A stretch of DNA of 60,402 nucleotides. Origin: Fidelibacterota bacterium (lineage in GTDB: Bacteria > Fidelibacterota > Marinisomatia > Marinisomatales > JABMOV01). The translations under genes were made by a program, and so were the position numbers. The notes beneath the pieces are model-generated. The model was not told the DNA's origin. It saw only the letters and a list, made by a program, of their open reading frames with translations, and ran no database searches. Location of the stretch: positions 1 through 60,402 of the forward strand of contig JABMOV010000166.1 in the NCBI GenBank assembly GCA_013203145.1, in the 5' to 3' direction. Positions 1 to 60,402 of this stretch are shown one piece after another (within the stretch, counting starts at the first letter, position 1; each line of letters starts with the position of its first letter).

Positions 1-88
1 AATTTCAATTTTAAGATAAAATCAGTAAACCGTCTGACCACAGATTTTAGTTTTTGTGCTAAACTCCAGTATCAAATTCATCTAATTC

Positions 89-646
89 ATGATACTTATT
101 ATTGATAACTACGATTCCTTTACATACAACCTCATGCAGCGCGTGGAAGGGCTTGGTACTTCCACACAGGTTGTACTTCATGATAAAATTTCTATCGATG
201 ATATAACCAATCTCAATCCTAACAAAATCATCATTTCACCAGGACCCGGGAAACCTGAGAATGCCGGAATTTCAAAGGAAGTTGTGAAGAACTTTTATAC
301 AAAAATTCCACTACTGGGTGTATGTCTTGGACATCAATGTATTGGTGAAGTATTTGGATCAAAGATTATTCCGGCAAAACACATGATGCACGGAAAAACG
401 GATGAAATTGAGCATAATAATTCCAATTTATTTGAAACTCTTTCTAACCCAATGACAGTAGCCAGATATCACTCTCTTGTTTTGGACTCGGTTCCCAATG
501 GATTCCGATTATCGGCGTGGGATTCACAGAATGATATTATGGCAATGCAGCATGAATCGTTACCTGTGTTTGGTATTCAATTTCATCCTGAATCATTTTT
601 AACACCAAATGGCGACGATCTCCTTAGAAATTTTGTGAATAACTAA
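89..646 (+). CDS. pabA: Aminodeoxychorismate/anthranilate synthase glutamine amidotransferase component
   Basis: IDNYDSFTYN, SPGPG, GVCLGHQ, RYHSL and QFHPES class-I GATase motifs; first gene of a pabABC-like trio. Confidence 0.9.
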   Translation: MILIIDNYDSFTYNLMQRVEGLGTSTQVVLHDKISIDDITNLNPNKIIISPGPGKPENAGISKEVVKNFYTKIPLLGVCLGHQCIGEVFGSKIIPAKHMMHGKTDEIEHNNSNLFETLSNPMTVARYHSLVLDSVPNGFRLSAWDSQNDIMAMQHESLPVFGIQFHPESFLTPNGDDLLRNFVNN

Positions 647-1794
647 TGAACGCTAATATTTTGAATAATTCTTCATTAAGACCTGCTCTATTTTGGAGTA
701 AATCAAAAAAAGGTTGGAAGAGAATTATTGCTTCCAATCCCATTGATATTTTAGAAGGAGACAAAACACTACCAGTTGAGATAATTCAACAATATTTTAA
801 AAAATATACCGGAAAATTGATACTTGGATTTATTTCTTATGAATACGGAGTAGCACAACATGATGTAATCACATCTAATCCATCATTATTTAACATACCT
901 GATGTTTATTTTGCAGCATACGATAAATATGAAGAAATTGATAAAATTCCATTATCAAACGACTTGGTTGACCCAAGATTAGCATTTCAGTCTACTACGA
1001 GCAAACAACAATATTTGGATGCAATTGGTAACATAATCAATCATATTCGTCAGGGAAATATATATCAGGCAAATTTTACTCATTTCCTAAAAAGTGAATA
1101 TGAGGGAGAATCATATCAATTATTCAAACAAATGATTCGACAAAATCCTGTTGAATTTTCATCGTTTTTACACACACCGGATTTTACCATACATAGTTTA
1201 TCCCCGGAACGATTTGCCACAATTCGTGGAAATTCCATTTTTACGGAACCCATCAAGGGAACACGACCAAGGGGAGAAAATCAAGCTGCAGATAATCAGA
1301 ATCGGGAAGCATTGCTTTCTAGTGAAAAGGAAAAAGCAGAACTCAATATGATTACAGATTTGCTTAGAAATGATCTTGGGAAAATTTCTGAAATTGGATC
1401 TGTAAACGTAACAAAAAATCGTGAAGTGATGCCCCTTGAAGCTGTCTGGCATACGCACTCAATCATTGAAGGACATCTCAAAGAAAATGTAAGTCCAATT
1501 GAAGCTATCTTATCTATGATACCAGGTGGATCAATTACGGGATGCCCAAAAAAACGAGCGGTAGAGATTATAGACGATTTGGAAACGTACAAACGTGGAT
1601 TATATACCGGGACGATTGGTATACAATATCCAAATGGTGACTCAGATTGGAGCATTGCGATTCGAACTCTAATTGAACAGAATAATAATCTCTATTTGGG
1701 TATAGGAGGTGGAATTACTCTAGATTCCATCCCGGAGGATGAGTATGCTGAATCACTGGCAAAAGCAAAATCATTTATGGAAATTAGAACATGA
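646..1794 (+). CDS. pabB: Aminodeoxychorismate synthase component I (short form)
   Basis: SPERF, PIKGTRPR, EKEKAELNMITDLLRNDLGKI, PGGSITGCPK; the PIKGT lysine and the downstream PLP lyase favour PabB over TrpE. Confidence 0.85.
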   Translation: MNANILNNSSLRPALFWSKSKKGWKRIIASNPIDILEGDKTLPVEIIQQYFKKYTGKLILGFISYEYGVAQHDVITSNPSLFNIPDVYFAAYDKYEEIDKIPLSNDLVDPRLAFQSTTSKQQYLDAIGNIINHIRQGNIYQANFTHFLKSEYEGESYQLFKQMIRQNPVEFSSFLHTPDFTIHSLSPERFATIRGNSIFTEPIKGTRPRGENQAADNQNREALLSSEKEKAELNMITDLLRNDLGKISEIGSVNVTKNREVMPLEAVWHTHSIIEGHLKENVSPIEAILSMIPGGSITGCPKKRAVEIIDDLETYKRGLYTGTIGIQYPNGDSDWSIAIRTLIEQNNNLYLGIGGGITLDSIPEDEYAESLAKAKSFMEIRT

Positions 1795-2564
1795 ACATTT
1801 TATGGAATAATCAATGGGTGAAGCCTGAAGAAGCAGTCATTCCGTTACATTCTGAAGCGGTGATGTATGGGTTGGGCGCCTTTGAAACCTTGAGAGCAAA
1901 TTTGGGTGGAGATATTATAAAACCAGAAGCTCATATTGATCGATTATTTCTTTCTTTAGATTCTATCGGATTATCACATTCTTATACTATAGAGGAAATA
2001 TTGCTCATGCTTCGTCGGGTTGCCGAAAATGGTAAATCCACCATGCAACGAATGAAAATCATGGTTGTGCCAGAAGGGATCGCCGTAACCAGTGAAGTTT
2101 TGAAAATTGATCCCACAATATATAATGGGATTGCATTAAAATCCGTCGTTCAGCATCGACCATTACCAAATGTAAAATCTTTATCATATTTAGAATGTCT
2201 ATTGAGCTATCGTGAAGCAATCAAAGAGGGCTATTTTGAAGCGTTAATGATTGGGCTTGAGGGAGAGGTGTATGAAGGTTCACGATCAAATATATTTTGG
2301 TTTGATGAGGATATTCTTCATACCAGAGATACTGGAGTTTTACCTGGAATTACACGCCAATTAGTATTGGATCAATCTCCATTCGATATAGAATATTCCA
2401 TCACAAATTTGGATGATTTAAAAACCAAGGATGAAATCTTTATTACCAGCAGTACGCTGGGAATTGTTCCAGTAAGTAAAATTGATGATGCAATTATTCA
2501 GGATGATACATTTCAGCATACGGGTAAAATTTGGAATATTTTACAAAAGAAATTTTATAAATAA
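1791..2564 (+). CDS. pabC: Aminotransferase class IV / 4-amino-4-deoxychorismate lyase
   Basis: YGLGAFETLR, KSLSY, EGSRSNIF, LPGITR; ATGA overlap with pabB. Confidence 0.75.
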   Translation: MNILWNNQWVKPEEAVIPLHSEAVMYGLGAFETLRANLGGDIIKPEAHIDRLFLSLDSIGLSHSYTIEEILLMLRRVAENGKSTMQRMKIMVVPEGIAVTSEVLKIDPTIYNGIALKSVVQHRPLPNVKSLSYLECLLSYREAIKEGYFEALMIGLEGEVYEGSRSNIFWFDEDILHTRDTGVLPGITRQLVLDQSPFDIEYSITNLDDLKTKDEIFITSSTLGIVPVSKIDDAIIQDDTFQHTGKIWNILQKKFYK

Positions 2565-2635
2565 TACACTGCGTCTCTTGGTGAAAAATGGGTATGTGCG
2601 GTAGCTGATTAATCTCTTGTACCAGTGAATTATAT

Positions 2636-2768
2636 CAGTTTGTGTATGGGTGTCGTTGGGGATTGCGGGCTTCATTCCTGTCAAGAAACAAGAAAGTTTA
2701 AGCGGGCTACAGCTCTTGGACTTAATACTATCCCGGCTATTATTTTTATACATTGTTGTAGTGCGTAC
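2636..2768 (-). mobile_element. attC-like recombination site of a solitary gene cassette
   Basis: Minus strand just after the stop of 2773..3186 reads GTACGCACTACAAC-AA-TGTAT...~100 nt...ATACA-CAAACTG; its first 14 nt are complementary (13/14) to GTTGTAGTGCATAC upstream of the ORF (3214-3227). Confidence 0.5.
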
Positions 2769-2772
2769 TTAA

Positions 2773-3186
2773 TTATTTCACCTCTCTACTTTTTTCAATT
2801 CTAATTAATAATTCAAAGGTCATAATTGCAAAGAATGAACCCACAATTGATGCTATAATATCATATGTGTCATAATGCTCGCTTGCTCCCCACATAGGTT
2901 TAAGTTCTTCAATTATTAAAATGGCAGAAACAACTATCGAACTTGTATAGACAATTAATCTGGCATGTTTAATTTTACGAATCACTACTGCTGTTACAGC
3001 AGCTGTACTAATAATGTAGGCTGCAATAAAATTGGGGAAGCAGCCAGTTAGTATTTTCAGTACCTCTGAATTGTTCAAAGTCGGTCTTAAGAATTCTTTG
3101 TTAAATGATATCAAACCAAATAATGCAGCAAAAAGGATTGCATTAATTGTAATTACTCTCTTCTTATTCTTCAACTTAATATTCAT
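2773..3186 (-). CDS. Small membrane protein (about four TM helices), cassette-borne
   Basis: 137 aa, several hydrophobic segments, YDTYDIIAS motif; AT-rich; flanked by inverted repeats. Confidence 0.75.
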   Translation of the reverse strand: MNIKLKNKKRVITINAILFAALFGLISFNKEFLRPTLNNSEVLKILTGCFPNFIAAYIISTAAVTAVVIRKIKHARLIVYTSSIVVSAILIIEELKPMWGASEHYDTYDIIASIVGSFFAIMTFELLIRIEKSREVK

Positions 3187-3259
3187 TCTTATTATTCTTT
3201 ATAATGTGTTTTTGTATGCACTACAACGTCTCAATAAATCCAATATTACGTTTATCCGG

Positions 3260-3826
3260 TTAACTCTGTAATTCTTTATATCTAAAACAATCCACGGTGT
3301 GATCATTTACAATGCCTGCACCTTGCATGAATGCATAGACAATAGTTGTACCAACAAATTTGAATCCCCGTTTTTTTAAATCAGTACTGATTTCATCACT
3401 TAAAGGAGTTGATGCTGGGATTTCTTTGATTGACTTCAATGTATTCTGGATTGGTTTTCCATTTGTAAACTGCCAGATATATGTATCAAACGATCCAAAT
3501 TCTTTTTGGACTTCTAAAAATGCCTGTGCATTTGTAATTGTGGCATTGATCTTTAGTTTATTTCGGATAATTGCTGGATTTTGTCGCAATTCTTCAGCTT
3601 TTGATTCATCGTACGTTGCAATGATATTTGGTTCAAAATTGTCGAACGCTGCCCTGAAACCTTCTCGTTTATTAAGCACAATTTGCCAACTTAATCCGGC
3701 CTGAAATGCATCAAGTGTAATAAACTCAAACCACAAACGATCGTCATGGCAGGGCGTGCCCCATTCATCATCATGGTATTTTTGCATGAGTTCGTTATTT
3801 CCGAGCCAATCACATCTTTTTTTCAT
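3260..3826 (-). CDS. tag: DNA-3-methyladenine glycosylase I
   Basis: RCDW, YHDDEWG, FQAGLSW, IIRNKLKI, GFKFVGTT, NDHTVDC; start moved to ATG 3826 (ATGA overlap with the upstream stop). Confidence 0.95.
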   Translation of the reverse strand: MKKRCDWLGNNELMQKYHDDEWGTPCHDDRLWFEFITLDAFQAGLSWQIVLNKREGFRAAFDNFEPNIIATYDESKAEELRQNPAIIRNKLKINATITNAQAFLEVQKEFGSFDTYIWQFTNGKPIQNTLKSIKEIPASTPLSDEISTDLKKRGFKFVGTTIVYAFMQGAGIVNDHTVDCFRYKELQS

Positions 3827-4380
3827 AAAGAATTTTCCTCCCAATAATCTTCCAGTTCAACACCAAGTCCACTTGCCAATCGGTTAACATAGTTAAAATA
3901 ATCGATAACCATATTAATTTGTAGAATAGCCTTATCTGAAAACCCTTGATTTCTCAAATCATCAATATGTGTTTTTTCAACTTTCCATGGTGTTGCTGTT
4001 AAAATTTTGGCATAATTCAACATGGATGCATCAGGCTCAGATATACCGAGCGGCAATTCGCCTTTTTCTAGGGTAATCGTATTTTGTTCATCATAACCGG
4101 TTTGACGAAGACCCTCTCCGTGATGCCTAATTCAGTAATGACATTGATTTTGAACCGATACTGCAACAGCAATCATTTCACGCTGCGTACGTGATAATTC
4201 AGACGAACCAAACATGAGTCGTTTATACAAACGAAGATGATCTTCCATCGTCTGTTCATCCAGACTATGGATTTTAATAATATGATCTAATAGACCATTG
4301 GATCTGTTTTTATAGCGATCAATTAATTGCGCTAAACGACCTTTTGCAACCGCCTCATCAATCCATTTTATCCACGCCAT
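3823..4380 (-). CDS. AhpD/CMD-like peroxidase-related protein, predicted selenoprotein (185 aa, Sec83 in C-H-Y-U)
   Basis: ORFs 4132..4380 and 3823..4056 are in the same frame, separated only by TGA 4132-4134; read-through gives REMIAVAVSVQNQCHY-U-IRHHGEGLRQ...FNYVNRLASGLGV. Confidence 0.88.
4089..4131 (-). promoter_or_regulatory. Bacterial SECIS-like hairpin
   Basis: After the UGA: ACGGAG-AGGGU-CUUCGU stem-loop (4121-4105), G-rich loop starting 16 nt after the UGA; CAUC/GAUG may form a lower stem. Confidence 0.65.
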
Positions 4381-4398
4381 ATTAGTGTTTGATAAATT

Positions 4399-5202
4399 CT
4401 ACCAGTATCGTTCGACGTGAATATTTCCAGGGCTTTTCTTCGTATGTTCCACAAAGCCTACCGATTCAAGTTTAGAAACCAATGTTTCAATCATTGCAGG
4501 ACCACCGCAAAGAAATATATGGGTATTGTCAGGAATAGGTTTCTCTCCCCAGCTTTCTTCCAATGCGGAACTTTCCCAGGCATCCTGCACGTAGCCATGC
4601 AAACCACCCCAGGGTGTCACTTCTTCTTTGGGTCGGCTGATAATGGGAATATAGGTCACGTTGGAACACATGTGTTTTAGGGTAATCAACTCTGAACGAT
4701 AGCCTAAATCCCAGGAATGTCGGGCTCCATGGATAATTCCAAATTTGCGATCTCCTCCACAGACTAAATGGGTTCGGAGCATGCTCATGTAAGGTGCCAA
4801 TCCGGTTCCAGTTCCGATGAGTAAAATATTCGGTTCACCTTCAATCATATCAAGAGTAAACATGCCGGTGAATTTTTTTCCAAGAAGTATTCGATTTCCT
4901 GGTTTTAATGCAAACAAACGCGGTGTGAGTTTTCCAGACCGAACCAGAGTAATATAAAACTCAATGTACTCTTTATTCTTTGAAGATGATGCTATTGAAT
5001 AGGCACGTTTAATAGGTTTATCTGAATCTGTTTTAGGTTCACGATCAGCAAAGGCTGAACGAAGAGCAGATTCTGGCAGGCCCAGAACACCGAATTGTCC
5101 GGCTTCAAAATCCGGTAATTCCCATCCATCAGGTACAACTCTTAATATGAGTAATTCAGGTGAGATTTCAATTCGCTGGCTTACAACTGCATTTAATTCC
5201 AT
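4399..5202 (-). CDS. fpr: Ferredoxin/flavodoxin-NADP+ reductase
   Basis: RAYSIAS, GKLTPRL, GTGTGLAPY, FLCGGPAM, C-terminal ERYW. Confidence 0.9.
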   Translation of the reverse strand: MELNAVVSQRIEISPELLILRVVPDGWELPDFEAGQFGVLGLPESALRSAFADREPKTDSDKPIKRAYSIASSSKNKEYIEFYITLVRSGKLTPRLFALKPGNRILLGKKFTGMFTLDMIEGEPNILLIGTGTGLAPYMSMLRTHLVCGGDRKFGIIHGARHSWDLGYRSELITLKHMCSNVTYIPIISRPKEEVTPWGGLHGYVQDAWESSALEESWGEKPIPDNTHIFLCGGPAMIETLVSKLESVGFVEHTKKSPGNIHVERYW

Positions 5203-5204
5203 TA

Positions 5205-6530
5205 TTATTTCCCCAATATTCCTAACTGTTTATATTTTTCTAGATACTTCTTATAAAGTGTTTTGTGTCGATCATTCATGTCGGTGGTCGTTCCAAGAAT
5301 ATATGCCTGTTCAACATGTGATGTAATTTCGAGTATATCGCCGTCCGCTATGAACAAAGATGCATCTTTGCCAATGTCCAACGATCCTATCTGATCGTCA
5401 ACTCCAAGGATTTCTGCAGCGGATAGCGTTATAGATCGCAAAGCGACATCCATGGGTAAACCAAAAGCAGCTGCCATTGCGGCGTGGTTAGGTAAATCCC
5501 TGACATGTGCCGCTTGAAATGCATTACCAGCTGTGGATATACAGAATGATACACCGGCCTCGTACAACCAGGCAGGAAGGGCATAGGCTTCGCTATAATC
5601 ACTATTTCTGCGCCATGGTGTTCGGAGGGTGCCTTCTATTATAACAGGGATTTGATGTTCTTTCAAGATTTCTGTAACACGCCAGGCATCCCAGCCACCA
5701 ACAATAACTATTTTCACGTTTTGCTTTATGGACCAATGTACAGCAGTTTCAATTTGACGTGCATCAAAGGCATGAATGAAAAATGGTTTTTCACCATTTG
5801 CATAAGGAATCATTGCCTCAAGTCGAAGATCATGTGCTACATCATGTGGACGTGATTTTGGTGGATTGTCTATTATTTTTTGGTATTGGCGTACTCGATC
5901 AATTAATTCATTCAGTTCTTTTAGAGCTTTGCGTCGGTTTTCCTCTTGCTCACTAACAGGAGTTTTGGAATTGGGATTAGTATCAATCCACATATCAGGC
6001 CAATTAACATGCAAAGCAGTTGGATGATTAAGAGTAGCATCTTCCCATGTCCATCCATCCATCATCATGAGTGAAGATTGCCCAGTTAGCCTCCCGCCTG
6101 TTGGCATAGTATTTACAAAAAGAACACCATTTGATCGTGTTATTGGTATGAGTTCCGAATCAGGATTATAGCTCACATTGGCGCGAACCTCAGGTGTCAT
6201 GTCACCGACTTCATCGTAGTCAACTGTGGCACGAACGGCAGAGACTTCCACTAAACCCAAAGTAGACACGCTGGCAATTAAACCGGGATAGATGTGTTTT
6301 CCTCCAGCATCGATTACTTCCATTTCAGGGTTAGGGACAATATTATCATCAATGCGGGTAATGATACCATTTTCAAACAGGATATCAGTGTGTTCCAATA
6401 CACCATGTGATACAGTATGCAACGTGCCATTTTGAATTAAAATGGGTTTTTCCTGCGCCGGTGCTGGAATTTGATCAGAGGCGAAAATAACTGCAAATGC
6501 AAATATTGGGAGGTAAATAAGTTGTCTCAT
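5205..6530 (-). CDS. Secreted amidohydrolase-family protein (lacks HxH)
   Basis: Signal peptide, DAGGKHIYPGLI, GSLDIGKDASL; start set at ATG 6530 (ATGA overlap). Confidence 0.8.
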   Translation of the reverse strand: MRQLIYLPIFAFAVIFASDQIPAPAQEKPILIQNGTLHTVSHGVLEHTDILFENGIITRIDDNIVPNPEMEVIDAGGKHIYPGLIASVSTLGLVEVSAVRATVDYDEVGDMTPEVRANVSYNPDSELIPITRSNGVLFVNTMPTGGRLTGQSSLMMMDGWTWEDATLNHPTALHVNWPDMWIDTNPNSKTPVSEQEENRRKALKELNELIDRVRQYQKIIDNPPKSRPHDVAHDLRLEAMIPYANGEKPFFIHAFDARQIETAVHWSIKQNVKIVIVGGWDAWRVTEILKEHQIPVIIEGTLRTPWRRNSDYSEAYALPAWLYEAGVSFCISTAGNAFQAAHVRDLPNHAAMAAAFGLPMDVALRSITLSAAEILGVDDQIGSLDIGKDASLFIADGDILEITSHVEQAYILGTTTDMNDRHKTLYKKYLEKYKQLGILGK

Positions 6531-9529
6531 TTTGCACCTTCTTCCCATAAAATATCATCGTGACCCAAACAATGCTCTTCACTATCGTCTGGAGCTGGCG
6601 GGGGCTCAAGAGGTGGGTTTCCCGTATCATCAGATTTAAGTATGTTTTGTATCAATTCCTGACGAATGGTTTTATCGCGTGCCAATAAATCAGCATCTTT
6701 TTTGAGGCTAAAGTATTGTCTTCCATCAATCCATGTTTCTTCACACTTCGATTGTGTCGATAGCGGATGTCCGCTCCAAACCACAAAGTCAGCGTCTTTG
6801 CCTTCTTCCAATGATCCAACCCATTTATCGATTTTTAGTTGTTTTGCTGGATTGATTGTGACAGTATTTAAAGCATCAATTTCTGACATGCCACCATACT
6901 TTACGCCTTTTGCTGCTTCCAGATTCATGCGGCGAGCAAGTTCGTCTGAATCACTATTGAAGGAAACCAAAACACCGGCTTCCTGCATTAGCGCACCATT
7001 GTAAGGAATAGCATCAAACACTTCAAACTTGTATGCCCACCAATCCGTGAATGCTGATCCACCTGCTCCATGTTCAGCGATGCGCTCGGCGACTTTATAT
7101 CCTTCCAAAACGTGTTGGAATGTTCTGATAGTAAATCCAAAATCTTCCGCTACACGTGTGAGCATAAGTATTTCATCTTGCCGATATGAATGACAATGTA
7201 CCAGTCGTTCGCCTTCAAGAACTTCCACCAAGGCATCTAATTCTAAATCTTTTCTTGGAGGGATCAGCGTTTTCTGCCAATTTGAATTTTTATTATAAGC
7301 GCGCCAGTTTTTTTTGTAATCATTGGCACGTGTGAATGCATCCCTGAGAATTTGCTCTACACCCATGCGGGTTTGAGGATAACGCGTATTATAATCATCG
7401 CCCCAGTTGGATTGTTTCACATTCTCACCCAAAGCAAATTTGATTCCTTTCGGTGCACTTTTTAACAATAATCCCTGGGCATTTGAACCCCATCGTAGTT
7501 TTATCACCGCATTTTGCCCACCAATCACATTTGCGGAACCGTGCAAAATATTAATTGAGGTAAGTCCACCAGCTATTTCCCTGTAAATATTTATATCATC
7601 AGGATCAAGTACATCTTGAATACGCACCTCTGATGTGACACTTTGTGCGCCCTCATTAATAGAAGCCGCAGCGGAATGACTATGAGCATCAATAAGACCG
7701 GCAGTGATGTGCTTTCCGCTACCGTCAATTACCACAGCGCTGTTTCGTGGGATTTTAATATCACGGGCAATTTTGTTGATTTTACCTTCGACGATAAGCA
7801 TATCCCAATCTTTTAGGATTCCTTTAGGACCGGAGGTCCAAATGGTAGCGTCGTTGATCAAAACAGAATAGGGTTGGTCGGGAATTTGTTCAAATCCGTA
7901 TGCGCCTTCAGGATAAACAACTGAAAAATTGCTGGCAGATTCCTCAATAGTTTTTTTCTCTTCCGCTTCGATTGCAGTATAATTCGTTGCTATCCATGAG
8001 AATTCATCGTCATTAGAATGAACCACAGTACCTACCAATTTATCTTTTGAGAGCGTTCCGGTAAATCTGGTAATACCAGAAAAATCATAGGTATCCGTTT
8101 CAAGAACCCATGAAAGTCGATTACCATCCACATTTAGGTGTTTTAAATCGATGGCGGTTGTATCAAATGTGATTGTTCCGGTAGGACTGGAAGGTTCGCC
8201 TTTGAATTCTAATTGTCCAGTTAACTCATTAATTGAGAAATCCCATTTTCCAAGGAGGAGGATTTCCGGCGCCGGTTCAACATCAATTTTATCACCACGA
8301 ATCCAGATTGATCTAACGGGATTTGATTCATCGAAATAGTTTCCATCTACAACAACAAAATTGGCATGGTATCCAGATTTTATTTTTCCGTGCGTATTTG
8401 ATAATCCAAATCGGTTAGCAGGATTGGTAGTAAGTGCCGCCAGAGCATCATCTTCACTGAGACCACGACGAACAGCAGACGCTAGATTTTTGCGAAATTG
8501 TTTACGATCTTTTAATCCGTTGGATGTAAAGGCAATACGAACTCCCGCATTGATCAATTTTTGTGCATTATCTGGCGCCATATCCCAATGTTTTAGTTGC
8601 TCGGTTGTATACTGTATAGCGCGATATGGATTGGCAATGTCAGGTTTCCCGGGGAAATTAAGTGGGAGAACAATAAATGGATTAGCTTTTGCTATTTCTG
8701 AAAGTCGTCGATATTCAAATCCCGAACCAAGAAGCCAGAGATCTAGACCAAACTCTTGTGCAACGTCTATTGCCCGGGTTGCGGCTGTCTCTTGACCAGT
8801 CTTTATATAAAAGGGCACCTTATTTATCCGCGCCATAGCGAGTGTTTCTAAAGCCACATTTTCTTTTATAGATTCATTTTTATCAGGGTTATCCGAGTAA
8901 ATAGATTGAGATTTTCCATACCATTCAGCATCATATAGGGTTTGCCGCATAACAGCAATGGTTCCTAGTAAGGATCCGGGATACTCATCTGAATCCCATC
9001 CTCTGGTTTTAAAATCCATGACCTGACTTACAGATGATGCCGTAATTGAGGCATGATTGTCTAAATTGATTATAGAGGATTGTCCACGGAAAATTCCGTC
9101 ATTAGGTACTGCATGAATTTGGGTAAATCCAAGAGAATGAAGTTCTTTAACAACTTTATCATCAAAAGAATAATAATCGGAAGCCACCCATTCGGGGTGA
9201 ACCAAATCAATCCAATGAGAACGGGAAGAGCGTTTAGTGTCTTTGGTTTCGACTTCAAACCATCCATCTATGAATCCAGCGTAGACATCAGCACCATTCA
9301 TGTTCAGGATTGTGGCATCTTTTGGAATAGAGATTTTTGAACCAACTTCCTCAATAATACCATCCCTGATGGCAATAGATGCATTTGATAATGTTTGTCC
9401 CGGTTCAGTATGAACTGTGGCGTTTTGCAATACATATACCCGCGGATTAACATGCATAATATCGATCAACGGTTCTGTCTGACAGAATAGGAATCCATAA
9501 AAGGATACTAAGAAGATTGATTTTTTCAT
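6527..9529 (-). CDS. Secreted double-domain amidohydrolase
   Basis: Two amidohydrolase repeats (NPANRFG...GKIKSGYHANF; GLIDAHSH...NPAKQL...GSLEEGKDADF). Confidence 0.85.
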   Translation of the reverse strand: MKKSIFLVSFYGFLFCQTEPLIDIMHVNPRVYVLQNATVHTEPGQTLSNASIAIRDGIIEEVGSKISIPKDATILNMNGADVYAGFIDGWFEVETKDTKRSSRSHWIDLVHPEWVASDYYSFDDKVVKELHSLGFTQIHAVPNDGIFRGQSSIINLDNHASITASSVSQVMDFKTRGWDSDEYPGSLLGTIAVMRQTLYDAEWYGKSQSIYSDNPDKNESIKENVALETLAMARINKVPFYIKTGQETAATRAIDVAQEFGLDLWLLGSGFEYRRLSEIAKANPFIVLPLNFPGKPDIANPYRAIQYTTEQLKHWDMAPDNAQKLINAGVRIAFTSNGLKDRKQFRKNLASAVRRGLSEDDALAALTTNPANRFGLSNTHGKIKSGYHANFVVVDGNYFDESNPVRSIWIRGDKIDVEPAPEILLLGKWDFSINELTGQLEFKGEPSSPTGTITFDTTAIDLKHLNVDGNRLSWVLETDTYDFSGITRFTGTLSKDKLVGTVVHSNDDEFSWIATNYTAIEAEEKKTIEESASNFSVVYPEGAYGFEQIPDQPYSVLINDATIWTSGPKGILKDWDMLIVEGKINKIARDIKIPRNSAVVIDGSGKHITAGLIDAHSHSAAASINEGAQSVTSEVRIQDVLDPDDINIYREIAGGLTSINILHGSANVIGGQNAVIKLRWGSNAQGLLLKSAPKGIKFALGENVKQSNWGDDYNTRYPQTRMGVEQILRDAFTRANDYKKNWRAYNKNSNWQKTLIPPRKDLELDALVEVLEGERLVHCHSYRQDEILMLTRVAEDFGFTIRTFQHVLEGYKVAERIAEHGAGGSAFTDWWAYKFEVFDAIPYNGALMQEAGVLVSFNSDSDELARRMNLEAAKGVKYGGMSEIDALNTVTINPAKQLKIDKWVGSLEEGKDADFVVWSGHPLSTQSKCEETWIDGRQYFSLKKDADLLARDKTIRQELIQNILKSDDTGNPPLEPPPAPDDSEEHCLGHDDILWEEGAK

Positions 9530-9536
9530 AATACCT

Positions 9537-10349
9537 CTAAAAGTTGGGTCCTTTAAAATCTCTTTTCACAATTTCTGTTGTAATAAAATCGAAAGCGATA
9601 TCTATGGAATCCGTTATTTTGAATAGTTTTAGATCTTCAGCGCTTATAGTTCGCGCTTTGACCAAATAATCCCAGTTTACAACATTGTTCCAAAAATCTT
9701 CGCCAAAGAGAATAATAGGTATTCGTTTTGAAATCTTTTTTGTCTGGATCAGCGTTAATATTTCCATGAGCTCATCTAATGTACCAAATCCACCGGGGAA
9801 TGCCACCAGAGCCTTTGCCAAATACGCCATCCAAAATTTCCGCATAAAAAAGTAATGAAATTGAATATCCAGATCATTTGTTATGTAAGGATTGCTTGAT
9901 GGTTCGAAGGGCAGGGTAATATTCATTCCTATAGATAATCCTTTAGCTTCGCTAGCGCCACGATTTGCAGCCTGCATGATTCCAGGACCACCACCGCTGG
10001 TTATGATATAGCGATGTTCTGAGTTTTTTAATTTTTTACTCCAGCGTGTTAATCGATCTGCTAATTGTCTTGCTGCATCGTAATATCGGCTGTTTTCTAA
10101 ATCTAACTCCAGAGTTTCTTTTTCATCATGTGAAATATCAGCTGGTGCTGAATCAATATTTGCTTGAGATTCCTCTGGCGATAAAATTCGAGCTGAGCCA
10201 AAGAAAACAATTGTATCACTAATTTTATTTTTTGCTAATCGAAGTTTAGGACCCAGATACTCCGATTGAATCCTCAGGGATCTTGCTTCTGTATCAGTAA
10301 GGAAGTCTTCATCCAAAAAAAATTCTTTTGATTTTGCTTTATCACTCAT
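9537..10349 (-). CDS. LOG family nucleotide monophosphate nucleosidase (Rossmann fold)
   Basis: FFGSAR, SGGGPGIM, HYFFMRK, PGGFGTLDE. Confidence 0.9.
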   Translation of the reverse strand: MSDKAKSKEFFLDEDFLTDTEARSLRIQSEYLGPKLRLAKNKISDTIVFFGSARILSPEESQANIDSAPADISHDEKETLELDLENSRYYDAARQLADRLTRWSKKLKNSEHRYIITSGGGPGIMQAANRGASEAKGLSIGMNITLPFEPSSNPYITNDLDIQFHYFFMRKFWMAYLAKALVAFPGGFGTLDELMEILTLIQTKKISKRIPIILFGEDFWNNVVNWDYLVKARTISAEDLKLFKITDSIDIAFDFITTEIVKRDFKGPNF

Positions 10350-10542
10350 TAAACGTTCTCCGCGTAAAAATCCAAGTTACACTTTTTATAGCCGAGAGGA
10401 AATAGAATAAGTAAGTGGATAAGGAGAATATTGGGAGATTGGGGAATTGCTATTCTCTTGAGCTTTTGAGCAGGGGAATGGTGGAGTAGTACGTGATTGA
10501 GTTTCACTAATCGATGGTCAGTTTTCGACATTCATACTTCAA

Positions 10543-13500
10543 TTATCCTTGTTCAACAATTCTAATTTCTTCATCTGTTAAACCATAGAGATCATAAACC
10601 ATTTTGTCTATTTCTTTGTCGGTTTGGTCAATTTGTTTTTTGAGTTCTTGGGCTTTGCCTTTTTGCGCGTTGAAGTATTGCATCCATTCGGATTGTTCTG
10701 CTAAGGGCAAGGGACTGAAGTCCCTTGTTGTGGTTTTTGCTACAATTTTTCTGGCTTTTCCCAGTTCCTTTAAAAATTCACCAAATTCCAATTCATGCCA
10801 GTTTTGGAGCTTTTTGCTGAGTTTCTCTAGGTCGAATTTGGATTGGAGGAGATTTGAAAATTGTGCAACCATTTTTGAATAATTTTCTATGTATAAAGCA
10901 ATATTGAAAGAATATAATCCAATATTTGATTGTACCTTCTTTCTTACCAATGGAATCTTGAGTTGCTTAATATCCGTCAGTAATATCTGAGGAAAAGCTT
11001 GTTCATTTGTAATCATTTTCTGTCTGACAATGTATGTTAGAAATTTTGAGTTTAACAATGCCAATAAATAGTCCAACCTAACTCTATCATCTTTATTAGA
11101 ACATGAGTACAATGTGCTTTTGGTCAGAGCAGGTTTAGGAAGCATTACACAACACAAAAAATCTCCAGTTCTTCGAATTAAAATTCGAGGGGCAATAGAA
11201 TGTTTTTCAATTTTTTTTGTTCCCCCTACAATAGTCAATTCGCTATAGTCACAATAGTATTTATCCTTAATGAAATATTTATCTATGCAATTCCCAAGTA
11301 GGAATATATTTGGATTGTATACTTTCTCTTTCTGAATAAAATTGCTACGATTCTTAACTACCATACCTTTAAATAAATTACATAAATCTGTCAATATTGG
11401 AAAATCTAGTGTCTCATATTTTAAAGTGATAGAATTACTATTGTTTAGCTGTTCTCGGATTACTTTGTTTTTATTCATATATAGCTCTTCAAATTGAATT
11501 GATGAGCATTTATTTTTTATAAATTCAAAAATCATACTTCCAGTTGTAGCATCTTCAAAAACCCATTCTTCAAAATAAAGAGCTTTATTTATTTTACCGT
11601 GTAAAAGCAACTCATCAACACAATCTGAATAACTTCTAGTTTTTAGAAATCCTTCAGGAACAATGAATGATACAATACCGTCTGATTTTATTAAGTTGCA
11701 TGATTTTTCATTAAACAACGTGTATAAATTTTTTGAGTATGCTTTTTTAATACTTTTATATTTATTTATATAGAAATCAAGCCAAATTATGTTAGTATTA
11801 TTTTTGGTCATATTCAAATACGGTGGATTTCCAATCACCACATCAAAACCGCCTTTGTATTCCGAACGGAAAGCATATTCATAATCGCAACACATACCAT
11901 CTATTTCTGCGACAAGGGAGTTAACTCCCTTGTCGTCGATTACGGGCGGCAACTTGTGCTTGTCCCGGTTGGTCTGGATATAGCCTACAGCATTTCTTAA
12001 TTGTTCTTCGCAACCAATCTCTTTGCAACCAAATTTCTGTGTCCATAGGTGAACATTTTTATCTTTTTCTGCTATAAGAGGTGTTTGGGCAAGGGGCTTA
12101 AGCCCCTTGTCGCCGGAAAACTCTTTATCTTGATCTTTGATTTTATGATACGCTCGGGAAGTCTTTCCTTTTATTTTTTGCATTATTTTCGGGACTTCGT
12201 CTATTTCACACACCAGCAGTAGATGTATATGGTCCCCACAAATATTGTACGCTAAAACATTCAACTTGTCTTCTTTGACAATTCCTGAGATAACTTTTGT
12301 TATCAGCAATTCATCTTCTGCATTTAACCAAATAGGTTCGGCATCTGGTCTTAACCCGTCATCACGTTTTTCACGCACTTTATAATCAACCATCCTCTGG
12401 GATGTACGAGAATCATGCGTAGCGGTCGTTACATGAAAAGCCGTTTTGCTTTTTTCAAGGAATATCCCTGGGAACTCTTTTTTCCAGTTAAATGCTTTTT
12501 CTCCCGCAACTTCAGGATCATCTATCAAAGAGTTCCCACATTTGATGTTATTGCTCAAGGATGTAAGTTTTCTGCCACGTTGTGCAGTTCGCAACCAAAG
12601 GGAAAGTTTAGCAATATCTACACTTTCTTCATTTATATCAACACCATAAATGTTTTGTTCAAGGATATGATTACTTACATCCTGGAATACAATACTAATT
12701 CCCAATAGTTGGGCATGGAGTTCATCAATGTAGGAATGTTCCTTGATGAGAAATTCTAAAGCCTGGTTGAGGAAAGCACCGCTACCGCAAGCAGGATCGC
12801 AAATTGTAATATTGAGTAACCACTTTCTATACTCATTTAATGTAGTATCTAATTTTTTAATAGTATTCTTTTTTCGGTTTTTTCTCCCTTTTGTATACTC
12901 TTCATCTATTATTCCGAATTCAGTTTTCTTTTCGTCACAAAGTTTGCCTATTGTATTATCTACAATATATTTAGTGATGTATTTTGGTGTATAAAAAATG
13001 CCGTCTTTTTTACGTTTGGTTTTACTCTTTTCAATCTCCTGACCTTCTAATCGGGCTGTTATATTTTCAATTTCATTTAATGAATTTTCGAAAATGTGCC
13101 CCAGAATGTTAACATCTACTTCGCTTTGAAAATCATAAGAAGTCATTTTTAATACATGTGGTTTTAGTACATTATCATCAACAAGAGTCTTTACAACAAG
13201 GGTTCCCGTTCTAACAAGGGACTTAAGTCCCTTGTTAAGTCCCTCGTTGTGAAAGTCAGCATCCAATACTTCATCCGGAAGAAACAAACCACCATTATAG
13301 GCAAATATATCATCTTGGCGTGTTTTCCCTATTCTTCCAATATTGATATAATCGAAGTACTGTTTAAAAATTTCGTATAAGGGTTTATAGGCATCTTCTT
13401 CTTGCAGTAAATCAAAACGTTTTACCATTCGGCTAATGGAGTTTGGTGGCAATAATCCACTATCCTCTGCAAAGAAGATGAAAAGAAATCTATCGAGCAA

Positions 13501-14190
13501 TTTTTGTGTTTTCTTAAATAATAAAAGTTTATCGTGATCGGGACTATTTTTTACAATGTTTTGCCAAAGTTCTGTTTTAAACGTTGAGTAATCCTTATAA
13601 AGTTGTTTGGTAATATTGTCCTCTACCAGTATACTTTCTTTTTTTACTTTTTGCGGTATCCCTCCAAGTAGATTGTCCACCTGTAAGCATAACCAGAGTA
13701 TTTCAAATTCATCTTTGGTAAGGATAAATAAATTGAATTCGATGTGCTCTACGGCATTATGAATGAAAAAACGAAGTTTTTCAAAATTGGAGGTTATAAC
13801 ATAGGTGCAATCTGTATGATTATTTTTATAATCAAATGCCTGCTTATTGATTTTATCTAAATCTTTGGTATCAGTCCCTTTTAATTCAATGACAGCGAGA
13901 GCTTTATCATTCTGTAAAATTGCGCCATCAGCTTTTTTTGCGCCAGTTTCGTTTGTATATTCTGTTGTCAGATTAAAATTGGGATTTGGATTTAGTGTAT
14001 ATCCCAAAATATTTACAAACAATTCACGTAAAAACCCCTCTTGAAACTGTTCCTCTTTTGCATCCTTGATATTTTGTTGAATTTCAGGATTATGGAAATA
14101 CTGAGTAAACGTATTATAGGCATCTTCTACAACTTTTTTATTCTGATTATTGAGGTATTTATTGAGTACTGATTTTTGAAATAGGGGCAT
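10543..14190 (-). CDS. Type IIG (Eco57I-like) restriction-modification enzyme with an in-frame HUH/Y1 transposase-like domain
   Basis: N-terminal ADG...IELK nuclease motif; GIFYTPKYI, CDPACGSGAF, YGVDIN, GNPPY adenine MTase motifs; C-terminal TRD; inserted domain before GGFDVVIGNPPY. Confidence 0.9.
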   Translation of the reverse strand: MPLFQKSVLNKYLNNQNKKVVEDAYNTFTQYFHNPEIQQNIKDAKEEQFQEGFLRELFVNILGYTLNPNPNFNLTTEYTNETGAKKADGAILQNDKALAVIELKGTDTKDLDKINKQAFDYKNNHTDCTYVITSNFEKLRFFIHNAVEHIEFNLFILTKDEFEILWLCLQVDNLLGGIPQKVKKESILVEDNITKQLYKDYSTFKTELWQNIVKNSPDHDKLLLFKKTQKLLDRFLFIFFAEDSGLLPPNSISRMVKRFDLLQEEDAYKPLYEIFKQYFDYINIGRIGKTRQDDIFAYNGGLFLPDEVLDADFHNEGLNKGLKSLVRTGTLVVKTLVDDNVLKPHVLKMTSYDFQSEVDVNILGHIFENSLNEIENITARLEGQEIEKSKTKRKKDGIFYTPKYITKYIVDNTIGKLCDEKKTEFGIIDEEYTKGRKNRKKNTIKKLDTTLNEYRKWLLNITICDPACGSGAFLNQALEFLIKEHSYIDELHAQLLGISIVFQDVSNHILEQNIYGVDINEESVDIAKLSLWLRTAQRGRKLTSLSNNIKCGNSLIDDPEVAGEKAFNWKKEFPGIFLEKSKTAFHVTTATHDSRTSQRMVDYKVREKRDDGLRPDAEPIWLNAEDELLITKVISGIVKEDKLNVLAYNICGDHIHLLLVCEIDEVPKIMQKIKGKTSRAYHKIKDQDKEFSGDKGLKPLAQTPLIAEKDKNVHLWTQKFGCKEIGCEEQLRNAVGYIQTNRDKHKLPPVIDDKGVNSLVAEIDGMCCDYEYAFRSEYKGGFDVVIGNPPYLNMTKNNTNIIWLDFYINKYKSIKKAYSKNLYTLFNEKSCNLIKSDGIVSFIVPEGFLKTRSYSDCVDELLLHGKINKALYFEEWVFEDATTGSMIFEFIKNKCSSIQFEELYMNKNKVIREQLNNSNSITLKYETLDFPILTDLCNLFKGMVVKNRSNFIQKEKVYNPNIFLLGNCIDKYFIKDKYYCDYSELTIVGGTKKIEKHSIAPRILIRRTGDFLCCVMLPKPALTKSTLYSCSNKDDRVRLDYLLALLNSKFLTYIVRQKMITNEQAFPQILLTDIKQLKIPLVRKKVQSNIGLYSFNIALYIENYSKMVAQFSNLLQSKFDLEKLSKKLQNWHELEFGEFLKELGKARKIVAKTTTRDFSPLPLAEQSEWMQYFNAQKGKAQELKKQIDQTDKEIDKMVYDLYGLTDEEIRIVEQG
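10708..10727. repeat. REP-like palindrome, copy 1
   Basis: CAAGGGACT-GA-AGTCCCTTG, perfect 9-bp arms, inside the RM CDS. Confidence 0.85.
11910..11935. repeat. REP-like palindrome, copy 2
   Basis: CGACAAGGGAGTTAACTCCCTTGTCG, perfect 26-bp palindrome inside the HUH insert. Confidence 0.9.
12090..12109. repeat. REP-like palindrome, copy 3
   Basis: CAAGGGGCTTAAGCCCCTTG, perfect 20-bp palindrome inside the HUH insert. Confidence 0.9.
13212..13249. repeat. REP-like palindrome, copy 4, plus an overlapping half copy
   Basis: TAACAAGGGACTTAAGTCCCTTGTTA (13212-13237), perfect 26 bp, followed by the half-site TTAAGTCCCTCGTTG (13235-13249). Confidence 0.9.
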
Positions 14191-14401
14191 AAGGGATTTT
14201 AATTATTTTCGCTTTTATACATTGACATATAGTGTCTCAATAAACCGAATAATTGGGTTTACCATGGATATTAACCGATATATCACACAATATCCTCATT
14301 ATTAATATTTTAACTAGTCACCTAATCCATCTTATTAAAGACTCTGACAATCTATCTCTAATATTTGTCAATGTTCAATGAAGAAATATTTTACCTACTG
14401 T

Positions 14402-14431
14402 AAACAAAAAACCCCGCCGAAGCGGGGTTTT
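14402..14431 (-). terminator. Rho-independent terminator
   Basis: Minus strand AAAACCCCGC-TTCG-GCGGGGTTTTTTGTTT just after the stop at 14454. Confidence 0.9.
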
Positions 14432-14453
14432 ATAGAAGTCGGGATTACACCAT

Positions 14454-15485
14454 TTATTTAATATATGATAACTTCCCGTTAACGAACTCATTTCCTTGTT
14501 GAATCGTATAGATATAAAGACCGGTACTTACTTTTTGTCCCTGGATATTTGTAGCATCCCATTGCACTTGGTTAGTACCTACACCAACTTTCTTTTTAAC
14601 GAGTTGGTTAACCAATTTTCCATTTAAATCATAAATGGTAACGCTAACTGGTGTCGATTCCATTATTTCGAATGTTATAAGCGTAGTTGGATTAAATGGA
14701 TTGGGAAAACTATGATGTTGAATACGATATTTTTCAGCAAAACCATCCTTAATACCCAAAGCGTCTGAATTTCCAGTATCTTCAAGTAAAGTCAGGGATA
14801 CAACACCAATTCTACTTAATGATAAATCACATTCCATTAGGAAACCTGTGACTTCAACATAGTTACCACTTTCAGGAAGGAATGCTGTAGAATCTTGATG
14901 AATCCAATGCCGTAATTTTAATCCATAGTCAGCTTCACCGTCATTTTCCACATCTAATAAAACCCGAGGATGAGGACGATCAGGGATTTCTTCAAGAATA
15001 ATATATCCTGTGACCGTTGTTTGTTCACCTTCGGGATTTTCACCGTACCCAACGAAATTACCCTCATCATCTAATGGGAGCCATTGCTCACCATTTAATG
15101 TAAATACGACCAGAAATTGTCGATTTGGTGTTTCGACCAATCCACCAACCATATCAATAACATCTCCGGCGGCTGGCCTGGTTGCACCACTTTCAGGTGT
15201 ATACCATTCTGGACCAAAACGTAAATCATAGTCAGATAACCCATCGCTATCACTATCCAGATGATACCGAGTGACAACTGTGCAGTGGGTTGAATCTTCT
15301 GTCAAAATAACTGTTCCAGAGACAGTTAATGTATCGGAAAAGCCGGGAAATTGACCGTGATCTCCGTGATGACCGGAACCTCCATGGTGACCACCGCCTG
15401 GTCCCCCAGGTCCACCAGGGCCTCCTTGTGCAATAATAAATGTTCCGTAGATTAAGGAAATAAATAACAGGGATTTGATTTTCAT
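14454..15485 (-). CDS. Secreted protein: Gly/Pro/His-rich leader, two tandem repeats, FlgD/T9SS-type C-terminal domain
   Basis: GGAGGA RBS before ATG 15485; signal peptide; FPNPFNPTT...IYDLNGKLV...WDA...STGLYIY tag. Confidence 0.8.
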   Translation of the reverse strand: MKIKSLLFISLIYGTFIIAQGGPGGPGGPGGGHHGGSGHHGDHGQFPGFSDTLTVSGTVILTEDSTHCTVVTRYHLDSDSDGLSDYDLRFGPEWYTPESGATRPAAGDVIDMVGGLVETPNRQFLVVFTLNGEQWLPLDDEGNFVGYGENPEGEQTTVTGYIILEEIPDRPHPRVLLDVENDGEADYGLKLRHWIHQDSTAFLPESGNYVEVTGFLMECDLSLSRIGVVSLTLLEDTGNSDALGIKDGFAEKYRIQHHSFPNPFNPTTLITFEIMESTPVSVTIYDLNGKLVNQLVKKKVGVGTNQVQWDATNIQGQKVSTGLYIYTIQQGNEFVNGKLSYIK

Positions 15486-15652
15486 TAGTCCTCCATTGCT
15501 AAAATGTGAATTGTCTTTATCATGTGTATTCTCAATTTGAATTTTTATGTTTCTCCACATTAGACGCATTTCACAGCAAAAAGTTAAATAATAATCAAAA
15601 ATAATATCCTATGTAGTTTTACGTTATTGAAAGGTTTACTATTTTTCACTGT

Positions 15653-15997
15653 ATGAAAAAAATTATAATCTGTGTATTCATCCTGTTTTGGACTTGCGGA
15701 CCCAAACCTGAACCAAAACCTGAAATACAGCCAATTATTCCAAAACTAGAAGAAACTATAGGTGATAATACTGCCTTAACTCAGGGATTAATGACACCGT
15801 ATGATGTGTATCTTTTCCTGAAAGATTCTCCGTCAGAAAAAGAAATTATTTACACCTTTGGATATCCTGATTCAACATGGCTGGATGAAGAGGGTCAAGT
15901 AAAAGTTTGGTATTATTTTCTTGAAGAAGTTCAAGACTATAATTCGATTGAATTAGATCCGGTAACGGGAAAAGTGATAGGATTTGAGTGGGATTAA
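15653..15997 (+). CDS. Hypothetical lipoprotein
   Basis: MKK, hydrophobic stretch, Cys, then PKPEPKPE linker; FGYPD motif resembles the BamE/SmpA fold. Confidence 0.7.
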   Translation: MKKIIICVFILFWTCGPKPEPKPEIQPIIPKLEETIGDNTALTQGLMTPYDVYLFLKDSPSEKEIIYTFGYPDSTWLDEEGQVKVWYYFLEEVQDYNSIELDPVTGKVIGFEWD

Positions 15998-15998
15998 T

Positions 15999-17177
15999 AT
16001 GAAATATTTGAAACTATTAGGAATTGGAATGTCAGCTTTACTCATTGGATGCGGTCCGCAGATACAAAAACTCCACTATGATGCATTTGTTGCTGATTCT
16101 CATTGCGATATTTTGTTGCGAACTATGAATGGAGAAGATGTTTCCAAATTGACTACTTCAGGACATGCAGATATTCCGCGGTTTTATGAAGGCGGAGTGG
16201 ATTTGGAAGTGTTTATTATTTGGGTAGATCCATACCGTTTTGTCCCGGTTGGCGCTTATGATCGGGGGAATGAAATGATTGATTCTCTGGAAGCCCTTGA
16301 AATAAAATCTAAAGACAAATTGAGAATCGTTAGAAATTATTCAGATATAATTCAGAATGAAGAGGACGGCGTATTATCTGCGATGATTGGTTTGGAAGGT
16401 GGTCATCCCATCGAAAATGATTTGAAGAAACTCGAACATTTTTATAAACGCGGTGTACGGTATTTAGGGATTACGTGGAATAATTCTAATGAATGGGCAA
16501 CTTCAGCCAAGGATGAAGTGAATAATGATTCACTTTCATTTAGGGGACTCACAGATTTCGGTAGGGATGTTATTCGAAAATGTGATGAACTGGGAATCAT
16601 GGTTGATGTGTCCCATTCCGGAGAACAAACTTTTTGGGATATTCTTGAAGTAAGTACAAAGCCGATCATCGCATCACATTCCTGTGTTTATAATATGTGC
16701 AATCATTATCGAAATCTCAAGGATGACCAGCTCAAAGCCATTCGTGATAAAAACGGAGTGGCGTTTGTGAATTTCTATCCGGCGTACCTTGATAGTATGT
16801 TTACTGAACGTGAAGCAGAAGTTCAAAAAAAATACAAAACTGAATTGGATCAAATGAAAGACGAATTTGGTGAAGATTCTGATGAATACTGGTACGGCAG
16901 CATGGAACTCATGAAAGTCGATATGCAAGCTATCGCACCAGAAGTGGATTTACTCATTGATCATATAGATTATATTGCCAAGTTAATTGGTGTTGACCAC
17001 GTGGGTATCGGGTCAGATTTTGATGGAGTCGAGGTTTTACCAAAAGGACTGGAAGACGTGACAAAATTGCCCATTATTACACAAAAACTCCTCGAACGAG
17101 GATATTCAGAACTGGATATAAAAAAGATTCTTGGTGAAAATTTTAAACGTGTTTTTCGTGACGTCATTGAAAAGTAA
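15999..17177 (+). CDS. Membrane dipeptidase (peptidase M19), probable lipoprotein
   Basis: DSHCD, GLEGG, MVDVSH, IASHS, GIGSDFDG, LGENF; LIGC lipobox; start set at ATG 15999. Confidence 0.9.
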   Translation: MKYLKLLGIGMSALLIGCGPQIQKLHYDAFVADSHCDILLRTMNGEDVSKLTTSGHADIPRFYEGGVDLEVFIIWVDPYRFVPVGAYDRGNEMIDSLEALEIKSKDKLRIVRNYSDIIQNEEDGVLSAMIGLEGGHPIENDLKKLEHFYKRGVRYLGITWNNSNEWATSAKDEVNNDSLSFRGLTDFGRDVIRKCDELGIMVDVSHSGEQTFWDILEVSTKPIIASHSCVYNMCNHYRNLKDDQLKAIRDKNGVAFVNFYPAYLDSMFTEREAEVQKKYKTELDQMKDEFGEDSDEYWYGSMELMKVDMQAIAPEVDLLIDHIDYIAKLIGVDHVGIGSDFDGVEVLPKGLEDVTKLPIITQKLLERGYSELDIKKILGENFKRVFRDVIEK

Positions 17178-17192
17178 TTTCCAACCCTCCCC

Positions 17193-17855
17193 ATGCGTAA
17201 AACAGTACAAATAGCCCCATCCATTTTATCTGCTGATTTTTCAAATCTTGGACAAGCTATTCAGCATTGTGAACAAGGTCAGGCTGAATACATCCATGTT
17301 GATGTTATGGATGGTCATTTTGTCCCCAATCTAACGATTGGTCCTCCCGTCGTAAAATCATTACGATCCGTGACCGATTTGTTTATTGATGTACATATGA
17401 TGGTTACAAATCCGGAAGATTTGGTGGAGCCCTTTGCAAAAGCTGGAGCAGATGGAATTACTTTTCATATTGAAGCTTCCACCACTCCCATGAAAGTCAT
17501 TGATCTTATTCGTTCCACGGGCAAACAAGTTGGCCTATCAATTAAGCCGAAAACGCCCATTTCCACATTAGAACCATTTATTGGAGATGTTGATCTCATC
17601 CTTGTTATGAGCGTTGAACCTGGTTTCGGTGGGCAGGGATATCTTCCTGGATCGTCTGAACGGATAAAGGCTATTCGACAAATGCTCGTTGAACAATGTC
17701 GTGACGAATCCGTGCTTATTCAGGTTGACGGCGGAGTGAAATTAGATAATGCGCGTGAAGTTTTAGATGCCGGGGCGGATATTCTAGTTGCAGGATCAGC
17801 CATATTTGGGACTCTCGATCCGGTGCAGACTATTAAACAGTTTAAAGCAGTATAA
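17193..17855 (+). CDS. rpe: Ribulose-phosphate 3-epimerase
   Basis: IAPSILSADF, HVDVMDGHFVPN, MSVEPGFGGQ, VDGG. Confidence 0.97.
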   Translation: MRKTVQIAPSILSADFSNLGQAIQHCEQGQAEYIHVDVMDGHFVPNLTIGPPVVKSLRSVTDLFIDVHMMVTNPEDLVEPFAKAGADGITFHIEASTTPMKVIDLIRSTGKQVGLSIKPKTPISTLEPFIGDVDLILVMSVEPGFGGQGYLPGSSERIKAIRQMLVEQCRDESVLIQVDGGVKLDNAREVLDAGADILVAGSAIFGTLDPVQTIKQFKAV

Positions 17856-17856
17856 A

Positions 17857-19881
17857 ATGAAGACATACAAAGATTTAGATTCCTTCTCAGCATGGTCACA
17901 AAAGGAAAAAGATGGATATATAGTAAATGTAATCAAGGGTCTTATCATGGATGGCGTACGAAATGCCAATTCAGGTCATACGGGCGGACCCATGTCCTCA
18001 TCCGATTTTGCTACTATTTTATTTAAAGAGTACTTGAGTTTTGATCCCGATAATCCTGATTGGGTAAATCGTGATCGGTTTATTTTATCTGCTGGACACG
18101 AATCCATGCTCATCTATGCATTATTGTATCATGTGGGTTGGCTTTCCATGGATGACCTGAAGAAATTCCGGCAACTTCACAGTAATACACCCGGTCATCC
18201 AGAGGTTGAAATACCTGGTGTTGAAGCTACTACCGGACCATTAGGTCAAGGTGTTGGAATGGGTGTTGGGATGGCTGTGGCTCAAGCCATTTTAGCCCAT
18301 CAGGTTGAAACTAAATCAGATTCAGCCAAAGGATTGATGGATCATTTCACCTATGTTATATGTGGCGATGGTGATTTACAAGAACCGGTCGCATTAGGCG
18401 CCGCTGCTCTGGCAGGTCATTGGGGTTTATCAAAATTGATCATGTTTTATGATTCCAATGATATTCAGATTACAGGAAGCACCTCTAAATCAGATTCCAC
18501 AAATATTGAAAGTGTTTTTCGTGGAATGAAATGGAATGTAGAGACGATCGATGGACATGATCATGATGCCATACGGTCAGCCCTAAATAATGCAAAATCT
18601 GAAGAAAGTCCTTCCTTAATTGTTGGTAAAACAATTATGGCAAAGGGTTCAGCAACCATGGAAGGCAGTCATGGGACACATGGTTCGCCACTTCCCCAAT
18701 CAGAAATTGATGCCACTAAGGATAAATTGGGTTTGGAGAAAACTCCATTTTTTGCACCTGAAGTTTGTAAGGAATATTTTCAGGGTCGATTTTCAATTTT
18801 GCGAAATACTGTTACGGAGTGGCAGAATCAACGAAATGCGATTACAGATGGGGACTTTGAGCACTACTGGAATTTGGTCATTGATGGTTTTATTGGAGAG
18901 TTGGAGTATCCGGACTTCAGCGAAACTGAATCGATATCTACACGAAAAGCATTTGGAGCAACATTAGAATTATTTGCAAAACAGCTTCCCCATTTAATTG
19001 GAGGTTCTGCTGATTTAGATCCGTCAAATTGTACGGATGGTTTTGCAAAAACCTATGGTGATTTCTCTTTCAATAATCCTGGCGGAAGAAACTTGTCTTT
19101 TGGCGTAAGGGAATTTCCAATGGGAACCATCATGAATGGCATGGCTCTTCATGGTGGAGCCATCCCATTTGGAGGAACATTTTTAGTCTTCGCCGACTAT
19201 AGCCGTCCGGCAATTCGATTAGGAGCGATACAGAATATTCGTGTGATTCATGAATTCACACATGATTCATTTTATGTTGGGGAAGATGGTCCTACCCATC
19301 AACCGGTAGAACAAATTATGTCTCTTCGTACAATCCCAAATTTAAATGTATTTCGACCAGCAGATGCCCAAGAAACGGTTGCCTGTTTTAACTTGGCGAT
19401 TGAATCAAAAAAAGCACCCTCAATTCTACTGCTTACGAGACAAAATCTTCCTGTCTTTGATATGGATATGGATCAAATTGAGGTTGGTGTTCGCAAAGGC
19501 GCATATTGTGTCAAGGATTGCGATGGTCCACCGGGGATAGTATTAATTGCCACAGGATCAGAAGTCTCGCTGGCCATGGATGTCGCTCGTGAAATGACGG
19601 ACAAAAATTGTCGAGTGATTAGTATGCCATCTTGGGAATTATTTGAAAAACAATCGACTAAATATAATCAATCGCTCATACCACCTCGGGGTTGCTTAAA
19701 GGTATCCTTGGAGGCAGGAGTAACATTAGGGTGGGATAAATATGTTGGTCCAACGGGATTGAAAATCGGATTAGATCGATTTGGAGCATCTGCCCCGGCA
19801 AAAGATTTGGCTGAATATTTTGGATTTACTCCAGAAGCTGTGGAAAATAAAATTCGCGCACATATTGCGGCGTTGTTATAA
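17857..19881 (+). CDS. tkt: Transketolase
   Basis: SGHTGG, RDRFILSAGH, TPGHPE, GDGDLQE, GVREF, GEDGPTHQP; start set at ATG 17857. Confidence 0.97.
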   Translation: MKTYKDLDSFSAWSQKEKDGYIVNVIKGLIMDGVRNANSGHTGGPMSSSDFATILFKEYLSFDPDNPDWVNRDRFILSAGHESMLIYALLYHVGWLSMDDLKKFRQLHSNTPGHPEVEIPGVEATTGPLGQGVGMGVGMAVAQAILAHQVETKSDSAKGLMDHFTYVICGDGDLQEPVALGAAALAGHWGLSKLIMFYDSNDIQITGSTSKSDSTNIESVFRGMKWNVETIDGHDHDAIRSALNNAKSEESPSLIVGKTIMAKGSATMEGSHGTHGSPLPQSEIDATKDKLGLEKTPFFAPEVCKEYFQGRFSILRNTVTEWQNQRNAITDGDFEHYWNLVIDGFIGELEYPDFSETESISTRKAFGATLELFAKQLPHLIGGSADLDPSNCTDGFAKTYGDFSFNNPGGRNLSFGVREFPMGTIMNGMALHGGAIPFGGTFLVFADYSRPAIRLGAIQNIRVIHEFTHDSFYVGEDGPTHQPVEQIMSLRTIPNLNVFRPADAQETVACFNLAIESKKAPSILLLTRQNLPVFDMDMDQIEVGVRKGAYCVKDCDGPPGIVLIATGSEVSLAMDVAREMTDKNCRVISMPSWELFEKQSTKYNQSLIPPRGCLKVSLEAGVTLGWDKYVGPTGLKIGLDRFGASAPAKDLAEYFGFTPEAVENKIRAHIAALL

Positions 19882-19890
19882 GGAGGTTTT

Positions 19891-20349
19891 ATGCTACCTG
19901 ATCCCAAAAAGTACAAAATAGTTTTAGCTACTGATCATGCCGGATTTGAACTAAAAGAAAAAGTAAAATCCTATTTTCAGGGAAATGGATATACCGTAGA
20001 AGATTTTGGTGCATTTGAATATGATAGCAATGATGACTATCCCGATTTCATATTGCCGGCTGCTCATGTTGTGGGAAATTCGGATCATGCCTTTGGAATA
20101 ATCTTTGGCGGATCGGGTCAAGGCGAGGCGATGGCTGCAAATCGTGTCAAAGGGGTGAGAGCGGCAGTTTATTATGACGGCCCAGAAGATATCGTTCGTC
20201 TATCTCGTCAGCACAATAATGCTAACGTATTGTCATTGGGTGCTCGTTTTTTATCAATCGAAAAAGCAATTAGAGTCATTGATTTGTGGCTTCATGAACC
20301 CTTTGTAGGTGACCGTCACTTAAGACGAATTAGTAAACTCGATGCGTAG
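19891..20349 (+). CDS. rpiB: Ribose-5-phosphate isomerase B
   Basis: DHAGF, DYPD, GGSGQGE, HNNANVL; GGAGG RBS. Confidence 0.93.
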   Translation: MLPDPKKYKIVLATDHAGFELKEKVKSYFQGNGYTVEDFGAFEYDSNDDYPDFILPAAHVVGNSDHAFGIIFGGSGQGEAMAANRVKGVRAAVYYDGPEDIVRLSRQHNNANVLSLGARFLSIEKAIRVIDLWLHEPFVGDRHLRRISKLDA

Positions 20350-20463
20350 AGATTTATGATTTTCGTTGAAAGATCTCAAAAATATTTAAACCTGTTTAAT
20401 ATGTGATTGATAATAGATTGGGTATAAATTTCGTCGTAATCTAAAACCAATCATGATTGTCCT

Positions 20464-22242
20464 ATGATAAAACGAATCTGTATTATTCCTGCTTTGTTAT
20501 TTTCCTTCTCCTTTTCACAATTAACGAGTTCATATTTAATTATTCCTGAGTTGGCCATCCCTTACGTCGATAGCTGTGCACAATTTTGGATGAATGCCTG
20601 GGATGACGCCAATGGTGGATTCTATTCAAATATTGATCGATACGGAAATGTGAATACTTCCTGGGGAACTCATAAACATTTGTTGAGTCAATCGCGAAAT
20701 GTGTATGGTTTAACTCGCGCATTTATGCTCACCGGGGATACAACATATCTGGATTTAGCTCAAGAAGGTAACCAGTGGATGATCGATCACAACTGGGATT
20801 ATAGTTATGGTGGTTGGTATGGAGAGTTAAACTCTAATGGAAATCCTAATTATCCCAATTCTGATAAATCTGCTTTTGATCAACATTATGCATTGTTAGG
20901 TCCGATTGCCTTGTATGAAGCAACACAGGATTCATCTACGTGGAATATTATTATGGATGGGTATCAATGGATAGAGGATGTGTATTGGGATAATCGTGCC
21001 GGGTATGAAGGTTACTATGATGTTGCGAACCATTCGGGGACATCCGCCTGGGGGAAAAGCTTTAATGCCACCGTTGATGCCATAACCACGCATTTACTTT
21101 ATTTATATCTCATGACAGAAGATGACTCTTATCTGGATCGCTTAGTTGAACTCGCAGATGAGATCCAAACTTATCTGGTGGGCAGTATGCCAAATCAAGC
21201 AATCGGATTTGCGGAAAAATATGATTCAAATTGGAATATTGATAACAATGAAACCATGACAATAATGGGGCACGTTTTGAAAACGGCGTGGTGCTTGGGG
21301 CGAATTTGGCGGCTTACGGCAAATGATGATTATATTCCAGTCGCTGAGACACTATTATATGATGTTTGGGATAATGGTTACGATCACGATTTTGGCGGAC
21401 CCTACAAAGATTATAATCGTGTGACAGGTGAAATGTTGATGTGGGGAATTCCTGACACTGCAAAAGCGTGGTGGCAGATGGAACAGGCTATTGTCGGCGG
21501 TTTAGAATTAGCCGAACCTTTTGATAATACAATTGCTATTGAAATGGCAGACGAAACGACATCGTTTTTTATGACTCATTTTGTTGATCACGAATATGGG
21601 GATGTATACGAAAACCGTACACGCTATGGAGACGAGACGTGGGGATTACATAAAGGATCATCTTACAAAGCAGGATACCATTCCATTGAAACGGGTTACT
21701 ACATCTATCTTTATACCAATTTATTTATTCATGAAAATCCGGTAACACTTTACTACAGATTTGGCGAATACTCGGAAGACCGACAAGTTAAACTGACACC
21801 TTTAGCCATTGCAGATGATCATTTGAAAATTGCATCAGTAATTCATGATTCTACGCAGTGGAATCAATTTTTGGCAGAGGAGCGATTGTTGATAATTCCT
21901 GCTAATACCGAAGGAATTTTCGCGGTGACATTTGAACCTGTTGAACCTGTAATTAGTATTGCTTCGGATGATATAACTGTACCGTCACTTATGTTTTCAA
22001 ATGCACCAAATCCTTTTAACAATTCTACTGAATTCAAATTCAATATGCACACTAGTGGTATCGCAGAAATTCGTTTTGTGGATATTCGTGGCCGTGAAGT
22101 TGCACGTCCTATAATTGGAGAATATAGATCAGGTATGAACTATGTAAAATTCAGCGATCATGGATTAGCATCTGGGATGTATTTTGCGATATTGAAAACC
22201 CCTACGGGGCAATCAACCAGACGGATTGTATTAATGAAATAG
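20464..22242 (+). CDS. Secreted AGE / cellobiose 2-epimerase family protein with C-terminal sorting-type domain
   Basis: Signal peptide; DDANGGFY, QSRNVYG, GHVLKTAW, WWQMEQA, KAGYH; PNPFNNST tag. Confidence 0.75.
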   Translation: MIKRICIIPALLFSFSFSQLTSSYLIIPELAIPYVDSCAQFWMNAWDDANGGFYSNIDRYGNVNTSWGTHKHLLSQSRNVYGLTRAFMLTGDTTYLDLAQEGNQWMIDHNWDYSYGGWYGELNSNGNPNYPNSDKSAFDQHYALLGPIALYEATQDSSTWNIIMDGYQWIEDVYWDNRAGYEGYYDVANHSGTSAWGKSFNATVDAITTHLLYLYLMTEDDSYLDRLVELADEIQTYLVGSMPNQAIGFAEKYDSNWNIDNNETMTIMGHVLKTAWCLGRIWRLTANDDYIPVAETLLYDVWDNGYDHDFGGPYKDYNRVTGEMLMWGIPDTAKAWWQMEQAIVGGLELAEPFDNTIAIEMADETTSFFMTHFVDHEYGDVYENRTRYGDETWGLHKGSSYKAGYHSIETGYYIYLYTNLFIHENPVTLYYRFGEYSEDRQVKLTPLAIADDHLKIASVIHDSTQWNQFLAEERLLIIPANTEGIFAVTFEPVEPVISIASDDITVPSLMFSNAPNPFNNSTEFKFNMHTSGIAEIRFVDIRGREVARPIIGEYRSGMNYVKFSDHGLASGMYFAILKTPTGQSTRRIVLMK

Positions 22243-22267
22243 TGGAAAAATTTTAACTAATTCGAAC

Positions 22268-23353
22268 TTATTTCAGTAAAACCATTTTCTTCGTTTGTGT
22301 AAAGTTTCCAATCTGAACTTGATATAAATAAACTCCTGCACTCACAGGTTGATCCGCATTATTTGTTGCATCCCAAACAGTGGATTTAACGCCGGAGTAT
22401 TCTTGTTTATTAATCAGTGTTTTTACTTCATTCCCACATAAATCATAAATTGTAACCAACACATGGCTTTTTAGGGGTAATTCGTAGCTTATGGTTGTGG
22501 TTGGGTTGAAGGGGTTTGGGAACGCGTTGTATAATACAAGTTGGTCAGGCAGAGAGGATGAAAAACTATTGTGAGTTGTGGATGTATCACTTGCGTTTGG
22601 CCACCAGATACGTCTTGCCAAAGATGAGTCTAATACAAATGGATTGGGATTGTCCTGCTGATAAGCCGCAATTTCATACGTGCGTTCATATTCGACAGAA
22701 TCCACTGGATCAAGATAATGCCAGGCGAGTAATGAGGTATTTTGTTGACTCCAGAAACCGTCATCAGCGGCATCCTGATACATTGCATAAAAATAAATCA
22801 TGGCGCGAGCCGTATTTCCTTTATGATCTTCACGAACTTCAAAAGCAGAAGGAGTATCTTCACTCCACTCATCAATATAATCTGTGGGGATTGATGAAGA
22901 AGTTTGATCCAAACGATACCATGTTACAGTATTCGCATCTGGAATATCTAAAAACGGGTCGTTACCACGGGCAGAATTCGCTTCCACTCTTGTAGGAAAC
23001 AGATGGTGCATATCACTCCTCTGAGGTTCTGAACCAGCCCCCAGGCTTTGCGGCCACGTATGTTCGCAATTGATACCTTTATTATATGCATCAACACTGG
23101 GATCGGTAACCATATCAAGTTCTATAGTAAATCCACTATAAACTCCACTAAGCTGATTACCATCATGGACATCAATTTCACCGTACATAATATCTCGGGC
23201 AGGTCCGTAACCAAGGGTTGTACTGGTTTTATAATTATCAACCACGTAAGTGAGGAGTTCGTCGCCGATCATACCATCACCAATCACCATATATTGTTGA
23301 CCAAATATCAATGAAGAAACTGCGAGAGAAAGAAAAAGTATTTTTTTAAACAT
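22268..23353 (-). CDS. Secreted endonuclease I (EndA/Bsn-like) with FlgD/T9SS-type tag
   Basis: NCEHTWPQS, SDMHHLFP, NSARGN, KGNTARA, NPNPFV; FPNPFNPTT tag; start set at ATG 23353. Confidence 0.88.
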   Translation of the reverse strand: MFKKILFLSLAVSSLIFGQQYMVIGDGMIGDELLTYVVDNYKTSTTLGYGPARDIMYGEIDVHDGNQLSGVYSGFTIELDMVTDPSVDAYNKGINCEHTWPQSLGAGSEPQRSDMHHLFPTRVEANSARGNDPFLDIPDANTVTWYRLDQTSSSIPTDYIDEWSEDTPSAFEVREDHKGNTARAMIYFYAMYQDAADDGFWSQQNTSLLAWHYLDPVDSVEYERTYEIAAYQQDNPNPFVLDSSLARRIWWPNASDTSTTHNSFSSSLPDQLVLYNAFPNPFNPTTTISYELPLKSHVLVTIYDLCGNEVKTLINKQEYSGVKSTVWDATNNADQPVSAGVYLYQVQIGNFTQTKKMVLLK

Positions 23354-23357
23354 TGTT

Positions 23358-23873
23358 TTACCTGTATAGCATGAAGTAGATGATGACACCGGAAATTGAA
23401 ACTGCCAGCCAAAGTGGGAAAGTCCATTTAGCAATATTTTTGTGTTTCTGGCGATTGTCAATCCAGCCTCGATAAAGCGTTATTAAAATAAGGGGTGCGA
23501 TTGCTGCTGCCAATAAAATGTGCATGATCAATATTGGATAGTACAACCATGGAAACTGTCCTAAATAGGATTTAGGTACAGATTGAAAATAATGATAGAG
23601 CACATAAGAAATTAAAAAAGCAGATGAAAGAGTAAATGCAGATAGCATTGAAATCTGATGGGCACGTTCTTGTTTTCTTTGAATGAAAAAATATCCAGCT
23701 AATAATGCCAGACCAGAAAGTCCGTTAAGAGTAACATTCAGATGCGGTAGCAAAGAAACATCAACTGAATGGTCACCAATTTTTGGACCATAAACAAGAT
23801 AACTTACAACGAGCAGTAATAAAGCAGAAAGTACGCCACTAATAATTTTCCAGTATGTGGAAGTATTTCTCAT
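23358..23873 (-). CDS. DUF420 family membrane protein
   Basis: LPHLNVTLN, FLISYVLYH, HILLA, HKNIAKWTFPLWLAVSISG; follows ctaB. Confidence 0.85.
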   Translation of the reverse strand: MRNTSTYWKIISGVLSALLLLVVSYLVYGPKIGDHSVDVSLLPHLNVTLNGLSGLALLAGYFFIQRKQERAHQISMLSAFTLSSAFLISYVLYHYFQSVPKSYLGQFPWLYYPILIMHILLAAAIAPLILITLYRGWIDNRQKHKNIAKWTFPLWLAVSISGVIIYFMLYR

Positions 23874-24760
23874 CGTATAAACAATTGCGCATCAATAATA
23901 ATGAGGACTAACAAAAGGGGAAGATAGATAACAGAGCTTTTCAGTAATCCCGTTGCATTTTCTAAAGACATCGATTTTGATAATTTAATTCCAGAATGTA
24001 AATAACCATAGCCCAGTAGAATTGCACCGACTAAGTAGACAATCCCTGCGATGCCCCAGAAAACGGGCATAATAGAAACTAATATCAAAAGTAAAGTATG
24101 AATTAATATTTGGCGTTTTGTGCTACTTCCAGTTTCATCCAGTACAGGTAACATCTTTAAACCGGCTTTGGCATAATCATCTTTGCAAAGGATGGCGATT
24201 GCATAAAAGTGGGGATGTTGCCAGAAAAATAGGATTCCGAACATTATCCAGGCACCCATATCTAGTTGGTTTGTTGCGGCTGTCCAACCACCCATCGCTG
24301 GAAGTGCGCCAGGGATTGCTCCGATGGATGTATTTAACCAGGTTATACGTTTTAATGGCGTATAAACGAGAACGTATAGTGCAACCGTAAAAAGTGCAAT
24401 GATCGCGGTTAACGAATTGATATATAAATCTATAACCATGACACCTGCAACGGAAAGCAGTAATCCGAGAATCAGGGCAAAGGGCTTTGATATAATACCA
24501 GCAGGAATTGGTCTATATTGTGTCCGGGCCATGAGAACATCCGTATCACGTTCAAAAAGGTGATTTAGGGTTCCGGCACCACCTTTGACCAATGCTGTAC
24601 CAAATAAAAGAATAAACAATTCACTATAAGACCGAATACCATTGTTAGCCAAATAGTAGGAAAATGTTGTCGTAACTAAAACCATCACCATAATACGTGG
24701 CTTTGTCAGTTCTAAAAGAGCTGATAATAATGAGGGAGCAACTGATCGTTTTGTTTTCAT
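23870..24760 (-). CDS. ctaB: Heme o synthase (protoheme IX farnesyltransferase)
   Basis: LTKPRI, ERDTDVLMARTQYRPIP, YTPLKR, FFWQHPHF. Confidence 0.95.
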   Translation of the reverse strand: MKTKRSVAPSLLSALLELTKPRIMVMVLVTTTFSYYLANNGIRSYSELFILLFGTALVKGGAGTLNHLFERDTDVLMARTQYRPIPAGIISKPFALILGLLLSVAGVMVIDLYINSLTAIIALFTVALYVLVYTPLKRITWLNTSIGAIPGALPAMGGWTAATNQLDMGAWIMFGILFFWQHPHFYAIAILCKDDYAKAGLKMLPVLDETGSSTKRQILIHTLLLILVSIMPVFWGIAGIVYLVGAILLGYGYLHSGIKLSKSMSLENATGLLKSSVIYLPLLLVLIIIDAQLFIR

Positions 24761-24829
24761 AATGTGATCAAAAAATAAGCCCCGGAAGTTACGCCAAGGC
24801 TATAAAGAATTTAATAATGGTTTTCGTGA

Positions 24830-25201
24830 TTAATGAGTAGTAGAGGTCGATTCCATTGTATCATACATTGGAGCGTTAGGTTTTATTCTACCATCCATTT
24901 CAGGATTAATATATCCGCGTGTTTGAGTATCAAACATGGTTAATACTAAAAAAATAGTGAGAAAAAGCATAGCGGTAGAAAAAATGACGAGATAGATTTT
25001 TTTATCCCACCACAATTGCATAAAAAAGAAAGCCACGAGTAAGGCTTTTATCGATGCAATACCCAATGCAACCAGTACATTAAAACCACCTAAATCGATA
25101 TTGGATACTGCTACGGTAATGATTGTCAAAACCATTAATGCCGACGCCACTACCAGATATATCCACAAAGGTGTAATATGATGGGTATGTGTGTTATTCA
25201 T
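24830..25201 (-). CDS. Cytochrome c oxidase subunit IV
   Basis: Three TM helices, IASIKALLVAFFFMQL. Confidence 0.85.
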   Translation of the reverse strand: MNNTHTHHITPLWIYLVVASALMVLTIITVAVSNIDLGGFNVLVALGIASIKALLVAFFFMQLWWDKKIYLVIFSTAMLFLTIFLVLTMFDTQTRGYINPEMDGRIKPNAPMYDTMESTSTTH

Positions 25202-25205
25202 AAGT

Positions 25206-25853
25206 CTAGCCTATTAAATAGAGTAGTGGAAAAAGGAAAATCCATATCATATCCACCAGATGCCAGAACAATCCGGTAATTTCAAGCGGAGTATAATATT
25301 TACTGGAAAAATGACCTTTTTTGGTTCGGACCATCAACCAGATAATTAATCCTATTCCAATAAGAACATGAAGCCCATGGAGACCAGTCATCATAAAGTA
25401 AATACTGAAGAAAATATGCGGATTTGCACCTTCAATCCCGGTATAGGTATAATATTTCCCAGGTAATTGTCCTAAGTGAAATTTGTGACTATATTCAAAA
25501 TATTTCACAACCATAAATGTAGCAGCTAATAATACGGTTGCCATAAGATACCAGAATGTTTGCTTCTTTTTATCATGTTGCATGGACCAGATGGATAATG
25601 CCATTGTGAGGGAACTGGTAATTAAGACAATTGTATTTAGTGCCCCCATGGATGCGTTTAGCGCTTTATGAGCAAAATGAAACATTTCAGGATTCCACGC
25701 CCGATAAATAGCATAAGCTATAAATAAACCACCAAAAGTCAGGATTTCTGTGAGTAAAAATACCCACATCCCAGTTTTTGCAGCATCCATTTGCTGTTCT
25801 GCATCAGCAAAATGATGTTGTAAATATGTTGGATGTGTTTCTGCATTACTCAT
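25206..25853 (-). CDS. ctaE: Cytochrome c oxidase subunit III
   Basis: GMWVFLLTE, MTGLHGLHV, WHLVDMIW. Confidence 0.93.
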   Translation of the reverse strand: MSNAETHPTYLQHHFADAEQQMDAAKTGMWVFLLTEILTFGGLFIAYAIYRAWNPEMFHFAHKALNASMGALNTIVLITSSLTMALSIWSMQHDKKKQTFWYLMATVLLAATFMVVKYFEYSHKFHLGQLPGKYYTYTGIEGANPHIFFSIYFMMTGLHGLHVLIGIGLIIWLMVRTKKGHFSSKYYTPLEITGLFWHLVDMIWIFLFPLLYLIG

Positions 25854-25865
25854 AATAATTCCAAA

Positions 25866-27482
25866 CTATAGATCTAAGGTTGGTTTGGCCAAAACTTTAT
25901 CATAATCATATGGACCATGTGTGATTTCTGGCGTGACAGAAAAATTATGTGGGTCGGGTGGGGATGTTGTTTTCCACTCTAATCCTAACACTCCCCATGG
26001 ATTATCACCTACGGGTTTTCCTTTCCATATCGCGACGAAAAGATTGGCAAACGCAGTGAAGAGTGAAAATCCTAATATGAATGCACCGATAGTCGAAAGC
26101 TGATTATTGAATGTATACTGTTCAACGTACATAAAATACCGTCGCGGCATTCCATGCAATCCATTAATGAATTGAGGAACAAAGGTTAGGATAAATCCAA
26201 TAAATATTAACACAGCCAGAATTTGAGCCAGCTTTTCGTTGAACATCCGTCCAAACATTTTGGGCCACCAGTAATGCAGTCCTCCAAGAAAGGCGATTAC
26301 TGTTCCGCCCATCATGGTAAAGTGAAAATGTGCCACGATAAAATAGGTGTCATGAAGATGAACATCTGTTCCCATTGACCCCAGAAAAATTCCAGTAAGA
26401 CCTCCGATGGAGAATAAAATCAGAAAAGAAAAGGCATACAACATAGGTGATGTAAAACGAATAGAACCTTTATATAAGGTTGCCAACCAGTTGAATATTT
26501 TGATTCCTGATGGAATACCAACCAGGAATGTGAGTACCGAAAATATTGTGGATGCCAGAACCGATTGGGTAGATGTATACATGTGATGACCCCACACCAG
26601 AAAACTGATAAAAGCGATACCTAAACTGGAATACGCCACAGCTTTGTACCCGAATATCTTCTTTCGTGAAAAAGAAGTGATCAATTCACTGATAATACCC
26701 ATCCCAGGTAATATCATGACGTATACAGCAGGGTGTGAATAGAACCAGAAGAAATGTTGGTATAATACGGGATCCCCGCCCATAGCCGGATCAAAAATTC
26801 CGATACCCAACGTACGTTCAAGAATGAGCAGAACGAGCGTAATTGCCAAAACAGGCGTAGCTGCAACCTGGATGATGGCAGTGGCATACAGTCCCCATAT
26901 AAAGAGAGGCATACTAAACCAGTGGATGCCAGGGGCACGCAGTTTGTGAATGGTTACAATGAAATTAATACCTGTCAATATTGACGAGAAACCCATGATA
27001 AAGGCACCTAAAACAACGGATATTACGGCAGAATCCGTAGAAGTACTGTAGGGTGTGTAAAATGTCCATCCCGTATCAAAACCTCCCAATAATATGGATA
27101 GAACCGCAATGAGGGCCCCCGCCAAATACACATACCAGCTTGCTAGGTTTAAACGTGGGAATGCCACATCTTTTGCGCCAATCATAATAGGTAAAAAGAA
27201 ATTCCCCAATCCTGCAGGAATTGCAGGAATGATAAACAAAAATACCATTACCGCGCCATGAAGAGTAAAAAGTTTATTATAAAAATTGGCTGTCATGAAA
27301 TCTGCACCCGGGAAGAATAATTCCGAGCGCATAATCATTGCTAAGGCACCTCCAAATAAGAAAAAGAAAATTACCGCCCAAAGGTACATCACGCCGATTC
27401 TTTTATGATCCAGCGTGGTTAACCAGGACTTTATTCCTTTTTCAGGAGCGTTTAAATAATGTGTTTCAGGAAATGTATTCAT
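25866..27482 (-). CDS. ctaD: Cytochrome c oxidase subunit I, type A2
   Basis: [40 protein letters not shown]. Confidence 0.97.
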
Positions 27483-27490
27483 AATAATTC

Positions 27491-28441
27491 TTACTGCTTA
27501 AGTGTTTTGATATATGCGATGATACCGTCTAAATCTCGGTCGGATAATAATCCCTGGTAAGTAGGCATAACGGGTGGATAGCTTTCAACAATCTGGGCTC
27601 CTGGATCTAATAATGATCTGCGTATGTAGTTTTCATCAACAAGGACTTCGGTGCCATCCGTGAGTTTTTCTGTTTTACCAAAAGTACCTTTTAATGAAGG
27701 TCCGACCAAACGTGATCCATCCAATGTGTGGCAGGTAAAACAGGCTTTTTCTTTATATATTTTTTCACCAAGCTCTTCTAGTGGCATATCAGAATCGGCA
27801 TCGTTACCAACTTGGGATTGCCAGGTAGCAAAATCATTTTTAGCCAGGACTTTAACATTGCCAATCATTTCTGAATGACCCGTTCCACAATATTCAGTAC
27901 AAAAGAGATTATAATCTCCTGGTTCAACTGCTTCGAACCATGTTACACTATAACGATTAGGTACGACATCCATTTTCACACGGAAATTTGGAACATAAAA
28001 ACTATGAATAACGTCTTCAGAAGACATGAGCAGCTTGATGGGTGTATTGACAGGGACAACAATTTCATTCACTGAAGTATAGCCGTCAGAGTAATCAAAA
28101 GTCCAAAACCATTTTTTACCAGTGACCTTTATTTCAATAGCGTCTTTAGGGACTACGTTGAGCGTTAAAAACGTTTTAAATCCCCACACAAAAACAATAA
28201 GTACAAGAATCGTTGGGATGATCGTCCAAATGAGTTCCAGAGTCGTATTGTGAGAGATGTCCGGGGTGAGTACAACCTCTTTGGATCGTGCTCGGTATTT
28301 AAATCCAAAATAGATTAATCCGAAAACAACGATAGCAAAAATAATGAGTGACGCGAGACCAATAAATAAAAATAAAGCATCAACATCGGGTGCGACTGTT
28401 GAACCTTGACCCGGTAGGAAAAAATTCCCCTTATTTTCCAT
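27491..28441 (-). CDS. ctaC: Cytochrome c oxidase subunit II with fused cytochrome c (caa3-type architecture)
   Basis: [18 protein letters not shown] CuA motif, CFTCH heme motif. Confidence 0.95.
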
Positions 28442-28465
28442 CGAATTCGTTTCCTGTTTTAATGG

Positions 28466-29320
28466 TTAAATACGTTTCATCATTTTTCGTTCTTTTGTCC
28501 ACAGAATGCCAAAAAATATGCCCATAATCACGACAGTAACTAAACCACCGAGACGCATTACATTTGCTGCGAACACTACATACGATCCTGCATCAGGATC
28601 ATATTGGAAGCAATACAAGATAAGTTTATCTATTGTATTGCCAATTCGGCCCTTTGAAGCTTCTAAAAGACTTAGTTTTAAATCTTGGGGCCAAAAATGC
28701 AAACCATATAAATATCTAGAGATCACTCCATCTGGTGTCAGAATAAATACAACAGCAGGATGGGCATATTCCTCTAAATTAAGGTCGTAATAATACTGAA
28801 AACCGAGTGCTTCTGACAAGGACTTAATTTCAATAGAATCACCAACTAAAAAGGACCAAGATATCTTATTATACTCTTTTTCGTAGACATCCTTTTTAGT
28901 GGTGCTATGCTGGGGCGTTTCATTGGGATCAATACTTACAGTTATTAGTTTATAATCTTCTCCTGAGCTATAGGGAATTTTACCTAATCCCTCTCCTAAG
29001 CCATTGAGAACAAAAGTACAAAGCATAGGGCATTCATAATATGCCAGAGTAAGTATTGTGGGTTTACCCGTTATAAATAGAGAGGACAATTTTACAGAAT
29101 TACCATTTTCGTCTAGAAAGGAAAGGTTGCTGGGTATTGTATCGCCAAGATGTTCAATAACATCTATCCCTATAAGTTGTCGATCGTTGTCTTTTATTTG
29201 CTGGGCTAGGAGAGGGGCTAATAGTAAAACGAACATAGCAAACCTGAAGCAACAATGTGGCTTAATCAAAAAGAAATTCACTGTGATTAGATTAATTGCG
29301 AACGTCTGTATCGGTAGCAA
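28466..29320 (-). CDS. SCO family copper chaperone (start uncertain, possibly ATG 29236)
   Basis: YYECPMLC, VSIDP, YAHPA; C-terminal TM helix. Confidence 0.88.
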   Translation of the reverse strand: MLPIQTFAINLITVNFFLIKPHCCFRFAMFVLLLAPLLAQQIKDNDRQLIGIDVIEHLGDTIPSNLSFLDENGNSVKLSSLFITGKPTILTLAYYECPMLCTFVLNGLGEGLGKIPYSSGEDYKLITVSIDPNETPQHSTTKKDVYEKEYNKISWSFLVGDSIEIKSLSEALGFQYYYDLNLEEYAHPAVVFILTPDGVISRYLYGLHFWPQDLKLSLLEASKGRIGNTIDKLILYCFQYDPDAGSYVVFAANVMRLGGLVTVVIMGIFFGILWTKERKMMKRI

Positions 29321-29606
29321 TCAGTTCAATAGCACGAGCTATGGGAACTTGATAAATTCCTGCATTTCCATCAATTACTGCATAAGAATTCAATGTTTTT
29401 GCATTGGCTTGCTGTTGCACTACCAAAACCTCTGATTGAGGAGCATTAACTATGTTGTGAATGGCTAACTCAGCTTCTTTTACGTAATAACCGTATGTAA
29501 CGGTTAATGTGACGATTAGAAAAAGGAGAGATGCGACAGCAATACCCGCAACATAACGGATATTGATTTCATGTGTATCGTAACCTTTTGACGTTGCCTG
29601 TGTCAT
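29292..29606 (-). CDS. ActG-like single-TM subunit of alternative complex III
   Basis: One TM helix, VPIARAIELI motif, located between actF and SCO. Confidence 0.6.
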   Translation of the reverse strand: MTQATSKGYDTHEINIRYVAGIAVASLLFLIVTLTVTYGYYVKEAELAIHNIVNAPQSEVLVVQQQANAKTLNSYAVIDGNAGIYQVPIARAIELIATDTDVRN

Positions 29607-29617
29607 TGGTTCTCCAG

Positions 29618-30802
29618 TTAAGGATTAAGAAACTTTATAGAATCCTGGAGTTTTTCATCTTTTACTGGAACGATAGCATTTGCAGTAAAATTCTTCCAGA
29701 ATAAGAAAAGGAATACACCACCGATTCCCACAAAGGTAGTGATATCCATCCAAGAAAAGTGTACACCATGATGATGTAAGGTTGGCATGACGATCCAATA
29801 CAAATCGATGAATTGCATAATAAGGATAAGTGATGCCATCGCAAATAGAACTGTTTTATTTCGCTTTGAAGCGCGAAAGATTAAAACCAAAAATGGTACT
29901 GCAAAATGAGCAAATATCAGGAAAAGACTCATGGATTTCCACGAACCTTCCCACCGATGAAGGAACCACACGGTTTCTTCAGGTATGTTTCCATACCAAA
30001 TTAAGAAATATTGGGATCCCGCTATATATGCCCAGAATACTGTGAATGCGAAAAGTAATTTCCCAAAATCATGGTAATGTTCAATGGTGACTTCATTTTT
30101 AAGAATGCCACGTCTTTGAATAAACATCGTAAATAATGTCATAAATGCAATGATGGTTAAATAACTTCCGGAAAATATATAGACTCCAAAAATGGTTGAG
30201 TACCAGTGTGGATCTAATGACATCAGCCAATCAAATGAGGCAAATGTCAATGACAGCGCGAATAAAAACATTCCCGGAGCAGCTACACGACGTAAACGTT
30301 GATAGATATCCGATTCATGGCCTTCATCCTGCTGTATTGAGAATTTATGGATAAGAGAGCCCAGGCCGAACCAAATCACAAAGTACACCGCAGCGCGAAT
30401 CAGGAAAAATGGTGTATTTAGATATCCAACTTTTTTTGATAAAATAGCATCTTGAGCAACAGCATCATAGTCAGTCCAATGATATAAATCGTGCATACCG
30501 AATATAATAGGGATAAAGAATATTGCCATCCATGGTAAGGTTCGCATTGCAGTTTCCGGAATGCGTTTAACAACAATTGTCCACACAGAATGGGTAAGAT
30601 AATGAATCAGAGTTACAAACAAACCCCCGAGACCCAGAGTAATAAAAAACATAAATGAAACCAAATAAGAGAAATAGAATTGTTCATGATTTGTAACCCA
30701 TCCAAAGGCGGATAGGAGCAAAAATACAAGACCTGTATAAAGAAATTTCCGTCCCAATGGTTCGGGATTAGAAATGCGATATGTAGTGGAATCAAACTTC
30801 AT
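29618..30802 (-). CDS. actF: Alternative complex III subunit F
   Basis: Polytopic; DWLMSLDPHWYSTIFG, HDFGKLLFAF, SQYFLIWYGNIPEE. Confidence 0.9.
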   Translation of the reverse strand: MKFDSTTYRISNPEPLGRKFLYTGLVFLLLSAFGWVTNHEQFYFSYLVSFMFFITLGLGGLFVTLIHYLTHSVWTIVVKRIPETAMRTLPWMAIFFIPIIFGMHDLYHWTDYDAVAQDAILSKKVGYLNTPFFLIRAAVYFVIWFGLGSLIHKFSIQQDEGHESDIYQRLRRVAAPGMFLFALSLTFASFDWLMSLDPHWYSTIFGVYIFSGSYLTIIAFMTLFTMFIQRRGILKNEVTIEHYHDFGKLLFAFTVFWAYIAGSQYFLIWYGNIPEETVWFLHRWEGSWKSMSLFLIFAHFAVPFLVLIFRASKRNKTVLFAMASLILIMQFIDLYWIVMPTLHHHGVHFSWMDITTFVGIGGVFLFLFWKNFTANAIVPVKDEKLQDSIKFLNP

Positions 30803-30811
30803 AAAATTTCA

Positions 30812-31423
30812 CTATTTAATATTTTGTTGCTGATTAGCAGGGATGTCAGTTAGCTTGGCATTTTGACTGCGTTGCAAAGCTCTTACATACGCTACGATTG
30901 CCCAACGATCTGGGACAGGAATCTGTTCTTTGTGCGATGGCATATTTCGAATACCATTGGACACAACATTAAAGAGTTCCCCATCGGGGACATTACGTAA
31001 GCGATCATCGTGATAAGATGTAGGAGGTATTGGATATTTATAATTTGTTATTGGGCCTTTACCGTCCCCTAATTCTCCATGGCAAGGTACACAGAAAATA
31101 TTGAATCTGTCTTGACCGCGGTTTAACACAGCGGTGGTAAATGTTACCGGACTTTTCTTGACAAAATCACCTGTGGATGTTTTCCCAAAATAGTATGCTT
31201 CATCGTCTTTAAGTAAACCACGAGCGACAGTACCTTCAACAGGCATGCGCATACCGGATCCATTCTCAAATAAATTGCTAGCACGGTAAGGTTTGACTTT
31301 ACCTTGCGTGTCCATATTCTTTATTAAATGAATGGGTGGTTTTTTCTTTGGTGCACCCTGGAAACATCCAAATGTAGAAAGAGCTAAAACGGCGACAATT
31401 AGGATTTTAAATATTTTATTCAT
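30812..31423 (-). CDS. actE: Alternative complex III monoheme cytochrome c lipoprotein
   Basis: TFGC lipobox, CVPCH, distal Met, RWAIVAYVRALQ; start set at ATG 31423 (or 31426). Confidence 0.9.
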   Translation of the reverse strand: MNKIFKILIVAVLALSTFGCFQGAPKKKPPIHLIKNMDTQGKVKPYRASNLFENGSGMRMPVEGTVARGLLKDDEAYYFGKTSTGDFVKKSPVTFTTAVLNRGQDRFNIFCVPCHGELGDGKGPITNYKYPIPPTSYHDDRLRNVPDGELFNVVSNGIRNMPSHKEQIPVPDRWAIVAYVRALQRSQNAKLTDIPANQQQNIK

Positions 31424-31949
31424 CATCACCTTCCAACAATTCGACATTATCTCCGCCAATGGATTCCAGGAATGATTTTGTTTCAGTATCTGAAAATTTT
31501 GAATCCTCAGATTCAATACTGATAAAGAAACCATCATCGGTTGCTTTTTTAAAGTTTTCAGAATAAAAAACAGGATGATGAAAACGAGGTAATCGGTTGA
31601 AATGCAGCATGCCTAATACGGCTGAAATAGCTCCAAATAATACAAATAGCGCAAAGATTATAATGATATATGCCTGCCATGCAAAAAGTGGTTTACCACT
31701 AATGGTTAATGGATATGCAATTGAGTGTGTCCATGATTGTAACGCAAAACCAATGAGACCACCTAATATGGCAAAAAATGCAATGACAAAACCAAGTTTT
31801 GACCTTTTCAAACCCATAGCCTGATCCATACCATGGACGGGAAATGGAGAATGACAGTCAAATTTATTATAACCAGCATCCCGAACTTTTTCTGCGGCAT
31901 GCATCAAGTCAAGTGGATTTCTGAATTCTGCTAATATTCCATGTATCAT
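31416..31949 (-). CDS. actD: Alternative complex III subunit D (DUF3341)
   Basis: HSPFPVHGMDQAMG, two TM helices, DDGFFISI. Confidence 0.9.
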   Translation of the reverse strand: MIHGILAEFRNPLDLMHAAEKVRDAGYNKFDCHSPFPVHGMDQAMGLKRSKLGFVIAFFAILGGLIGFALQSWTHSIAYPLTISGKPLFAWQAYIIIIFALFVLFGAISAVLGMLHFNRLPRFHHPVFYSENFKKATDDGFFISIESEDSKFSDTETKSFLESIGGDNVELLEGDDE

Positions 31950-31958
31950 AATGTTTGC

Positions 31959-33341
31959 CTAATGTGTTTCATGGTGTTGATTAGCTTCTGGTAATATGCC
32001 TTTGACTTCAGTCATAGATACCATGGGTAAAAACCTTAAGAATAACAGGAAGAATGTGAAGAATAATCCGAAGGAACCCACAAAGGTTAGAATATCAAAA
32101 ATTGTTGGGGAATAATATGCCCAGGAAGATGGTAAAAAGTCTCTGGATAAGGATGAAACTGTGATAACAAAACGTTCAAACCACATGCCCACATTTACGA
32201 GGATTGAAGCAATAAATAGTAACTTGGTATTATAGCGAATTTTTTTAAACCAGAAGAATTGTGGCAGGATCACATTACATGAAATCATAATCCAATAAGC
32301 CCAGGCGTAATTACCAAAACCACGATTTATAAAAGCGAATTGTTCATAAACGTTGCCACTGTACCAGGCAATAAAGAATTCCATGGAATAGGCATAGCCA
32401 ACCATTGAACTGGTCACAAGCATGATTTTTGCCATTTTATCCAGATGCTGTGCTGTTATAATATGGTGCAAACCATAAAATTTCCGTGCAATAATAACCA
32501 GTGTCATCACCATACCAAAACCGGAAAAAACTGCACCTGCAACAAAGTAGGGCGGGAATATTGTTGTATGCCAGCCAGGCACTAATGAAGTCGCAAAGTC
32601 AGTACTCACAACGCTATGAACAGACAATACCAGAGGCGTAGATAGACCAGCTAAAACCAGATAGGCTAATTCATAATGTTGCCATTGACGATTTCCACCA
32701 CGCCAGCCAAGGGATAAAACTCCAAAAGTCATTTTGCGTATTCTCTTTTTTGCGCGATCCCGTAATGTGGCAAGATCAGGAATTAATCCTGTATACCAGA
32801 ATAATAAAGAAACGGTGAAGTAAGTCCCAACAGCAAAAAAGTCCCATAATAATGGACTGCGGAAGTTTGGCCACATTCCCATTTGATTCGGAACCGGGAA
32901 GAAATAGTACAATAACCAAATTCTACCAACGTGAATTCCCGGGAATAATAAAGCACAAATGACAGCAAAAATTGTCATGGCTTCAGCAAAACGATTAATG
33001 GATGTGCGCCATTTTTGCCTGAAAAGGAATAAAACCGCTGAAATCAACGTCCCTGCGTGACCAATTCCAACCCAGAAGACAAAGTTTACAATAGCCCAAC
33101 CCCAGCCAACGGGATTATTCAAACCCCAAATACCGGTACCTTCCCAGATTAACCAGCCCAGCGTTCCTAAAAGTAGGAATAAACCAGAAAGAGCCATTGC
33201 GAAAAGTAACCACCATTCTTTTGGCGCACGTTTTTCGACAATAGAACTGATTTTCTCAGTGATGGAGCCAAAAGTTTGTCCACCGGTTATTAGTGGGGCT
33301 TTTTCAGGATCAAACTGTTGTGGATGTAATGCTTCGCTCAC
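31959..33341 (-). CDS. actC: Alternative complex III subunit C (NrfD/PsrC family)
   Basis: [43 protein letters not shown]; GTG start. Confidence 0.95.
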
Positions 33342-33359
33342 ATGAATATCCTATAAATG

Positions 33360-36300
33360 TTATCCTTTTTCCAATTCCGGGTTGGGATTTCGAAGTTTTG
33401 CCTGATAAGTAATACGCGGTTTAGTATTGAGTTCTCCTAACAAAGCGTAGTCACGATTCTGTTGCTTCATTTGCGACACTTTTGAATTTGGATCGGTAAT
33501 GTCACCAAATGCAATGGCATCTGTTGGACAGGTCTGCTGACATGCAGAAACAACATCACCATCGACGAGGATCTGATTATTTTTCTTTGAAGTAATCTTT
33601 GCTTGGTTGACTCGTTGCAAACAGAATGTACATTTTTCCATGACGCCACGGAATCGAACAGTAACGTCTGGGTTCTGTGCCATTTGGACAATTTCAGGAA
33701 TATCTTTTGTATAATGATAAAAATTGAATCGACGAACTTTATAAGGACAGTTATTAGCACAATAACGAGTTCCGACACAGCGATTGTAGGTCATGCCATT
33801 GATGCCATCATCTGTATGAGTTGTTGCAGCAACAGGACATACTTGCTCACATGGTGCCATTTCGCAATGTTGACATGCTACCGGTTGAACAACTGATTTA
33901 GGATTTTCTATGTCGCCTGTGAAATACCTATCCATCCGCATCCAATGCATTTCACGACCAATTTTCACCTGGTCTTTACCCACGACTGGTATATTATTTT
34001 CACTTTGACACGCGATGGTACAAGCCATACAACCTGTACATACATTCAGGTCGATTGCCATTCCCCATTGGGGACCTTCAGAATAATCTTTTTCCTCCCA
34101 CATGGATATTAGTGGAGGATGCTCAACCGCTTCTTTTGCGAATTCTGGATGGTGTTTGTATTCATCCATTGTGGCTTCACGAACAATGATAGGCAGACGA
34201 TCTTGCACACCTTTTTCAGCTGTAGCGTCACCATCCATCCCATTGTGATCTTGGGTGCTGGCTAATTCGTATTTTAATCCTGTACCAACAATCATGGCGC
34301 CAAAGCCAAATCCCTGGTGTGAGGAGGTGCGTAGTTTATAAGTATCTACACCGGTATCGTCACCGATTCGTCCAATGGAAGATTGCCCATAACCAAGTTC
34401 TAACCCGATTGAATAATCGGCCATTCCAGGGACAATCCATACAGGAATATTTAAATTGCGACCTTCGAATTTGAGGGTCACTAAATCTTCGTTACGCAAT
34501 CCTAATGTTTTTGCAGTCGTACGACTCATTAAGGCAGCGTTATCCCATGTGAGTTTTGTTATTGGGTCTGGCAATTCCTGCAACCAGCCATTATTGGCGA
34601 ATCGCCCATCATAGACAGAAGCAGATGTTGAGAATACGACTTCCAGATTTTCAGCTGATGCGGTGCGCATAGCAAAAGATTGTTTTTGGAGTTCATTTAC
34701 TAAAAGTTTACTATTTGTTTTCAGTGAAATCTCACCAGACGATTGAAAATGGACACCATCATGTAAAACCTTGCGCCAGCTCTTTTCAAATTTTGTAGGA
34801 GATAAAATGTAACTCCAAGTTTCTTGTACCAAGTCATATCCTTTTACAGATTGACCAGTAGTAAAGGCGGAAACCAATTCAATATTGCTAACAGATGCAT
34901 ATAATGGTTCAATTTGAGGTTGTATAATTGAAGAAGGTCCTTGAGCAATACGAACATCATTCCATGATTCCAAAAAGTGGCTTTCAGGGATTTTCCAGCT
35001 AGACAATAATGATGTTTCATTGACCTTTGAGCTCAAATGAACAGAGAATTCAACTTTTGATAAAGCATTGGCGAAATTAAAATCAGCAGGTGCATTATAA
35101 ACTGGATTGCCACCTAGAATGATAAGACCATCTATAGAACCGTTTGCCATTTTGGTTGATAGTGATTTGAACTCTGCAATGTCAGAAGGTTGTGCATCAG
35201 GGAACGTATAATAAGTAACGGTTTCGCCAATATTTGACAATGCTTCATTCATAGCTGAAACTATTGCATGGACATGTGCAGGTTGACGACTCCCTGCAAG
35301 TATCAGGCTTTTACCTTTATTGGTAATTAAATCTCTAACAAGTGCTTTTATTGTGGATTTATTGAAGGAAAATCCAGCCGATTTAATACCGTCAATACCA
35401 GGAACACTGAACCCTTGTTTATTTAATTCGATGGCTACGGCAGCAGCAAACGCAGCGATATGGTTGGACTGCATCTTAAACCGATGATCTGCCATAGCTC
35501 CCGTTACTGTATAATTGCTTTCAGCGACATAAAGACGATTCATCTGATCATTTTCATGAGTGACTTTACGTCCTTTGGCAAAATCACCTGCGTTTCGAAG
35601 AACGTCACTTTCAGTCTGAAGAAAATCTGAATCTAATGCTAAAATGACATTGGCTTTATCCAGGTTGTATAATGGTCTAGCCAAGGTACCGGTGGCCATT
35701 TTGATACCACGACGGACATTTTCATCATTTACAGGTTCATATGCAACCCATGTTGCATTTGGATACGCTTTTAAAAATTCTTTTTTCAGACGAGCCAATG
35801 TAGGGGAAGAGTATTCAGTGGAAATAACAGCAAGGTTTTCACCAGCACTATTCTCAAATTTATTGCGAACATCCTGCCATGCTAAAAGAAATGCTTCAAA
35901 ATCAGAAGATTCACCACCATTACTGACCTCTTTTGCGCGATCAGGATCGTATAAATCCAAGATCGATGCTTGGACGAATGCATTTGCTTTTCCATTACTT
36001 GAAGGATGAGATTCATTTCCTTCAAGTTTGGTTGGACGACCTTCATGGTTTTCAACTAATACTCCAATAGATTCTAATCCAAAGGGCATTGCAGAAGCAT
36101 AATAAAGAGGAATACCAGGAACAATATCTTCTGGCGAAATCACATACGGAATAATTTTTTCAATTGGACGTCTGCATCCTGCTAAGCCAGCAAAAGCCAA
36201 TGATGCTCCCATGAGTGACAAAAATTTGCGGCGCGATAATCCATCGCTCAATTCAAGTGTTCCTTCTGGAAATTCATTTTCAACGAAAGAACGGAATTCA

Positions 36301-36365
36301 TCTGTGTCAGCCAGTTGATTTAGACTGCGCCAATATTGTTTTCCATTCAACTGTTTTTTACTCAT
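33360..36365 (-). CDS. actB: Alternative complex III subunit B (molybdopterin-oxidoreductase-like plus Fe-S domains)
   Basis: YWRSL, SRRKFL TAT motif, LAGC, CTGCMAC, CQHCEMAPC, CVGTRYC, EKCTFC; start ATG 36365 (ATGA overlap). Confidence 0.95.
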   Translation of the reverse strand: MSKKQLNGKQYWRSLNQLADTDEFRSFVENEFPEGTLELSDGLSRRKFLSLMGASLAFAGLAGCRRPIEKIIPYVISPEDIVPGIPLYYASAMPFGLESIGVLVENHEGRPTKLEGNESHPSSNGKANAFVQASILDLYDPDRAKEVSNGGESSDFEAFLLAWQDVRNKFENSAGENLAVISTEYSSPTLARLKKEFLKAYPNATWVAYEPVNDENVRRGIKMATGTLARPLYNLDKANVILALDSDFLQTESDVLRNAGDFAKGRKVTHENDQMNRLYVAESNYTVTGAMADHRFKMQSNHIAAFAAAVAIELNKQGFSVPGIDGIKSAGFSFNKSTIKALVRDLITNKGKSLILAGSRQPAHVHAIVSAMNEALSNIGETVTYYTFPDAQPSDIAEFKSLSTKMANGSIDGLIILGGNPVYNAPADFNFANALSKVEFSVHLSSKVNETSLLSSWKIPESHFLESWNDVRIAQGPSSIIQPQIEPLYASVSNIELVSAFTTGQSVKGYDLVQETWSYILSPTKFEKSWRKVLHDGVHFQSSGEISLKTNSKLLVNELQKQSFAMRTASAENLEVVFSTSASVYDGRFANNGWLQELPDPITKLTWDNAALMSRTTAKTLGLRNEDLVTLKFEGRNLNIPVWIVPGMADYSIGLELGYGQSSIGRIGDDTGVDTYKLRTSSHQGFGFGAMIVGTGLKYELASTQDHNGMDGDATAEKGVQDRLPIIVREATMDEYKHHPEFAKEAVEHPPLISMWEEKDYSEGPQWGMAIDLNVCTGCMACTIACQSENNIPVVGKDQVKIGREMHWMRMDRYFTGDIENPKSVVQPVACQHCEMAPCEQVCPVAATTHTDDGINGMTYNRCVGTRYCANNCPYKVRRFNFYHYTKDIPEIVQMAQNPDVTVRFRGVMEKCTFCLQRVNQAKITSKKNNQILVDGDVVSACQQTCPTDAIAFGDITDPNSKVSQMKQQNRDYALLGELNTKPRITYQAKLRNPNPELEKG

Positions 36366-37009
36366 CGATGACACCCTGAACAATCAGTGGGTGGATTAAT
36401 TTTATTTGTGGATATAAACTCGGTTGCCCAATCCGACTGACCTTCGCCAGGAGTCCATCCCATGGCAGTTACATTTCCATCTGGACGTATATGACTGGTT
36501 GGGTCTCTATGGCAATCTAAACACCATTTCATACTAAGCGGTTTTGATAACATGACAGTTTCCATTTGATCAATACGGCCGTGGCAACTTTCGCATCCAA
36601 TGTTACGATTAATATGGATGCTGTGATCAAAATAGGCAAAATCAGGCGTTTTATGAATACGAACCCATTCAATGGGAATACCCGTATTCCAAGATTGAAT
36701 AATAGGTTTAATAGAGTCACTTTCGGTTTTGACCATATTGTGACAATTCATACAGGTTTGGGTTGGAGGCACACCAGCTGTAGCCGTGACTTCAACACCA
36801 GTATGACAATAACGGCAATCCATACCCATATCGCCAGCATGTAATTTGTGACTGTATGGAATAGGCTGCTCTGGGCGATACCCGACGTCAGTATAATAAG
36901 GGCTGCCAAAATACCAGAAAAACCCGACGATTCCTGCAAGAACAACGACAAGTCCACCTGCTAAAAAAAGCGGTACTTTATTTGACCATTTTGGAAAAAT
37001 CTGCGTCAT
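36362..37009 (-). CDS. actA: Alternative complex III pentaheme cytochrome c
   Basis: N-terminal TM helix and five CxxCH motifs (CRYCH, CMNCH, CESCH, CLDCH, CSGCH). Confidence 0.95.
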   Translation of the reverse strand: MTQIFPKWSNKVPLFLAGGLVVVLAGIVGFFWYFGSPYYTDVGYRPEQPIPYSHKLHAGDMGMDCRYCHTGVEVTATAGVPPTQTCMNCHNMVKTESDSIKPIIQSWNTGIPIEWVRIHKTPDFAYFDHSIHINRNIGCESCHGRIDQMETVMLSKPLSMKWCLDCHRDPTSHIRPDGNVTAMGWTPGEGQSDWATEFISTNKINPPTDCSGCHR

Positions 37010-37302
37010 GTAATATTAAAATTCTTATTGTAGTTATGAGGTTTTAAAATATGGAAAACCACGTTTAATGTATAAAACCAAGACCCAACTTTAAAGAATT
37101 GATGAGTCACTAGTCAAGAAATCTTGGCGCAAATTTTGATATAATACTATAACATTTGACAGGATAACTGTATCCGTAAGTAATGAATTGACACATGTTA
37201 ATATTTATTTAAAAAATTCAATGAAAGAAAAGCAGGTTAATACATAAAAACTAAATTTATAACTTGAGATTGTAATAAGAAGGATGCGCTGTAATACATT
37301 AA

Positions 37303-38421
37303 TTATTCAATAATTGGAGATTTAGTATATACTGGAATTACGATGATTTTGTGGTGTCTAAATGTTGGGAAACTTGAAGAGAGAAAGAGTGAAACCTCAT
37401 TTTCAATAGATGGTCTGATCGATAGGACCAAATGACATTTTGTTTGGGATACAATGTTAGATAGTACGGGAAATAGACCACCATTATTCAATTCCAATTG
37501 TCCAAATTCGTCTAGAATAATCCATTCTGAGTTGCGTAGATCTTTCGTTTGGTTTTCGGCCCAATCAAAAGCAGATTGATTGAAAAAAAACTTTCCAGTT
37601 TGCGGACTTGATTCAGATGGTTTCATTGAATTTAGTGGTACTGATTCTCCAGTTGATATTCGCACAAGGTGATGAAACCAATTTTCGTCATCAATGGACT
37701 CTTTTTTCGAAATGAAACCATCTACTTGAATATTTTCTTTCTGCAATTCCTCGATCAAGGATTCAATCCATGGTGTTTTACCAGCGCCAGCATCACCAGT
37801 TACTAAGACTATTGAGGAGGCATTTTCTGAGTTTACTTTTGATATCATTTTTTGTGGCGAAATAGAAGTATCATGATCGATAGATAATTCATTGGACAAC
37901 CGTGTGATGTCCGCTAACACTACAGCAAAATTCTTTAGCATATAGCGCGGATTCAATAACTGTTTGGACGTTCGTATTTCAGCAAATCGAGCATTGTAAA
38001 TATTTTTTACACGTGGAAATACTTCACGGCCTATTCTTATCATCTGATCCAAAAGCGTTAGGTTCAACTTTTTAAATCTTTTAGAAAATCTCTCACTGTT
38101 TATTTCTGACGTGAGGACTGCGAAAAACTCATATATCGCAATACCACGTATGGCCATACCTAAAGAAAGAAAAAATTGAGATGTACTGTAGGATACACCT
38201 AAAAATATGGCATCCTTTGTTCCGGTAAATAATGGGACCATTAACATTAGAACAATAATAGGAATCCAAAATTTGAAGTGTCTAAATGGAACAAGAGTTT
38301 TAGGATATGAAATACCGCCCGTAAGGATAATTCCAGCTAAACTGAAAAATGGAAATCGGCGTATTAATAATAGCCAAACTAAAATAATCAGGGATGACCA
38401 GAAACGTTTTGATCTAAGCAT
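37303..38421 (-). CDS. EcfT-like membrane domain fused to a P-loop NTPase (NTPase_1/DUF2478-like)
   Basis: Hydrophobic N-terminus; GDAGAGKT Walker A, VDGFIS, GKFFF, IILDEFGQLE Walker B. Confidence 0.65.
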   Translation of the reverse strand: MLRSKRFWSSLIILVWLLLIRRFPFFSLAGIILTGGISYPKTLVPFRHFKFWIPIIVLMLMVPLFTGTKDAIFLGVSYSTSQFFLSLGMAIRGIAIYEFFAVLTSEINSERFSKRFKKLNLTLLDQMIRIGREVFPRVKNIYNARFAEIRTSKQLLNPRYMLKNFAVVLADITRLSNELSIDHDTSISPQKMISKVNSENASSIVLVTGDAGAGKTPWIESLIEELQKENIQVDGFISKKESIDDENWFHHLVRISTGESVPLNSMKPSESSPQTGKFFFNQSAFDWAENQTKDLRNSEWIILDEFGQLELNNGGLFPVLSNIVSQTKCHLVLSIRPSIENEVSLFLSSSFPTFRHHKIIVIPVYTKSPIIE

Positions 38422-39001
38422 TAGAATTTTGAGACGATAAAAGGTCTTGAGTTTGCTTAATAATTATCCATGCAGCCCATGCTGCAGTGCACCCAAATAA
38501 AATGTGTGCAACCAAATAAAATATGAGGATCCACCAACCCAACCCAAATCCCACTGATTTTGATATTCCGTCGGCTAATTCTATTAAGACTGGGACAAAC
38601 TTCATCCCAAACAATACAGTCTTAACAAAAATATTTTGTACGATTGGATATATTCCAGTGAATATTCCTGAGAAGAAAAAACCAAGTTTTGTTGGTCCAA
38701 ATAATATCATCACGATTTCAACAATTACGCCTTCCATGACAATCCCTGCAAATGGACCAAACTTGACTGTACTGAAAGAGATCATTTTTATTGTACCTGC
38801 AACCAAGCCCATGAGAATGGCAGACCCACGGATATTCATTTCCTTACGGACATAAAGTAAGATGATGAGTCCAAGACCTGACAAAATTGAGCCCGAAAAG
38901 GGTAATCGGAACATGTGCAGTATTGTGCCAAGCGACGCTTCAATTGCTCCCCAAAGAGTGCCAAACAAGGTTATTGTTAATATGGATCGTCTATTCATCA
39001 T
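38414..39001 (-). CDS. ECF S-component-like membrane protein
   Basis: About 195 aa, five to six TM helices, FGTLWGAIEASLG; start set at ATG 39001. Confidence 0.6.
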   Translation of the reverse strand: MMNRRSILTITLFGTLWGAIEASLGTILHMFRLPFSGSILSGLGLIILLYVRKEMNIRGSAILMGLVAGTIKMISFSTVKFGPFAGIVMEGVIVEIVMILFGPTKLGFFFSGIFTGIYPIVQNIFVKTVLFGMKFVPVLIELADGISKSVGFGLGWWILIFYLVAHILFGCTAAWAAWIIIKQTQDLLSSQNSNA

Positions 39002-39211
39002 GCAGAGATTACTTGCTCTTTTTTTAGATATGCAAATTCTAACTCTGACTGACATTTCTATGGAAATGTGTTATAGTAATATCAACGGGATTCATCTGAT
39101 TATTGAAAGAATTGATCCGGGATAACATGTTGTCTTACCTCCCACGACAGAAGATTATCTGTAAATATTCTACTATAACCCAACGACTGAATTGCTTATT
39201 TTTGCTTATAA

Positions 39212-40624
39212 ATGGAAGTTCGAAACCAATTATCAAGTAATCTAATTTATTGGGTTAGCCGGAACATTTGGCTGATTATAGCGAGTATATTTGGAATATT
39301 ATTTTATTTTATTCCAGCTCCTGCCGGCTTATCAATTGAGGGATGGCGAACGATCATCATTGCCGTGATTGCACTTATATTGATAGTTACAGAACCCATA
39401 CCCCTGCCAGGCATTGCCTTTATTATTATTATTTTGCAGGTCTATTTTGGTGTTGCCGATGCAAATTCGGTTTCAAAAGCATTTATGAACGATGCCGTAT
39501 TTTTTATAATGGGATCGCTTATGCTGGCGGTGGCAATTATTCAACAGGGCTGGGATGCCAGAATTGCTTTAGGAATTATTCGTTTAACGGGGAGCAGTAC
39601 CACGCGAATTGCTTTTGGGTTCTCAACAATTGCTGCAATACTATCCTCTTTCATTGGCGAACATACCGTGGCAGCAATAATGTTACCAATTGGCTTGACC
39701 CTTATTCGCTTTACTTCTGAAGATAAGGAACAAACAACCCAGTTATCTGCGCTAATATTATTTTCCATTGCCTATGGATGCTTAATTGGGTCCATTGGAA
39801 CGCCTTCCGGTGGTGGCAGGAATGTTATCATGATGATTTATTGGAAAGAATACGGAGTAGAGCCATTGTCATACTGGCGATGGATGGTTTATGTTTATCC
39901 ACTGGTTTTGCTACAGCTTCCATTGTTGGCGTGGGTATTGAGATCCACATTTAAACCAGAATTCAGTCGATTGGATTCCGGTGTACGCCGGTTAAAAGTT
40001 CAAGTAGCGCGATCTGGAAAAATTACAGATCAGCAAAAATTAGCCGCTTTCTTATTTCTGGTTGTATTTATTGGTTGGGTATTTCTATCAGAGACATTCG
40101 GATTAGGCATTATCGCAATTACTGGTGTTGTATTGTATATTGTAACCGATCTGGTAAAATGGGAAGATATTAATAAGCATGTCAATTGGGGCGTCATCAT
40201 TTTATTTGGGGCTGCCATATCGTTGGGTGTACAGATAAAAAATTCAGGTGCAGCGCATTGGTTGGCAAACATCGTTTTAAATTCAATGGGAGATGAATGG
40301 TTAAATATCCCAATTGTAACGGATTCGATTATTATACTTCTTACAACAACCATGGCAAATCTTCTATCCAGCTCAGCGACAGTAGCGGTACTTGGTCCCG
40401 TTATTTTAAATTTACCAGGCGATGCGATCCATACTGGATTAGTAGCAACAATTGTATCAGCCTTTGGTTATTTTACTGCCGTTGCTGCACCTGCTTGCAC
40501 AATTGTGTATTCTTGTGGACTTTTACGATCAAAAGATTTTTTACGTGCCGGGTGGAAAATGGGAACAATATCGATAGGTCTGATTTTAGTTTACGCGAAT
40601 GTTTATTGGAGGTTTCTTCAATGA
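39212..40624 (+). CDS. DASS/SLC13 sodium-coupled anion symporter, copy 1
   Basis: TEPIPL, SSFIGEHTVAAIMLPI, IGTPSGGGRN, VNWGVIILFG. Confidence 0.9.
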   Translation: MEVRNQLSSNLIYWVSRNIWLIIASIFGILFYFIPAPAGLSIEGWRTIIIAVIALILIVTEPIPLPGIAFIIIILQVYFGVADANSVSKAFMNDAVFFIMGSLMLAVAIIQQGWDARIALGIIRLTGSSTTRIAFGFSTIAAILSSFIGEHTVAAIMLPIGLTLIRFTSEDKEQTTQLSALILFSIAYGCLIGSIGTPSGGGRNVIMMIYWKEYGVEPLSYWRWMVYVYPLVLLQLPLLAWVLRSTFKPEFSRLDSGVRRLKVQVARSGKITDQQKLAAFLFLVVFIGWVFLSETFGLGIIAITGVVLYIVTDLVKWEDINKHVNWGVIILFGAAISLGVQIKNSGAAHWLANIVLNSMGDEWLNIPIVTDSIIILLTTTMANLLSSSATVAVLGPVILNLPGDAIHTGLVATIVSAFGYFTAVAAPACTIVYSCGLLRSKDFLRAGWKMGTISIGLILVYANVYWRFLQ

Positions 40625-40693
40625 GATATTCTTGGATTAAAAGCACGGCACTTTTTGTATTTAATATGAGTAGGAGTGTAAAAACGTAGCAAA

Positions 40694-42106
40694 ATGGAAT
40701 TAAGATACCAATTACTAAGAAATTTATTGTACTGGTTGAACCGAAATACTGGTACAATTGCCGCAGTTATTGTTGGTGTGGCAATGTATGTTTTACCCAA
40801 GCCCGATAGCATAGATATTGATGCATGGAAAACCCTCATTATTGCTGTCATAACATTAATATTGATTATTACCGAGCCTATTCCACTGCCGGGTATCGCG
40901 TTTGTCATAATTATACTTCAAGTTTATTTTGGTATTGCGGATGCAGAAACTGTATCAAACGCGTTTATGAACGATGCTGTATTTTTTATCATGGGATCAC
41001 TTATGTTGGCTGTTGCAATCATAAAGCAGGGATGGGATGTCAGAATTGCTTTAGGTATCGTGGCTTTAACAGGAAATAAAACGCAAAATATTGCAATTGG
41101 ATTTTCAATTATTTCAGCAGTGATGTCTTCTTTTATTGGTGCGCATACCGTAGCCGCTATTATGCTTCCCATTGGAATAACGTTGATTCGGCACATGTCA
41201 TCAGAAAAGGCAGAAACTACACAACTAGCAGGAATCCTATTATTTTCAGTTGCCTATGGTAGTTTAATAGGTTCGGTTGGGTCGCCATCCGGAGGCGGTC
41301 GAAATGTTATAATGATGATCTATATGAAAGAATACGGTATTGAACCCTTATCCTACTGGCGATGGATGGTTTATGTTTATCCGTTGGTATTTCTGCAAAT
41401 TCCAATCCTTGGTTTAATTCTCAAGTCAAGCTTTCGTCCCGAGTATTTAAAATTGGGGAAAAGTATACGCAAATTGAAACTACAAGTTGGGAAGTCAGGA
41501 AAAGTTACAGGAAACCAGTATTTTGCAATTTTCATTTTTATACTAGTGTTATTAGGGTGGGTGACGTTATCACAAAAACACGGTTTGGGCATTATCGCCT
41601 TGACCGGAGTGGTGATATATTTATTTACAGGGCTTGTTAAGTGGCAAGACCTCAATAATCATGTAAACTGGGGAGTTATTATTTTATTTGGAGCAGCCAT
41701 TAGTCTGGGTGTTCAGATTAAAAATACTGGAGCTGCTGATTGGTTATCTCTGCAAGTTATCAGTGTCGTTGGAGAATCGTTGTTGCAAAATCAAGGCGTT
41801 TCTGATGTCCTAAATGTATTTTTAACCACCATTTTTGCTAACATCCTTTCTGGTACTGCCACTGTCGCTATACTCGGTCCAATAACATTGAATTTCCCTG
41901 GTGACACATTACATGCAGGTCTCATTACAGCCATTGCATCATCTTTTGGATATTTCACTGCTGTAGCAGCACCTGCCTGCGTAATCGTGTATTCAAGTGG
42001 TTTAGTTCGTTCAAGAGATTTTTTAAGAGTTGGATGGAAAATGGGAATAGTATCCATTGTCGTAACTATTATTTATGCCAATATTTATTGGCCATTGTTA
42101 AAGTAA
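40694..42106 (+). CDS. DASS/SLC13 sodium-coupled anion symporter, copy 2
   Basis: Same motifs and same length (470 aa) as copy 1. Confidence 0.9.
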   Translation: MELRYQLLRNLLYWLNRNTGTIAAVIVGVAMYVLPKPDSIDIDAWKTLIIAVITLILIITEPIPLPGIAFVIIILQVYFGIADAETVSNAFMNDAVFFIMGSLMLAVAIIKQGWDVRIALGIVALTGNKTQNIAIGFSIISAVMSSFIGAHTVAAIMLPIGITLIRHMSSEKAETTQLAGILLFSVAYGSLIGSVGSPSGGGRNVIMMIYMKEYGIEPLSYWRWMVYVYPLVFLQIPILGLILKSSFRPEYLKLGKSIRKLKLQVGKSGKVTGNQYFAIFIFILVLLGWVTLSQKHGLGIIALTGVVIYLFTGLVKWQDLNNHVNWGVIILFGAAISLGVQIKNTGAADWLSLQVISVVGESLLQNQGVSDVLNVFLTTIFANILSGTATVAILGPITLNFPGDTLHAGLITAIASSFGYFTAVAAPACVIVYSSGLVRSRDFLRVGWKMGIVSIVVTIIYANIYWPLLK

Positions 42107-42147
42107 TCAAAATTGATGATTAAATTTGAAAGAAATCGGAGCCAAGT

Positions 42148-43032
42148 ATGAAATTTTTAATCGCCATAGGAAGTAAGGAATATTCCGAACCTACACTTCG
42201 CATAGGAATGCGTGTAGCAAAAGCGTTTAAAGCGTCGGTGACTATCTGCTATGTTGGGCCAAAAGTCAGTGCATTTTCGTCAAATGTTGTTCGTTTGGCT
42301 CAAGAAAATCTTGAGCGATGGGAAATGGAACTACCAGGTGTGGACGTTTTGGAGTGGGCTTTTAATTTCCTTGCTGCTCGCGAATATATTACACCGAATA
42401 TTATTGAAACAGGATTTCAAAAAAATATGCTGATCCAAAGCAGTGGGTCGCGTAGTGAGTTGCTGTTGCAAGGTACTATGTGCAAGGATGTCAGATTAAT
42501 TTTGCGTTCTGGTGATATCATCGATGAACTTCGGGATGAGGTTGCTCAAAACAAATACGATGTGACTATCATTGGTGGAAGCCAAAAGCGACGGATGGCG
42601 CATGACCTTGTGCAATTTATTGACAGTTCTATCTTCGTTGTGAATAAATTTGATTATGCTATGCGATATGGTTTATTGGTCCCGGTGAATGACAGCAAAA
42701 GTACACCAAAGGCTGTGAAATATGCAGTACGGGTAGCCCAGGCTTTTGACATCCCTGTTGATTTAGTGACTGCTTCACGGAAAGAGGAATTTGGTGAATC
42801 TTACAAAAATGCTTCAGATCGTGCTGCCACAATGATGCGCCGATCGGGGATTGAACATCGTCAACATTTCAAAGTGGGTGAAGCTGACGAAGTGATTAAA
42901 AAAATGGCTGGAGACGATCATATTGTTGTCATGGGCTCGTCTACAAAAAATCCAGTAAAGAAGTTCTTTTTTGGTAGCAAACAGATTCGGGTCATGACCG
43001 ATGCACCATTTCCTATTCTTATTGTAAAATAA
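42148..43032 (+). CDS. Tandem-domain universal stress protein
   Basis: Two USP-like units; VVMGSS...FFGSK...PILIVK. Confidence 0.85.
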   Translation: MKFLIAIGSKEYSEPTLRIGMRVAKAFKASVTICYVGPKVSAFSSNVVRLAQENLERWEMELPGVDVLEWAFNFLAAREYITPNIIETGFQKNMLIQSSGSRSELLLQGTMCKDVRLILRSGDIIDELRDEVAQNKYDVTIIGGSQKRRMAHDLVQFIDSSIFVVNKFDYAMRYGLLVPVNDSKSTPKAVKYAVRVAQAFDIPVDLVTASRKEEFGESYKNASDRAATMMRRSGIEHRQHFKVGEADEVIKKMAGDDHIVVMGSSTKNPVKKFFFGSKQIRVMTDAPFPILIVK

Positions 43033-43230
43033 TAAAACAGGCAAAATTGATTGTTGTAATAAATGTTTGAAAAGTTGCAAAAATTGATATTGTGACTTAC
43101 CCAACTTCTGAATCTATTAAGTATAATTATATTTGAATCTGGTTCGGAGTATTGGCAATTTTCACACGCTCAAATTATAAAAATTTGATAATTTTATAAT
43201 TATCCAAAACGCAAAAACAGAAAGCAAAAA

Positions 43231-43704
43231 ATGAAAATCCAACTGTTATCTTTTTCAAGTTTATTAATAATGTCATGTTCAACAATGACGTTTTTACCCA
43301 CAGAAGGAACCGCTTCAAAATTTAATCTGGCAACAGTTGAATATGTGGAGGCACAAAACGCCAATCAAAATGAAAAGCTTTTGGACGAATTAACAAAAAA
43401 TCTTGATGAGGTTCTAAATCAAGTCCTTGCCGAAGACAGAGCAAAGATTAGTGAGCTAGAGAAACTATTAACGGAACAAGAAAAGAAAATTGAATCCATT
43501 TCTACTTTAGTAGATAGCTCAAACTCTACTTTATTAATGGTATCCGGAAGTTTGCGCCGTGAATTAGGCGAAGTGAAATCATCGAATCAAGATTTAAAAA
43601 TGTCTTTAGATAATATTAAAAACAATATTGACAATTTACCTAAGGATGCGATGGAAGAGCTGAATAATGCGTTGAAGGCATACTTAGGCAAAACACAAGA
43701 CTAG
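43231..43704 (+). CDS. Coiled-coil lipoprotein
   Basis: IMSC lipobox, heptad-rich helical body. Confidence 0.7.
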   Translation: MKIQLLSFSSLLIMSCSTMTFLPTEGTASKFNLATVEYVEAQNANQNEKLLDELTKNLDEVLNQVLAEDRAKISELEKLLTEQEKKIESISTLVDSSNSTLLMVSGSLRRELGEVKSSNQDLKMSLDNIKNNIDNLPKDAMEELNNALKAYLGKTQD

Positions 43705-43714
43705 TTTATTTTTG

Positions 43715-43750
43715 AGCAATCATGAATGAAAATTCATGATTGCTTTATTT
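43715..43750. terminator. Hairpin terminator between convergent genes
   Basis: AGCAATCATGAAT-GAAA-ATTCATGATTGCT followed by TTATTT. Confidence 0.75.
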
Positions 43751-43765
43751 TACGTGAATTTGTAT

Positions 43766-44143
43766 TTAATCAAGGTCGTTGGTTTTTAACCAATTGTTGG
43801 CTGTATCCTGATCCTTGAAAATTCTAAAATTGATTCCGCGGTTTCTCGCAACGGTTTCGAAAAAATGATAAAGCTTATATCTTCCGTTCGGCGGTATGAA
43901 GGCGATTCGCGGTTTGATTTCGTCAAATAATACTTTTAGCTGCGAAGGTCGCTTAAAAGCAACAAAATATGGAATATTAATCATAATATCGCGATGGTCT
44001 ATTAAAACATTAGTATAGCCATTCAATTTGGACACGGCAATCATTTCATTTGCCAATTTATCACTATGTTCAAGTTTCCAAACACCCGTTACGGTTGCGC
44101 TGATAATTTGGTGGGATTCGTTAATGTGTATTTCGTAATTCAT
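43766..44143 (-). CDS. SpoIIAA/STAS-like small protein
   Basis: VLIDHR, RIAFI, FFETVARNRG, IFKDQDTANNWL pattern. Confidence 0.7.
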   Translation of the reverse strand: MNYEIHINESHQIISATVTGVWKLEHSDKLANEMIAVSKLNGYTNVLIDHRDIMINIPYFVAFKRPSQLKVLFDEIKPRIAFIPPNGRYKLYHFFETVARNRGINFRIFKDQDTANNWLKTNDLD

Positions 44144-44212
44144 TGAGTTTCGTTGTGTATGCTAAGGCAATCTTATTGTAAAACAAAGATAGAGTCCAGT
44201 TAAAGTAAAAGT

Positions 44213-44262
44213 TAATAGTAATCATTACTATTATTGACAATGCCCATAATTCATAGTAACTT
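44213..44262 (+). promoter_or_regulatory. Fur/PerR-type box abutting a sigma70 promoter
   Basis: Perfect 10-1-10 palindrome TAATAGTAAT-C-ATTACTATTA (44213-44233), then TTGACA (44234-39), 17-nt spacer, TAACTT (44257-62). Confidence 0.75.
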
Positions 44263-44285
44263 TCAACAGGAAATATAATAAAATT

Positions 44286-44666
44286 ATGCGATACAGCCAT
44301 CAACGAGAAGAAATATTAAAAATCGTTCAATCAACGAGATGTCATCCAACGGCAGATTGGGTTTATGATGAAGTGCGTAAAGTAATTCCTAATGTAAGTT
44401 TAGGAACAGTTTATAGAAATTTGAATCAATTGGTAAATACTAATAATATTAATGCGCTAAATGATGGTCCTGTAATTCGGTATGATGGTTTTATGGAGAT
44501 GCATGATCATTTCAAATGTAAGAAATGCGACACGATTTATGATATTGATCATCATTCTATGAATATTATTTATGAATTGAACCAAAATACAAATCATACA
44601 ATCTCCAACTATTCACTAAACCTGGAAGGGATTTGTTGTGATTGTGTTGAAACGACAAATAATTAA
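44286..44666 (+). CDS. perR: PerR/Fur family repressor
   Basis: HPTADWVY, SLGTVYRNL, RYD, HDHFKCKKC, CCDC; heads the peroxide-defence genes. Confidence 0.85.
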   Translation: MRYSHQREEILKIVQSTRCHPTADWVYDEVRKVIPNVSLGTVYRNLNQLVNTNNINALNDGPVIRYDGFMEMHDHFKCKKCDTIYDIDHHSMNIIYELNQNTNHTISNYSLNLEGICCDCVETTNN

Positions 44667-44738
44667 CAAAATACACGTGAGAATCATGTTCTATGTGTGA
44701 TAAATTGAAAATATCAAAACAAACATAAGGGGAACACC

Positions 44739-45383
44739 ATGTTAGTAACCAAACCAGCTCCGGATTTTAAAGCTACGGCTATAATGCCGGACAACTCTTT
44801 CAAAGATATTAGTCTAGAGGATTACAAGGGAAAAAAAGTAGTATTATTTTTCTATCCACTTGATTTTACCTTTGTATGTCCTACAGAAATCATTGCATTC
44901 AGTCACCGTATAGAAGAATTTGAAAAACGCGGCGTTCAAGTTTTAGGATGTTCTGTTGATTCTAAGTATAGTCATTGGGCCTGGAAAAATACTCCAGAAA
45001 ACAAAGGTGGTATTGGCAATATTAAATACCCGCTTATTTCTGATATAGACAAATCAATTGCTCGTGATTATGATGTATTAATGGGGGTTGAACCTGCGTA
45101 CGTCGAAACGGATGAAGACGAATATGAAACAACCGTTGGTGGTACAATAGCATTGCGTGGATCCTTCCTCATTGATGAAGAAGGAATTGTCCGACATGCT
45201 GTGATAAATGATTTGCCATTAGGACGTAACGTTGATGAAATGTTGCGAATGATAGATGCATTATCTTTCAATCAAAAGAATGGCGAAGTTTGTCCCGCTG
45301 GATGGACCGAAGGCGATGATGGTATGAAAGAAAACGCTGAAGGCGTTGCAACATACTTAAGTAACCACGCTGAGGAATTATAA
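44739..45383 (+). CDS. ahpC: Typical 2-Cys peroxiredoxin
   Basis: [26 protein letters not shown]. Confidence 0.95.
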
Positions 45384-45400
45384 CATAATAAAGTAAATAT

Positions 45401-45430
45401 GATGACCGCAATAATTTCATTGCGGTCATC
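45401..45430. other. Intergenic 12-bp hairpin without U-tract
   Basis: GATGACCGCAAT-AATTTC-ATTGCGGTCATC between ahpC and rbr. Confidence 0.7.
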
Positions 45431-45452
45431 TCTACATTTATGAGAAGGTAAT

Positions 45453-46025
45453 ATGAATATAAAAGGCTCAAAGACCGAAAAGAATTTATTAAAAGCATTT
45501 GCTGGGGAATCACAGGCCAGAATGCGATATGATTATTTTGCGAAACAAGCAAAAAAGGAAGGTCTTGAACAAATATCAGCCATTTTTGCGGAAACTGCTT
45601 TAAATGAAAAAGAACATGCAAAAAGATTCTTTAAGTTTTTGGAAGGTGGCGATGTTGAAATTACTGCGAACTATCCAGCCGGTAAAATTGGAACGACACT
45701 GGAGAATTTAGAAGCATCTGCAAAAGGTGAGAATGAAGAGTGGACTGAATTATATCCTCATTTTGCTGACGTTGCTGCTGAGGAAGGATTTAAGGAAATT
45801 GCAAATGCATTTCGGCTTATAGCAAAAGTTGAGAAGGCACATGAAGAACGGTTTTCAACACTTTATAAAAACCTTGATGAAGGTCATGTGTTTGAGCGCG
45901 AGGGTGTTTTGGTTTGGAAGTGTCGTAATTGTGGGTATTTGCATGAAGGTAAGAAGGCACCAAAAATGTGCCCAGCCTGTTTACATCCTCAATCATACTT
46001 TGAGATAAAAGAGTCCAATTATTAA
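45453..46025 (+). CDS. rbr: Rubrerythrin
   Basis: AFAGESQAR, EKEHA, EKAHE, CRNC...CPAC. Confidence 0.95.
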   Translation: MNIKGSKTEKNLLKAFAGESQARMRYDYFAKQAKKEGLEQISAIFAETALNEKEHAKRFFKFLEGGDVEITANYPAGKIGTTLENLEASAKGENEEWTELYPHFADVAAEEGFKEIANAFRLIAKVEKAHEERFSTLYKNLDEGHVFEREGVLVWKCRNCGYLHEGKKAPKMCPACLHPQSYFEIKESNY

Positions 46026-46090
46026 ATAATAAATTTCTAATACTATTTTGCGTAAAAGTTAAAATCAAAAAAAATTAAGAAGGAATTAAA

Positions 46091-46663
46091 ATGGAACATA
46101 AACTACCAAATTTACCCTATGAGATGGACGCACTAGAGCCACATATTTCGAAAGAAACTTTAGAATACCATTATGGTAAACATCACAATGCCTATGTAAC
46201 AAATTTGAATAATTTAATTCAGGGGACCGAATTTGAGGACCAATCCTTGGAAGAGATTGTAAAGAATTCTGCTGCTGGTACTTTCAACAATGCAGCTCAA
46301 GTCTGGAATCATTCATTTTATTGGAATTGCCTAAGTCCAAATGGTGGTGGTGAACCAACAGGAGTTTTAGCAGACGCCATAATTAGCGCATTTGGATCGT
46401 TCGCCGAATTCAAGGAAGCGTTTACAAAATCTGCTGTTACAAACTTTGGGTCTGGTTGGACTTGGTTGGTAAACGGCAATGATGGACTTGAAATCATTAA
46501 TACCAGTAATGCAGCATCAGCATTAACAGAAGATGGTACACCTTTACTCACTTGTGATGTCTGGGAACATGCCTATTATGTGGATTATCGCAATGCGCGT
46601 CCAGCATATGTTGCAGCTTATTGGAAGCTTGTAAATTGGGATTTTGTAGCAAACAACTTCTAA
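46091..46663 (+). CDS. sodB: Superoxide dismutase, Fe-type signature
   Basis: [29 protein letters not shown]. Confidence 0.93.
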
Positions 46664-46684
46664 TCTAAAGACAAAACCTCATTG

Positions 46685-46722
46685 AAGTCCCAATGCTCTT
46701 TCTAGAGTGATGGGACTTTTTT
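46685..46722 (+). terminator. Rho-independent terminator
   Basis: AAGTCCCA..CTCT-TTCT-AGAG..TGGGACTT followed by TTTT. Confidence 0.8.
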
Positions 46723-46798
46723 GTAAATTCTATTCTCCATTCAGGACAACCATTGACGCCTCTGATTGTCTTGATCATTATATTTGAAAGGAAAACCA

Positions 46799-49729
46799 AT
46801 GCGCCATTACGGAATTGTTATACTTCTTGCTTTAAGTTTTGTTTTTGGTACTGACTATTTTCAACAAGATGTAGCATATGAAATACATGTAACACTTGAT
46901 GATTCGGCACATACATTAAGTGCAAACGAATCAATTATATATACGAACAATTCAGCAGATCATCTTGATTTCATCTGGTTCCATCTCTGGCCCAACGCCT
47001 ACAAAAATAATACATCGGCTTTGGAAAAGCAATTTTTGATGCGAAGGTCTTCCAGAATGGCATTTGCCAAGGAAAAAGAACGCGGGTTTATTGACAGTTT
47101 AAATTTCACGAGTAATGGCGTGGAATTATCGTGGTCTTATCATCCAGAGTGGATCGATGTGGCAAAAGTGGAACTAAGCGAAACGCTTAAGCCCGGTGAA
47201 TCAGTAACTATAGAAACCCCATTTTTTGTGAAACTACCAAAAGTGTTTTCACGATTGGGGCATTCAGATCAACATTATGAAATCACACAATGGTATCCTA
47301 AACCAGCAGTATATGATAAAGATGGCTGGCATGCCATGCCGTACCTTGATATGGGAGAATTTTATAGTGAATTTGGAACGTTTGATGTGTATATCACACT
47401 TCCTGCAGATTATCGGATAATGGCTACAGGTGATTTAGTGGATGGAGAATCTGAATATAGTTGGCTGGATTCCTTGGCGAAAGAAGGTGACGCCATCTAT
47501 GAATTAGATAAAAAAGACAGAAAAAAGAAATACAAAGAATTGAATAAAGCCAAACATGATGATGAAAATCTAAAAACGGTTCATTTTCATCAGGAAAACG
47601 TGCATGATTTCGCCTGGTTCGCCGATTGGAAATGGATTGTTAGGAAGGGCGAATTAGTGTTAGGAGACTCCACTAATTCAATCATTTTGTGGTCAATGTA
47701 TTTACCAAAGAATGGTGAATTATGGGAAAATTCAGTTGAATATATTCATGATGCTGGGTACTGGTATAGCAAATTTTTTGGAGATTATCCCTATAAGCAT
47801 ATTTCTGCCGTTGATGGTGATATGTCTGCCGGAGGAGGGATGGAATATCCAAATATAACCGTCATTTCAAGTGGTGGTAGTAAAGATCTTTTGGAATTTG
47901 TTATAATGCATGAAGTTGGGCATAATTGGTTTTACGGAATCCTAGGCAGTAATGAAAGAAGTGCTCCTTGGCTTGATGAAGGTATAAATGAATACGCCAA
48001 TATTCTTTACTGGGAAACGAAATACGATGACCGCGGTACTAATTTTATAATTCAAGATGTCATCCAGAACAAAATTGGTATTGCTAAAAATTTGCAGATG
48101 CGATGGATCATGGGATATATGGGATATATTATGCAGGCAAATCCTGGGAATGATCAGGAAATAAATCTGCATTCTGAGGACTATGCCTCCTCCAATTACG
48201 GATCTATCGTCTACGGAAAAACGGCAATAATGTTTCGATTTCTGAAACATTATCTGGGTGAACAATTGATGGAAGAAACAATGCAGGATTATTATCAATC
48301 CTGGAAGTTTAAACATCCTGAACAAAAAGATCTCGAGGAGGCATTTGGACGCCACGTTGATGAAGATTTGGGTTGGTTCTGGATGAACGCAATCGGAAGT
48401 ACGAACGTAATCGATTATGGATTCCGTGAAGAAGGCGAATCCCTTTATCTAGAAAGTAAAGGAACAATGGTTGTACCTGTGGAAGTCGCATTTTATGATA
48501 ATTCAGGAGCAGAAATTGATCGACGTTGGATTCCGATAAAAAATCAAAGCATGCCATTACCTTTACCACCTGAAACACATCGAACTATTATTGATCCTGA
48601 AGATCATATGCCTGACATATATAGATCAAATAATTCCACAAGTAAACCTTTAGAGATAGGTTTTGTCTTTGACCAGCCGGATTACAAGAAACGGAATCTA
48701 TATTGGATCCCTTGGGTGACCAGTTGGAACCAATATAACGGATGGTCCCCTGGTTTAATGATTTATTCGGGATATATCCCGGGATATCGATACGGATTCG
48801 GTATAAAACCAATGTGGGATTTCAATAATTCTAGACTGATCGGTGGTTTAACAGCTCAACGCACTTTTTATCAACTATTTGGTTTCCAAAAAATAACGGT
48901 AAAAGGCAGCTATGATGATTATTCCAGTGCTGCTGGTTGGAAATTGGAGACTACTATGGAAAAATCTCCTTCCATTCACTCAAGAGCAAAATGGACTTAT
49001 AAAGCAATCATTAATAACAAATCGTTGAATGCGGAAGGTTTGGATAACTTGATTTATGATGCACGGACTTACACAACCGGAAAAGTAAACGCTGTGTTTT
49101 CAAATAAACCCAGTACCTGGCTTAGTTATGCAACCACAGCAAATATACAGGTGGCTTTGCAAGGAGCATCATTTGCCAAATGGAATCTGATCAACAATTT
49201 GAAATATCGATGGTCCAAAAAAGAATATTCACAATTGAGGCTTTGGATTGGTGGATTTTTATCTGCTGACGATGTTCCAAAACATTATGAAACATTTTTG
49301 GCGGGCGGTGTTGATCCAGATTTCAGTAATGGATTTGTATTTAATCGTACTAGCGAACAGACAGTTTATAATCTGTATGATGAACAATTCTTACAAGAAG
49401 GTCCAGGTCTAAAAGGACGATACGATGGTCCATCATCACAAGAATTTGTCTGGGGAGTAAACCTTACACAGGATATTCCTTTTATTAATGTCAAAATATT
49501 TGGTGATATTGCGGGTGATGAAAACAATCAATATACCGATGCTGGTATTGTTCTCGGCTCAGATAGTTTTGGAATTTATTTGCCATTCTATCAAAGTTGG
49601 GAAGTCTACCAAATTTGGGAAGTTAATGGCAAAATAGTGACAAGTAATGGCAAAAAAGTGACAAAATCTGATTGGTTGATTGAACGTGCAAGGTTTACAA
49701 TTGATATTTCGAGTATAATAAATTTGTAA
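46799..49729 (+). CDS. Secreted M1 family metallo-aminopeptidase with long C-terminal extension
   Basis: Signal peptide, GGMEYP, HEVGH...WLDEG, VYGK; start set at ATG 46799. Confidence 0.9.
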   Translation: MRHYGIVILLALSFVFGTDYFQQDVAYEIHVTLDDSAHTLSANESIIYTNNSADHLDFIWFHLWPNAYKNNTSALEKQFLMRRSSRMAFAKEKERGFIDSLNFTSNGVELSWSYHPEWIDVAKVELSETLKPGESVTIETPFFVKLPKVFSRLGHSDQHYEITQWYPKPAVYDKDGWHAMPYLDMGEFYSEFGTFDVYITLPADYRIMATGDLVDGESEYSWLDSLAKEGDAIYELDKKDRKKKYKELNKAKHDDENLKTVHFHQENVHDFAWFADWKWIVRKGELVLGDSTNSIILWSMYLPKNGELWENSVEYIHDAGYWYSKFFGDYPYKHISAVDGDMSAGGGMEYPNITVISSGGSKDLLEFVIMHEVGHNWFYGILGSNERSAPWLDEGINEYANILYWETKYDDRGTNFIIQDVIQNKIGIAKNLQMRWIMGYMGYIMQANPGNDQEINLHSEDYASSNYGSIVYGKTAIMFRFLKHYLGEQLMEETMQDYYQSWKFKHPEQKDLEEAFGRHVDEDLGWFWMNAIGSTNVIDYGFREEGESLYLESKGTMVVPVEVAFYDNSGAEIDRRWIPIKNQSMPLPLPPETHRTIIDPEDHMPDIYRSNNSTSKPLEIGFVFDQPDYKKRNLYWIPWVTSWNQYNGWSPGLMIYSGYIPGYRYGFGIKPMWDFNNSRLIGGLTAQRTFYQLFGFQKITVKGSYDDYSSAAGWKLETTMEKSPSIHSRAKWTYKAIINNKSLNAEGLDNLIYDARTYTTGKVNAVFSNKPSTWLSYATTANIQVALQGASFAKWNLINNLKYRWSKKEYSQLRLWIGGFLSADDVPKHYETFLAGGVDPDFSNGFVFNRTSEQTVYNLYDEQFLQEGPGLKGRYDGPSSQEFVWGVNLTQDIPFINVKIFGDIAGDENNQYTDAGIVLGSDSFGIYLPFYQSWEVYQIWEVNGKIVTSNGKKVTKSDWLIERARFTIDISSIINL

Positions 49730-49890
49730 TTAGGAATGCTTAGGGGATGTATCTTTCGATGATTTGACTTGATACATCCTCTATTGTACAAATAGTAAAT
49801 TTTAAATACCACCACCAATTTATTATTTTTTAAATTCAAGCTGGGATTTAGACAGGTTTAACAACAATTACTCTCGTTAGGGGATAATTC

Positions 49891-50322
49891 ATGGCCAAAT
49901 GGGATAAAGACACATTCATTGTAGATTTACGTAATTCTAGTAGTCGCGAAGTAGCTAAAATTGGAGAACGTATCATTATTTTCTCCGAAAAATATGCCGA
50001 TGAAATTACTTGGGGAAGAGGGAACGAACACGGAACTCTAACCTTCCGAACCATTTCGGATTTTGGAGTATTGCCGATATTCCATTTAACATCAGATGGA
50101 AAAATTAATCTTCAAATTAATTTCTTAAGGAGCAAAGGATTACCACAGCAGGTTATCCGTGATCTCACTGTCAAGCTAGAGGCAAACTTTTTAAAGGATT
50201 ATGATGAAGAATACTACCCAAATGATATTTTTGAAGATATGGAGCTTTTGTTTCATATGTCCAGTCAGGTTGATAAATTTCTGAAGATGATTGAAGGTGT
50301 TGTTTATCGACTAAAACAATAG
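49891..50322 (+). CDS. Hypothetical soluble protein
   Basis: 143-aa ORF with AGGGG RBS and a downstream terminator. Confidence 0.75.
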   Translation: MAKWDKDTFIVDLRNSSSREVAKIGERIIIFSEKYADEITWGRGNEHGTLTFRTISDFGVLPIFHLTSDGKINLQINFLRSKGLPQQVIRDLTVKLEANFLKDYDEEYYPNDIFEDMELLFHMSSQVDKFLKMIEGVVYRLKQ

Positions 50323-50333
50323 TCTGAAATGTT

Positions 50334-50360
50334 AACCCCGACACCATGCCGGGGTTTTTT
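50334..50360 (+). terminator. Rho-independent terminator
   Basis: AACCCCG-N9-CGGGGTT followed by TTTT. Confidence 0.8.
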
Positions 50361-50361
50361 A

Positions 50362-50397
50362 TTGACTAATATGTAAAGTACTTTATAAAATAAAGTA
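50362..50397 (+). promoter_or_regulatory. Promoter with overlapping palindromic operator
   Basis: TTGACT at 50362; TACTTTAT-AAA-ATAAAGTA (50379-50397) and TAAAGTACTTTA (50374-50385) cover the -10 region. Confidence 0.6.
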
Positions 50398-50414
50398 TAA
50401 CTTTTGAGGAATAA

Positions 50415-51002
50415 ATGGATCAGACACGAATCAAAGAAGATTTATCAATCATAAAACGGATCATGGAAGAATCCCGCCAAAACTTTTATAATTATGGAAT
50501 TAATTTGGTTGTTTGGGGTGGCATTGTCATTACAGAATTATTGCTTACATACGTAAATGTTGCAATTCATTACTTCATTCCAGAATACTGGTATTGGCTT
50601 ATTGGTTTTAGTGGTGGATTTTTGTTTGAATTTATTCATGGTAGAAAATGGTGTAGAGATAATCATGCAATTCAACAGGCAAACCGAATCGGGAGTACCT
50701 TATGGATGTCTATATTATTGACAATTGTGTTATTTGGAACTGTCGGTGTTTCCAGTGGGGTTGTAAATGGTGAAGGAGCATCTGGATTTATTGCTGGGTT
50801 ATTGGCTATAGGATATTTAGTGACTGGCGAATTAATTAAGCTTCCCTGGGTAAAACGGTTAGGCTATGGATGGTGGATTGGAGCAATCATCCTTTTTTAT
50901 ACACCTGGTGATAAAAACCTTCTCTTAATGGCTTTACTCATGTTTTTACTTCAATTCATTCCAGGATTAATTTTACTTGTAAAAGGACCAAAGAATGACT
51001 GA
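50415..51002 (+). CDS. Membrane protein, about six TM helices
   Basis: EDLSIIKRIMEESR N-terminus followed by hydrophobic helices; overlaps the wHTH gene. Confidence 0.8.
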   Translation: MDQTRIKEDLSIIKRIMEESRQNFYNYGINLVVWGGIVITELLLTYVNVAIHYFIPEYWYWLIGFSGGFLFEFIHGRKWCRDNHAIQQANRIGSTLWMSILLTIVLFGTVGVSSGVVNGEGASGFIAGLLAIGYLVTGELIKLPWVKRLGYGWWIGAIILFYTPGDKNLLLMALLMFLLQFIPGLILLVKGPKND

Positions 51003-51303
51003 TTTCGATTATCAACAAATTGATGATCTCATTCATTCTCGTATACGATTGTCGATAATCGCATTATTGGCGAGTTGTGAAGAAGCCTCTTTTGTTTTTA
51101 TCCGGAAAAAAACAGGTGCAACCGATGGTAATCTGAGTGTTCAATTGCGAAAATTGGAAGAAGCATCATTGATTACTGTGAAAAAAGAATTTATAAAACG
51201 AAAACCAGTTTCTACTTATTCGATTACAGAAAAAGGAAGAAATGCTTTTCAAGAATATGTGAAAAGAATAGAATCATTATTGCAATTTGGAGAATTATCA
51301 TGA
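50995..51303 (+). CDS. Winged-HTH transcriptional regulator (HTH_34/MarR-like)
   Basis: IHSRIRLSI, TDGNLSVQLRKLEEA, TEKGRNAF. Confidence 0.9.
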   Translation: MTDFDYQQIDDLIHSRIRLSIIALLASCEEASFVFIRKKTGATDGNLSVQLRKLEEASLITVKKEFIKRKPVSTYSITEKGRNAFQEYVKRIESLLQFGELS

Positions 51304-53840
51304 TTGAAAAAATATTGCTTATTGTATCACTTTCCATGTCATTATTAATTGGTGAGACAGGAAGTGTAACCGGATCCATTACTGATCTAGCAACGCAGCA
51401 ACCTTTATCAGGAGTGAATATCATTGTCGAAGGAACCGTATTAGGCGCAGCATCAGATTTGGATGGAAATTTTACGGTTCAGGATATCCCTAATGGATTT
51501 TACCATGTTCGATTTAGCGCCATTGGATATAAGCCCCTCGTTAAGCTAAATATTCGCATTGTCTCAAACCGTCCCGCAATAATTCGGGCGGAGCTCGAGC
51601 AACAGGCTGTTGAACTTGAAGGTGTTACGGTTACTCGTGAATATTTCGAAAAAGAGAAAGATGCACTTGTTTCGAGCAGAACAGTCGATCTGAATGAAAT
51701 ACGAAGAGATCCTGCAGGAGCAATTGATATTCAGCGTATGATGCAGGCTTTACCTGCTGTTGTTTCAGCATCAGATCAGCAAAACGAAATAGTTGTGCGC
51801 GGGGGATCACCAGGGGAAAACCTATTTCTTATGGATAATATTGAAATATCTAATTCAAATCATTTTGGAGTACCTGGTTCAGGCGGAGGACCTATCAATA
51901 TGATTAATACCCTGTTTATTGATCGGGTTGATTTTATGGCAGGTGCATTCCCTGCAAAATATGGTGACAAGGCTTCCAGTGTCATGGATATATCGTTGCG
52001 GGAAGGTAACCGCACGCTTCATTCTCAGGATATAGACATGAGTATGGCAGGAATTGGTATCAATGTTGAAGGACCTATCAGGGATGGTCAAGGGTCATAC
52101 ATGACCTCATATAGAAAAAGTTATTTGGATTTAATTATTGCAAACACAGGATTAGCTGCAATACCACGTTACTGGAGTTTTCAATCCAAGCTGGTATATG
52201 ATCTTGCTCCGACAGATAAGCTCATGTTTAATATGGTATATGGTAACGATGCTATTAAACTTGAAGGGGAAAATAGTGCGTGGAGTCGTGGTGCAGAGAA
52301 TGTTGATGTTAAAGGCACTCAATCGGCATATGGGATGACCTATAAAAAACTGTGGGGAAAACACGGTTTAACAAACTTGACAGTTGGTGGAACTCATGCC
52401 AAGTTTCTCTATGATGTATATCGAATTAATAACGATGGACAAAAGGAGTTTTACGCCGACCAAGATTTTTTAGAATGGGATGTACAAGCTAAGGGCGATT
52501 TTCTGTGGAAACCCAATCATACAATGGAAATCAGTGGAGGTTTTGATTGGAAACAGTTAGGCGTGAATAATGATTCCTGGGTTTCAACAGATACGGTTTG
52601 AAGCTATGGTTATAATTTTTCTGGTTCACAAACTACATTTATTGATAGTTTACCAGTATCTATTTGGGATAGCCAAGCTTTTCCTATCATCAATAATGCA
52701 GATCCAGATTCTATTTATGAGGATGACTCCGGAATATGGCATTATTTATCAGAAAATCCAGATGGAACTTGGAATGAAGTTCAATTTCAAAAAATGGGAA
52801 TAGTTGGACAGCCTTATGATTCTGCGAGGTCGAATACAAATTCATCAAATCCAAGAATAGGTGGTTTTGTTCAGGTAAAATATGAACTGAATCCTTCAAT
52901 TCGGGTAAACCTGGGAATACGTGCAGGATATTTTAAATACACCGATTTCAGCTGGATTTCACCACGATTGGGAGTGCAATATTCATTGTCTCCTGTCTCA
53001 TTTTTGAATCTTGCCTATGGTCGACATTTTCAAACCCCTAATCTGATTGAATTGGCGTTTGATTCTGACAACGACAATCTTCGAAGTAAATACAATGACC
53101 AATTCGTTATGGGTTTGGAGCATTTCTTTAGCAAAGATACGCGAGGCACATTTGAAGCGTATTGGAAGACATACAGTGATATCCCGGTTAACTTTACCGA
53201 GACAACTCCTGACTCCAGTGATCGAAGTTTTAAACTGGTTAATGAAGGACACGCAAAATCCTATGGAGTTGAATTATTCTTACAAAAGAAGATGGCAAAA
53301 GATTTTTTTGGCACATTTTCATATTCATGGTATCGAGCATTTAATCAGGATGTTCGTTCAGATGATGAAAAGTATTATCCTCAAACATTTGATTTTCAGC
53401 ATGTGGCATCCATTGTGGGTGGTTACAGAATACCGCTGAAAGGGACAAATATCATTCCAATCTCAAAGAGAAATGGATTGGTTAGATTTATTGCGAAAGC
53501 TCTGGGTTGGGGTTCAGATGAGCTAGAATTATCCTTTCGATATCGATATGTTGGAGGCAAACCTTATACGCCACTGTCATATAATCACAATGTTCAACGG
53601 TGGTATGAAGATCCCACAGCTGAATATAATACAGAAAGACTCATTGCGTATCACCGATTCGATATAATAATATTATGGCATTCCAATTATGAAAAATTTA
53701 ATGTTATTTCCTACTTTGATTTACAAAATTGTTTCAATCGGGACAATATTTGGGATATTCAATGGAATGCAGATGGAACACAATCCGACATATATCAATA
53801 TAAAGTATTTCCAGTAGGTGGATTTACAATCGAATTCTAA
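51300..53840 (+). pseudogene. TonB-dependent receptor (846 codons) interrupted by one in-frame TGA at 52599-52601
   Basis: Carboxypeptidase-regulatory-like domain, plug (VVRGGSPGENLFLMD, FPAKYGDKASSV), barrel ending in F; the frame stays open from 52602 into ORF 52794..53840. Confidence 0.8.
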
Positions 53841-53847
53841 TTGATTT

Positions 53848-53883
53848 AAAAAAGCCCTGATATCATTTATATCAGGGCTTTTT
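53848..53883. terminator. Bidirectional terminator
   Basis: AAAAAGCCCTGATAT-CATTT-ATATCAGGGCTTTTT between convergent genes. Confidence 0.9.
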
Positions 53884-53886
53884 CCT

Positions 53887-54267
53887 TCATTTCACATAAA
53901 CGAATTTTCGATTTAATATTGTATTAGAAGTTTTCATTTTATAAATATATATCCCCGAAGCGTATTGACTCATATCAATTCTGGTTTCGTGGTAACCTTT
54001 TGAAATATTTTCATTAATTACTGAAAGCACTTCTTGGCCTTTAAGGTTATAAATAATCAATGATACATGACCTGATTGTGGAAGGTAAAATTGAATCATT
54101 GTTTGGGCATTAAACGGATTGGGATAGTTTTGTACTAAAACCGGGGAATCTGGCACTAATACGGTCAGATCTTTGTCTTCAACATAGGAGGTGTTTACTT
54201 GCGGAAACACTGGTGATACTATTGTAAGGACAATAAGGAGGAACTGCACTATCTTTCTAAATATCAT
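53887..54267 (-). CDS. Signal peptide plus stand-alone T9SS/FlgD-type sorting domain
   Basis: QNYPNPFNAQT...IYNLKGQEV...ASGIYIY...K with no cargo domain. Confidence 0.8.
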   Translation of the reverse strand: MIFRKIVQFLLIVLTIVSPVFPQVNTSYVEDKDLTVLVPDSPVLVQNYPNPFNAQTMIQFYLPQSGHVSLIIYNLKGQEVLSVINENISKGYHETRIDMSQYASGIYIYKMKTSNTILNRKFVYVK

Positions 54268-54487
54268 AACTTATTTCCCATCTGTCTTTACAATGATTTC
54301 TATAAAGAACGACGAAAACTAATAATCAAAAGTGTGAAATCATGTGAGTTGGACAACAGAACCTAGTTCAATGTGATGCCCTGCACATGGCGTAAAGCCA
54401 GCAGTTTTTCTCACAAGAAAAAATGTGGAGATTCCTTTTGAGATAGGGTAGTTTTTACCATTAACAGCAAGACGAATAATTATTGAA

Positions 54488-55789
54488 ATGAAACATGTCC
54501 TACTAGTCCTCCTAATTGTACCATTATTCAGCCAATCTGATTTGCCCCACGGTTTAACTGATGATGAAAAATTGAATTTACACCTCATCGGTGTTAATAG
54601 AACAATCACTGATCCACCTGATAGTATTGTATTTGCTCCAGCAGAATTCGATTCCGTAGCCGGAGTTATTTTTGCCTGGGAACAGTATTACACTTTACTG
54701 AAGCAAATGATAAAAGAAACTGCAGAATCTGACACAGCCTGGGTGGTTGTAAATGGTTCTTCTGAAGAAACAACGGTTACAAATGAATTGAATTCATACG
54801 GTGTGAACATGGATCGGGTTGAATTTATTTATGATAATCTGAATTCTGTTTGGATTCGGGATTATGGACCATGGTGGATTTATCAACCGGATGGAACACG
54901 TGCAGTGATTGATTTAGATTATAATCGTCCACGACCTCAGGATGATGCCTTCCCAGAGGATTTAGCCAATCTATGGAATCTTGATTATTATGGTCTTGGA
55001 TTAGTGGAAGCCGGTGGCAATATGCTCCTGGATGGTAAAGGAGCAGTATTACTTTCAAATGTTATCTTTGATGCATCTCAGGGCTTTGACCCAAATTTAA
55101 CAGTGGATCAATTAGAGACATATTTTGATGAATATTTTGGGGTTCATAAAGTTATTATTACCGACCATCTTAATAATGATGGAACAGGTCATATTGATAT
55201 GTTTGTTAAAGTAATTAATGATACCACTGTAATTGTTGGTGAATACGCACCCGGGACTGGTGCAACAGGAAATGCTGAAATCTGTGATCAAGTTGCTGAT
55301 CAGATCGCAAATGAAACCAATGGAGAAGGCAGACCCTTTAATGTAATCCGCATGCTTATGCCAGATAATGTTGGCGGAGTTTCCTATACGTACATTAATT
55401 CACTTATTGTTAATAAAAAAATCTATGTACCTGTATACGGATTTCAAACTGATGCTGCGGTGTTGGCACAGTATGAATCTATAGTGCCAGAGTATGAAAT
55501 CATTGGATATGATTGTAATCAAATTATTACCGCAAATGGTGCAATCCATTGTATTACAATGAAAGTTCCTGCAATGATAGAATGGGTTGATCCTTGTGAA
55601 GATTGGATTCTAGGTGATGTCAATAATGATGGAAACATTGATGTTCATGATCTACTATCTGTCGCCGATATTGTACTTGGATTTGAAGAGCCAGGAATCT
55701 GTTCTGAGCGAGTAGCCGATATAAATGAAGATCAAAATGTGACAGCCATGGATTTGATCACGTTATTAAATCTGATAATGGGATGGTAG
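54488..55789 (+). CDS. Secreted agmatine/peptidylarginine deiminase with C-terminal dockerin-like repeats
   Basis: APAEF, WIRDYGP, EAGGN, TGHIDM, GAIHCIT; GDVNNDGNIDVHD and ADINEDQNVTAMD. Confidence 0.88.
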   Translation: MKHVLLVLLIVPLFSQSDLPHGLTDDEKLNLHLIGVNRTITDPPDSIVFAPAEFDSVAGVIFAWEQYYTLLKQMIKETAESDTAWVVVNGSSEETTVTNELNSYGVNMDRVEFIYDNLNSVWIRDYGPWWIYQPDGTRAVIDLDYNRPRPQDDAFPEDLANLWNLDYYGLGLVEAGGNMLLDGKGAVLLSNVIFDASQGFDPNLTVDQLETYFDEYFGVHKVIITDHLNNDGTGHIDMFVKVINDTTVIVGEYAPGTGATGNAEICDQVADQIANETNGEGRPFNVIRMLMPDNVGGVSYTYINSLIVNKKIYVPVYGFQTDAAVLAQYESIVPEYEIIGYDCNQIITANGAIHCITMKVPAMIEWVDPCEDWILGDVNNDGNIDVHDLLSVADIVLGFEEPGICSERVADINEDQNVTAMDLITLLNLIMGW

Positions 55790-55795
55790 AAATCT

Positions 55796-56410
55796 TTGCA
55801 AAAAGTTTATGAACCAGCAACTGTAATTACAGATGGATTGATTACATTACTTGGCATTTATATTGGATTTGATTTACTGCAGTATTCATTTTTTTCATTT
55901 CAATATCTTTGGGGAATAGCATTTTTTGGAATGGCACTCTCAGCTCTTTTTGGGGCAATTCGACATGGTTGGGGACCTCACTGGAATAAATCAGCTTCAA
56001 TTACACTAAATAGACTTACCTATTTTGGAATTGGAGTAACCACTGTAACAATGTTATTCGCTTCTGTAGGTTGGTTTTTTGAATCCGAATCTTGTTTACT
56101 TCAAATTATAATTGGATTATCTTTTTTTGTATACATTTTCTTCGCATTCAAACAGATGCGTTTTAGAATTGTTATATACTATTACTTTCCCACTTTAGCT
56201 TTGATATTTATTGCTATGACAATTGGTTGGATTCAGGAGGAAGTCGGAGCCGGACAAGTAGCAATAGGATTAGGAATCAGTTTTGTAGCAGCGGGTATAC
56301 AAATGTCAGGTTGGAATATTCACAGACATTTTAATCACAATGATTTATACCATGTGATACAATTACTGGGAATGTGGGTTGTGTACGAGGGAGTTTTACT
56401 TATAAAATAA
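55796..56410 (+). CDS. Polytopic membrane protein
   Basis: About seven TM helices; EPATVITD, GAIRHG, FNHNDLYH conserved-looking His motifs; TTG start. Confidence 0.75.
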   Translation: MQKVYEPATVITDGLITLLGIYIGFDLLQYSFFSFQYLWGIAFFGMALSALFGAIRHGWGPHWNKSASITLNRLTYFGIGVTTVTMLFASVGWFFESESCLLQIIIGLSFFVYIFFAFKQMRFRIVIYYYFPTLALIFIAMTIGWIQEEVGAGQVAIGLGISFVAAGIQMSGWNIHRHFNHNDLYHVIQLLGMWVVYEGVLLIK

Positions 56411-56440
56411 AAACGGCCCACAGAGAAACTCTGTGAGCCG
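56404..56440 (-). terminator. Rho-independent terminator of the RRM gene
   Basis: Minus strand CGGCTCACAGAG-TTT-CTCTGTGGGCCG-TTTTTATTTT. Confidence 0.8.
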
Positions 56441-56448
56441 AAATTGCA

Positions 56449-56724
56449 TTAATACCTATCGCGACGTTGTTGTGGACGTTCTTCTCTTGGACGAGCTTCA
56501 CTGACTTTAAGGCTTCTACCTTTTAATTCAACGTCATTTAAAGCTTCCAAAGCGGAACGGCCTTCTTCATCGTTTGTCATTTCAACAAAACCAAATCCTT
56601 TGGAACGACCTGTCATACGATCTGAAATAATTTTTGCGCTTGTGACTTCACCGTGCTCACCAAATGCATTTTTTAAATCGTCTTCTGATAAATCATAGGA
56701 TAAGTTTCCTACATATAGATTCAT
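56449..56724 (-). CDS. RRM (RNP-1) RNA-binding protein
   Basis: LYVGNL (RNP2) and KGFGFVEM (RNP1). Confidence 0.95.
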   Translation of the reverse strand: MNLYVGNLSYDLSEDDLKNAFGEHGEVTSAKIISDRMTGRSKGFGFVEMTNDEEGRSALEALNDVELKGRSLKVSEARPREERPQQRRDRY

Positions 56725-56982
56725 AGTATTCTCTCTAATTAATTTCTAGTTACGCGTAAATCAACATCCAATGTTGAGAAACGGTCGTAAAGTTAGTTGC
56801 GATTCGGTGTATGTCCAATGTATTTGTTTTGTTAACTATCTTTTGCCAATGTTCAACATTGTGCCATTAATTATTCGCTAATTAGCTCACTGAGTTTTTT
56901 ATTTATACGAATAATCTCATTATTTAATCCACTTTAGTTCATGTAAATTCGGCACCTATTTTAATAATATTGAGGACTGATT

Positions 56983-58272
56983 GTGGACATCAAGGTAAAT
57001 GAAATAAATAGTTATAAACGGGAATTAGAAGTCGTAATTCCCTGGACGGACTTGCAAGATGATTTTGAAAAATCAATAAAACATTTTGCGAAAAAAGTCA
57101 AACTTCCAGGGTTCCGTCCAGGGAAGGCACCCAGAAAAGTTCTCATGCAGAATTATTTACCGAATATTGAAATGGATTTTGTTGAAGAATCATTTAACAA
57201 AATCTATGTTCAAGCTCTTCAGGAAAAAGAATTAACTCCTGTCAATCAGGGAGAAGTCTCGGATCTTAATTTTCATTATGAAACTGATTTTACTTTTAAA
57301 GCCACTTTTGAAATTGAGCCTGAAGTAGTGCTCCCAACGTTGAAGAAAAATAGTTTAAAGGTTCAGCAAACAAAATTTATTTCTGATGCGAAAGATATGG
57401 AAATAACGATTGATGATATCCGTGCACGATACATGAATATACGTACAGTTGATGATGGCTCTAAAGAAGGTCACTTTATCGTGTGTAATCTGCAGGAAAT
57501 TGATGAATCTGGAAATCCCATTATTGGGAATAAGATGGAAGATCGATATATCAAAGTTGGAGAAGGAATTTTCACCAATGAACTTCAAAAATCTCTCACT
57601 GGTTTAAAACCGAAAGATGAAATTCAGATCAATGTCCCTGGTGAGAATGATGGTGAGATTAGATACCAGTTAAATGTTGTTCGAGTTGAAGATCATGAAT
57701 TACCGGTCGTTGATGAAGACTTTGTTAAGATGGTTGATCCTGCCATTGAATCAGTTGATGCCTGGCGTGAAAAGATTAAAGAGTCTATTGATCTTGAATA
57801 TGAGCGCCGATCTGAAGAAGCTTTTGATCGTCAACTTTCTGACGCACTGATTGATATGACAGATATGGAATATCCGCCATCTATGGTAGAATCCTATTTA
57901 GAACATTTAATTGAAGACGTGAAAAAATCGAATCCGGGTGCAGCACTAGATGACGCAAAAGTCCGCGAAACGTACCAAACAGTCGCTATACGTAATATGA
58001 AATGGTACTTAGTTCGGAAAGCGATCATCCGTGAACAAAATATTGAAATCACGAAAGAAGAAGTACAAGAAGAAGTGACGCGTTTGATTGAAAAATCCCC
58101 GCAATATTCTAAGGAAATTGAGAAATATTATAAAAAACCCAGTAATCGGAATAAAGTAGATGATGACCTGTTAGAGAAAAAAATTCTGGATTATTTGAAA
58201 GAATTTGCAAAAATCAAGCAAGTTAAGGTGAACACGAAGACTCTCCGTGAAAAGGAAAACCAGGAAGGATAA
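56983..58272 (+). CDS. tig: Trigger factor
   Basis: PGFRPGKAP ribosome-binding motif; GAGG RBS with GTG start; upstream of clpP. Confidence 0.93.
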
Positions 58273-58276
58273 TCCA

Positions 58277-58882
58277 ATGATGGATCACGAAATTTCTCAA
58301 CTTATTCCCATGGTGGTAGAACAGAGTGGACGATCTGAACGAGCGTTTGATATTTATTCGCGTTTATTACGTGAACGGATCATTTTCTTAGGTACTCCAA
58401 TTGATGATAATGTGGCATCTCTTGTCATAGCTCAGATGTTGTTTCTGGAATCGGATAATGAAGAAAGAGATATTCATTTATACATTAATTCTCCCGGTGG
58501 ATATGTCACATCAGGATTGGCTATCTTCGATACCATGAATTATATCAAACCGGATGTGGCAACAATTTGTATTGGACAAGCATCCAGTATGGCGGCTTTG
58601 CTTTTAGCGGGTGGAGCAAAAGGAAAACGATCCGCATTACCCAATTCGCGAATGATGATACATCAGCCATTAGGCGGCGCTGAAGGACAAGCCAGCGATA
58701 TCAAAATTCAAGCCGATGAAATATTAAAACTGCGAGTAAAATTGAATAAAATATTAGCAAAAAGTACAGGGCAAACAGCTAAACGAATTGAACGTGATAC
58801 GGATCGGAATTATTTCATGAGTTCCAGTGAAGCTCTAGAATATGGAATTATTGATACAGTATTAAGTAAACGCAATGTCTGA
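58277..58882 (+). CDS. clpP: ATP-dependent Clp protease proteolytic subunit
   Basis: [28 protein letters not shown]; start set at ATG 58277. Confidence 0.97.
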
Positions 58883-60005
58883 TTTACCGCGACATTTATC
58901 AAAACCGGATTTCCAATATGCTGAAGAGAAGCAATTTGTTCTTCAAAAACCTTCTGAAATAAAAACATTTCTTGATCAATATATCATAGGTCAGGATCGT
59001 GCAAAACGAATTATGTCCGTTGCTGTTTACAATCATTTCAAGCGGATGATTCATAATTATTCTGACGATCGGGATGATGTGGAAATCGAAAAAAGCAATA
59101 TTCTCATGATCGGTCCAACCGGAACAGGAAAAACTCTCATCGCCCAAACTCTGGCGCGGATTCTATCTGTTCCATTTGCAATAGCAGATGCCACGACATT
59201 AACAGAAGCGGGATATGTAGGTGAAGATGTTGAAAATGTACTCGTGCGTTTACTGCAGGCTGCCAATTATAATGTATCCGAGGCTGAGCATGGAATTATC
59301 TTTATTGATGAAATAGATAAAATTGGTAGAAAAGGAGAAAATTCCTCTATTACCAGGGATGTCTCTGGCGAAGGTGTCCAACAGGCTCTTTTAAAAATCC
59401 TTGAGGGTACACATGCCAATGTACCACCACAAGGTGGGCGAAAACATCCTGAGCAACCATTAATCGCAATCAACACCAAAAATATTTTATTTATTTGTGG
59501 CGGTCTATTTGATGGACTGACAGAACTCATAGAAAAACGTCGTGACACAAAGCCCATGGGATTTGGTCAAAAGGATAATGGATTTAAAACTGTAACTGAA
59601 GATAAGATATTGCAATTTGTTGAACCTGATGATCTCGTTCATTTTGGTTTGATACCTGAACTTGTTGGTCGGTTACCGGTTGTAACAACTCTGGATCATT
59701 TAGATTATGATACTTATCATAAAATTTTAACAGAACCGAAAAATGCCATTGTAAAACAGTATAAAAAATTATTTAAGATGGATGGCGTTAACTTAGAGTT
59801 TAGGGATGACGGATTAGATGAAATCATCCTGAGGACAATGAAACGAAAATCAGGTGCCAGAGCACTACGATCAGTATTGGAAAATGTAATGTTGGATATT
59901 CAGTATGCAATTCCAGATATGAAAAATATAAAAAACATTACAATTACCAGAGATGTGGTTACAGGGAAGCGATTACCCCATAAGATTAATCGTAAAAGCG
60001 CCTAA
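58875..60005 (+). CDS. clpX: ClpX ATPase lacking the N-terminal zinc-binding domain
   Basis: [50 protein letters not shown]. Confidence 0.93.
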
Positions 60006-60030
60006 TTTAGGCTCGTCTCAAAACTGTTTA

Positions 60031-60402
60031 TTATTTGACCAAATTTGCTTTATATCCTAGGCTATTGATTGAAGCAATAACGCCGTCCGTATCAATTGCT
60101 TTACCTTTAAGTAATACTTGTCCACTTTGCAGGTCAATATTAACAGACTCCACGCCTTTACCTTCGCTAGCAGCCCTTTTTACATTTGCTTCGCAATGAC
60201 TACATGTCATTCCTGTAACATTTAATTCAGAAAAATCTTGTGACATATTTTCCTCAAGGTTCAATTGTTTTGGTTTATAGTAATATGAAAATCCAACCAC
60301 GGCTATCAATAATATTGCAGATAGTTGAGAGATTATAGACAATTCATCGCCATGATGTGAGTGTGAGGTCATCTTTGGCATTATATGTTCAACGGTAGGA
60401 AT
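60031..60402 (-). CDS. C-terminal part of a membrane protein with an HMA domain (cut by the window edge)
   Basis: Frame is open to the window end; His-rich loop SHSHH, TM helix, GMTCSHC. Confidence 0.8.
   Translation of the reverse strand: MPTVEHIMPKMTSHSHHGDELSIISQLSAILLIAVVGFSYYYKPKQLNLEENMSQDFSELNVTGMTCSHCEANVKRAASEGKGVESVNIDLQSGQVLLKGKAIDTDGVIASINSLGYKANLVK

Follow-up and report, generated by a model that had tools for sequence, protein, structure and literature searches.

A probable AhpD-like, peroxidase-related selenoprotein gene with an in-frame UGA in a Fidelibacterota bacterium

The locus described here raises the question of whether an in-frame TGA ends a short reading frame or encodes selenocysteine (Sec) within a longer one. 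In the window (the whole stretch of 60,402 nucleotides of contig JABMOV010000166.1 that was analysed), ORF calling with genetic code table 11 yields two fragments in the same minus-strand frame, 4132..4380 (82 residues, ATG start) and 3823..4056 (77 residues, TTG start); the plus-strand TCA at 4132-4134 is the internal TGA of the minus-strand gene. Reading this TGA as Sec (U) gives a single open frame from the ATG at 4380 to the terminal TGA at 3825..3823, with the residues C80-H81-Y82-U83-I-R-H86-H87 around the internal TGA. The first-pass annotation had proposed that two ORF fragments join across one TGA at the second Cys position of a CxxC motif, that the motif reads C-H-Y-U-I-R-H-H, and that standard annotation would split the gene; comparison of the table 11 and TGA-as-U frames bears out all three points, the motif to the residue. 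The 102 codons past the internal TGA are open and match homologues, and both the N-terminus (MAWIKWI) and the C-terminal end can be aligned with full-length homologues. We conclude that this is one intact gene for a small redox enzyme of antioxidant type, in which the internal TGA “stop” almost certainly encodes selenocysteine. The gene and its principal codons are:

3823..4380, minus strand: gene for an AhpD-like/peroxidase-related selenoprotein; 185 codons at 4380..3826, followed by the terminal TGA at 3825..3823
4132..4134, minus strand: in-frame UGA codon, predicted to specify selenocysteine (U83) at the second Cys position of the CxxC-type motif
4141..4143, minus strand: Cys80 codon TGT, presumed resolving cysteine of C-H-Y-U, invariant in a 30-sequence alignment
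4120..4122, minus strand: relay His87 codon, four residues past U83, invariant in the same alignment
4177..4179, minus strand: relay Glu68 codon, 12 residues ahead of Cys80, invariant in the same alignment

The read-through protein exceeds the curated cut-off of NCBIfam TIGR01926 (peroxid_rel; 114.2 bits, cut-off 81.8; residues 3-175 against profile positions 2-174 of 178), which agrees with its initial assignment to the AhpD/CMD type, and also exceeds those of the AhpD core domain TIGR00778 (47.2 bits, cut-off 27.8) and Pfam CMD PF02627 (50 bits, cut-off 23). Its scores lie below the curated cut-offs of the canonical AhpD model TIGR00777 (20.6 versus 191.95 bits), the AhpD-related CFYUT selenoprotein NF041238 (51.1 versus 175) and the YciW-related selenoprotein NF053654 (18.6 versus 310). 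With high confidence, the 185-residue product is a selenoprotein of the AhpD-like, peroxidase-related TIGR01926/COG2128 type; judged by its sequence, it would act like an AhpD-type redox protein yet falls outside the TIGR00777 subfamily. The closest match in the PDB is consistent with this assignment (3c1l, E 7.9e-22), the CYYC of 3c1l being aligned to CHY-U, and a structure model (pLDDT 92.2) has ten helices in an all-helical AhpD-like fold, with a TM score of 0.87 to both 3c1l and 6k40. The solved Cys-type relatives comprise Mlr4105, a “putative antioxidant defense protein” (3c1l), the peroxidase-related proteins 2pfx, 2oyo and 2prr, and Deinococcus radiodurans AhpD (6k40); they resemble the selenoprotein in length (~185 residues), in the place of the CxxC motif (E-values 7.9e-22 to 4.1e-11) and in the all-helical fold (TM 0.82-0.87 to 3c1l, 2pfx, 6k40 and 2oyo, and 0.86 to 2prr via chain 2prr_D). 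They differ in having Cys where the selenoprotein has Sec, their identity to it is 23-30%, and most are without a measured function.

A pseudogene or an assembly error, in which the TGA arose from a TGC/TGT Cys codon by mutation or misreading and truncates the protein at 82 residues, would likewise appear as two fragments under table 11 calling; moreover, close relatives do without the gene, and one relative (G005, loci L035/L040) has a copy broken into two frames. This explanation is already contradicted by the conservation of the TGA, and we regard its probability as very small. An order-wide search gave 91 matches in 73 of 233 genomes, of which 81 carry an in-frame TGA, eight are full-length without a stop, and two are partial, ending short of the site. 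The TGA-bearing matches share 34-59% identity with the query, with similarity running on to the C-terminus, and matches span query residues 1-181 of 185 with one TGA inside. At the level of the codon, counted in the 44 readable locus rows, the site is TGA in 38 and TGC or TGT in six, and in all 38 TGA-bearing rows the TGA is exactly at the U83 codon; all of these counts draw on related genomes, which are not independent of one another. Two homologues in Gemmatimonadota MAGs (46-47% identity) have TGA at the U83 codon as well. Alignment with Cys homologues, as the first-pass annotation had suggested, shows TGC or TGT in place of this TGA. The TGC or TGT at 4132-4134 that it had set against its own proposal is absent from Logan contigs of two runs, here compared at contig level rather than in raw reads: over 4132-4134 the window's letters recur both in a contig of run X1, which has a word depth of 175.6 and is probably the source of the stretch, and in a 224-nt contig of run X2. 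None of the runs listed as carrying the stretch is an RNA run. The open codons past the TGA, described above, likewise speak against this explanation.

Across the order, 63 of 233 genomes have AhpD-like Sec forms, which fall into at least two paralogous clades. In a quick tree of 73 rows, whose backbone is unresolved and gives neither a donor nor a direction of horizontal transfer, the window protein groups with that of genome G003 and one database protein (SH-aLRT 99).

If the gene is intact, the TGA might still be read as Trp, Gly or Cys, through a reassigned code or near-cognate suppression, rather than as Sec. The U83 column is W in 7 of 29 aligned database homologues, which is the expected table 4 translation. 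However, 20 of the 29 have Cys, not Trp, in this column, and the W-bearing database proteins nest in clades whose DNA has TGA, so that a gene-caller artefact is the simplest account of the W. TGA terminates 8 of the 46 window ORFs of at least 150 residues, the selenoprotein gene included, which indicates that the codon is not reassigned. The genome also holds a complete Sec system, as the first-pass annotation had implied, each component scoring above its curated cut-off: tRNA-Sec (67.2 bits against a gathering score of 47; called by ARAGORN as tRNA-SeC, anticodon tca), selA (528.8 bits, cut-off 267.9), the adjoining selB (350.6 bits, cut-off 242.25) and selD (406.9 bits, cut-off 125), the last with an in-frame TGA of its own (SelD ...SGUACK...). 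Decoding as another amino acid therefore appears highly improbable, whereas the UGA at 4134..4132 is, on the sequence evidence, very probably decoded as Sec. By a hand count, 59 of the 63 genomes with a TGA form have selA, but given that selA occurs in 176 of the 233 genomes of the order regardless of the TGA form, this co-occurrence carries no discriminating weight.

A script scan of the window for TGA-joined frames with a redox-like context returned six candidates, of which only that at 4132-4134 is credible; the other five were rejected.

Downstream of the UGA lies a candidate SECIS element:

4105..4121, minus strand: SECIS-like hairpin whose 7-bp stem is capped by a GGG loop, beginning 10 nt past the UGA and lying in codons H87-G-E-G-L-R92

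By analogy with the way bacteria are known to insert Sec, SelB loaded with Sec-tRNA(Sec) would bind this small G-loop hairpin, selenocysteine would be delivered at residue 83, and translation would then proceed to the TGA at 3825..3823. The bacterial SECIS (bSECIS) model of Zhang and Gladyshev, in the portion of the source available (PMC13188914), specifies an apical loop of 3-9 nt, an upper stem of 4-16 bp, a G at one of the first two loop positions, 16-37 nt from UGA to loop, and an energy of ≤ −7.5 kcal/mol. The hairpin agrees with this consensus in its position 3′ of the UGA, its small loop starting with G (GGG, 3 nt), its 17-nt UGA-to-loop spacing and its 7-bp upper stem. In energy, the hairpin alone gives −6.1 kcal/mol (z −2.05; 8 of 200 shuffles equally good), and the model's value is reached solely when a 2-bp lower stem is included in a 40-nt fold (−7.7 kcal/mol); in addition, a search of the whole window against Rfam at gathering thresholds gave no match. 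The fit to the published model is only marginal. In another reading the hairpin has 6 bp and a 5-nt loop, with the loop 16 nt downstream of the UGA, and it is in this form that the G-rich-loop hairpin of the first-pass annotation is present. A permissive Rfam search of region 3700-4500 (E ≤ 10) returned a c-di-GMP-I-UAU aptamer (20.8 versus 65.9 bits) and snoR116, both rejected as chance-level, and no SECIS family.

The window hairpin does not stand out from its coding context. Folds of 50-60 nt prefer another structure (−7.9 kcal/mol), in contexts of 50-71 nt the hairpin does not outperform shuffled sequences (z +0.24 to +0.46), and 29% of codon-usage resamples and 30% of codon permutations that preserve the peptide fold equally well (p 0.29-0.30). 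The placement of the TGA in a redox motif is well past chance; the hairpin by itself is not. The core pairs are retained in 33-35 of 35 Sec-form relatives, and the loop of the best hairpin starts 16-18 nt past the UGA in 29 of 35 distinct Sec forms, versus one of six Cys forms. Many relatives have a GGUC loop, as does the SECIS element of Escherichia coli fdhF. When codons were permuted with the peptide and codon usage kept, the 35 Sec forms had a mean z of −1.15 (nine at p ≤ 0.05, 24 at p ≤ 0.2), in contrast to the six Cys forms, with a mean z of +0.09 and none at p ≤ 0.2. As a group, the Sec forms out-fold synonymous-codon permutations and the Cys forms do not, in a set of related genomes that are not independent. 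Mean hairpin energies are −6.64 kcal/mol for Sec (n = 35) and −4.75 kcal/mol for Cys forms (n = 6), a difference that is not significant (Mann-Whitney p 0.11). Covariation among the 35 Sec forms gave no usable signal, in stem columns that are also constrained by coding (H-G-E-G-L-R): in the window register 73.1% of cells are paired versus a shuffled mean of 73.3%, a register shifted by one base is weakly above expectation (77.6% versus 75.9%, reached by 16 of 500 shuffles), and RNAalifold retained four pairs only. Together with the position of the hairpin, the group-level comparison is consistent with a possible SECIS role.

The new copy belongs to an already described family of AhpD-like CxxU selenoproteins, as the first-pass annotation had stated. 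The family was first reported in 2005 as a prediction from the Sargasso Sea, according to the accessible part of that report (PMC1088965); it appears in the GOS survey as “AhpD-like 1” with 299 sequences (PMC2398784), in a 2026 review, in the section available, as “AhpD-like protein, TIGR01926, CxxU” (PMC13188914), and as an entry in BSepDB (PMC13326102). The present protein shares with known members a TIGR01926 score above cut-off, a CxxU motif in which Sec takes the second Cys position, a small G-loop hairpin right past the UGA, and widespread Cys homologues. There is no difference of kind; what differs is the uncultured lineage and a hairpin at the weak end of the bSECIS model. With respect to the mechanism of Sec decoding or AhpD chemistry, nothing new is shown. 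The locus adds an uncultured lineage in which the Sec machinery is near-universal and AhpD-like Sec forms are common, and it illustrates a problem of annotation: ordinary gene callers produce either two fragments or, with table 4, a Trp at the catalytic site, and such versions stand in public protein collections, where they hide both the active-site residue and the selenium requirement of the organism.

The residues around U83 suggest how the protein might work. The proton-relay set of AhpD-type proteins, Glu(−12), Cys, His/Tyr(+2), Cys(+3) and His(+7), is matched by E68, C80, Y82, U83 and H87, with E68, C80, Y82 and H87 invariant across the 30 aligned sequences. The relay of Pseudomonas aeruginosa PA0269 (2ijc, 2o4d, 7xw1), given in the available part of its description as Glu36/Cys48/Tyr50/Cys51/His55 (PMC3141380), has spacing equal to that of the selenoprotein, and the same relay with the same spacing is found in Mycobacterium tuberculosis AhpD (TIGR00777). 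In M. tuberculosis AhpD the second Cys cross-links to AhpC, as stated in the portion of the source available (PMC6626918); this exposed, AhpC-attacking cysteine occupies the position held by Sec here. The two proteins differ in chain topology, with the motif in the N-terminal half of the selenoprotein and in the C-terminal half of the M. tuberculosis protein. By homology with AhpD, U83 would replace the exposed, attacking cysteine of CxxC. Its selenolate could then attack a hydroperoxide directly, or an oxidised partner in the form of a peroxiredoxin sulfenate or disulfide; C80 would resolve the adduct to a selenenylsulfide, aided by the conserved relay of Glu68, Tyr82 and His87, and an external reductant would restore the enzyme.

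An unlikely but not negligible alternative is that Sec is decoded but CxxU serves other chemistry, e.g. reductive dehalogenation or decarboxylation, rather than that of an AhpD-like peroxiredoxin reductase/peroxidase. The CMD fold hosts other reactions, and among the structural neighbours of the model is the debrominase Bmp8 (6ohj; TM 0.80); the TIGR00777 score is far below its cut-off, no AhpC-type gene was seen beside the selenoprotein gene in the window, neighbours vary among relatives, and the labels of the closest solved structures read “uncharacterized” or “putative”. Against this, the entire AhpD-type relay, Glu/Cys/Tyr/Cys(Sec)/His, is invariant, the nearest solved relatives (3c1l, 6k40) bear antioxidant or alkyl hydroperoxide reductase annotations, and in two of the scanned relatives (loci L025 and L052) an AhpC/TSA gene or a thioredoxin gene is next to the Sec form. 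We favour the AhpD-like function.

The selenoprotein gene is flanked by two genes on the same strand:

4399..5202, minus strand: ferredoxin-NADP reductase-like gene, 267 residues, upstream (Pfam NAD_binding_1 57.1 bits, FAD_binding_6 22.3 bits)
3260..3826, minus strand: DNA-3-methyladenine glycosylase I (Tag-like) gene, downstream (Pfam Adenine_glyco 269.2 bits)

The reductase stop is 18 nt ahead of the selenoprotein start, and the Tag ATG (3826..3824) overlaps the selenoprotein stop TGA (3825..3823) as ATGA. The selenoprotein gene has no match in two same-genus genomes, in one of which both flanking genes are directly adjacent, 1 nt apart, with no selenoprotein gene between them; in a seawater contig they are 9 nt apart. 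The gene is dispensable in close relatives. This arrangement could be read as a self-contained single-gene cassette with its SECIS element within the coding sequence, inserted into or lost from a tight ferredoxin-NADP-reductase/Tag operon, with the upstream NADPH flavoprotein as a dedicated reductase in a two-gene, NADPH-dependent seleno-peroxidase module; we consider this composite proposal quite improbable. No conserved operon was found, either by tblastn at 44 loci, where the window's reductase, Tag and amidohydrolase were found beside the G003 copy only, or in the flanking ORFs of relatives (Pfam, 54 of 61 listed), which include SIR2, PTPS, pyridoxamine-oxidase-like and cupin proteins, one AhpC/TSA and one thioredoxin.

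The neighbouring reductase has 4269 homologues at E ≤ 1e-40, called ferredoxin--NADP reductase wherever named, with Candidatus Marinimicrobia in five of the eight rows that give an organism name. It is a widespread, housekeeping-type gene that holds its place without the selenoprotein, and its pairing with the selenoprotein gene is seen in this genome and in one same-family genome only.

Translation with table 11 divides this gene into two fragments that lie in one frame, and reading the intervening TGA as selenocysteine (U) joins both:

4380 to 3823, minus strand: putative AhpD-like selenoprotein gene, ATG at 4380 to stop TGA at 3825..3823, 185 residues (open frame with TGA read as U)
4132..4380, minus strand: N-terminal fragment under table 11, 82 aa, ATG start (ORF list)
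3823..4056, minus strand: C-terminal fragment under table 11, 77 aa, TTG start (ORF list)
4132-4134, minus strand: internal TGA, residue U83, plus-strand TCA (read from the sequence)

The peptide around the TGA is Q-N-Q-C80-H-Y-U83-I-R-H-H87-G-E-G-L-R. Full-length homologues align with the protein at both its N-terminus (MAWIKWI...) and its C-terminus, so the true start is ATG 4380 and the true stop is TGA 3825..3823. The first-pass annotation had proposed an AhpD-like CxxU selenoprotein here; the ORF list and the TGA=U translation confirm its coordinates, redox motif and fragment join, and its selenoprotein interpretation is supported.

For comparison with other proteins, the read-through protein was given C in place of U. 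It matches Pfam CMD (50 bits, cut-off 23), the AhpD core domain TIGR00778 (47.2 bits, cut-off 27.8) and, over nearly its full length, NCBIfam TIGR01926, “peroxidase-related enzyme” (114.2 bits, curated cut-off 81.8). The canonical AhpD model TIGR00777 is not reached (20.6 versus 191.95 bits), and two further models of AhpD-related selenoproteins (NF041238 and NF053654) score below their cut-offs. The nearest solved proteins are Mlr4105 (3c1l, E 7.9e-22), in which CYYC aligns with CHY-U, 2pfx, and Deinococcus radiodurans AhpD (6k40). The AlphaFold model (30 sequences, mean pLDDT 92.2) is all-helical, with C80 just ahead of helix 81–93, and superimposes in Foldseek on both 3c1l and 6k40 with a TM score of 0.87. 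Residues E68, C80, Y82, H86 and H87 are invariant in the 30-sequence alignment. The Glu(−12)/Cys/Tyr(+2)/Cys(+3)/His(+7) spacing is that of the PA0269 proton relay (Glu36, Cys48, Tyr50, Cys51, His55), for which the Mycobacterium tuberculosis AhpD counterparts are reported as Glu118, Cys130, His132, Cys133 and His137 (PMC3141380). Of the two Cys residues of M. tuberculosis AhpD, the second is described as exposed and cross-links to AhpC (PMC6626918); the TGA occupies the position of this residue.

The comparative evidence is the strongest part of the case for the TGA as a probable Sec codon. Among 41 genomes (G000, the genome of the window, and relatives), 15 contain matches, 20 in all, 13 with and seven without a TGA. 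In the order as a whole, a match at E≤1e-15 is present in 73 of 233 genomes; in-frame TGA occurs in 81 of these 91 matches, eight are full-length without any stop, and two are partial matches that miss residue 83. The site codon in 44 readable locus rows is TGA in 38 (37 distinct places) and TGC/TGT in six, and two Gemmatimonadota MAG records (46–47% identity) also have the TGA, in C-F-Y-U. A nonsense mutation or sequencing error is ruled out by retention of the TGA at one codon across proteins 34–59% identical to the query. On contigs rather than reads, the sequencing run X1 matches the window identically over 3700–4500, which is not independent because X1 is probably the source of the window DNA; a 224-nt contig from run X2 of the same study spans 4038–4261 with zero differences. 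The copy in one relative (L035/L040, G005:C20) is in two pieces in different frames, residues 26–91 with the TGA and residues 113–181, and resembles a Sec-form gene that has been frameshifted or has decayed.

All components of bacterial Sec decoding are present in G000 (2.85 Mb, 180 contigs, 96.5% complete). A selA gene (528.8 bits) directly adjoins selB (350.6 bits), and tRNA-Sec (67.2 bits, gathering score 47) and selD (406.9 bits) are located as follows:

G000:C151:3281-3372, plus strand: tRNA-Sec copy 1, at most about 25 nt from the contig end
G000:C156:3959-4050, minus strand: tRNA-Sec copy 2, at most about 25 nt from the contig end
G000:C162:13597-14523 (locus L018 1393..2448, minus strand in L018): selD, one in-frame TGA

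ARAGORN assigns both tRNA copies as tRNA-SeC with anticodon tca. The copies score identically, and may reflect either a real duplication or the assembly of a single gene at the ends of two contigs. The selD TGA reads ...S-G-U-A-C-K..., suggesting that selD is itself a selenoprotein gene. In genomes with the TGA form, selA occurs in 59 of 63 (hand count; the other four are 85–93% complete), which is weak evidence because it is found in 176 of the order's 233 genomes anyway. TGA is not reassigned: it is among the stops of the 46 mechanical ORFs of ≥150 aa in the window (TGA 8, TAA 27, TAG 11) and is also the terminal codon of this gene.

Downstream of the UGA, RNA folding identifies a candidate recognition element:

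4121..4105, minus strand: SECIS-like hairpin, 7-bp stem, GGG loop, 10 nt after the UGA

An alternative reading has 6 bp and a 5-nt loop. In isolation the hairpin folds at −6.1 kcal/mol (z −2.05), and with a 2-bp lower stem in a 40-nt fold at −7.7 kcal/mol; when 50–71 nt are folded, the minimum-energy structure does not improve on shuffled sequences. The bSECIS model, as reported, has a loop of 3–9 nt, a stem of 4–16 bp, a G within the first two loop positions, a UGA-loop spacing of 16–37 nt and an MFE ≤ −7.5; the window hairpin agrees with its four geometric features and only marginally with its energy (PMC13188914). Coding constraint is a confound because the stem overlaps the H-G-E-G-L-R codons: when synonymous codons are resampled with window codon usage, 29% of trials yield a hairpin just as good, and permuting them within the gene gives p 0.30. 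In 35 aligned Sec forms (leaving out the duplicate L046, L060 because of its N, and L035, which shares its place with L040), four core pairs are kept in 33–35 sequences, and covariation measures are not above shuffles. The loop of the best hairpin starts 16–18 nt past the UGA in 29 of the 35 distinct Sec forms versus one of six Cys forms, and this register also holds in a second Sec clade with the differing peptide H-G-D-D-F-R. Codon permutation gives a mean z of −1.15 for the 35 Sec forms (nine at p≤0.05, 24 at p≤0.2) and +0.09 for the six Cys forms (none at p≤0.2). Loop position and codon permutation favour a family-wide RNA-level signal, as support rather than proof because related sequences are not independent. 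The counterparts of this hairpin in the two high-GC Gemmatimonadota genes are much stronger (−14.2 and −15.1 kcal/mol). No Rfam family matches the window hairpin. A c-di-GMP-I-UAU aptamer hit within the coding sequence (4198-4280, minus strand; 20.8 bits, gathering score 65.9, E 0.083) was taken as chance.

By analogy with the established bacterial mechanism, SelB carrying Sec-tRNA(Sec) would recognise the hairpin and insert Sec at UGA-83, a decoding event that we regard as very probable. Homology to AhpD makes thiol/peroxide redox chemistry likely: the U83 selenolate would attack an oxidised peroxiredoxin or hydroperoxide, C80 would resolve the adduct to a selenenylsulfide, with protons relayed by Glu68, Tyr82 and His87, and a thiol reductant would regenerate the enzyme.

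The gene adds a member to an already known family. Sargasso Sea data yielded 27 sequences of “AhpD-like protein” (COG2128, CxxU), described there as a new family of selenoproteins (PMC1088965), “AhpD-like 1” in GOS had 299 selenoprotein sequences versus 902 Cys homologues (PMC2398784), and a 2026 review has the entry “AhpD-like protein, TIGR01926, CxxU” (PMC13188914); the family is also a browsing example of BSepDB (PMC13326102). In a literature search for Marinimicrobia and selenoprotein, neither term is in a title or abstract among the matches listed. The annotation correction is useful, and the scientific surprise is low.

In a quick maximum-likelihood phylogeny (73 rows: 42 locus proteins, two Gemmatimonadota and 29 database proteins; Sec/Cys site masked, broken G005 copy left out), the window protein clusters with the copy from the same-family genome G003 and one database protein (SH-aLRT 99). 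There are several Sec-form clades, and most Cys forms fall in one group; no claim on transfer is made because the backbone is not resolved. Seven close database homologues (P0002, P0004, P0005, P0007, P0010, P0016, P0021) have W at the Sec column and nest within clades with TGA in the DNA, and this W is therefore most simply read as a gene-caller artefact of table-4 translation. The column holds L in P0026 and A in P0098. The second, paralogous Sec clade of the order (L028, L036-L039; C-[HFY]-Y-U-x-E-[AS]-H) often shares genomes with the first (e.g. G011, G012, G025, G037); its post-Sec peptide differs and its hairpin is in the same register. In a very-small-genome family (f13/g14, 0.4–1.1 Mb), one of 38 genomes has selA and none an AhpD-like match; selA occurs in 175 of the order's remaining 195. 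The Sec trait looks to have been lost there with genome streamlining.

The selenoprotein gene lies in a minus-strand series with the following genes:

5205..6548, minus strand: amidohydrolase-family gene, first in minus-strand order
4399..5202, minus strand: ferredoxin-NADP-reductase-like gene, 18-nt spacer before the selenoprotein gene
3826..3260, minus strand: Tag-type 3-methyladenine glycosylase gene, downstream of the selenoprotein gene

The Tag-type ATG overlaps the selenoprotein stop as ATGA. Among 44 loci, this arrangement is found again only in G003, with the selenoprotein gene at the same place. The same-genus genome G002 lacks an AhpD-like gene here, and only 1 nt separates its reductase and Tag genes (L068, G002:C7, 1494-1500); a 7969-nt contig from the seawater run X4 joins 4399 to 3826 via nine other letters. 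Close relatives therefore differ cleanly in the presence or absence of the selenoprotein gene (window 3826-4399). Other Sec forms are flanked by different genes (SIR2, PTPS, pyridoxamine-oxidase-like, cupin, one AhpC/TSA and one thioredoxin), and thus no conserved partner is seen among these flanks. For the upstream reductase, 4269 homologues are present at E≤1e-40, and it resembles a ferredoxin-NADP reductase of the general type.

Follow-up and report, generated by a model that had tools for sequence, protein, structure and literature searches.

Insertion sequences of the IS200/IS605 family carry distinct, imperfect subterminal hairpins at their left and right ends, and IS605 carries tnpB as a second gene. 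The hairpins of IS608, ISDra2 and TnpA_REP are likewise imperfect, which gives them strand and end identity. Selfish in-frame DNA, kept where a host protein tolerates an insertion, is known from Rickettsia palindromic elements and from inteins; the latter excise themselves from the protein.

The window, a stretch of 60,402 nucleotides from a Fidelibacterota bacterium, contains a Type IIG restriction-modification gene with a Y1 HUH domain embedded in frame. This insert resembles RAYTs, such as E. coli TnpA_REP (4er8), in its Y1 HUH fold with one catalytic Tyr and in its single copy per genome; as with RAYTs and REPs, the stand-alone relatives have cognate palindromes on either side, and the hairpin type follows lineage. 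It differs from them in scoring below the family cutoff, in a conserved H-x-S-R-x-S-x-R-M motif at its N-terminus, in being an in-frame domain of another enzyme, and in having four perfect palindromes here, all intragenic, rather than hundreds of extragenic REP copies. A RAYT gene is flanked by REPs, whereas the hairpins of the window all lie in the ORF; flanking hairpins are found in the stand-alone relatives and at one fusion locus (L079). The best structural matches are IS200/IS605 transposases (IS608 and ISDra2 TnpA), and the small hairpin-gene-hairpin unit recalls that family, as do cassettes of the clade that hold a second gene between hairpins, like IS605. Unlike IS200/IS605 elements, the clade units have the same perfect palindrome on both sides, the cargo is a Type IIG gene, the fused ‘transposase’ lacks a start or stop codon of its own, and there is no sign of multiple copies in the one genome counted (G000, to which the window belongs). 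Perfect palindromes also distinguish the clade from IS608, ISDra2 and TnpA_REP. The host follows the MmeI/Eco57I Type IIG order of nuclease, helical spacer, gamma-class N6-adenine methylase and TaqI_C target-recognition domain (TRD), and its recognition domain is swapped as a module, as in that family; the difference is the 199-residue foreign domain between methylase motifs I and IV. Like Rickettsia palindromic elements and inteins, the module keeps the frame and sits at a tolerated site in coding sequence. The Rickettsia elements, however, are longer and do not themselves code for an enzyme, and in contrast to inteins the insert shows no sign of splicing and stays as a folded domain.

The gene is a single ORF with no internal stop or frameshift (Table 1). 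Family profiles place nuclease and methyltransferase in one polypeptide: the PADLOC profile REase_MTase_IIG (PDLC03609) matches residues 1–578 with an E-value of 1.5e-277 and breaks after residue 578, and Pfam matches Eco57I (119 bits), MmeI_Mtase (44.9 bits), TaqI_C and Y1_Tnp. In the N-terminal region, D88, E102 and K104, which we take to form a PD-(D/E)xK-type nuclease motif, are the same in all 27 aligned homologs, and the Pfam profiles MmeI_N (18.4) and HSDR_N (18.6) both score under cutoff. The SAM motif starts at residue 465, and D465–F473 (DPACGSGAF) is invariant in the same alignment (n=27), as is G787–Y791 (GNPPY), which includes NPPY at residues 788–791. The TRD is hypervariable and swapped among close relatives, with 17–25% identity where the N-terminal part is 89–99% identical; in a related 32-kb contig from another study's run (X3), a different 1147 nt replaces window positions 10860–11818. 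Judged by its sequence, the ORF is an MmeI/Eco57I-type single-chain Type IIG enzyme whose nuclease, SAM-binding, NPPY and target-recognition parts appear intact, and it probably retains DNA cleavage and methylation.

Table 1. Features of the fusion gene; positions are counted from the first nucleotide of the window.
Feature	Position	Strand	Basis
Type IIG restriction-modification enzyme with embedded Y1 HUH domain	10543..14190	-	intact 1215-aa ORF; PADLOC, Pfam
N-terminal nuclease region, aa 36-163, D88...E102-x-K104	13702..14085	-	alignment of homologs
MmeI-type helical spacer, aa 227-303	13282..13512	-	PF20465, 26.1 bits, just under cutoff 27
Lineage-specific in-frame insertion, ~aa 311-336, hp1 and partial arm copies	13183..13260	-	homolog alignment
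Palindrome hp1, AACAAGGGACTTAAGTCCCTTGTT, read as NKGLKSLV	13213..13236	.	ssDNA fold -10.2 kcal/mol, z -5.3
Methyltransferase domain, N-terminal part, aa 446-580, with SAM motif I DPACGSG	12451..12855	-	Pfam MmeI_Mtase, N6_Mtase
In-frame Y1 HUH (RAYT/IS200-like) domain, aa 581-779, 199 codons	11854..12450	-	PF01797, fold, boundaries
HUH motif DHIH, aa 653-656	12223..12234	-	D653, H654, H656 invariant in 27/27 and 35/35
Palindrome hp2, hot spot A, between HUH helix and LWTQKF, read as DKGLKPLA	12088..12111	.	palindrome search
Candidate catalytic Tyr737 on C-terminal helix (YIQTNRDKH)	11980..11982	-	invariant in 27/27 and 35/35
Palindrome hp3, hot spot B, just after Tyr helix, read as DKGVNSLV	11911..11934	.	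ssDNA fold -12.5 kcal/mol, z -6.3
Methyltransferase domain, C-terminal part, motif IV NPPY at 11818-11829	11560..11853	-	Pfam Eco57I aa 745-877
TaqI_C-type target-recognition domain	10960..11301	-	PF12950, 50.3 bits vs cutoff 26.5
Palindrome hp4, C-terminal region, other frame, read as TRDFSPLP	10706..10729	.	ssDNA fold -7.7 kcal/mol, z -3.9
C-terminal helical region, aa 1115-1215	10546..10848	-	conserved in homolog alignment

The insert is a complete Y1 HUH domain and belongs to a distinct RAYT-like clade. It matches Pfam Y1_Tnp (PF01797) with 42.4 bits against a gathering cutoff of 23 (E 8.8e-11). Among NCBIfam models, REP_Tyr_transpos (NF047646) matches best, at 41.6 bits against a curated cutoff of 80, and transpos_IS200 scores 32.5 bits, below its cutoff of 55. 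A PDB profile search of the insert returned ISDra2, IS608 and TnpA_REP. The AlphaFold model of the insert (pLDDT 84.1, pTM 0.79) gave 26 Foldseek matches at E ≤ 0.001, of which all those listed are IS200/IS605-type Y1 transposases; TM-scores normalized to the target were 0.50–0.67, and E. coli TnpA_REP 4er8 appeared at rank 30 (E 3.9e-3). The LWTQKF motif lies at residue 715 and GYIQTN at 736–741; Y737, N741, R742, K744 and H745 are invariant in the homolog alignment, and the Tyr737 helix aligns with TnpA_REP 4er8 in the profile alignment. The 2.85 Mb genome has one copy of the domain, the second match having an E-value of only 1.26. The initial annotation had proposed that a Type IIG enzyme, complete in its other parts, contains an intact in-frame RAYT/IS200-like HUH domain, and the intact ORF, the above-cutoff PF01797 match and the predicted fold, which matches IS608, ISDra2 and TnpA_REP, bear this out. 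Its bounds for the insert (11857–12450, about 198 codons) were right as to place and one codon short of the exact extent.

The boundaries of the insert are fixed because insert-free homologs read across the junction. In the fusion, EFPGIFLEK ends at residue 580 and GGFDVVIGNPPY begins at residue 780, with the insert exactly in between; an insert-free paralog in the same genome reads EFPKIFQK followed directly by GGFDVVIGNPPY, and the insert-free homolog in genome G022 reads EYGEIFNN followed by GGFDVV. The site is a loop directly preceding the NPPY-terminated beta-strand. A search pattern located the junction in 11 fusions, divergent lineages included, and in each of them it falls exactly before GGFD. 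An assembly chimera, raised earlier as a possible flaw, is contradicted because the X3 contig spans the junctions, running unbroken over window positions 11818–14190 at about 93% identity, and because 120 of the 120 homologs listed share the architecture, combining PF01797 with Eco57I.

Four palindromes of 20–26 nt (CAAGGG-N8-CCCTTG) occur in the window, where none is expected. All four lie within the Type IIG ORF, and the full CAAGGG/CCCTTG stem is found nowhere else in the genome: of six AAGGG-N8-CCCTT sites genome-wide, four have the full stem, all in this ORF. The stretch encoded by hp2 (insert residues 112–130) has pLDDT below 50 and is predicted to be disordered. In a 55-gene alignment, the insertion that carries hp1 is missing from every other gene with sequence at this place (50 of 50), and the alignment of the query to its relatives splits there, at residues 310/337. 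X3 shares the insertion but lacks 12 nt of it at 13223. A genome-wide search found no hairpins flanking the window gene, and none was found at the island edges that were inspected. Because the hairpins are internal, the domain is single-copy and the island edges are hairpin-free, there is no sign of current movement in this genome. The palindromes inside the gene had gone unnoticed in the earlier reading.

What is new here is that palindromes lie inside the fusion gene and are exclusive, or in relatives nearly so, to loci that encode the domain. Across 57 loci, 82 palindromes fall inside fusion ORFs (191.5 kb) and 9 outside (368 kb). At least one is present in 47 of the 57 fusion genes, and variant perfect palindromes occur in eight of nine of the remaining genes examined. 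In five other whole genomes, 9 of 10 sites are in the fusion locus, and a reversed-pattern control gave 0. None of the five insert-free homologs examined carries a palindrome. Of 125 intragenic palindromes in 55 genes, 54 are at hot spot A and 32 at hot spot B. The clade palindrome is perfect, 20–30 nt long, with a conserved (A)ACAAGGG...CCCTTGT(T) stem that forms a hairpin of 8–11 bp in ssDNA. Stems change by compensating pairs, and the palindrome DNA is read in two frames (TRxHxPL and NKGxxPLV). Palindromes are often alike within one gene and follow lineage in type, but close relatives do not always have the same number of them or have them in the same places: besides the 12-nt indel at hp1 between the window and X3, a 48-nt hairpin-unit indel separates L039 from L048, and about 240 nt at hot spot A have been remodelled between L015 and L024, with both flanks 90–100% identical. 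Cutting and rejoining at hairpin sites may have caused these indels.

The fusion is no singleton. At least 302 database proteins of 668–2127 residues contain it (insert match E ≤ 1e-3; 581 candidates), and 62 genome loci are mostly from Bacteroidota, with others in Chlorobiota, Ignavibacteria, Spirochaetes and one gammaproteobacterial MAG. The insert is found in three host architectures: MmeI-like IIG, HSDR_N-type IIG and SNF2 helicase-methylase. Catalytic residues are invariant among homologs at 42–85% identity. The RAYT-core dN/dS is 0.05–0.24 in the eight pairs with both dN and dS estimable and a RAYT-core dS of at least 0.09, and the N-terminal part gives 0.025–0.15 in the 11 pairs with a value. 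By this codon-level measure the insert is under purifying selection. Together with the spread of the fusion, this disposes of the neutrally decaying singleton, one of the findings that the initial annotation had named as undoing its proposal.

Stand-alone relatives have a hairpin inside or within 300 nt of the gene in 32 of 32 cases (two read by hand), with 67 hairpins in the 36 kb near the gene and 17 in the 114 kb further off; in many loci a hairpin lies 21–100 nt upstream of the start codon. Some of these ‘stand-alone’ genes may be remnants of broken fusions. Hairpins (HP) also bracket two-gene cassettes, whose RM gene is an insert-free Type IIG: HP,HP-RM-HP,HP-RAYT-HP (L153), HP-RM-HP-RAYT-HP (L134) and HP-RAYT-RM-HP (L141). 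At L079, the fusion gene itself is flanked (HP-fusion-HP,HP). On the insert tree, fused and stand-alone forms are interleaved, with 10 changes of label, and an AU test, run after the tree was seen and with groups defined by architecture, rejects one single fused clade (p 0.0015). The insert phylogeny disagrees with the enzyme backbone: the insert-clade label changes 10 times on the backbone tree, eight of them forced by starred branches. The two trees come from ‘quick’ searches of 163 and 552 columns, and some of their branches are long. In three pairs whose backbones are close, identity falls at the insert start and stays low through the TRD, like a single 3' block; the TRD breakpoint between L039 and L048 is at NPPY, about 250 nt from the hairpins. 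Ordinary homologous recombination within conserved stretches of the methylase is enough to account for such swaps.

With moderate confidence, we favor the reading that a REP/RAYT-like or IS200-like hairpin module was captured in frame at one Eco57I-family methylase site and is still under selection. A hairpin-gene-hairpin unit would presumably have entered at that exact site, and its hairpins could persist in coding sequence because two of three frames are open and the hairpins fall in loops. Whenever replication or transcription exposes single strands of the gene, the HUH/Tyr site of the insert would bind these hairpins and, by analogy with IS608, ISDra2 and TnpA_REP, would cut and rejoin at their feet, so that hairpins are gained or lost and the sequence nearby is remodelled. 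In the longer run of evolution the module may have been moved or exchanged, possibly along with the restriction gene, and the host enzyme would meanwhile keep restricting and methylating. The ‘tolerated in-frame passenger’ of the initial annotation fits the evidence better than its other reading, a defence role with added hairpin-directed ssDNA cleavage, on which the results are neutral, but the passenger is not passive, because there are cognate hairpins in its own gene, stand-alone relatives flanked by hairpins, and several changes of state or partner. A bolder account, which we hold only tentatively, is that this is a new selfish element: a Y1 module whose enzyme and hairpin ends are both translated in the host protein, which repeatedly enters one Eco57I-family methylase site in three architectures, and which powers Type IIG gene transfer or hitch-hikes on the addictiveness of the gene. 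It would be a DNA-level counterpart of inteins without splicing.

Purifying selection equal in strength to that on the other enzyme parts, the invariant catalytic residues and the retention of the fusion across several phyla would also suit a domesticated domain that serves the restriction enzyme, nicking ssDNA or hairpin-bearing invaders (ssDNA phages, conjugating plasmids), making the second-strand cut or pairing two enzyme molecules. The single copy per genome agrees with this too, domesticated RAYTs being single-copy according to PMC5581495. The hairpins would then be relics of capture; relics should decay, however, whereas the palindromes stay perfect, their arms co-vary, and their number and place vary between close relatives. 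Insert-free close homologs, the paralog in the same genome included, look complete, and the mismatch between insert and backbone phylogenies is not expected of an integrated part. We consider domestication unlikely. That hairpins are confined to the domain's own gene or cassette, and often lie upstream of stand-alone start codons, could instead point to autoregulation, in which the domain binds hairpins of its own gene (ssDNA in the transcription bubble, or RNA) and tunes the expression of a potentially toxic enzyme, like RM controller proteins. Mere binding would not need the full HUH and Tyr chemistry that is conserved, hairpin positions vary within fused genes, and we know of no Y1 enzyme reported to autoregulate in this way; the idea seems improbable.

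That the insert is instead an old, inactive insertion tolerated in a surface loop, decaying neutrally next to unrelated palindromes, is disfavored by the evidence and hardly credible. The predicted disorder of the hairpin-coded loop and, in this genome, the single copy without flanking hairpins agree with it, but the dN/dS values and the catalytic residues, invariant at 42–85% identity, do not. The palindromes, moreover, track the domain whether it is fused, stand-alone or part of a cassette, and none occurs in the five insert-free homologs examined.

What RAYTs do, and how they are linked to REPs, has long been an open question. In this gene the enzyme and a few cognate hairpins lie within about 3.6 kb and therefore form a compact, directly testable pair. 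The capture of a hairpin module, if true, would show that a transposase can reside in frame within a different enzyme while the DNA ends that belong to it are translated into protein loops, and it may account for the transfer of some Type IIG restriction genes from one genome to another. For HUH-tag and ssDNA tools, it is also of interest that a presumably hairpin-specific HUH domain comes already joined by nature to an enzyme that recognises DNA. Full-text literature searches found no description of such a fusion with in-gene hairpins. In databases, the fusion proteins are labelled ‘transposase’ or ‘methylase’ at random by annotation pipelines.

Pfam assigns Eco57I, TaqI_C and MmeI_Mtase domains to the 1215-aa host protein, with Y1_Tnp lying between both halves of the methylase, and the PADLOC match to a Type IIG enzyme (E 1.5e-277) ends at residue 578. 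The insert boundaries proposed in the initial annotation are exact, because insert-free homologs join directly at the same point. One such homolog is a paralog in the same genome (contig C84:39020-40732), which reads ...EFPKIFQK immediately followed by GGFDVVIGNPPY. This paralog is partial, with 574 aa visible before the contig end cuts the gene, and is 76% identical over residues 468-577. A homolog from the same order (G022), 66% identical over residues 1-577, reads ...EYGEIFNN followed by GGFDVV, and three more insert-free homologs were found in G066, G136 and G095. GGFD directly follows the junction in the 11 fusions in which the pattern located it. The objection that the fusion is a chimeric assembly fails: in X3, a run from a separate study, a 32-kb contig crosses window 11818-14190 without a break, at ~93% identity.

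Features of the host locus and hairpin-mapped cassettes of stand-alone relatives (HP, hairpin; RM, restriction-modification gene)
Feature	Location	Strand	Description
Type IIG ORF	window 10543-14190	minus	uninterrupted, 1215 aa
Insert (Y1 HUH)	window 12450-11854	minus	residues 581-779, 199 codons; EFPGIFLEK ends at 580, GGFDVVIGNPPY starts at 780
Palindrome hp1	window 13213		within host ORF
Palindrome hp2	window 12088		within host ORF
Palindrome hp3	window 11911		within host ORF
Palindrome hp4	window 10706		within host ORF
Hairpin plus T run, aaaaccccgccgaagcggggtttt	window 14408-14436	between two minus-strand genes	GC-rich stem
Cassette	L153		HP,HP-RM-HP,HP-RAYT-HP
Cassette	L134		HP-RM-HP-RAYT-HP
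Cassette	L141		HP-RAYT-RM-HP

The assignment of the insert to the Y1/HUH fold is borne out by both sequence and structure comparison. Y1_Tnp (PF01797) scores 42.4 bits against a Pfam cutoff of 23. The AlphaFold model of the insert (pLDDT 84.1, pTM 0.79) has 26 Foldseek matches at E <= 0.001, and each one listed is a Y1 transposase of the IS200/IS605 type, including ISDra2, IS608, the S. tokodaii transposase and IS200. The same structure entries are recovered by a sequence-profile search; E. coli TnpA_REP (4er8) is at Foldseek rank 30 (E 3.9e-3). The top NCBIfam match is REP_Tyr_transpos, over profile positions 26-136 of 146, at 41.6 bits against a cutoff of 80. The insert thus differs from a RAYT proper in scoring below the family membership cutoff, and it is also below the cutoff for IS200 proper. 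A further difference from RAYT/REP systems is that dispersed REPs are missing in the fusion case.

The insert is intact, and its sequence is constrained. Across 27 full-length homologs, the HUH residues D653, H654 and H656, Tyr737 together with N741, R742, K744 and H745, and the N-terminal H-D-S-R-T-S stretch are invariant, as are D88, E102 and K104 of the nuclease, motif I and NPPY. A set of 35 insert sequences likewise shows no variation at the catalytic residues. The dN/dS ratio of the RAYT core is 0.05-0.24 (eight pairs with both rates estimable and RAYT-core dS >= 0.09), and that of the N-terminal part 0.025-0.15 (11 pairs with a value; one pair, L055/L057, has too few changes). Given this constraint and the invariant catalytic residues, the objection that the insert is decaying neutrally fails, and it is highly improbable that the domain is a neutral relic.

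Nor is the fusion a singleton, the other doubt raised at the outset. The insert is matched at E <= 1e-3 by 302 proteins of 668-2127 aa (among 581 candidates), and PF01797 and Eco57I occur together in 120 of 120 matches listed, at 42-85% identity. Relatives were located at 62 genome loci, mostly in Bacteroidota, including named Flavobacterium and Pedobacter isolates; other carriers are Chlorobaculum, Ignavibacteria, Spirochaetes and one gammaproteobacterial MAG. Among the isolates with a fusion are Flavobacterium restrictum LB1R34, F. psychrotolerans RB1R5, Pedobacter changchengzhani E01020 and Chlorobaculum thiosulfatiphilum DSM 249. Against 1.84 billion representatives, the insert profile gives 1145 matches at E <= 1e-3, of which 136 reach E <= 1e-30. 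Divergent Type IIG lineages also harbor the insert. A third host architecture is found in a 1853-aa ORF (L091:269-5827), in which an Eco57I methylase, again with the insert at this site, follows SNF2 and Helicase_C domains. A 599-aa protein from the profile search (P0266) is matched at residues 369-575, and Pfam finds no methylase domain in it; it may be a fragment or a further host context.

Read on its coding strand, the insert includes the palindromes GACAAGGGGCTTAAGCCCCTTG and GACAAGGGAGTTAACTCCCTTGTC. A pattern search of the window gave four sites (hp1-hp4) versus 0 expected, all inside the host ORF. The core AAGGG-N8-CCCTT has six sites in the 2.85 Mb genome, of which hp1-hp4 are the four that have the complete CAAGGG/CCCTTG stem. 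Their stems vary by paired changes (AC/GT, AG/CT, GC/GC), and the single-stranded DNA is predicted to fold into hairpins of 8-11 bp (-7.7 to -12.5 kcal/mol); no Rfam match within the host gene reaches the gathering score. Across 57 loci (five of the 62 had no qualifying ORF), 82 palindromes lie within fusion ORFs (191.5 kb) versus 9 outside (368 kb), and several of these 9 belong to the leftover part of the same, broken fusion gene. At least one palindrome is present in 47 of the 57 fusion genes, and variant perfect palindromes such as CAATGGAGCATGCTCCATTG were seen in 8 of 9 genes examined from the remainder. Five other whole genomes contain 10 sites, 9 of them within the fusion locus and the tenth intergenic; the reversed-pattern control gave 0. 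The palindromes are absent from all five insert-free homologs examined, and the visible part of the L069 paralog (the C84 gene) lacks both the insert and the palindromes. The only extragenic palindrome in the five genomes (L082, G002:C1:361704) sits between two convergent genes and adjoins two copies of a different hairpin, GTCCCGACGCTTCGGGAC.

Mapped onto the protein, the palindromes concentrate in two places: 54 of 125 fall between the HUH helix and LWTQKF, a loop predicted to be disordered in the AlphaFold model of the insert, and 32 just after the Tyr helix, with 18 in the C-terminal region and 6 in a nuclease loop. On the coding strand, the two flanks differ from each other (A at -2 in 95 of 111, C at +21 in 89 of 111). 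The odd variable peptides in the protein alignment, TRxHxPL and NKGxxPLV, arise because the same palindrome DNA, with these flanks, is read in two frames.

The insert-profile search also yields proteins of ~160-200 aa with their own start, which carry the clade signature HITWVTHNSRxSERM, DHxH, LWAQKY and YxxNNRxKH; some contain hairpin-coded peptides. By tblastn, 135 RAYT segments from genome and metagenome loci were sorted into 100 fused, 32 stand-alone and 3 unclear (9 of 144 sources had no RAYT match of at least 140 aa). All 32 stand-alone genes have a palindrome of the type seen in the fusions, either inside them or within 300 nt (positions read by hand for L105 and L109), with 67 hairpins in 36 kb close to the gene versus 17 in 114 kb beyond. 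In a typical unit, a hairpin precedes the start by 20-100 nt and a second one follows the stop at a distance of 10-90 nt. In four loci the stand-alone gene adjoins an insert-free Type IIG gene (PADLOC PDLC03604, E 7.7e-258), and three of these were mapped for hairpins; in L079 the fused gene itself is hairpin-flanked. At L167:136-4746, a stand-alone RAYT-like gene lies amid 11 hairpins around neighboring genes, with two alternating stem types (CAAGGGG... and CAAGCGG...), and this stretch looks like a small REP array.

The observation as a whole is real, and richer than first described. We lean, by a modest margin over even odds, toward a REP/RAYT-like or IS200-like hairpin module residing in frame inside Type IIG enzymes, with selection maintaining its putative activity. 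Conservation of the catalytic residues would also be expected of a domesticated functional domain, a reading we regard as unlikely. Autoregulation via the hairpins appears less likely still. Full-text searches of the openly accessible literature yielded no account of a RAYT/Y1 domain in a restriction-modification enzyme, nor any of cognate hairpins lying inside a gene, and looking up terms in PMC5581495 gave neither.

In the insert tree, fused and stand-alone sequences are interleaved: the label requires 10 changes, at least two of them forced by starred branches, and monophyly of the fused forms is rejected by the AU test (p 0.0015, delta lnL 191). In the backbone tree, restricted to the 70 fusions with a full N-terminal match, the two major insert clades require 10 changes, 8 forced by starred branches; both trees are quick searches. 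The window backbone, for example, is 80% identical to that of L135 over kept tree columns, and the L135 insert belongs to the other clade, with ~43% identity (tblastn). In several close pairs, dS of the insert is well below that of the N-terminal part (0.09/0.63, 0.058/0.546, 0.013/0.70). The hairpins also turn over, with a 48-nt unit indel between L039 and L048, a 12-nt indel at hp1 that distinguishes the window from the X3 relative, and a block remodelled around the first hot spot, the HUH-LWTQKF loop (L015 versus L024). An insertion at residues 311-336 is confined to the window's lineage.

The target-recognition domain (TRD) is swapped as well. The X3 relative, from a seawater metagenome, matches window 10300-10860 at 99.6% identity, and in place of 10860-11818 it has another recognition-domain segment, of 1147 nt. 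We considered the hairpins as breakpoints of these swaps and rejected this, as L039/L048 identity falls at the conserved NPPY, ~250 nt from the hairpins. In each of three close pairs, divergence covers the insert and all sequence downstream of it as a single block. Given the breakpoints at NPPY and these one-block differences, ordinary recombination could account for much of the tree incongruence, and exact module replacement is not separable from a single 3' block exchange.

Unitigs of the X1 run (Logan) end and overlap exactly at hp3 (11906-11935) and hp1 (13212-13241), which we attribute to the way perfect palindromes behave with k-mers rather than to biology. Perfect palindromes of such length break de Bruijn graphs, and assemblies may therefore often split the genes of the fusion family into pieces; short 'transposase' or 'partial' matches were numerous in searches for relatives. 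No hairpin-to-hairpin joints were found in Logan contigs, which is uninformative either way, since rare variants drop out of contigs. Among the sequencing runs listed for the locus, none is an RNA run. In the window genome, the insert is single copy and no hairpin flanks the restriction gene.

An island of ~5.2 kb (window ~10388-15634) surrounds the restriction gene and is absent from the same-genus genome G007, where the flanks are ~100 nt apart; neither a hairpin nor a direct repeat was seen at its edges in this comparison. The hairpin with a T run between the two minus-strand genes has only sub-threshold Rfam matches and is probably a terminator. The island also contains an ORF at 14454-15569, whose C-terminus presumably resembles a type IX secretion sorting signal. 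GC content drops to 0.26-0.30 in the recognition-domain part of the restriction gene.

Follow-up and report, generated by a model that had tools for sequence, protein, structure and literature searches.

RAYT-type enzymes and REP hairpins are widespread, their biological role and spread are debated, and RAYT-associated REPs are usually extragenic. In-frame REPs located within stand-alone RAYT genes have been published for TnpA_Y1 subclass 2.4, according to the available text of Quentin et al. 2018 (PMC6006769). We compared with these systems a locus of the window (the whole stretch of 60,402 nucleotides that was analysed) in which a HUH domain is embedded in a predicted restriction-modification (RM) enzyme. 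As in the REP/RAYT systems described in the available text of PMC6006769, the locus pairs a Y1 HUH enzyme with one family of short hairpins rich in GC; as in subclass 2.4, the hairpins keep the frame, most of them lie in the stretch from the HUH to the Tyr motif, the region that they occupy is peripheral and variable, and both subclass 2.4 and the present family are found in Bacteroidetes. Unlike in REP/RAYT systems, the HUH unit is here a domain of a 1215-aa RM enzyme and not a free-standing protein of ~150-330 aa, and the copies are few, all four being intragenic in the genome of the window, with 4-33 copies in other genomes, about 1-10 of them in the gene. Unlike in subclass 2.4 as presented in that text, hairpins occur throughout the fused gene, with 19 of the 54 located outside the cassette. 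A pattern search of the window flanks of the RM gene found no hairpin copy, whereas copies adjoin the gene at loci L067 and L033. The 5' tag of REPs, given as GT[AG]G in the available text of PMC6006769, is absent from these hairpins, which are flanked as YAA-core-TCA (n=66), and the protein motifs are DHxH and YIxNNR here versus NH[IFV]H and YIxNNP there. The same text states that unexpectedly long proteins, attributed to gene fusions or annotation errors, were discarded.

The IS200/IS605 TnpA proteins resemble the cassette in their fold, in their HUH and Tyr motifs and in their presumed single-stranded hairpin substrate. Unlike IS200/IS605, however, the locus has no two-ended element, no multi-copy transposase gene and no free-standing enzyme, and its hairpins are perfect palindromes scattered singly, unlike the subterminal hairpins of those elements. 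Intragenic REPs and Rickettsia palindromic elements are likewise in-frame repeats in genes that stay open; the available text of Di Nocera et al. 2013 (PMC3733652) places many such repeats in DNA replication and repair genes and notes that some ORFs are the sole decorated ones in their species. The repeats described there form abundant genome-wide families in unrelated genes, whereas those studied here lie mostly in the gene for the presumed mobilising domain. The locus shares with MmeI/Eco57I-type enzymes, as described in the accessible literature, the order of nuclease (here putative), helical spacer, gamma-type N6-adenine methyltransferase and target-recognition domain (TRD), as well as the swapping of the TRD between alleles. 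Our search of that literature returned no described MmeI/Eco57I-type member whose methyltransferase contains a HUH domain or whose gene contains hairpin repeats; the fusion to an RM enzyme and the near confinement of the hairpins to the host gene look new relative to the published stand-alone RAYT cases.

The predicted RM gene and its HUH cassette

The gene is predicted to encode an MmeI/Eco57I-type (type IIG) restriction-modification enzyme of a family with more than 500 members. Its features are as follows.

10543..14190, minus strand: RM gene with embedded HUH cassette; 1215-aa ORF, predicted type IIG (MmeI/Eco57I-like)
13879..13929, minus strand: putative PD-(D/E)xK nuclease motif (D88 ... 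E102-L103-K104), from alignment A1
12772..12798, minus strand: methyltransferase motif I, DPACGSGAF, invariant in A1
11857..12459, minus strand: IS200/RAYT-type HUH-Tyr (Y1) cassette, aa 578-778, between '..EFPGIF' and GGFDVVIGNPPY
12217..12234, minus strand: HUH motif DHIHLL, aa 653-658 (H654, H656), both His invariant in 24/24 cassettes
11980..11982, minus strand: putative catalytic tyrosine Y737 (VGYIQTNRDKH), invariant in 24/24 cassettes
11818..11829, minus strand: methyltransferase motif IV, NPPY, invariant in A1; the exchangeable TRD segment has its left edge here
10861..11814, minus strand: target-recognition segment, replaced in the syntenic allele L110 (blastn blocks and alignment)

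Motifs I and IV of the gamma-class N6-adenine methyltransferases were present, and the Pfam matches to Eco57I (2.9e-34), MmeI_Mtase (1.1e-11) and N6_Mtase (3.4e-11) all exceeded the cut-off. Further matches were to Y1_Tnp (8.8e-11) and TaqI_C (3.6e-13), the latter scoring 50.3 bits against a cut-off of 26.5 over aa 964-1077 of the C-terminal TRD, a segment that differs between alleles. Residues D88, E102, L103 and K104 of the putative nuclease motif showed no variation in alignment A1 (30 homologous sequences), and the matches to MmeI_N (18.4 bits) and HSDR_N (18.6 bits) were weak and under the cut-off.

The cassette is inserted within the methyltransferase, and comparison with HUH-less homologs showed a clean indel at a single fixed site. 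It matched Pfam PF01797 with 42.4 bits (cut-off 23), and its AF2 model (pLDDT 82.7) had a helix over fragment residues 152-163 that includes Y737 (fragment residue 161). The Foldseek matches listed through rank 26 were all IS200/IS605-family transposases or the RAYT 4ER8, and included ISDra2, IS608, IS200, S. tokodaii and DR_0177; against solved TnpA structures (2XM3, 2VJV, 2A6O and others) the fold matched with a probability of 1.0 and a target-normalised TM of 0.6-0.67. A sequence-only search of the PDB with the cassette gave weak matches (E of 0.09-0.3). The HUH domain is intact, its HUH histidines, its tyrosine and its TnpA fold all being kept, and it belongs with the Y1 HUH superfamily by its HUH motif, its single Tyr on a C-terminal helix, its profile and its fold. 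The cassette is single-copy in the genome, the other Y1 matches being at most 25% identical (E>=0.07). There are also stand-alone proteins, 154-217 aa long, that begin and end where the cassette does, and in 201 sampled genomes of one family the four cassette matches were all within long RM ORFs.

Hairpins in the window and across the family

The hairpins of the RM gene and the arm-like stretches beside them are listed below (palindromes and the arm-like stretch without strand).

13212..13237: hairpin 4, 26-nt perfect palindrome (core 13215-13234), read LNKGLKSLVR; pattern match and folding
12090..12109: hairpin 3, 20-nt perfect palindrome, read DKGLKPLA; between the HUH and Tyr motifs
11910..11935: hairpin 2, 26-nt perfect palindrome (core 11913-11932), read DDKGVNSLVA; shortly after the Tyr motif
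10708..10727: hairpin 1, 8-bp stem with 4-nt loop, read TTRDFSPLP in the other phase; pattern match and folding
13235..13246, minus strand: half copy, a former left arm (CGAGGGACTTAA on the coding strand) that a 12-nt indel has displaced, from the alignment of the window with L110
13194..13211: further arm-like stretch (AACAAGGGTTCCCGTTCT) adjoining hairpin 4, read from the sequence

A search of the window with the consensus pattern, allowing at most two mismatches, gave four matches (10708-10727, 11913-11932, 12090-12109 and 13215-13234) and none in 100 dinucleotide shuffles. The palindromes that a sequence-only reading had placed at 10708, 11910, 12090 and 13212 are thus all present, 11910 and 13212 being the starts of the extended 26-nt palindromes. 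The central mismatch reported for copy 1 is a 2-nt central asymmetry (TGAA loop), the three other copies being perfect, and the compensatory changes described for the arms are real: positions 7-8 of the stem are complementary to positions 13-14 in 4/4 copies, with three inner stems among them, GGGAC/GTCCC (twice), GGGAG/CTCCC and GGGGC/GCCCC. Folded as single-stranded DNA, hairpins 1 to 4 gave -7.7, -12.5, -9.0 and -10.2 kcal/mol, with z-scores of -3.3, -7.1, -2.6 and -4.1, respectively. That no copy occurs elsewhere, which had been judged by eye for the window, holds genome-wide, since CAAGGG-N8-CCCTTG was found four times in 2,846,263 bases; these only copies of the 2.85 Mb genome are all in the RM gene, and its frame is kept open. 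An Rfam search (evalue mode) of window positions 10000-14700 returned no family at the gathering score.

The bases preceding CAAGGG on the coding strand of the window copies are ACAA, ACGA, GCGA and TTAA. The shared 5' foot that had been proposed from such bases was retained in part: across the family (n=66), an A is found at -1 in 55 copies and at -2 in 46, with C or T at -3 in 34 and 18, and no fuller foot is conserved. The half copy noticed beside hairpin 4 is also real; it is the old left arm and lies next to the 12-nt indel that separates two alleles. An additional CAAGGG occurs at 13197 within the neighbouring arm-like stretch, and on its letters this stretch (13194..13211) may be the remnant of a hairpin arm. 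Hairpin 4 sits in a 25-aa insertion that has no counterpart in other homologs and hairpin 3 falls in a low-confidence loop of the AF2 model (fragment residues 115-136). The peptide of hairpin 2 was modelled confidently (pLDDT 86-94).

The cassette was present in 21 of 80 genome loci. GC-rich perfect palindromes numbered 48 in 73.4 kb of the HUH+ genes (20 of the 21 loci) and 10 in 155.8 kb of their flanks; the HUH- genes had one such palindrome in 177.6 kb, and their flanks had 10 in 596 kb. In full-length genes, 54 hairpins were found in 23 HUH+ genes against one family-type hairpin in 94 HUH- genes (290 kb), and hairpin density was ~100-fold higher in HUH+ genes than in HUH- homologs. This contrast showed that the hairpins go with the cassette across the family. 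In 40 relatives without the cassette (search at E<=1e-10), no convincing hairpin copy was detected: the inner pairs were complementary in only one of six pattern matches, which is the chance level, and a reversed control pattern gave five matches.

The proportion of genomic copies located in the gene varied between genomes, being 4/4 in G042, 2/4 in G045 (the other two are one identical palindrome elsewhere and one non-palindromic copy), 1/5 in G044, where three more lie within ~600 bp, and 10/33 in G041, whose cassette is the genome's only Y1_Tnp match. The link between hairpins and HUH domain asserted by the sequence-only reading is backed by G041, by the cassette-less relatives and by the HUH+ versus HUH- densities. 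A preference of off-gene copies for RM genes was considered and set aside: G041 showed it, with 7 of 23 off-gene copies in further genes for RM enzymes or methylases, among them two of MmeI type and one EcoRI-like methylase gene, whereas in G043, G044 and G045 all seven off-gene copies are intergenic or at ORF ends.

Comparison of the reading phases of the 54 copies showed that two phases were used 27 times each and the third never; this unused phase would meet a stop in the TAA/TGA flank or in the TTAA centre. One phase gives peptides of the NKGxxPLV type and the second those of the TRGHxPLS type (27/54 hairpins). The window contains both, hairpins 2, 3 and 4 (DDKGVNSLV, DKGLKPLA and NKGLKSLV) being in one phase and hairpin 1 (TTRDFSPLP) in another, as had been noticed from the letters; the accompanying suggestion, that constraint acts on the hairpin rather than on the peptide, gains from the unrelated peptides given by the two phases over 54 hairpins and 23 genes. 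The orientation relative to the coding strand was forward in 32 copies, reverse in 2 and uninformative in 12. The genes contain from 1 to 10 hairpins, mostly in variable or disordered loops, at sites that vary even between close alleles. The family hot spots 697-701, 753-757 and 1148-1155 correspond to the sites of hairpins 3, 2 and 1, respectively, and the two main ones, inside the cassette and directly after it, are common to most family members. The copies at these two hot spots are probably orthologous among family members, so that the counts of phase and orientation do not represent independent events.

Allele comparisons

The 31 HUH+ loci included a single close DNA pair. Comparison of the window with L110 showed that, at hairpin 4, a 12-nt arm duplication and two flank changes separate the alleles and produce the 26-nt perfect palindrome; the 12 nt are likewise missing from contigs of runs X3 and X7. 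Proteins P0008 and P0009 are ~97% identical over ~770 aa, and the three indels found there are all at hairpin sites. The MmeI paralogs of G041 share their hairpins and are therefore uninformative on the inserted unit.

The sequence-only reading had also proposed that the palindromes bracket the TRD as exchange points. In the syntenic L110, the TRD is swapped between window positions 11815 and 10860. The first of these junctions falls at the NPPY motif and is 98 nt away from copy 2; the second, where the conserved C-terminal region begins, is 133 nt away from copy 1. Identity between P0008 and P0009 is lost directly after GNPPY, and a contig of run X3 has 1147 different letters between 10860 and 11818. 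The allele junctions lie at conserved motifs instead of at the hairpins, and the alleles compared do not support that proposal.

Population data were taken from Logan contigs of four runs, which showed no hairpin-to-hairpin joint; such contigs are blind to rare excisions. Joints that run from 11856 to ~12580, as well as the loose ends found at 11818 and at 11850-11857, have sides of 21-39 letters and fall on the conserved stretch coding for GGFDVVIGNPPY, so that they were read as homologs of other organisms. A joint end at 10701, 7 nt from hairpin 1, was read in the same way: its matches cover only 42 and 35 nt, and the contigs carry 1192 letters of their own between these sides, which indicates another homolog and not an excision.

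Origin and meaning of the hairpins

We consider it probable that the hairpins are REP-like, cognate to the embedded HUH domain, and that they accumulate in cis as in-frame, stop-free insertions. Since the same pairing is seen in relatives, the HUH domain probably recognises the hairpins and seeds them into its own gene. The domain would bind the hairpin on single-stranded DNA through the conserved CAAGGG/CCCTTG outer stem, with an inner stem and loop that may vary, and would nick and rejoin beside it, copying units of ~20-26 nt into nearby single-stranded DNA. This action would take place mainly in cis, possibly, while transcription and translation of its own gene are coupled, on the non-template strand of that gene, so that copies would amass in the host gene with a single orientation. 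Selection would retain only stop-free, in-frame insertions in tolerant loops, and re-copying of one arm from the other would keep the palindromes perfect and make arm changes appear compensatory. The hairpins would then be passengers or by-products of the domain, and not parts of the RM machinery.

Several observations count against this explanation. Several hairpins align to non-gap columns and the apparent net insertion is +12 nt, a family-type hairpin occurs in one HUH- gene (L138), and genome G000 has six further distant Y1 genes that are possible partner enzymes. The off-gene copies of G041 that lie in other RM genes are not predicted by a purely cis passenger model.

It is unlikely, in our judgement, that the hairpins are functional cis elements, either operator-like DNA sites or mRNA stem-loops, that let the HUH domain or a different factor adjust the expression of an RM enzyme with toxic potential. 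Between alleles, hairpins 2 and 3 are identical at 40/40 positions, versus 493/566 (87.1%) in the rest of the cassette, and this conservation, together with the near-universal hot spots, could equally indicate that the hairpins serve a function; the strong orientation bias relative to the transcript (32 versus 2) and the presence of copies in the two MmeI-type genes and the EcoRI-like methylase gene of G041 agree with such a role. However, copy number (1-10) and positions vary even at ~97% protein identity, the stretch from the HUH to the Tyr motif is free of hairpins in some cassettes, the off-gene copies of G043, G044 and G045 are ordinary intergenic repeats (7/7), and no Rfam family reached the gathering score. 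Another possibility, to which we give a negligible probability, is that selection for a peptide motif NKGxxPLV produced the palindromes as a by-product, or that they arose by chance, in either case unconnected with the HUH domain. Three window copies do encode similar peptides in one phase, and that of hairpin 2 was confidently modelled, but half of the family copies are read as TRGHxPLS-type peptides and others occur in intergenic DNA, so that this reading is already contradicted; moreover, the shuffles contained no match, and the 94 HUH-less homologs, with the same protein framework, contained only one family-type copy.

Two further readings seem to us very improbable, and to the same degree. 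The hairpins could be HUH-cut exchange points around TRD modules that drive specificity switching or domain shuffling: copies 2, 3 and 1 do flank the segment that is exchanged in L110 relative to the window, family members are mosaic in the TRD and in the N-terminal half, and a nick at a hairpin might start a recombination that is resolved in adjoining homology, the hairpins then acting, as they may, as distant initiators. The position of the L110 junctions away from the hairpins speaks against this, as do the same left junction in P0008/P0009, the lack of a hairpin-to-hairpin joint in the contigs of the four runs, the absence from the genome of a second hairpin-bearing partner copy, and the equal modular TRD diversity of HUH-less relatives that have no hairpins. 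Alternatively, the hairpins could be the ends of an in-frame IS200-like element with which the cassette moves in and out of RM genes, the rest being solo ends. Presence of the cassette is nearly unlinked to the N-terminal tree (FastTree, 117 rows, 23 HUH+), which needs 17 cassette changes, at least 13 of them forced, and the clean indel at one fixed site, the stand-alone proteins ending at the cassette borders, and the two main hot spots in and just after the cassette would fit such an element. However, neither the window nor alignment A2 shows a hairpin on the 5' edge of the cassette, the genome has just one copy of the cassette, and mosaic recombination between conserved motifs fits the tree equally well.

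Beyond the cis accumulation of cognate hairpins that we favour, the HUH domain might be an active hairpin nickase or transposase that acts during transcription on the non-template strand of its own gene, making this gene a self-editing locus with raised TRD replacement and spill-over in G041; we rate this as quite improbable. Gain, loss and arm re-copying of hairpins would remodel linker loops, nicks at the hairpins that flank the TRD would speed its homologous replacement, and in genomes such as G041 the activity would spread to other RM genes.

In the present family, the enzyme is locked in a large, easily assayed protein and its presumed substrates are a few defined hairpins in its own gene. 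This makes a compact system for the study of hairpin recognition and movement by Y1 HUH enzymes, of cis action, and of the reason why a restriction enzyme keeps such a domain. Annotators should take the unusual NKGxxPLV and TRGHxPLS peptides of these RM proteins as translated repeats and not as protein motifs. If the self-editing possibility were true, the locus would provide a further route to variation in restriction specificity, and would be a dedicated diversity-generating device derived from a domesticated transposase.

The four palindromes and the gene that encloses them

Pattern and palindrome searches of the window, together with an alignment of the RM–HUH protein with 29 relatives, gave the following features.

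10543-14190, reverse strand: RM–HUH gene, a long ORF of 1215 aa enclosing the whole interval of palindromes
11857-12459, reverse strand: HUH cassette, about 200 aa (aa 578-778; alignment)
10708: 20-nt palindrome core of hairpin 1 (pattern search)
11913: 20-nt core of hairpin 2, extending to a 26-nt perfect palindrome from 11910 (palindrome search)
12090: 20-nt core of hairpin 3
13215: 20-nt core of hairpin 4, extending to a 26-nt perfect palindrome from 13212

The positions reported in an earlier sequence-only reading were correct, as were its compensatory inner-stem changes between copies (GGGAC/GTCCC, GGGAG/CTCCC and GGGGC/GCCCC) and its observation of more than one reading frame: three copies share a phase (NKGLKSLV, DKGLKPLA and DKGVNSLV), and the fourth has another (TTRDFSPLP). 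The palindrome pattern had no match in 100 shuffles of the window, and the folding energies of the four palindromes as single-stranded DNA were -7.7 to -12.5 kcal/mol. The absence of copies elsewhere in the window, also claimed by that reading, extended to the whole 2.85 Mb assembly, where all four occurrences of the outer-stem motif CAAGGG-N8-CCCTTG were inside the RM–HUH gene.

By Pfam, the protein is an MmeI/Eco57I-type bifunctional restriction-modification (RM) enzyme (Eco57I, 2.9e-34; MmeI_Mtase; N6_Mtase; MmeI helical spacer; TaqI_C target-recognition domain, TRD) with an additional match to 'Transposase IS200 like' (PF01797, 42.4 bits for a cut-off of 23) at aa 622-687. The alignment showed that the cassette is inserted in the methyltransferase between the conserved '..FNW..EFP.IF' and 'GGFDVVIGNPPY', and it is absent from the homolog of a related genome (L002) and from many other homologs. 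The HUH histidines H654 and H656 and the tyrosine Y737 were kept in 24/24 aligned cassettes. The AlphaFold model of the cassette had a pLDDT of 82.7, and its Foldseek matches in the PDB, among those listed through rank 26, were all IS200/IS605-family transposases (including ISDra2, IS608, IS200, S. tokodaii and DR_0177) or the E. coli RAYT with bound REP hairpin (prob 1.0); PDB matches by sequence only were weak.

The gene has genes for a LOG-like protein, an amidohydrolase, a T9SS-sorted protein and an M19 peptidase as neighbours, a setting that does not resemble a defence island. Just upstream, at 14357-14521, there is a cluster of weak Rfam matches, none of which reaches its gathering score; its source is probably a stem-loop of terminator type that belongs to the neighbouring gene.

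Association of the hairpins with the cassette

A search with aa 560-780 returned 557 proteins at E<=0.001 (932 candidates). The 120 fusion matches listed all carried PF01797 plus Eco57I-type families and were mostly from Bacteroidota by source-given names; the RM–HUH fusion is common. Hairpin-type peptides (NKGLKPLA, KGINPLV, NKGFKPLV and KGACSLV, or TTRGHVPLS, TTREHAPLS and TRDLSPL) were inserted at many different places in the alignment of relatives.

At the DNA level, we compared 80 homologous loci from reference genomes, split by a cassette HMM into 21 with the cassette (HUH+) and 59 without it (HUH-).

GC-rich perfect palindromes (stem >=8, loop <=2) in homologous loci
HUH+ genes: 48 in 73.4 kb (20/21 loci)
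HUH+ flanks: 10 in 155.8 kb
HUH- genes: 1 in 177.6 kb
HUH- flanks: 10 in 596 kb

The remaining HUH+ locus has a copy of lower GC, below the GC filter of the count. When metagenome loci were added and full-length genes alone were retained, 54 hairpins were found in 23 HUH+ genes, while 94 HUH- genes (290 kb) had one family-type hairpin and one unrelated palindrome. Since 19 of the 54 hairpins are outside the cassette, the association is not merely that of the cassette's own copies carried along. The outer stem was mostly CAAGGG/CCCTTG, with variants including CAATGGG, CACCGGAGC and GGGGAGC, and the inner stem and centre varied freely with complementarity kept. In 40 genomes of the same order with no cassette at E<=1e-10, the outer-stem pattern had 6 matches and a reversed control pattern had 5; five of these 6 were not hairpins and one had two inner pairs, about as expected by chance. 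The hairpin observation holds, on a much wider scale than the sequence-only reading saw, and a link between the hairpins and the HUH domain is well supported by comparison.

In the sole HUH- homolog with a family-type hairpin (L138:4073-4092), the hairpin lies at the aa 382 hot spot and is read SREQAPLQ; it may have been left behind when the homolog recombined with a gene that carried the cassette, or may have been inserted in trans. In some homologs, two or three different hairpins adjoin each other (L028:1669-1706 and 2571-2608; L030:7060-7122): a stem of 7-8 bp with a loop of AACA or AATA immediately precedes the main palindrome on its 5' side. Such arrays could be composite elements.

Hairpins were also counted genome-wide in five other carriers.

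Hairpins in five other carrier genomes
G042: 4 total; 4 in gene; 0 elsewhere
G044: 5 total; 1 in gene and 3 within ~600 bp; 1 elsewhere
G045: 4 total; 2 in gene; elsewhere 1 identical copy and 1 non-palindromic match
G043: 7 total; 2 in gene; 5 elsewhere, of another subtype
G041: 33 total; 10 in gene; 23 elsewhere

The only Y1_Tnp match in G041 is the RM–HUH-type cassette, an argument that the embedded domain, not another transposase, goes with the hairpins. The window's own genome has six other Y1 genes, each <=25% identical to the cassette. All seven off-gene copies of G043, G044 and G045 were between ORFs or at ORF ends, a placement like that of ordinary REPs. The 23 off-gene copies of G041 were in two MmeI-type genes without the cassette (6/23), an EcoRI-like methylase gene (1/23), an unannotated 814-aa ORF (3/23), near the starts of other ORFs (2/23) or in no long ORF (11/23, several within a repeated unit near contig ends). 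The seven in RM-type genes (L099:1533-4646, L106:1-2394 and the methylase/T5orf172 gene at L097:273-1826) are in frame; this preference was seen in G041 alone and not in the three other genomes. At five places near contig ends (L093:214, L094:1634, L109:1668, L102:2006 and L098:2068), the hairpin is inside a longer repeat with common flanks, which may be a larger repeat or a mobile element breaking the assembly.

In a tree of the N-terminal 577 aa (FastTree only), the 23 HUH+ among 117 genes need 17 state changes, of which well-supported branches force at least 13, against a shuffled mean of about 21; the cassette and the N-terminal half are thus almost unlinked. Either repeated gain and loss of the cassette or recombination between conserved motifs, as suggested by mosaic alleles, would be the cause. 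Hairpins in N-terminal halves were nearly confined to genes now with the cassette, implying that they are gained quickly in its presence or lost quickly in its absence. There are also short predicted proteins (154-217 aa) that both start and end at the cassette borders and in which the HUH and Tyr motifs are separated by the same kind of hairpin peptides; seven stand-alone predicted proteins of 176-217 aa (P0122, P0124, P0129, P0141, P0149, P0158 and P0163) match the cassette border to border and have these peptides at that place too. A free-standing 163-aa IS200-like gene (L051:9014-9502; PF01797, 6e-29) lies 70 bp downstream of an HUH- RM homolog. The window's own genome also has another RM gene fragment (C84:39020-40732), which lacks both cassette and hairpins; its identity to the RM–HUH protein is 76% over aa 468-577 but only 32% over aa 779-1214, another sign of mosaic RM genes.

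Placement and turnover of the hairpins

The palindrome centre was at a codon boundary in 27 of 54 hairpins, after the second codon base in 27 and after the first base in none; in this unused phase, the usual 5' flank (TAA, TGA or CAA before CAAGGG) or a TTAA centre would be in frame and would often give a stop.

Hairpin hot spots (window aa numbering)
aa 382-387
aa 697-701: between the HUH and Tyr motifs; window copy 3
aa 753-757: just after the Tyr motif; window copy 2
aa 1148-1155: window copy 1

Other hairpins were single cases at ten other places, and window copy 4 (aa 318) is at a private site. The copy 3 loop is the one low-confidence stretch of the cassette model (fragment residues 115-136). 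Coding-strand flanks were asymmetric (YAA-core-TCA, n=66), and among 46 in-gene copies, which are not independent events because those at common hot spots were probably inherited, 32 had this orientation, 2 the reverse and 12 were uninformative. We saw no coding reason for the orientation bias.

Comparison by blastn of the window and L110, a metagenome contig with a syntenic allele, showed an identity of 97% upstream and of 92.7% through the gene to 11815, followed by a non-homologous TRD segment and by 99.85% from 10860 onward. Hairpins 2 and 3 were identical at 40/40 positions, the rest of the cassette at 493/566 (87.1%). The stem of hairpin 4 is imperfect in L110; 12 added bases duplicating the left arm and two flank changes give the 26-nt perfect palindrome of the window, and the old left arm remaining beside it is the 'half copy' of the sequence-only reading. 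The identical 12-nt difference was found in contigs of two other runs. In this one case, one arm looks to have been re-copied from the other, a process through which palindromes would stay perfect and arm changes would look compensatory. P0008 and P0009, two homologous proteins, are ~97% identical over the first ~770 aa, where the only indels (3/3) are at hairpin sites. The RM gene of L110 (2989-6826) is split into ORFs of 808 and 450 aa, with a stop codon soon after NPPY, where its different TRD begins, and may be inactive in that strain.

The hairpins had also been proposed as exchange points for TRD switching. The window and L110 do differ by a TRD exchange, but its junctions, at 11815 (NPPY codons 11818-11829) and 10860, are separated from hairpins 2 and 1 by 98 nt and 133 nt, respectively, and the identity of P0008 and P0009 ends at the same place, after GNPPY. 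Moreover, the modular build is the same in HUH- relatives without hairpins, the genome has no second hairpin-bearing exchange partner, and contigs of four runs, which would miss rare forms, had no hairpin-to-hairpin joints. The exchange-point idea is therefore not supported and has a low likelihood, although a nick at a hairpin could still start recombination resolving in the adjoining homology.

Relation to REP/RAYT systems

In Quentin et al. 2018 (PMC6006769), RAYT subclass 2.4 is found in Cyanobacteria and Bacteroidetes, and unexpectedly long proteins were excluded and ascribed to gene fusions or annotation errors. REPs inside genes, many of which serve replication and repair, are described by Di Nocera et al. 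2013 (PMC3733652), who also mention the palindromic elements that lie in frame in Rickettsia genes. In-frame intragenic REPs, the heart of the phenomenon, are thus already known. Our full-text literature search found no type IIG RM enzyme with an HUH unit among its domains, no hairpins spread over a whole fused gene and no REP-like family with few copies mostly or wholly inside its host gene. In contrast to classical REP/RAYT systems, the RM–HUH hairpins are neither abundant nor extragenic and lack a GTAG-type tag, and the enzyme does not stand alone. The RM–HUH system would work like REP/RAYT, yet it should not be classed as a plain member. The most likely reading, with moderate confidence, is that the palindromes are cognate REP-like hairpins: the embedded HUH domain would seed them, mainly in cis, and they would survive only as in-frame insertions in loops.
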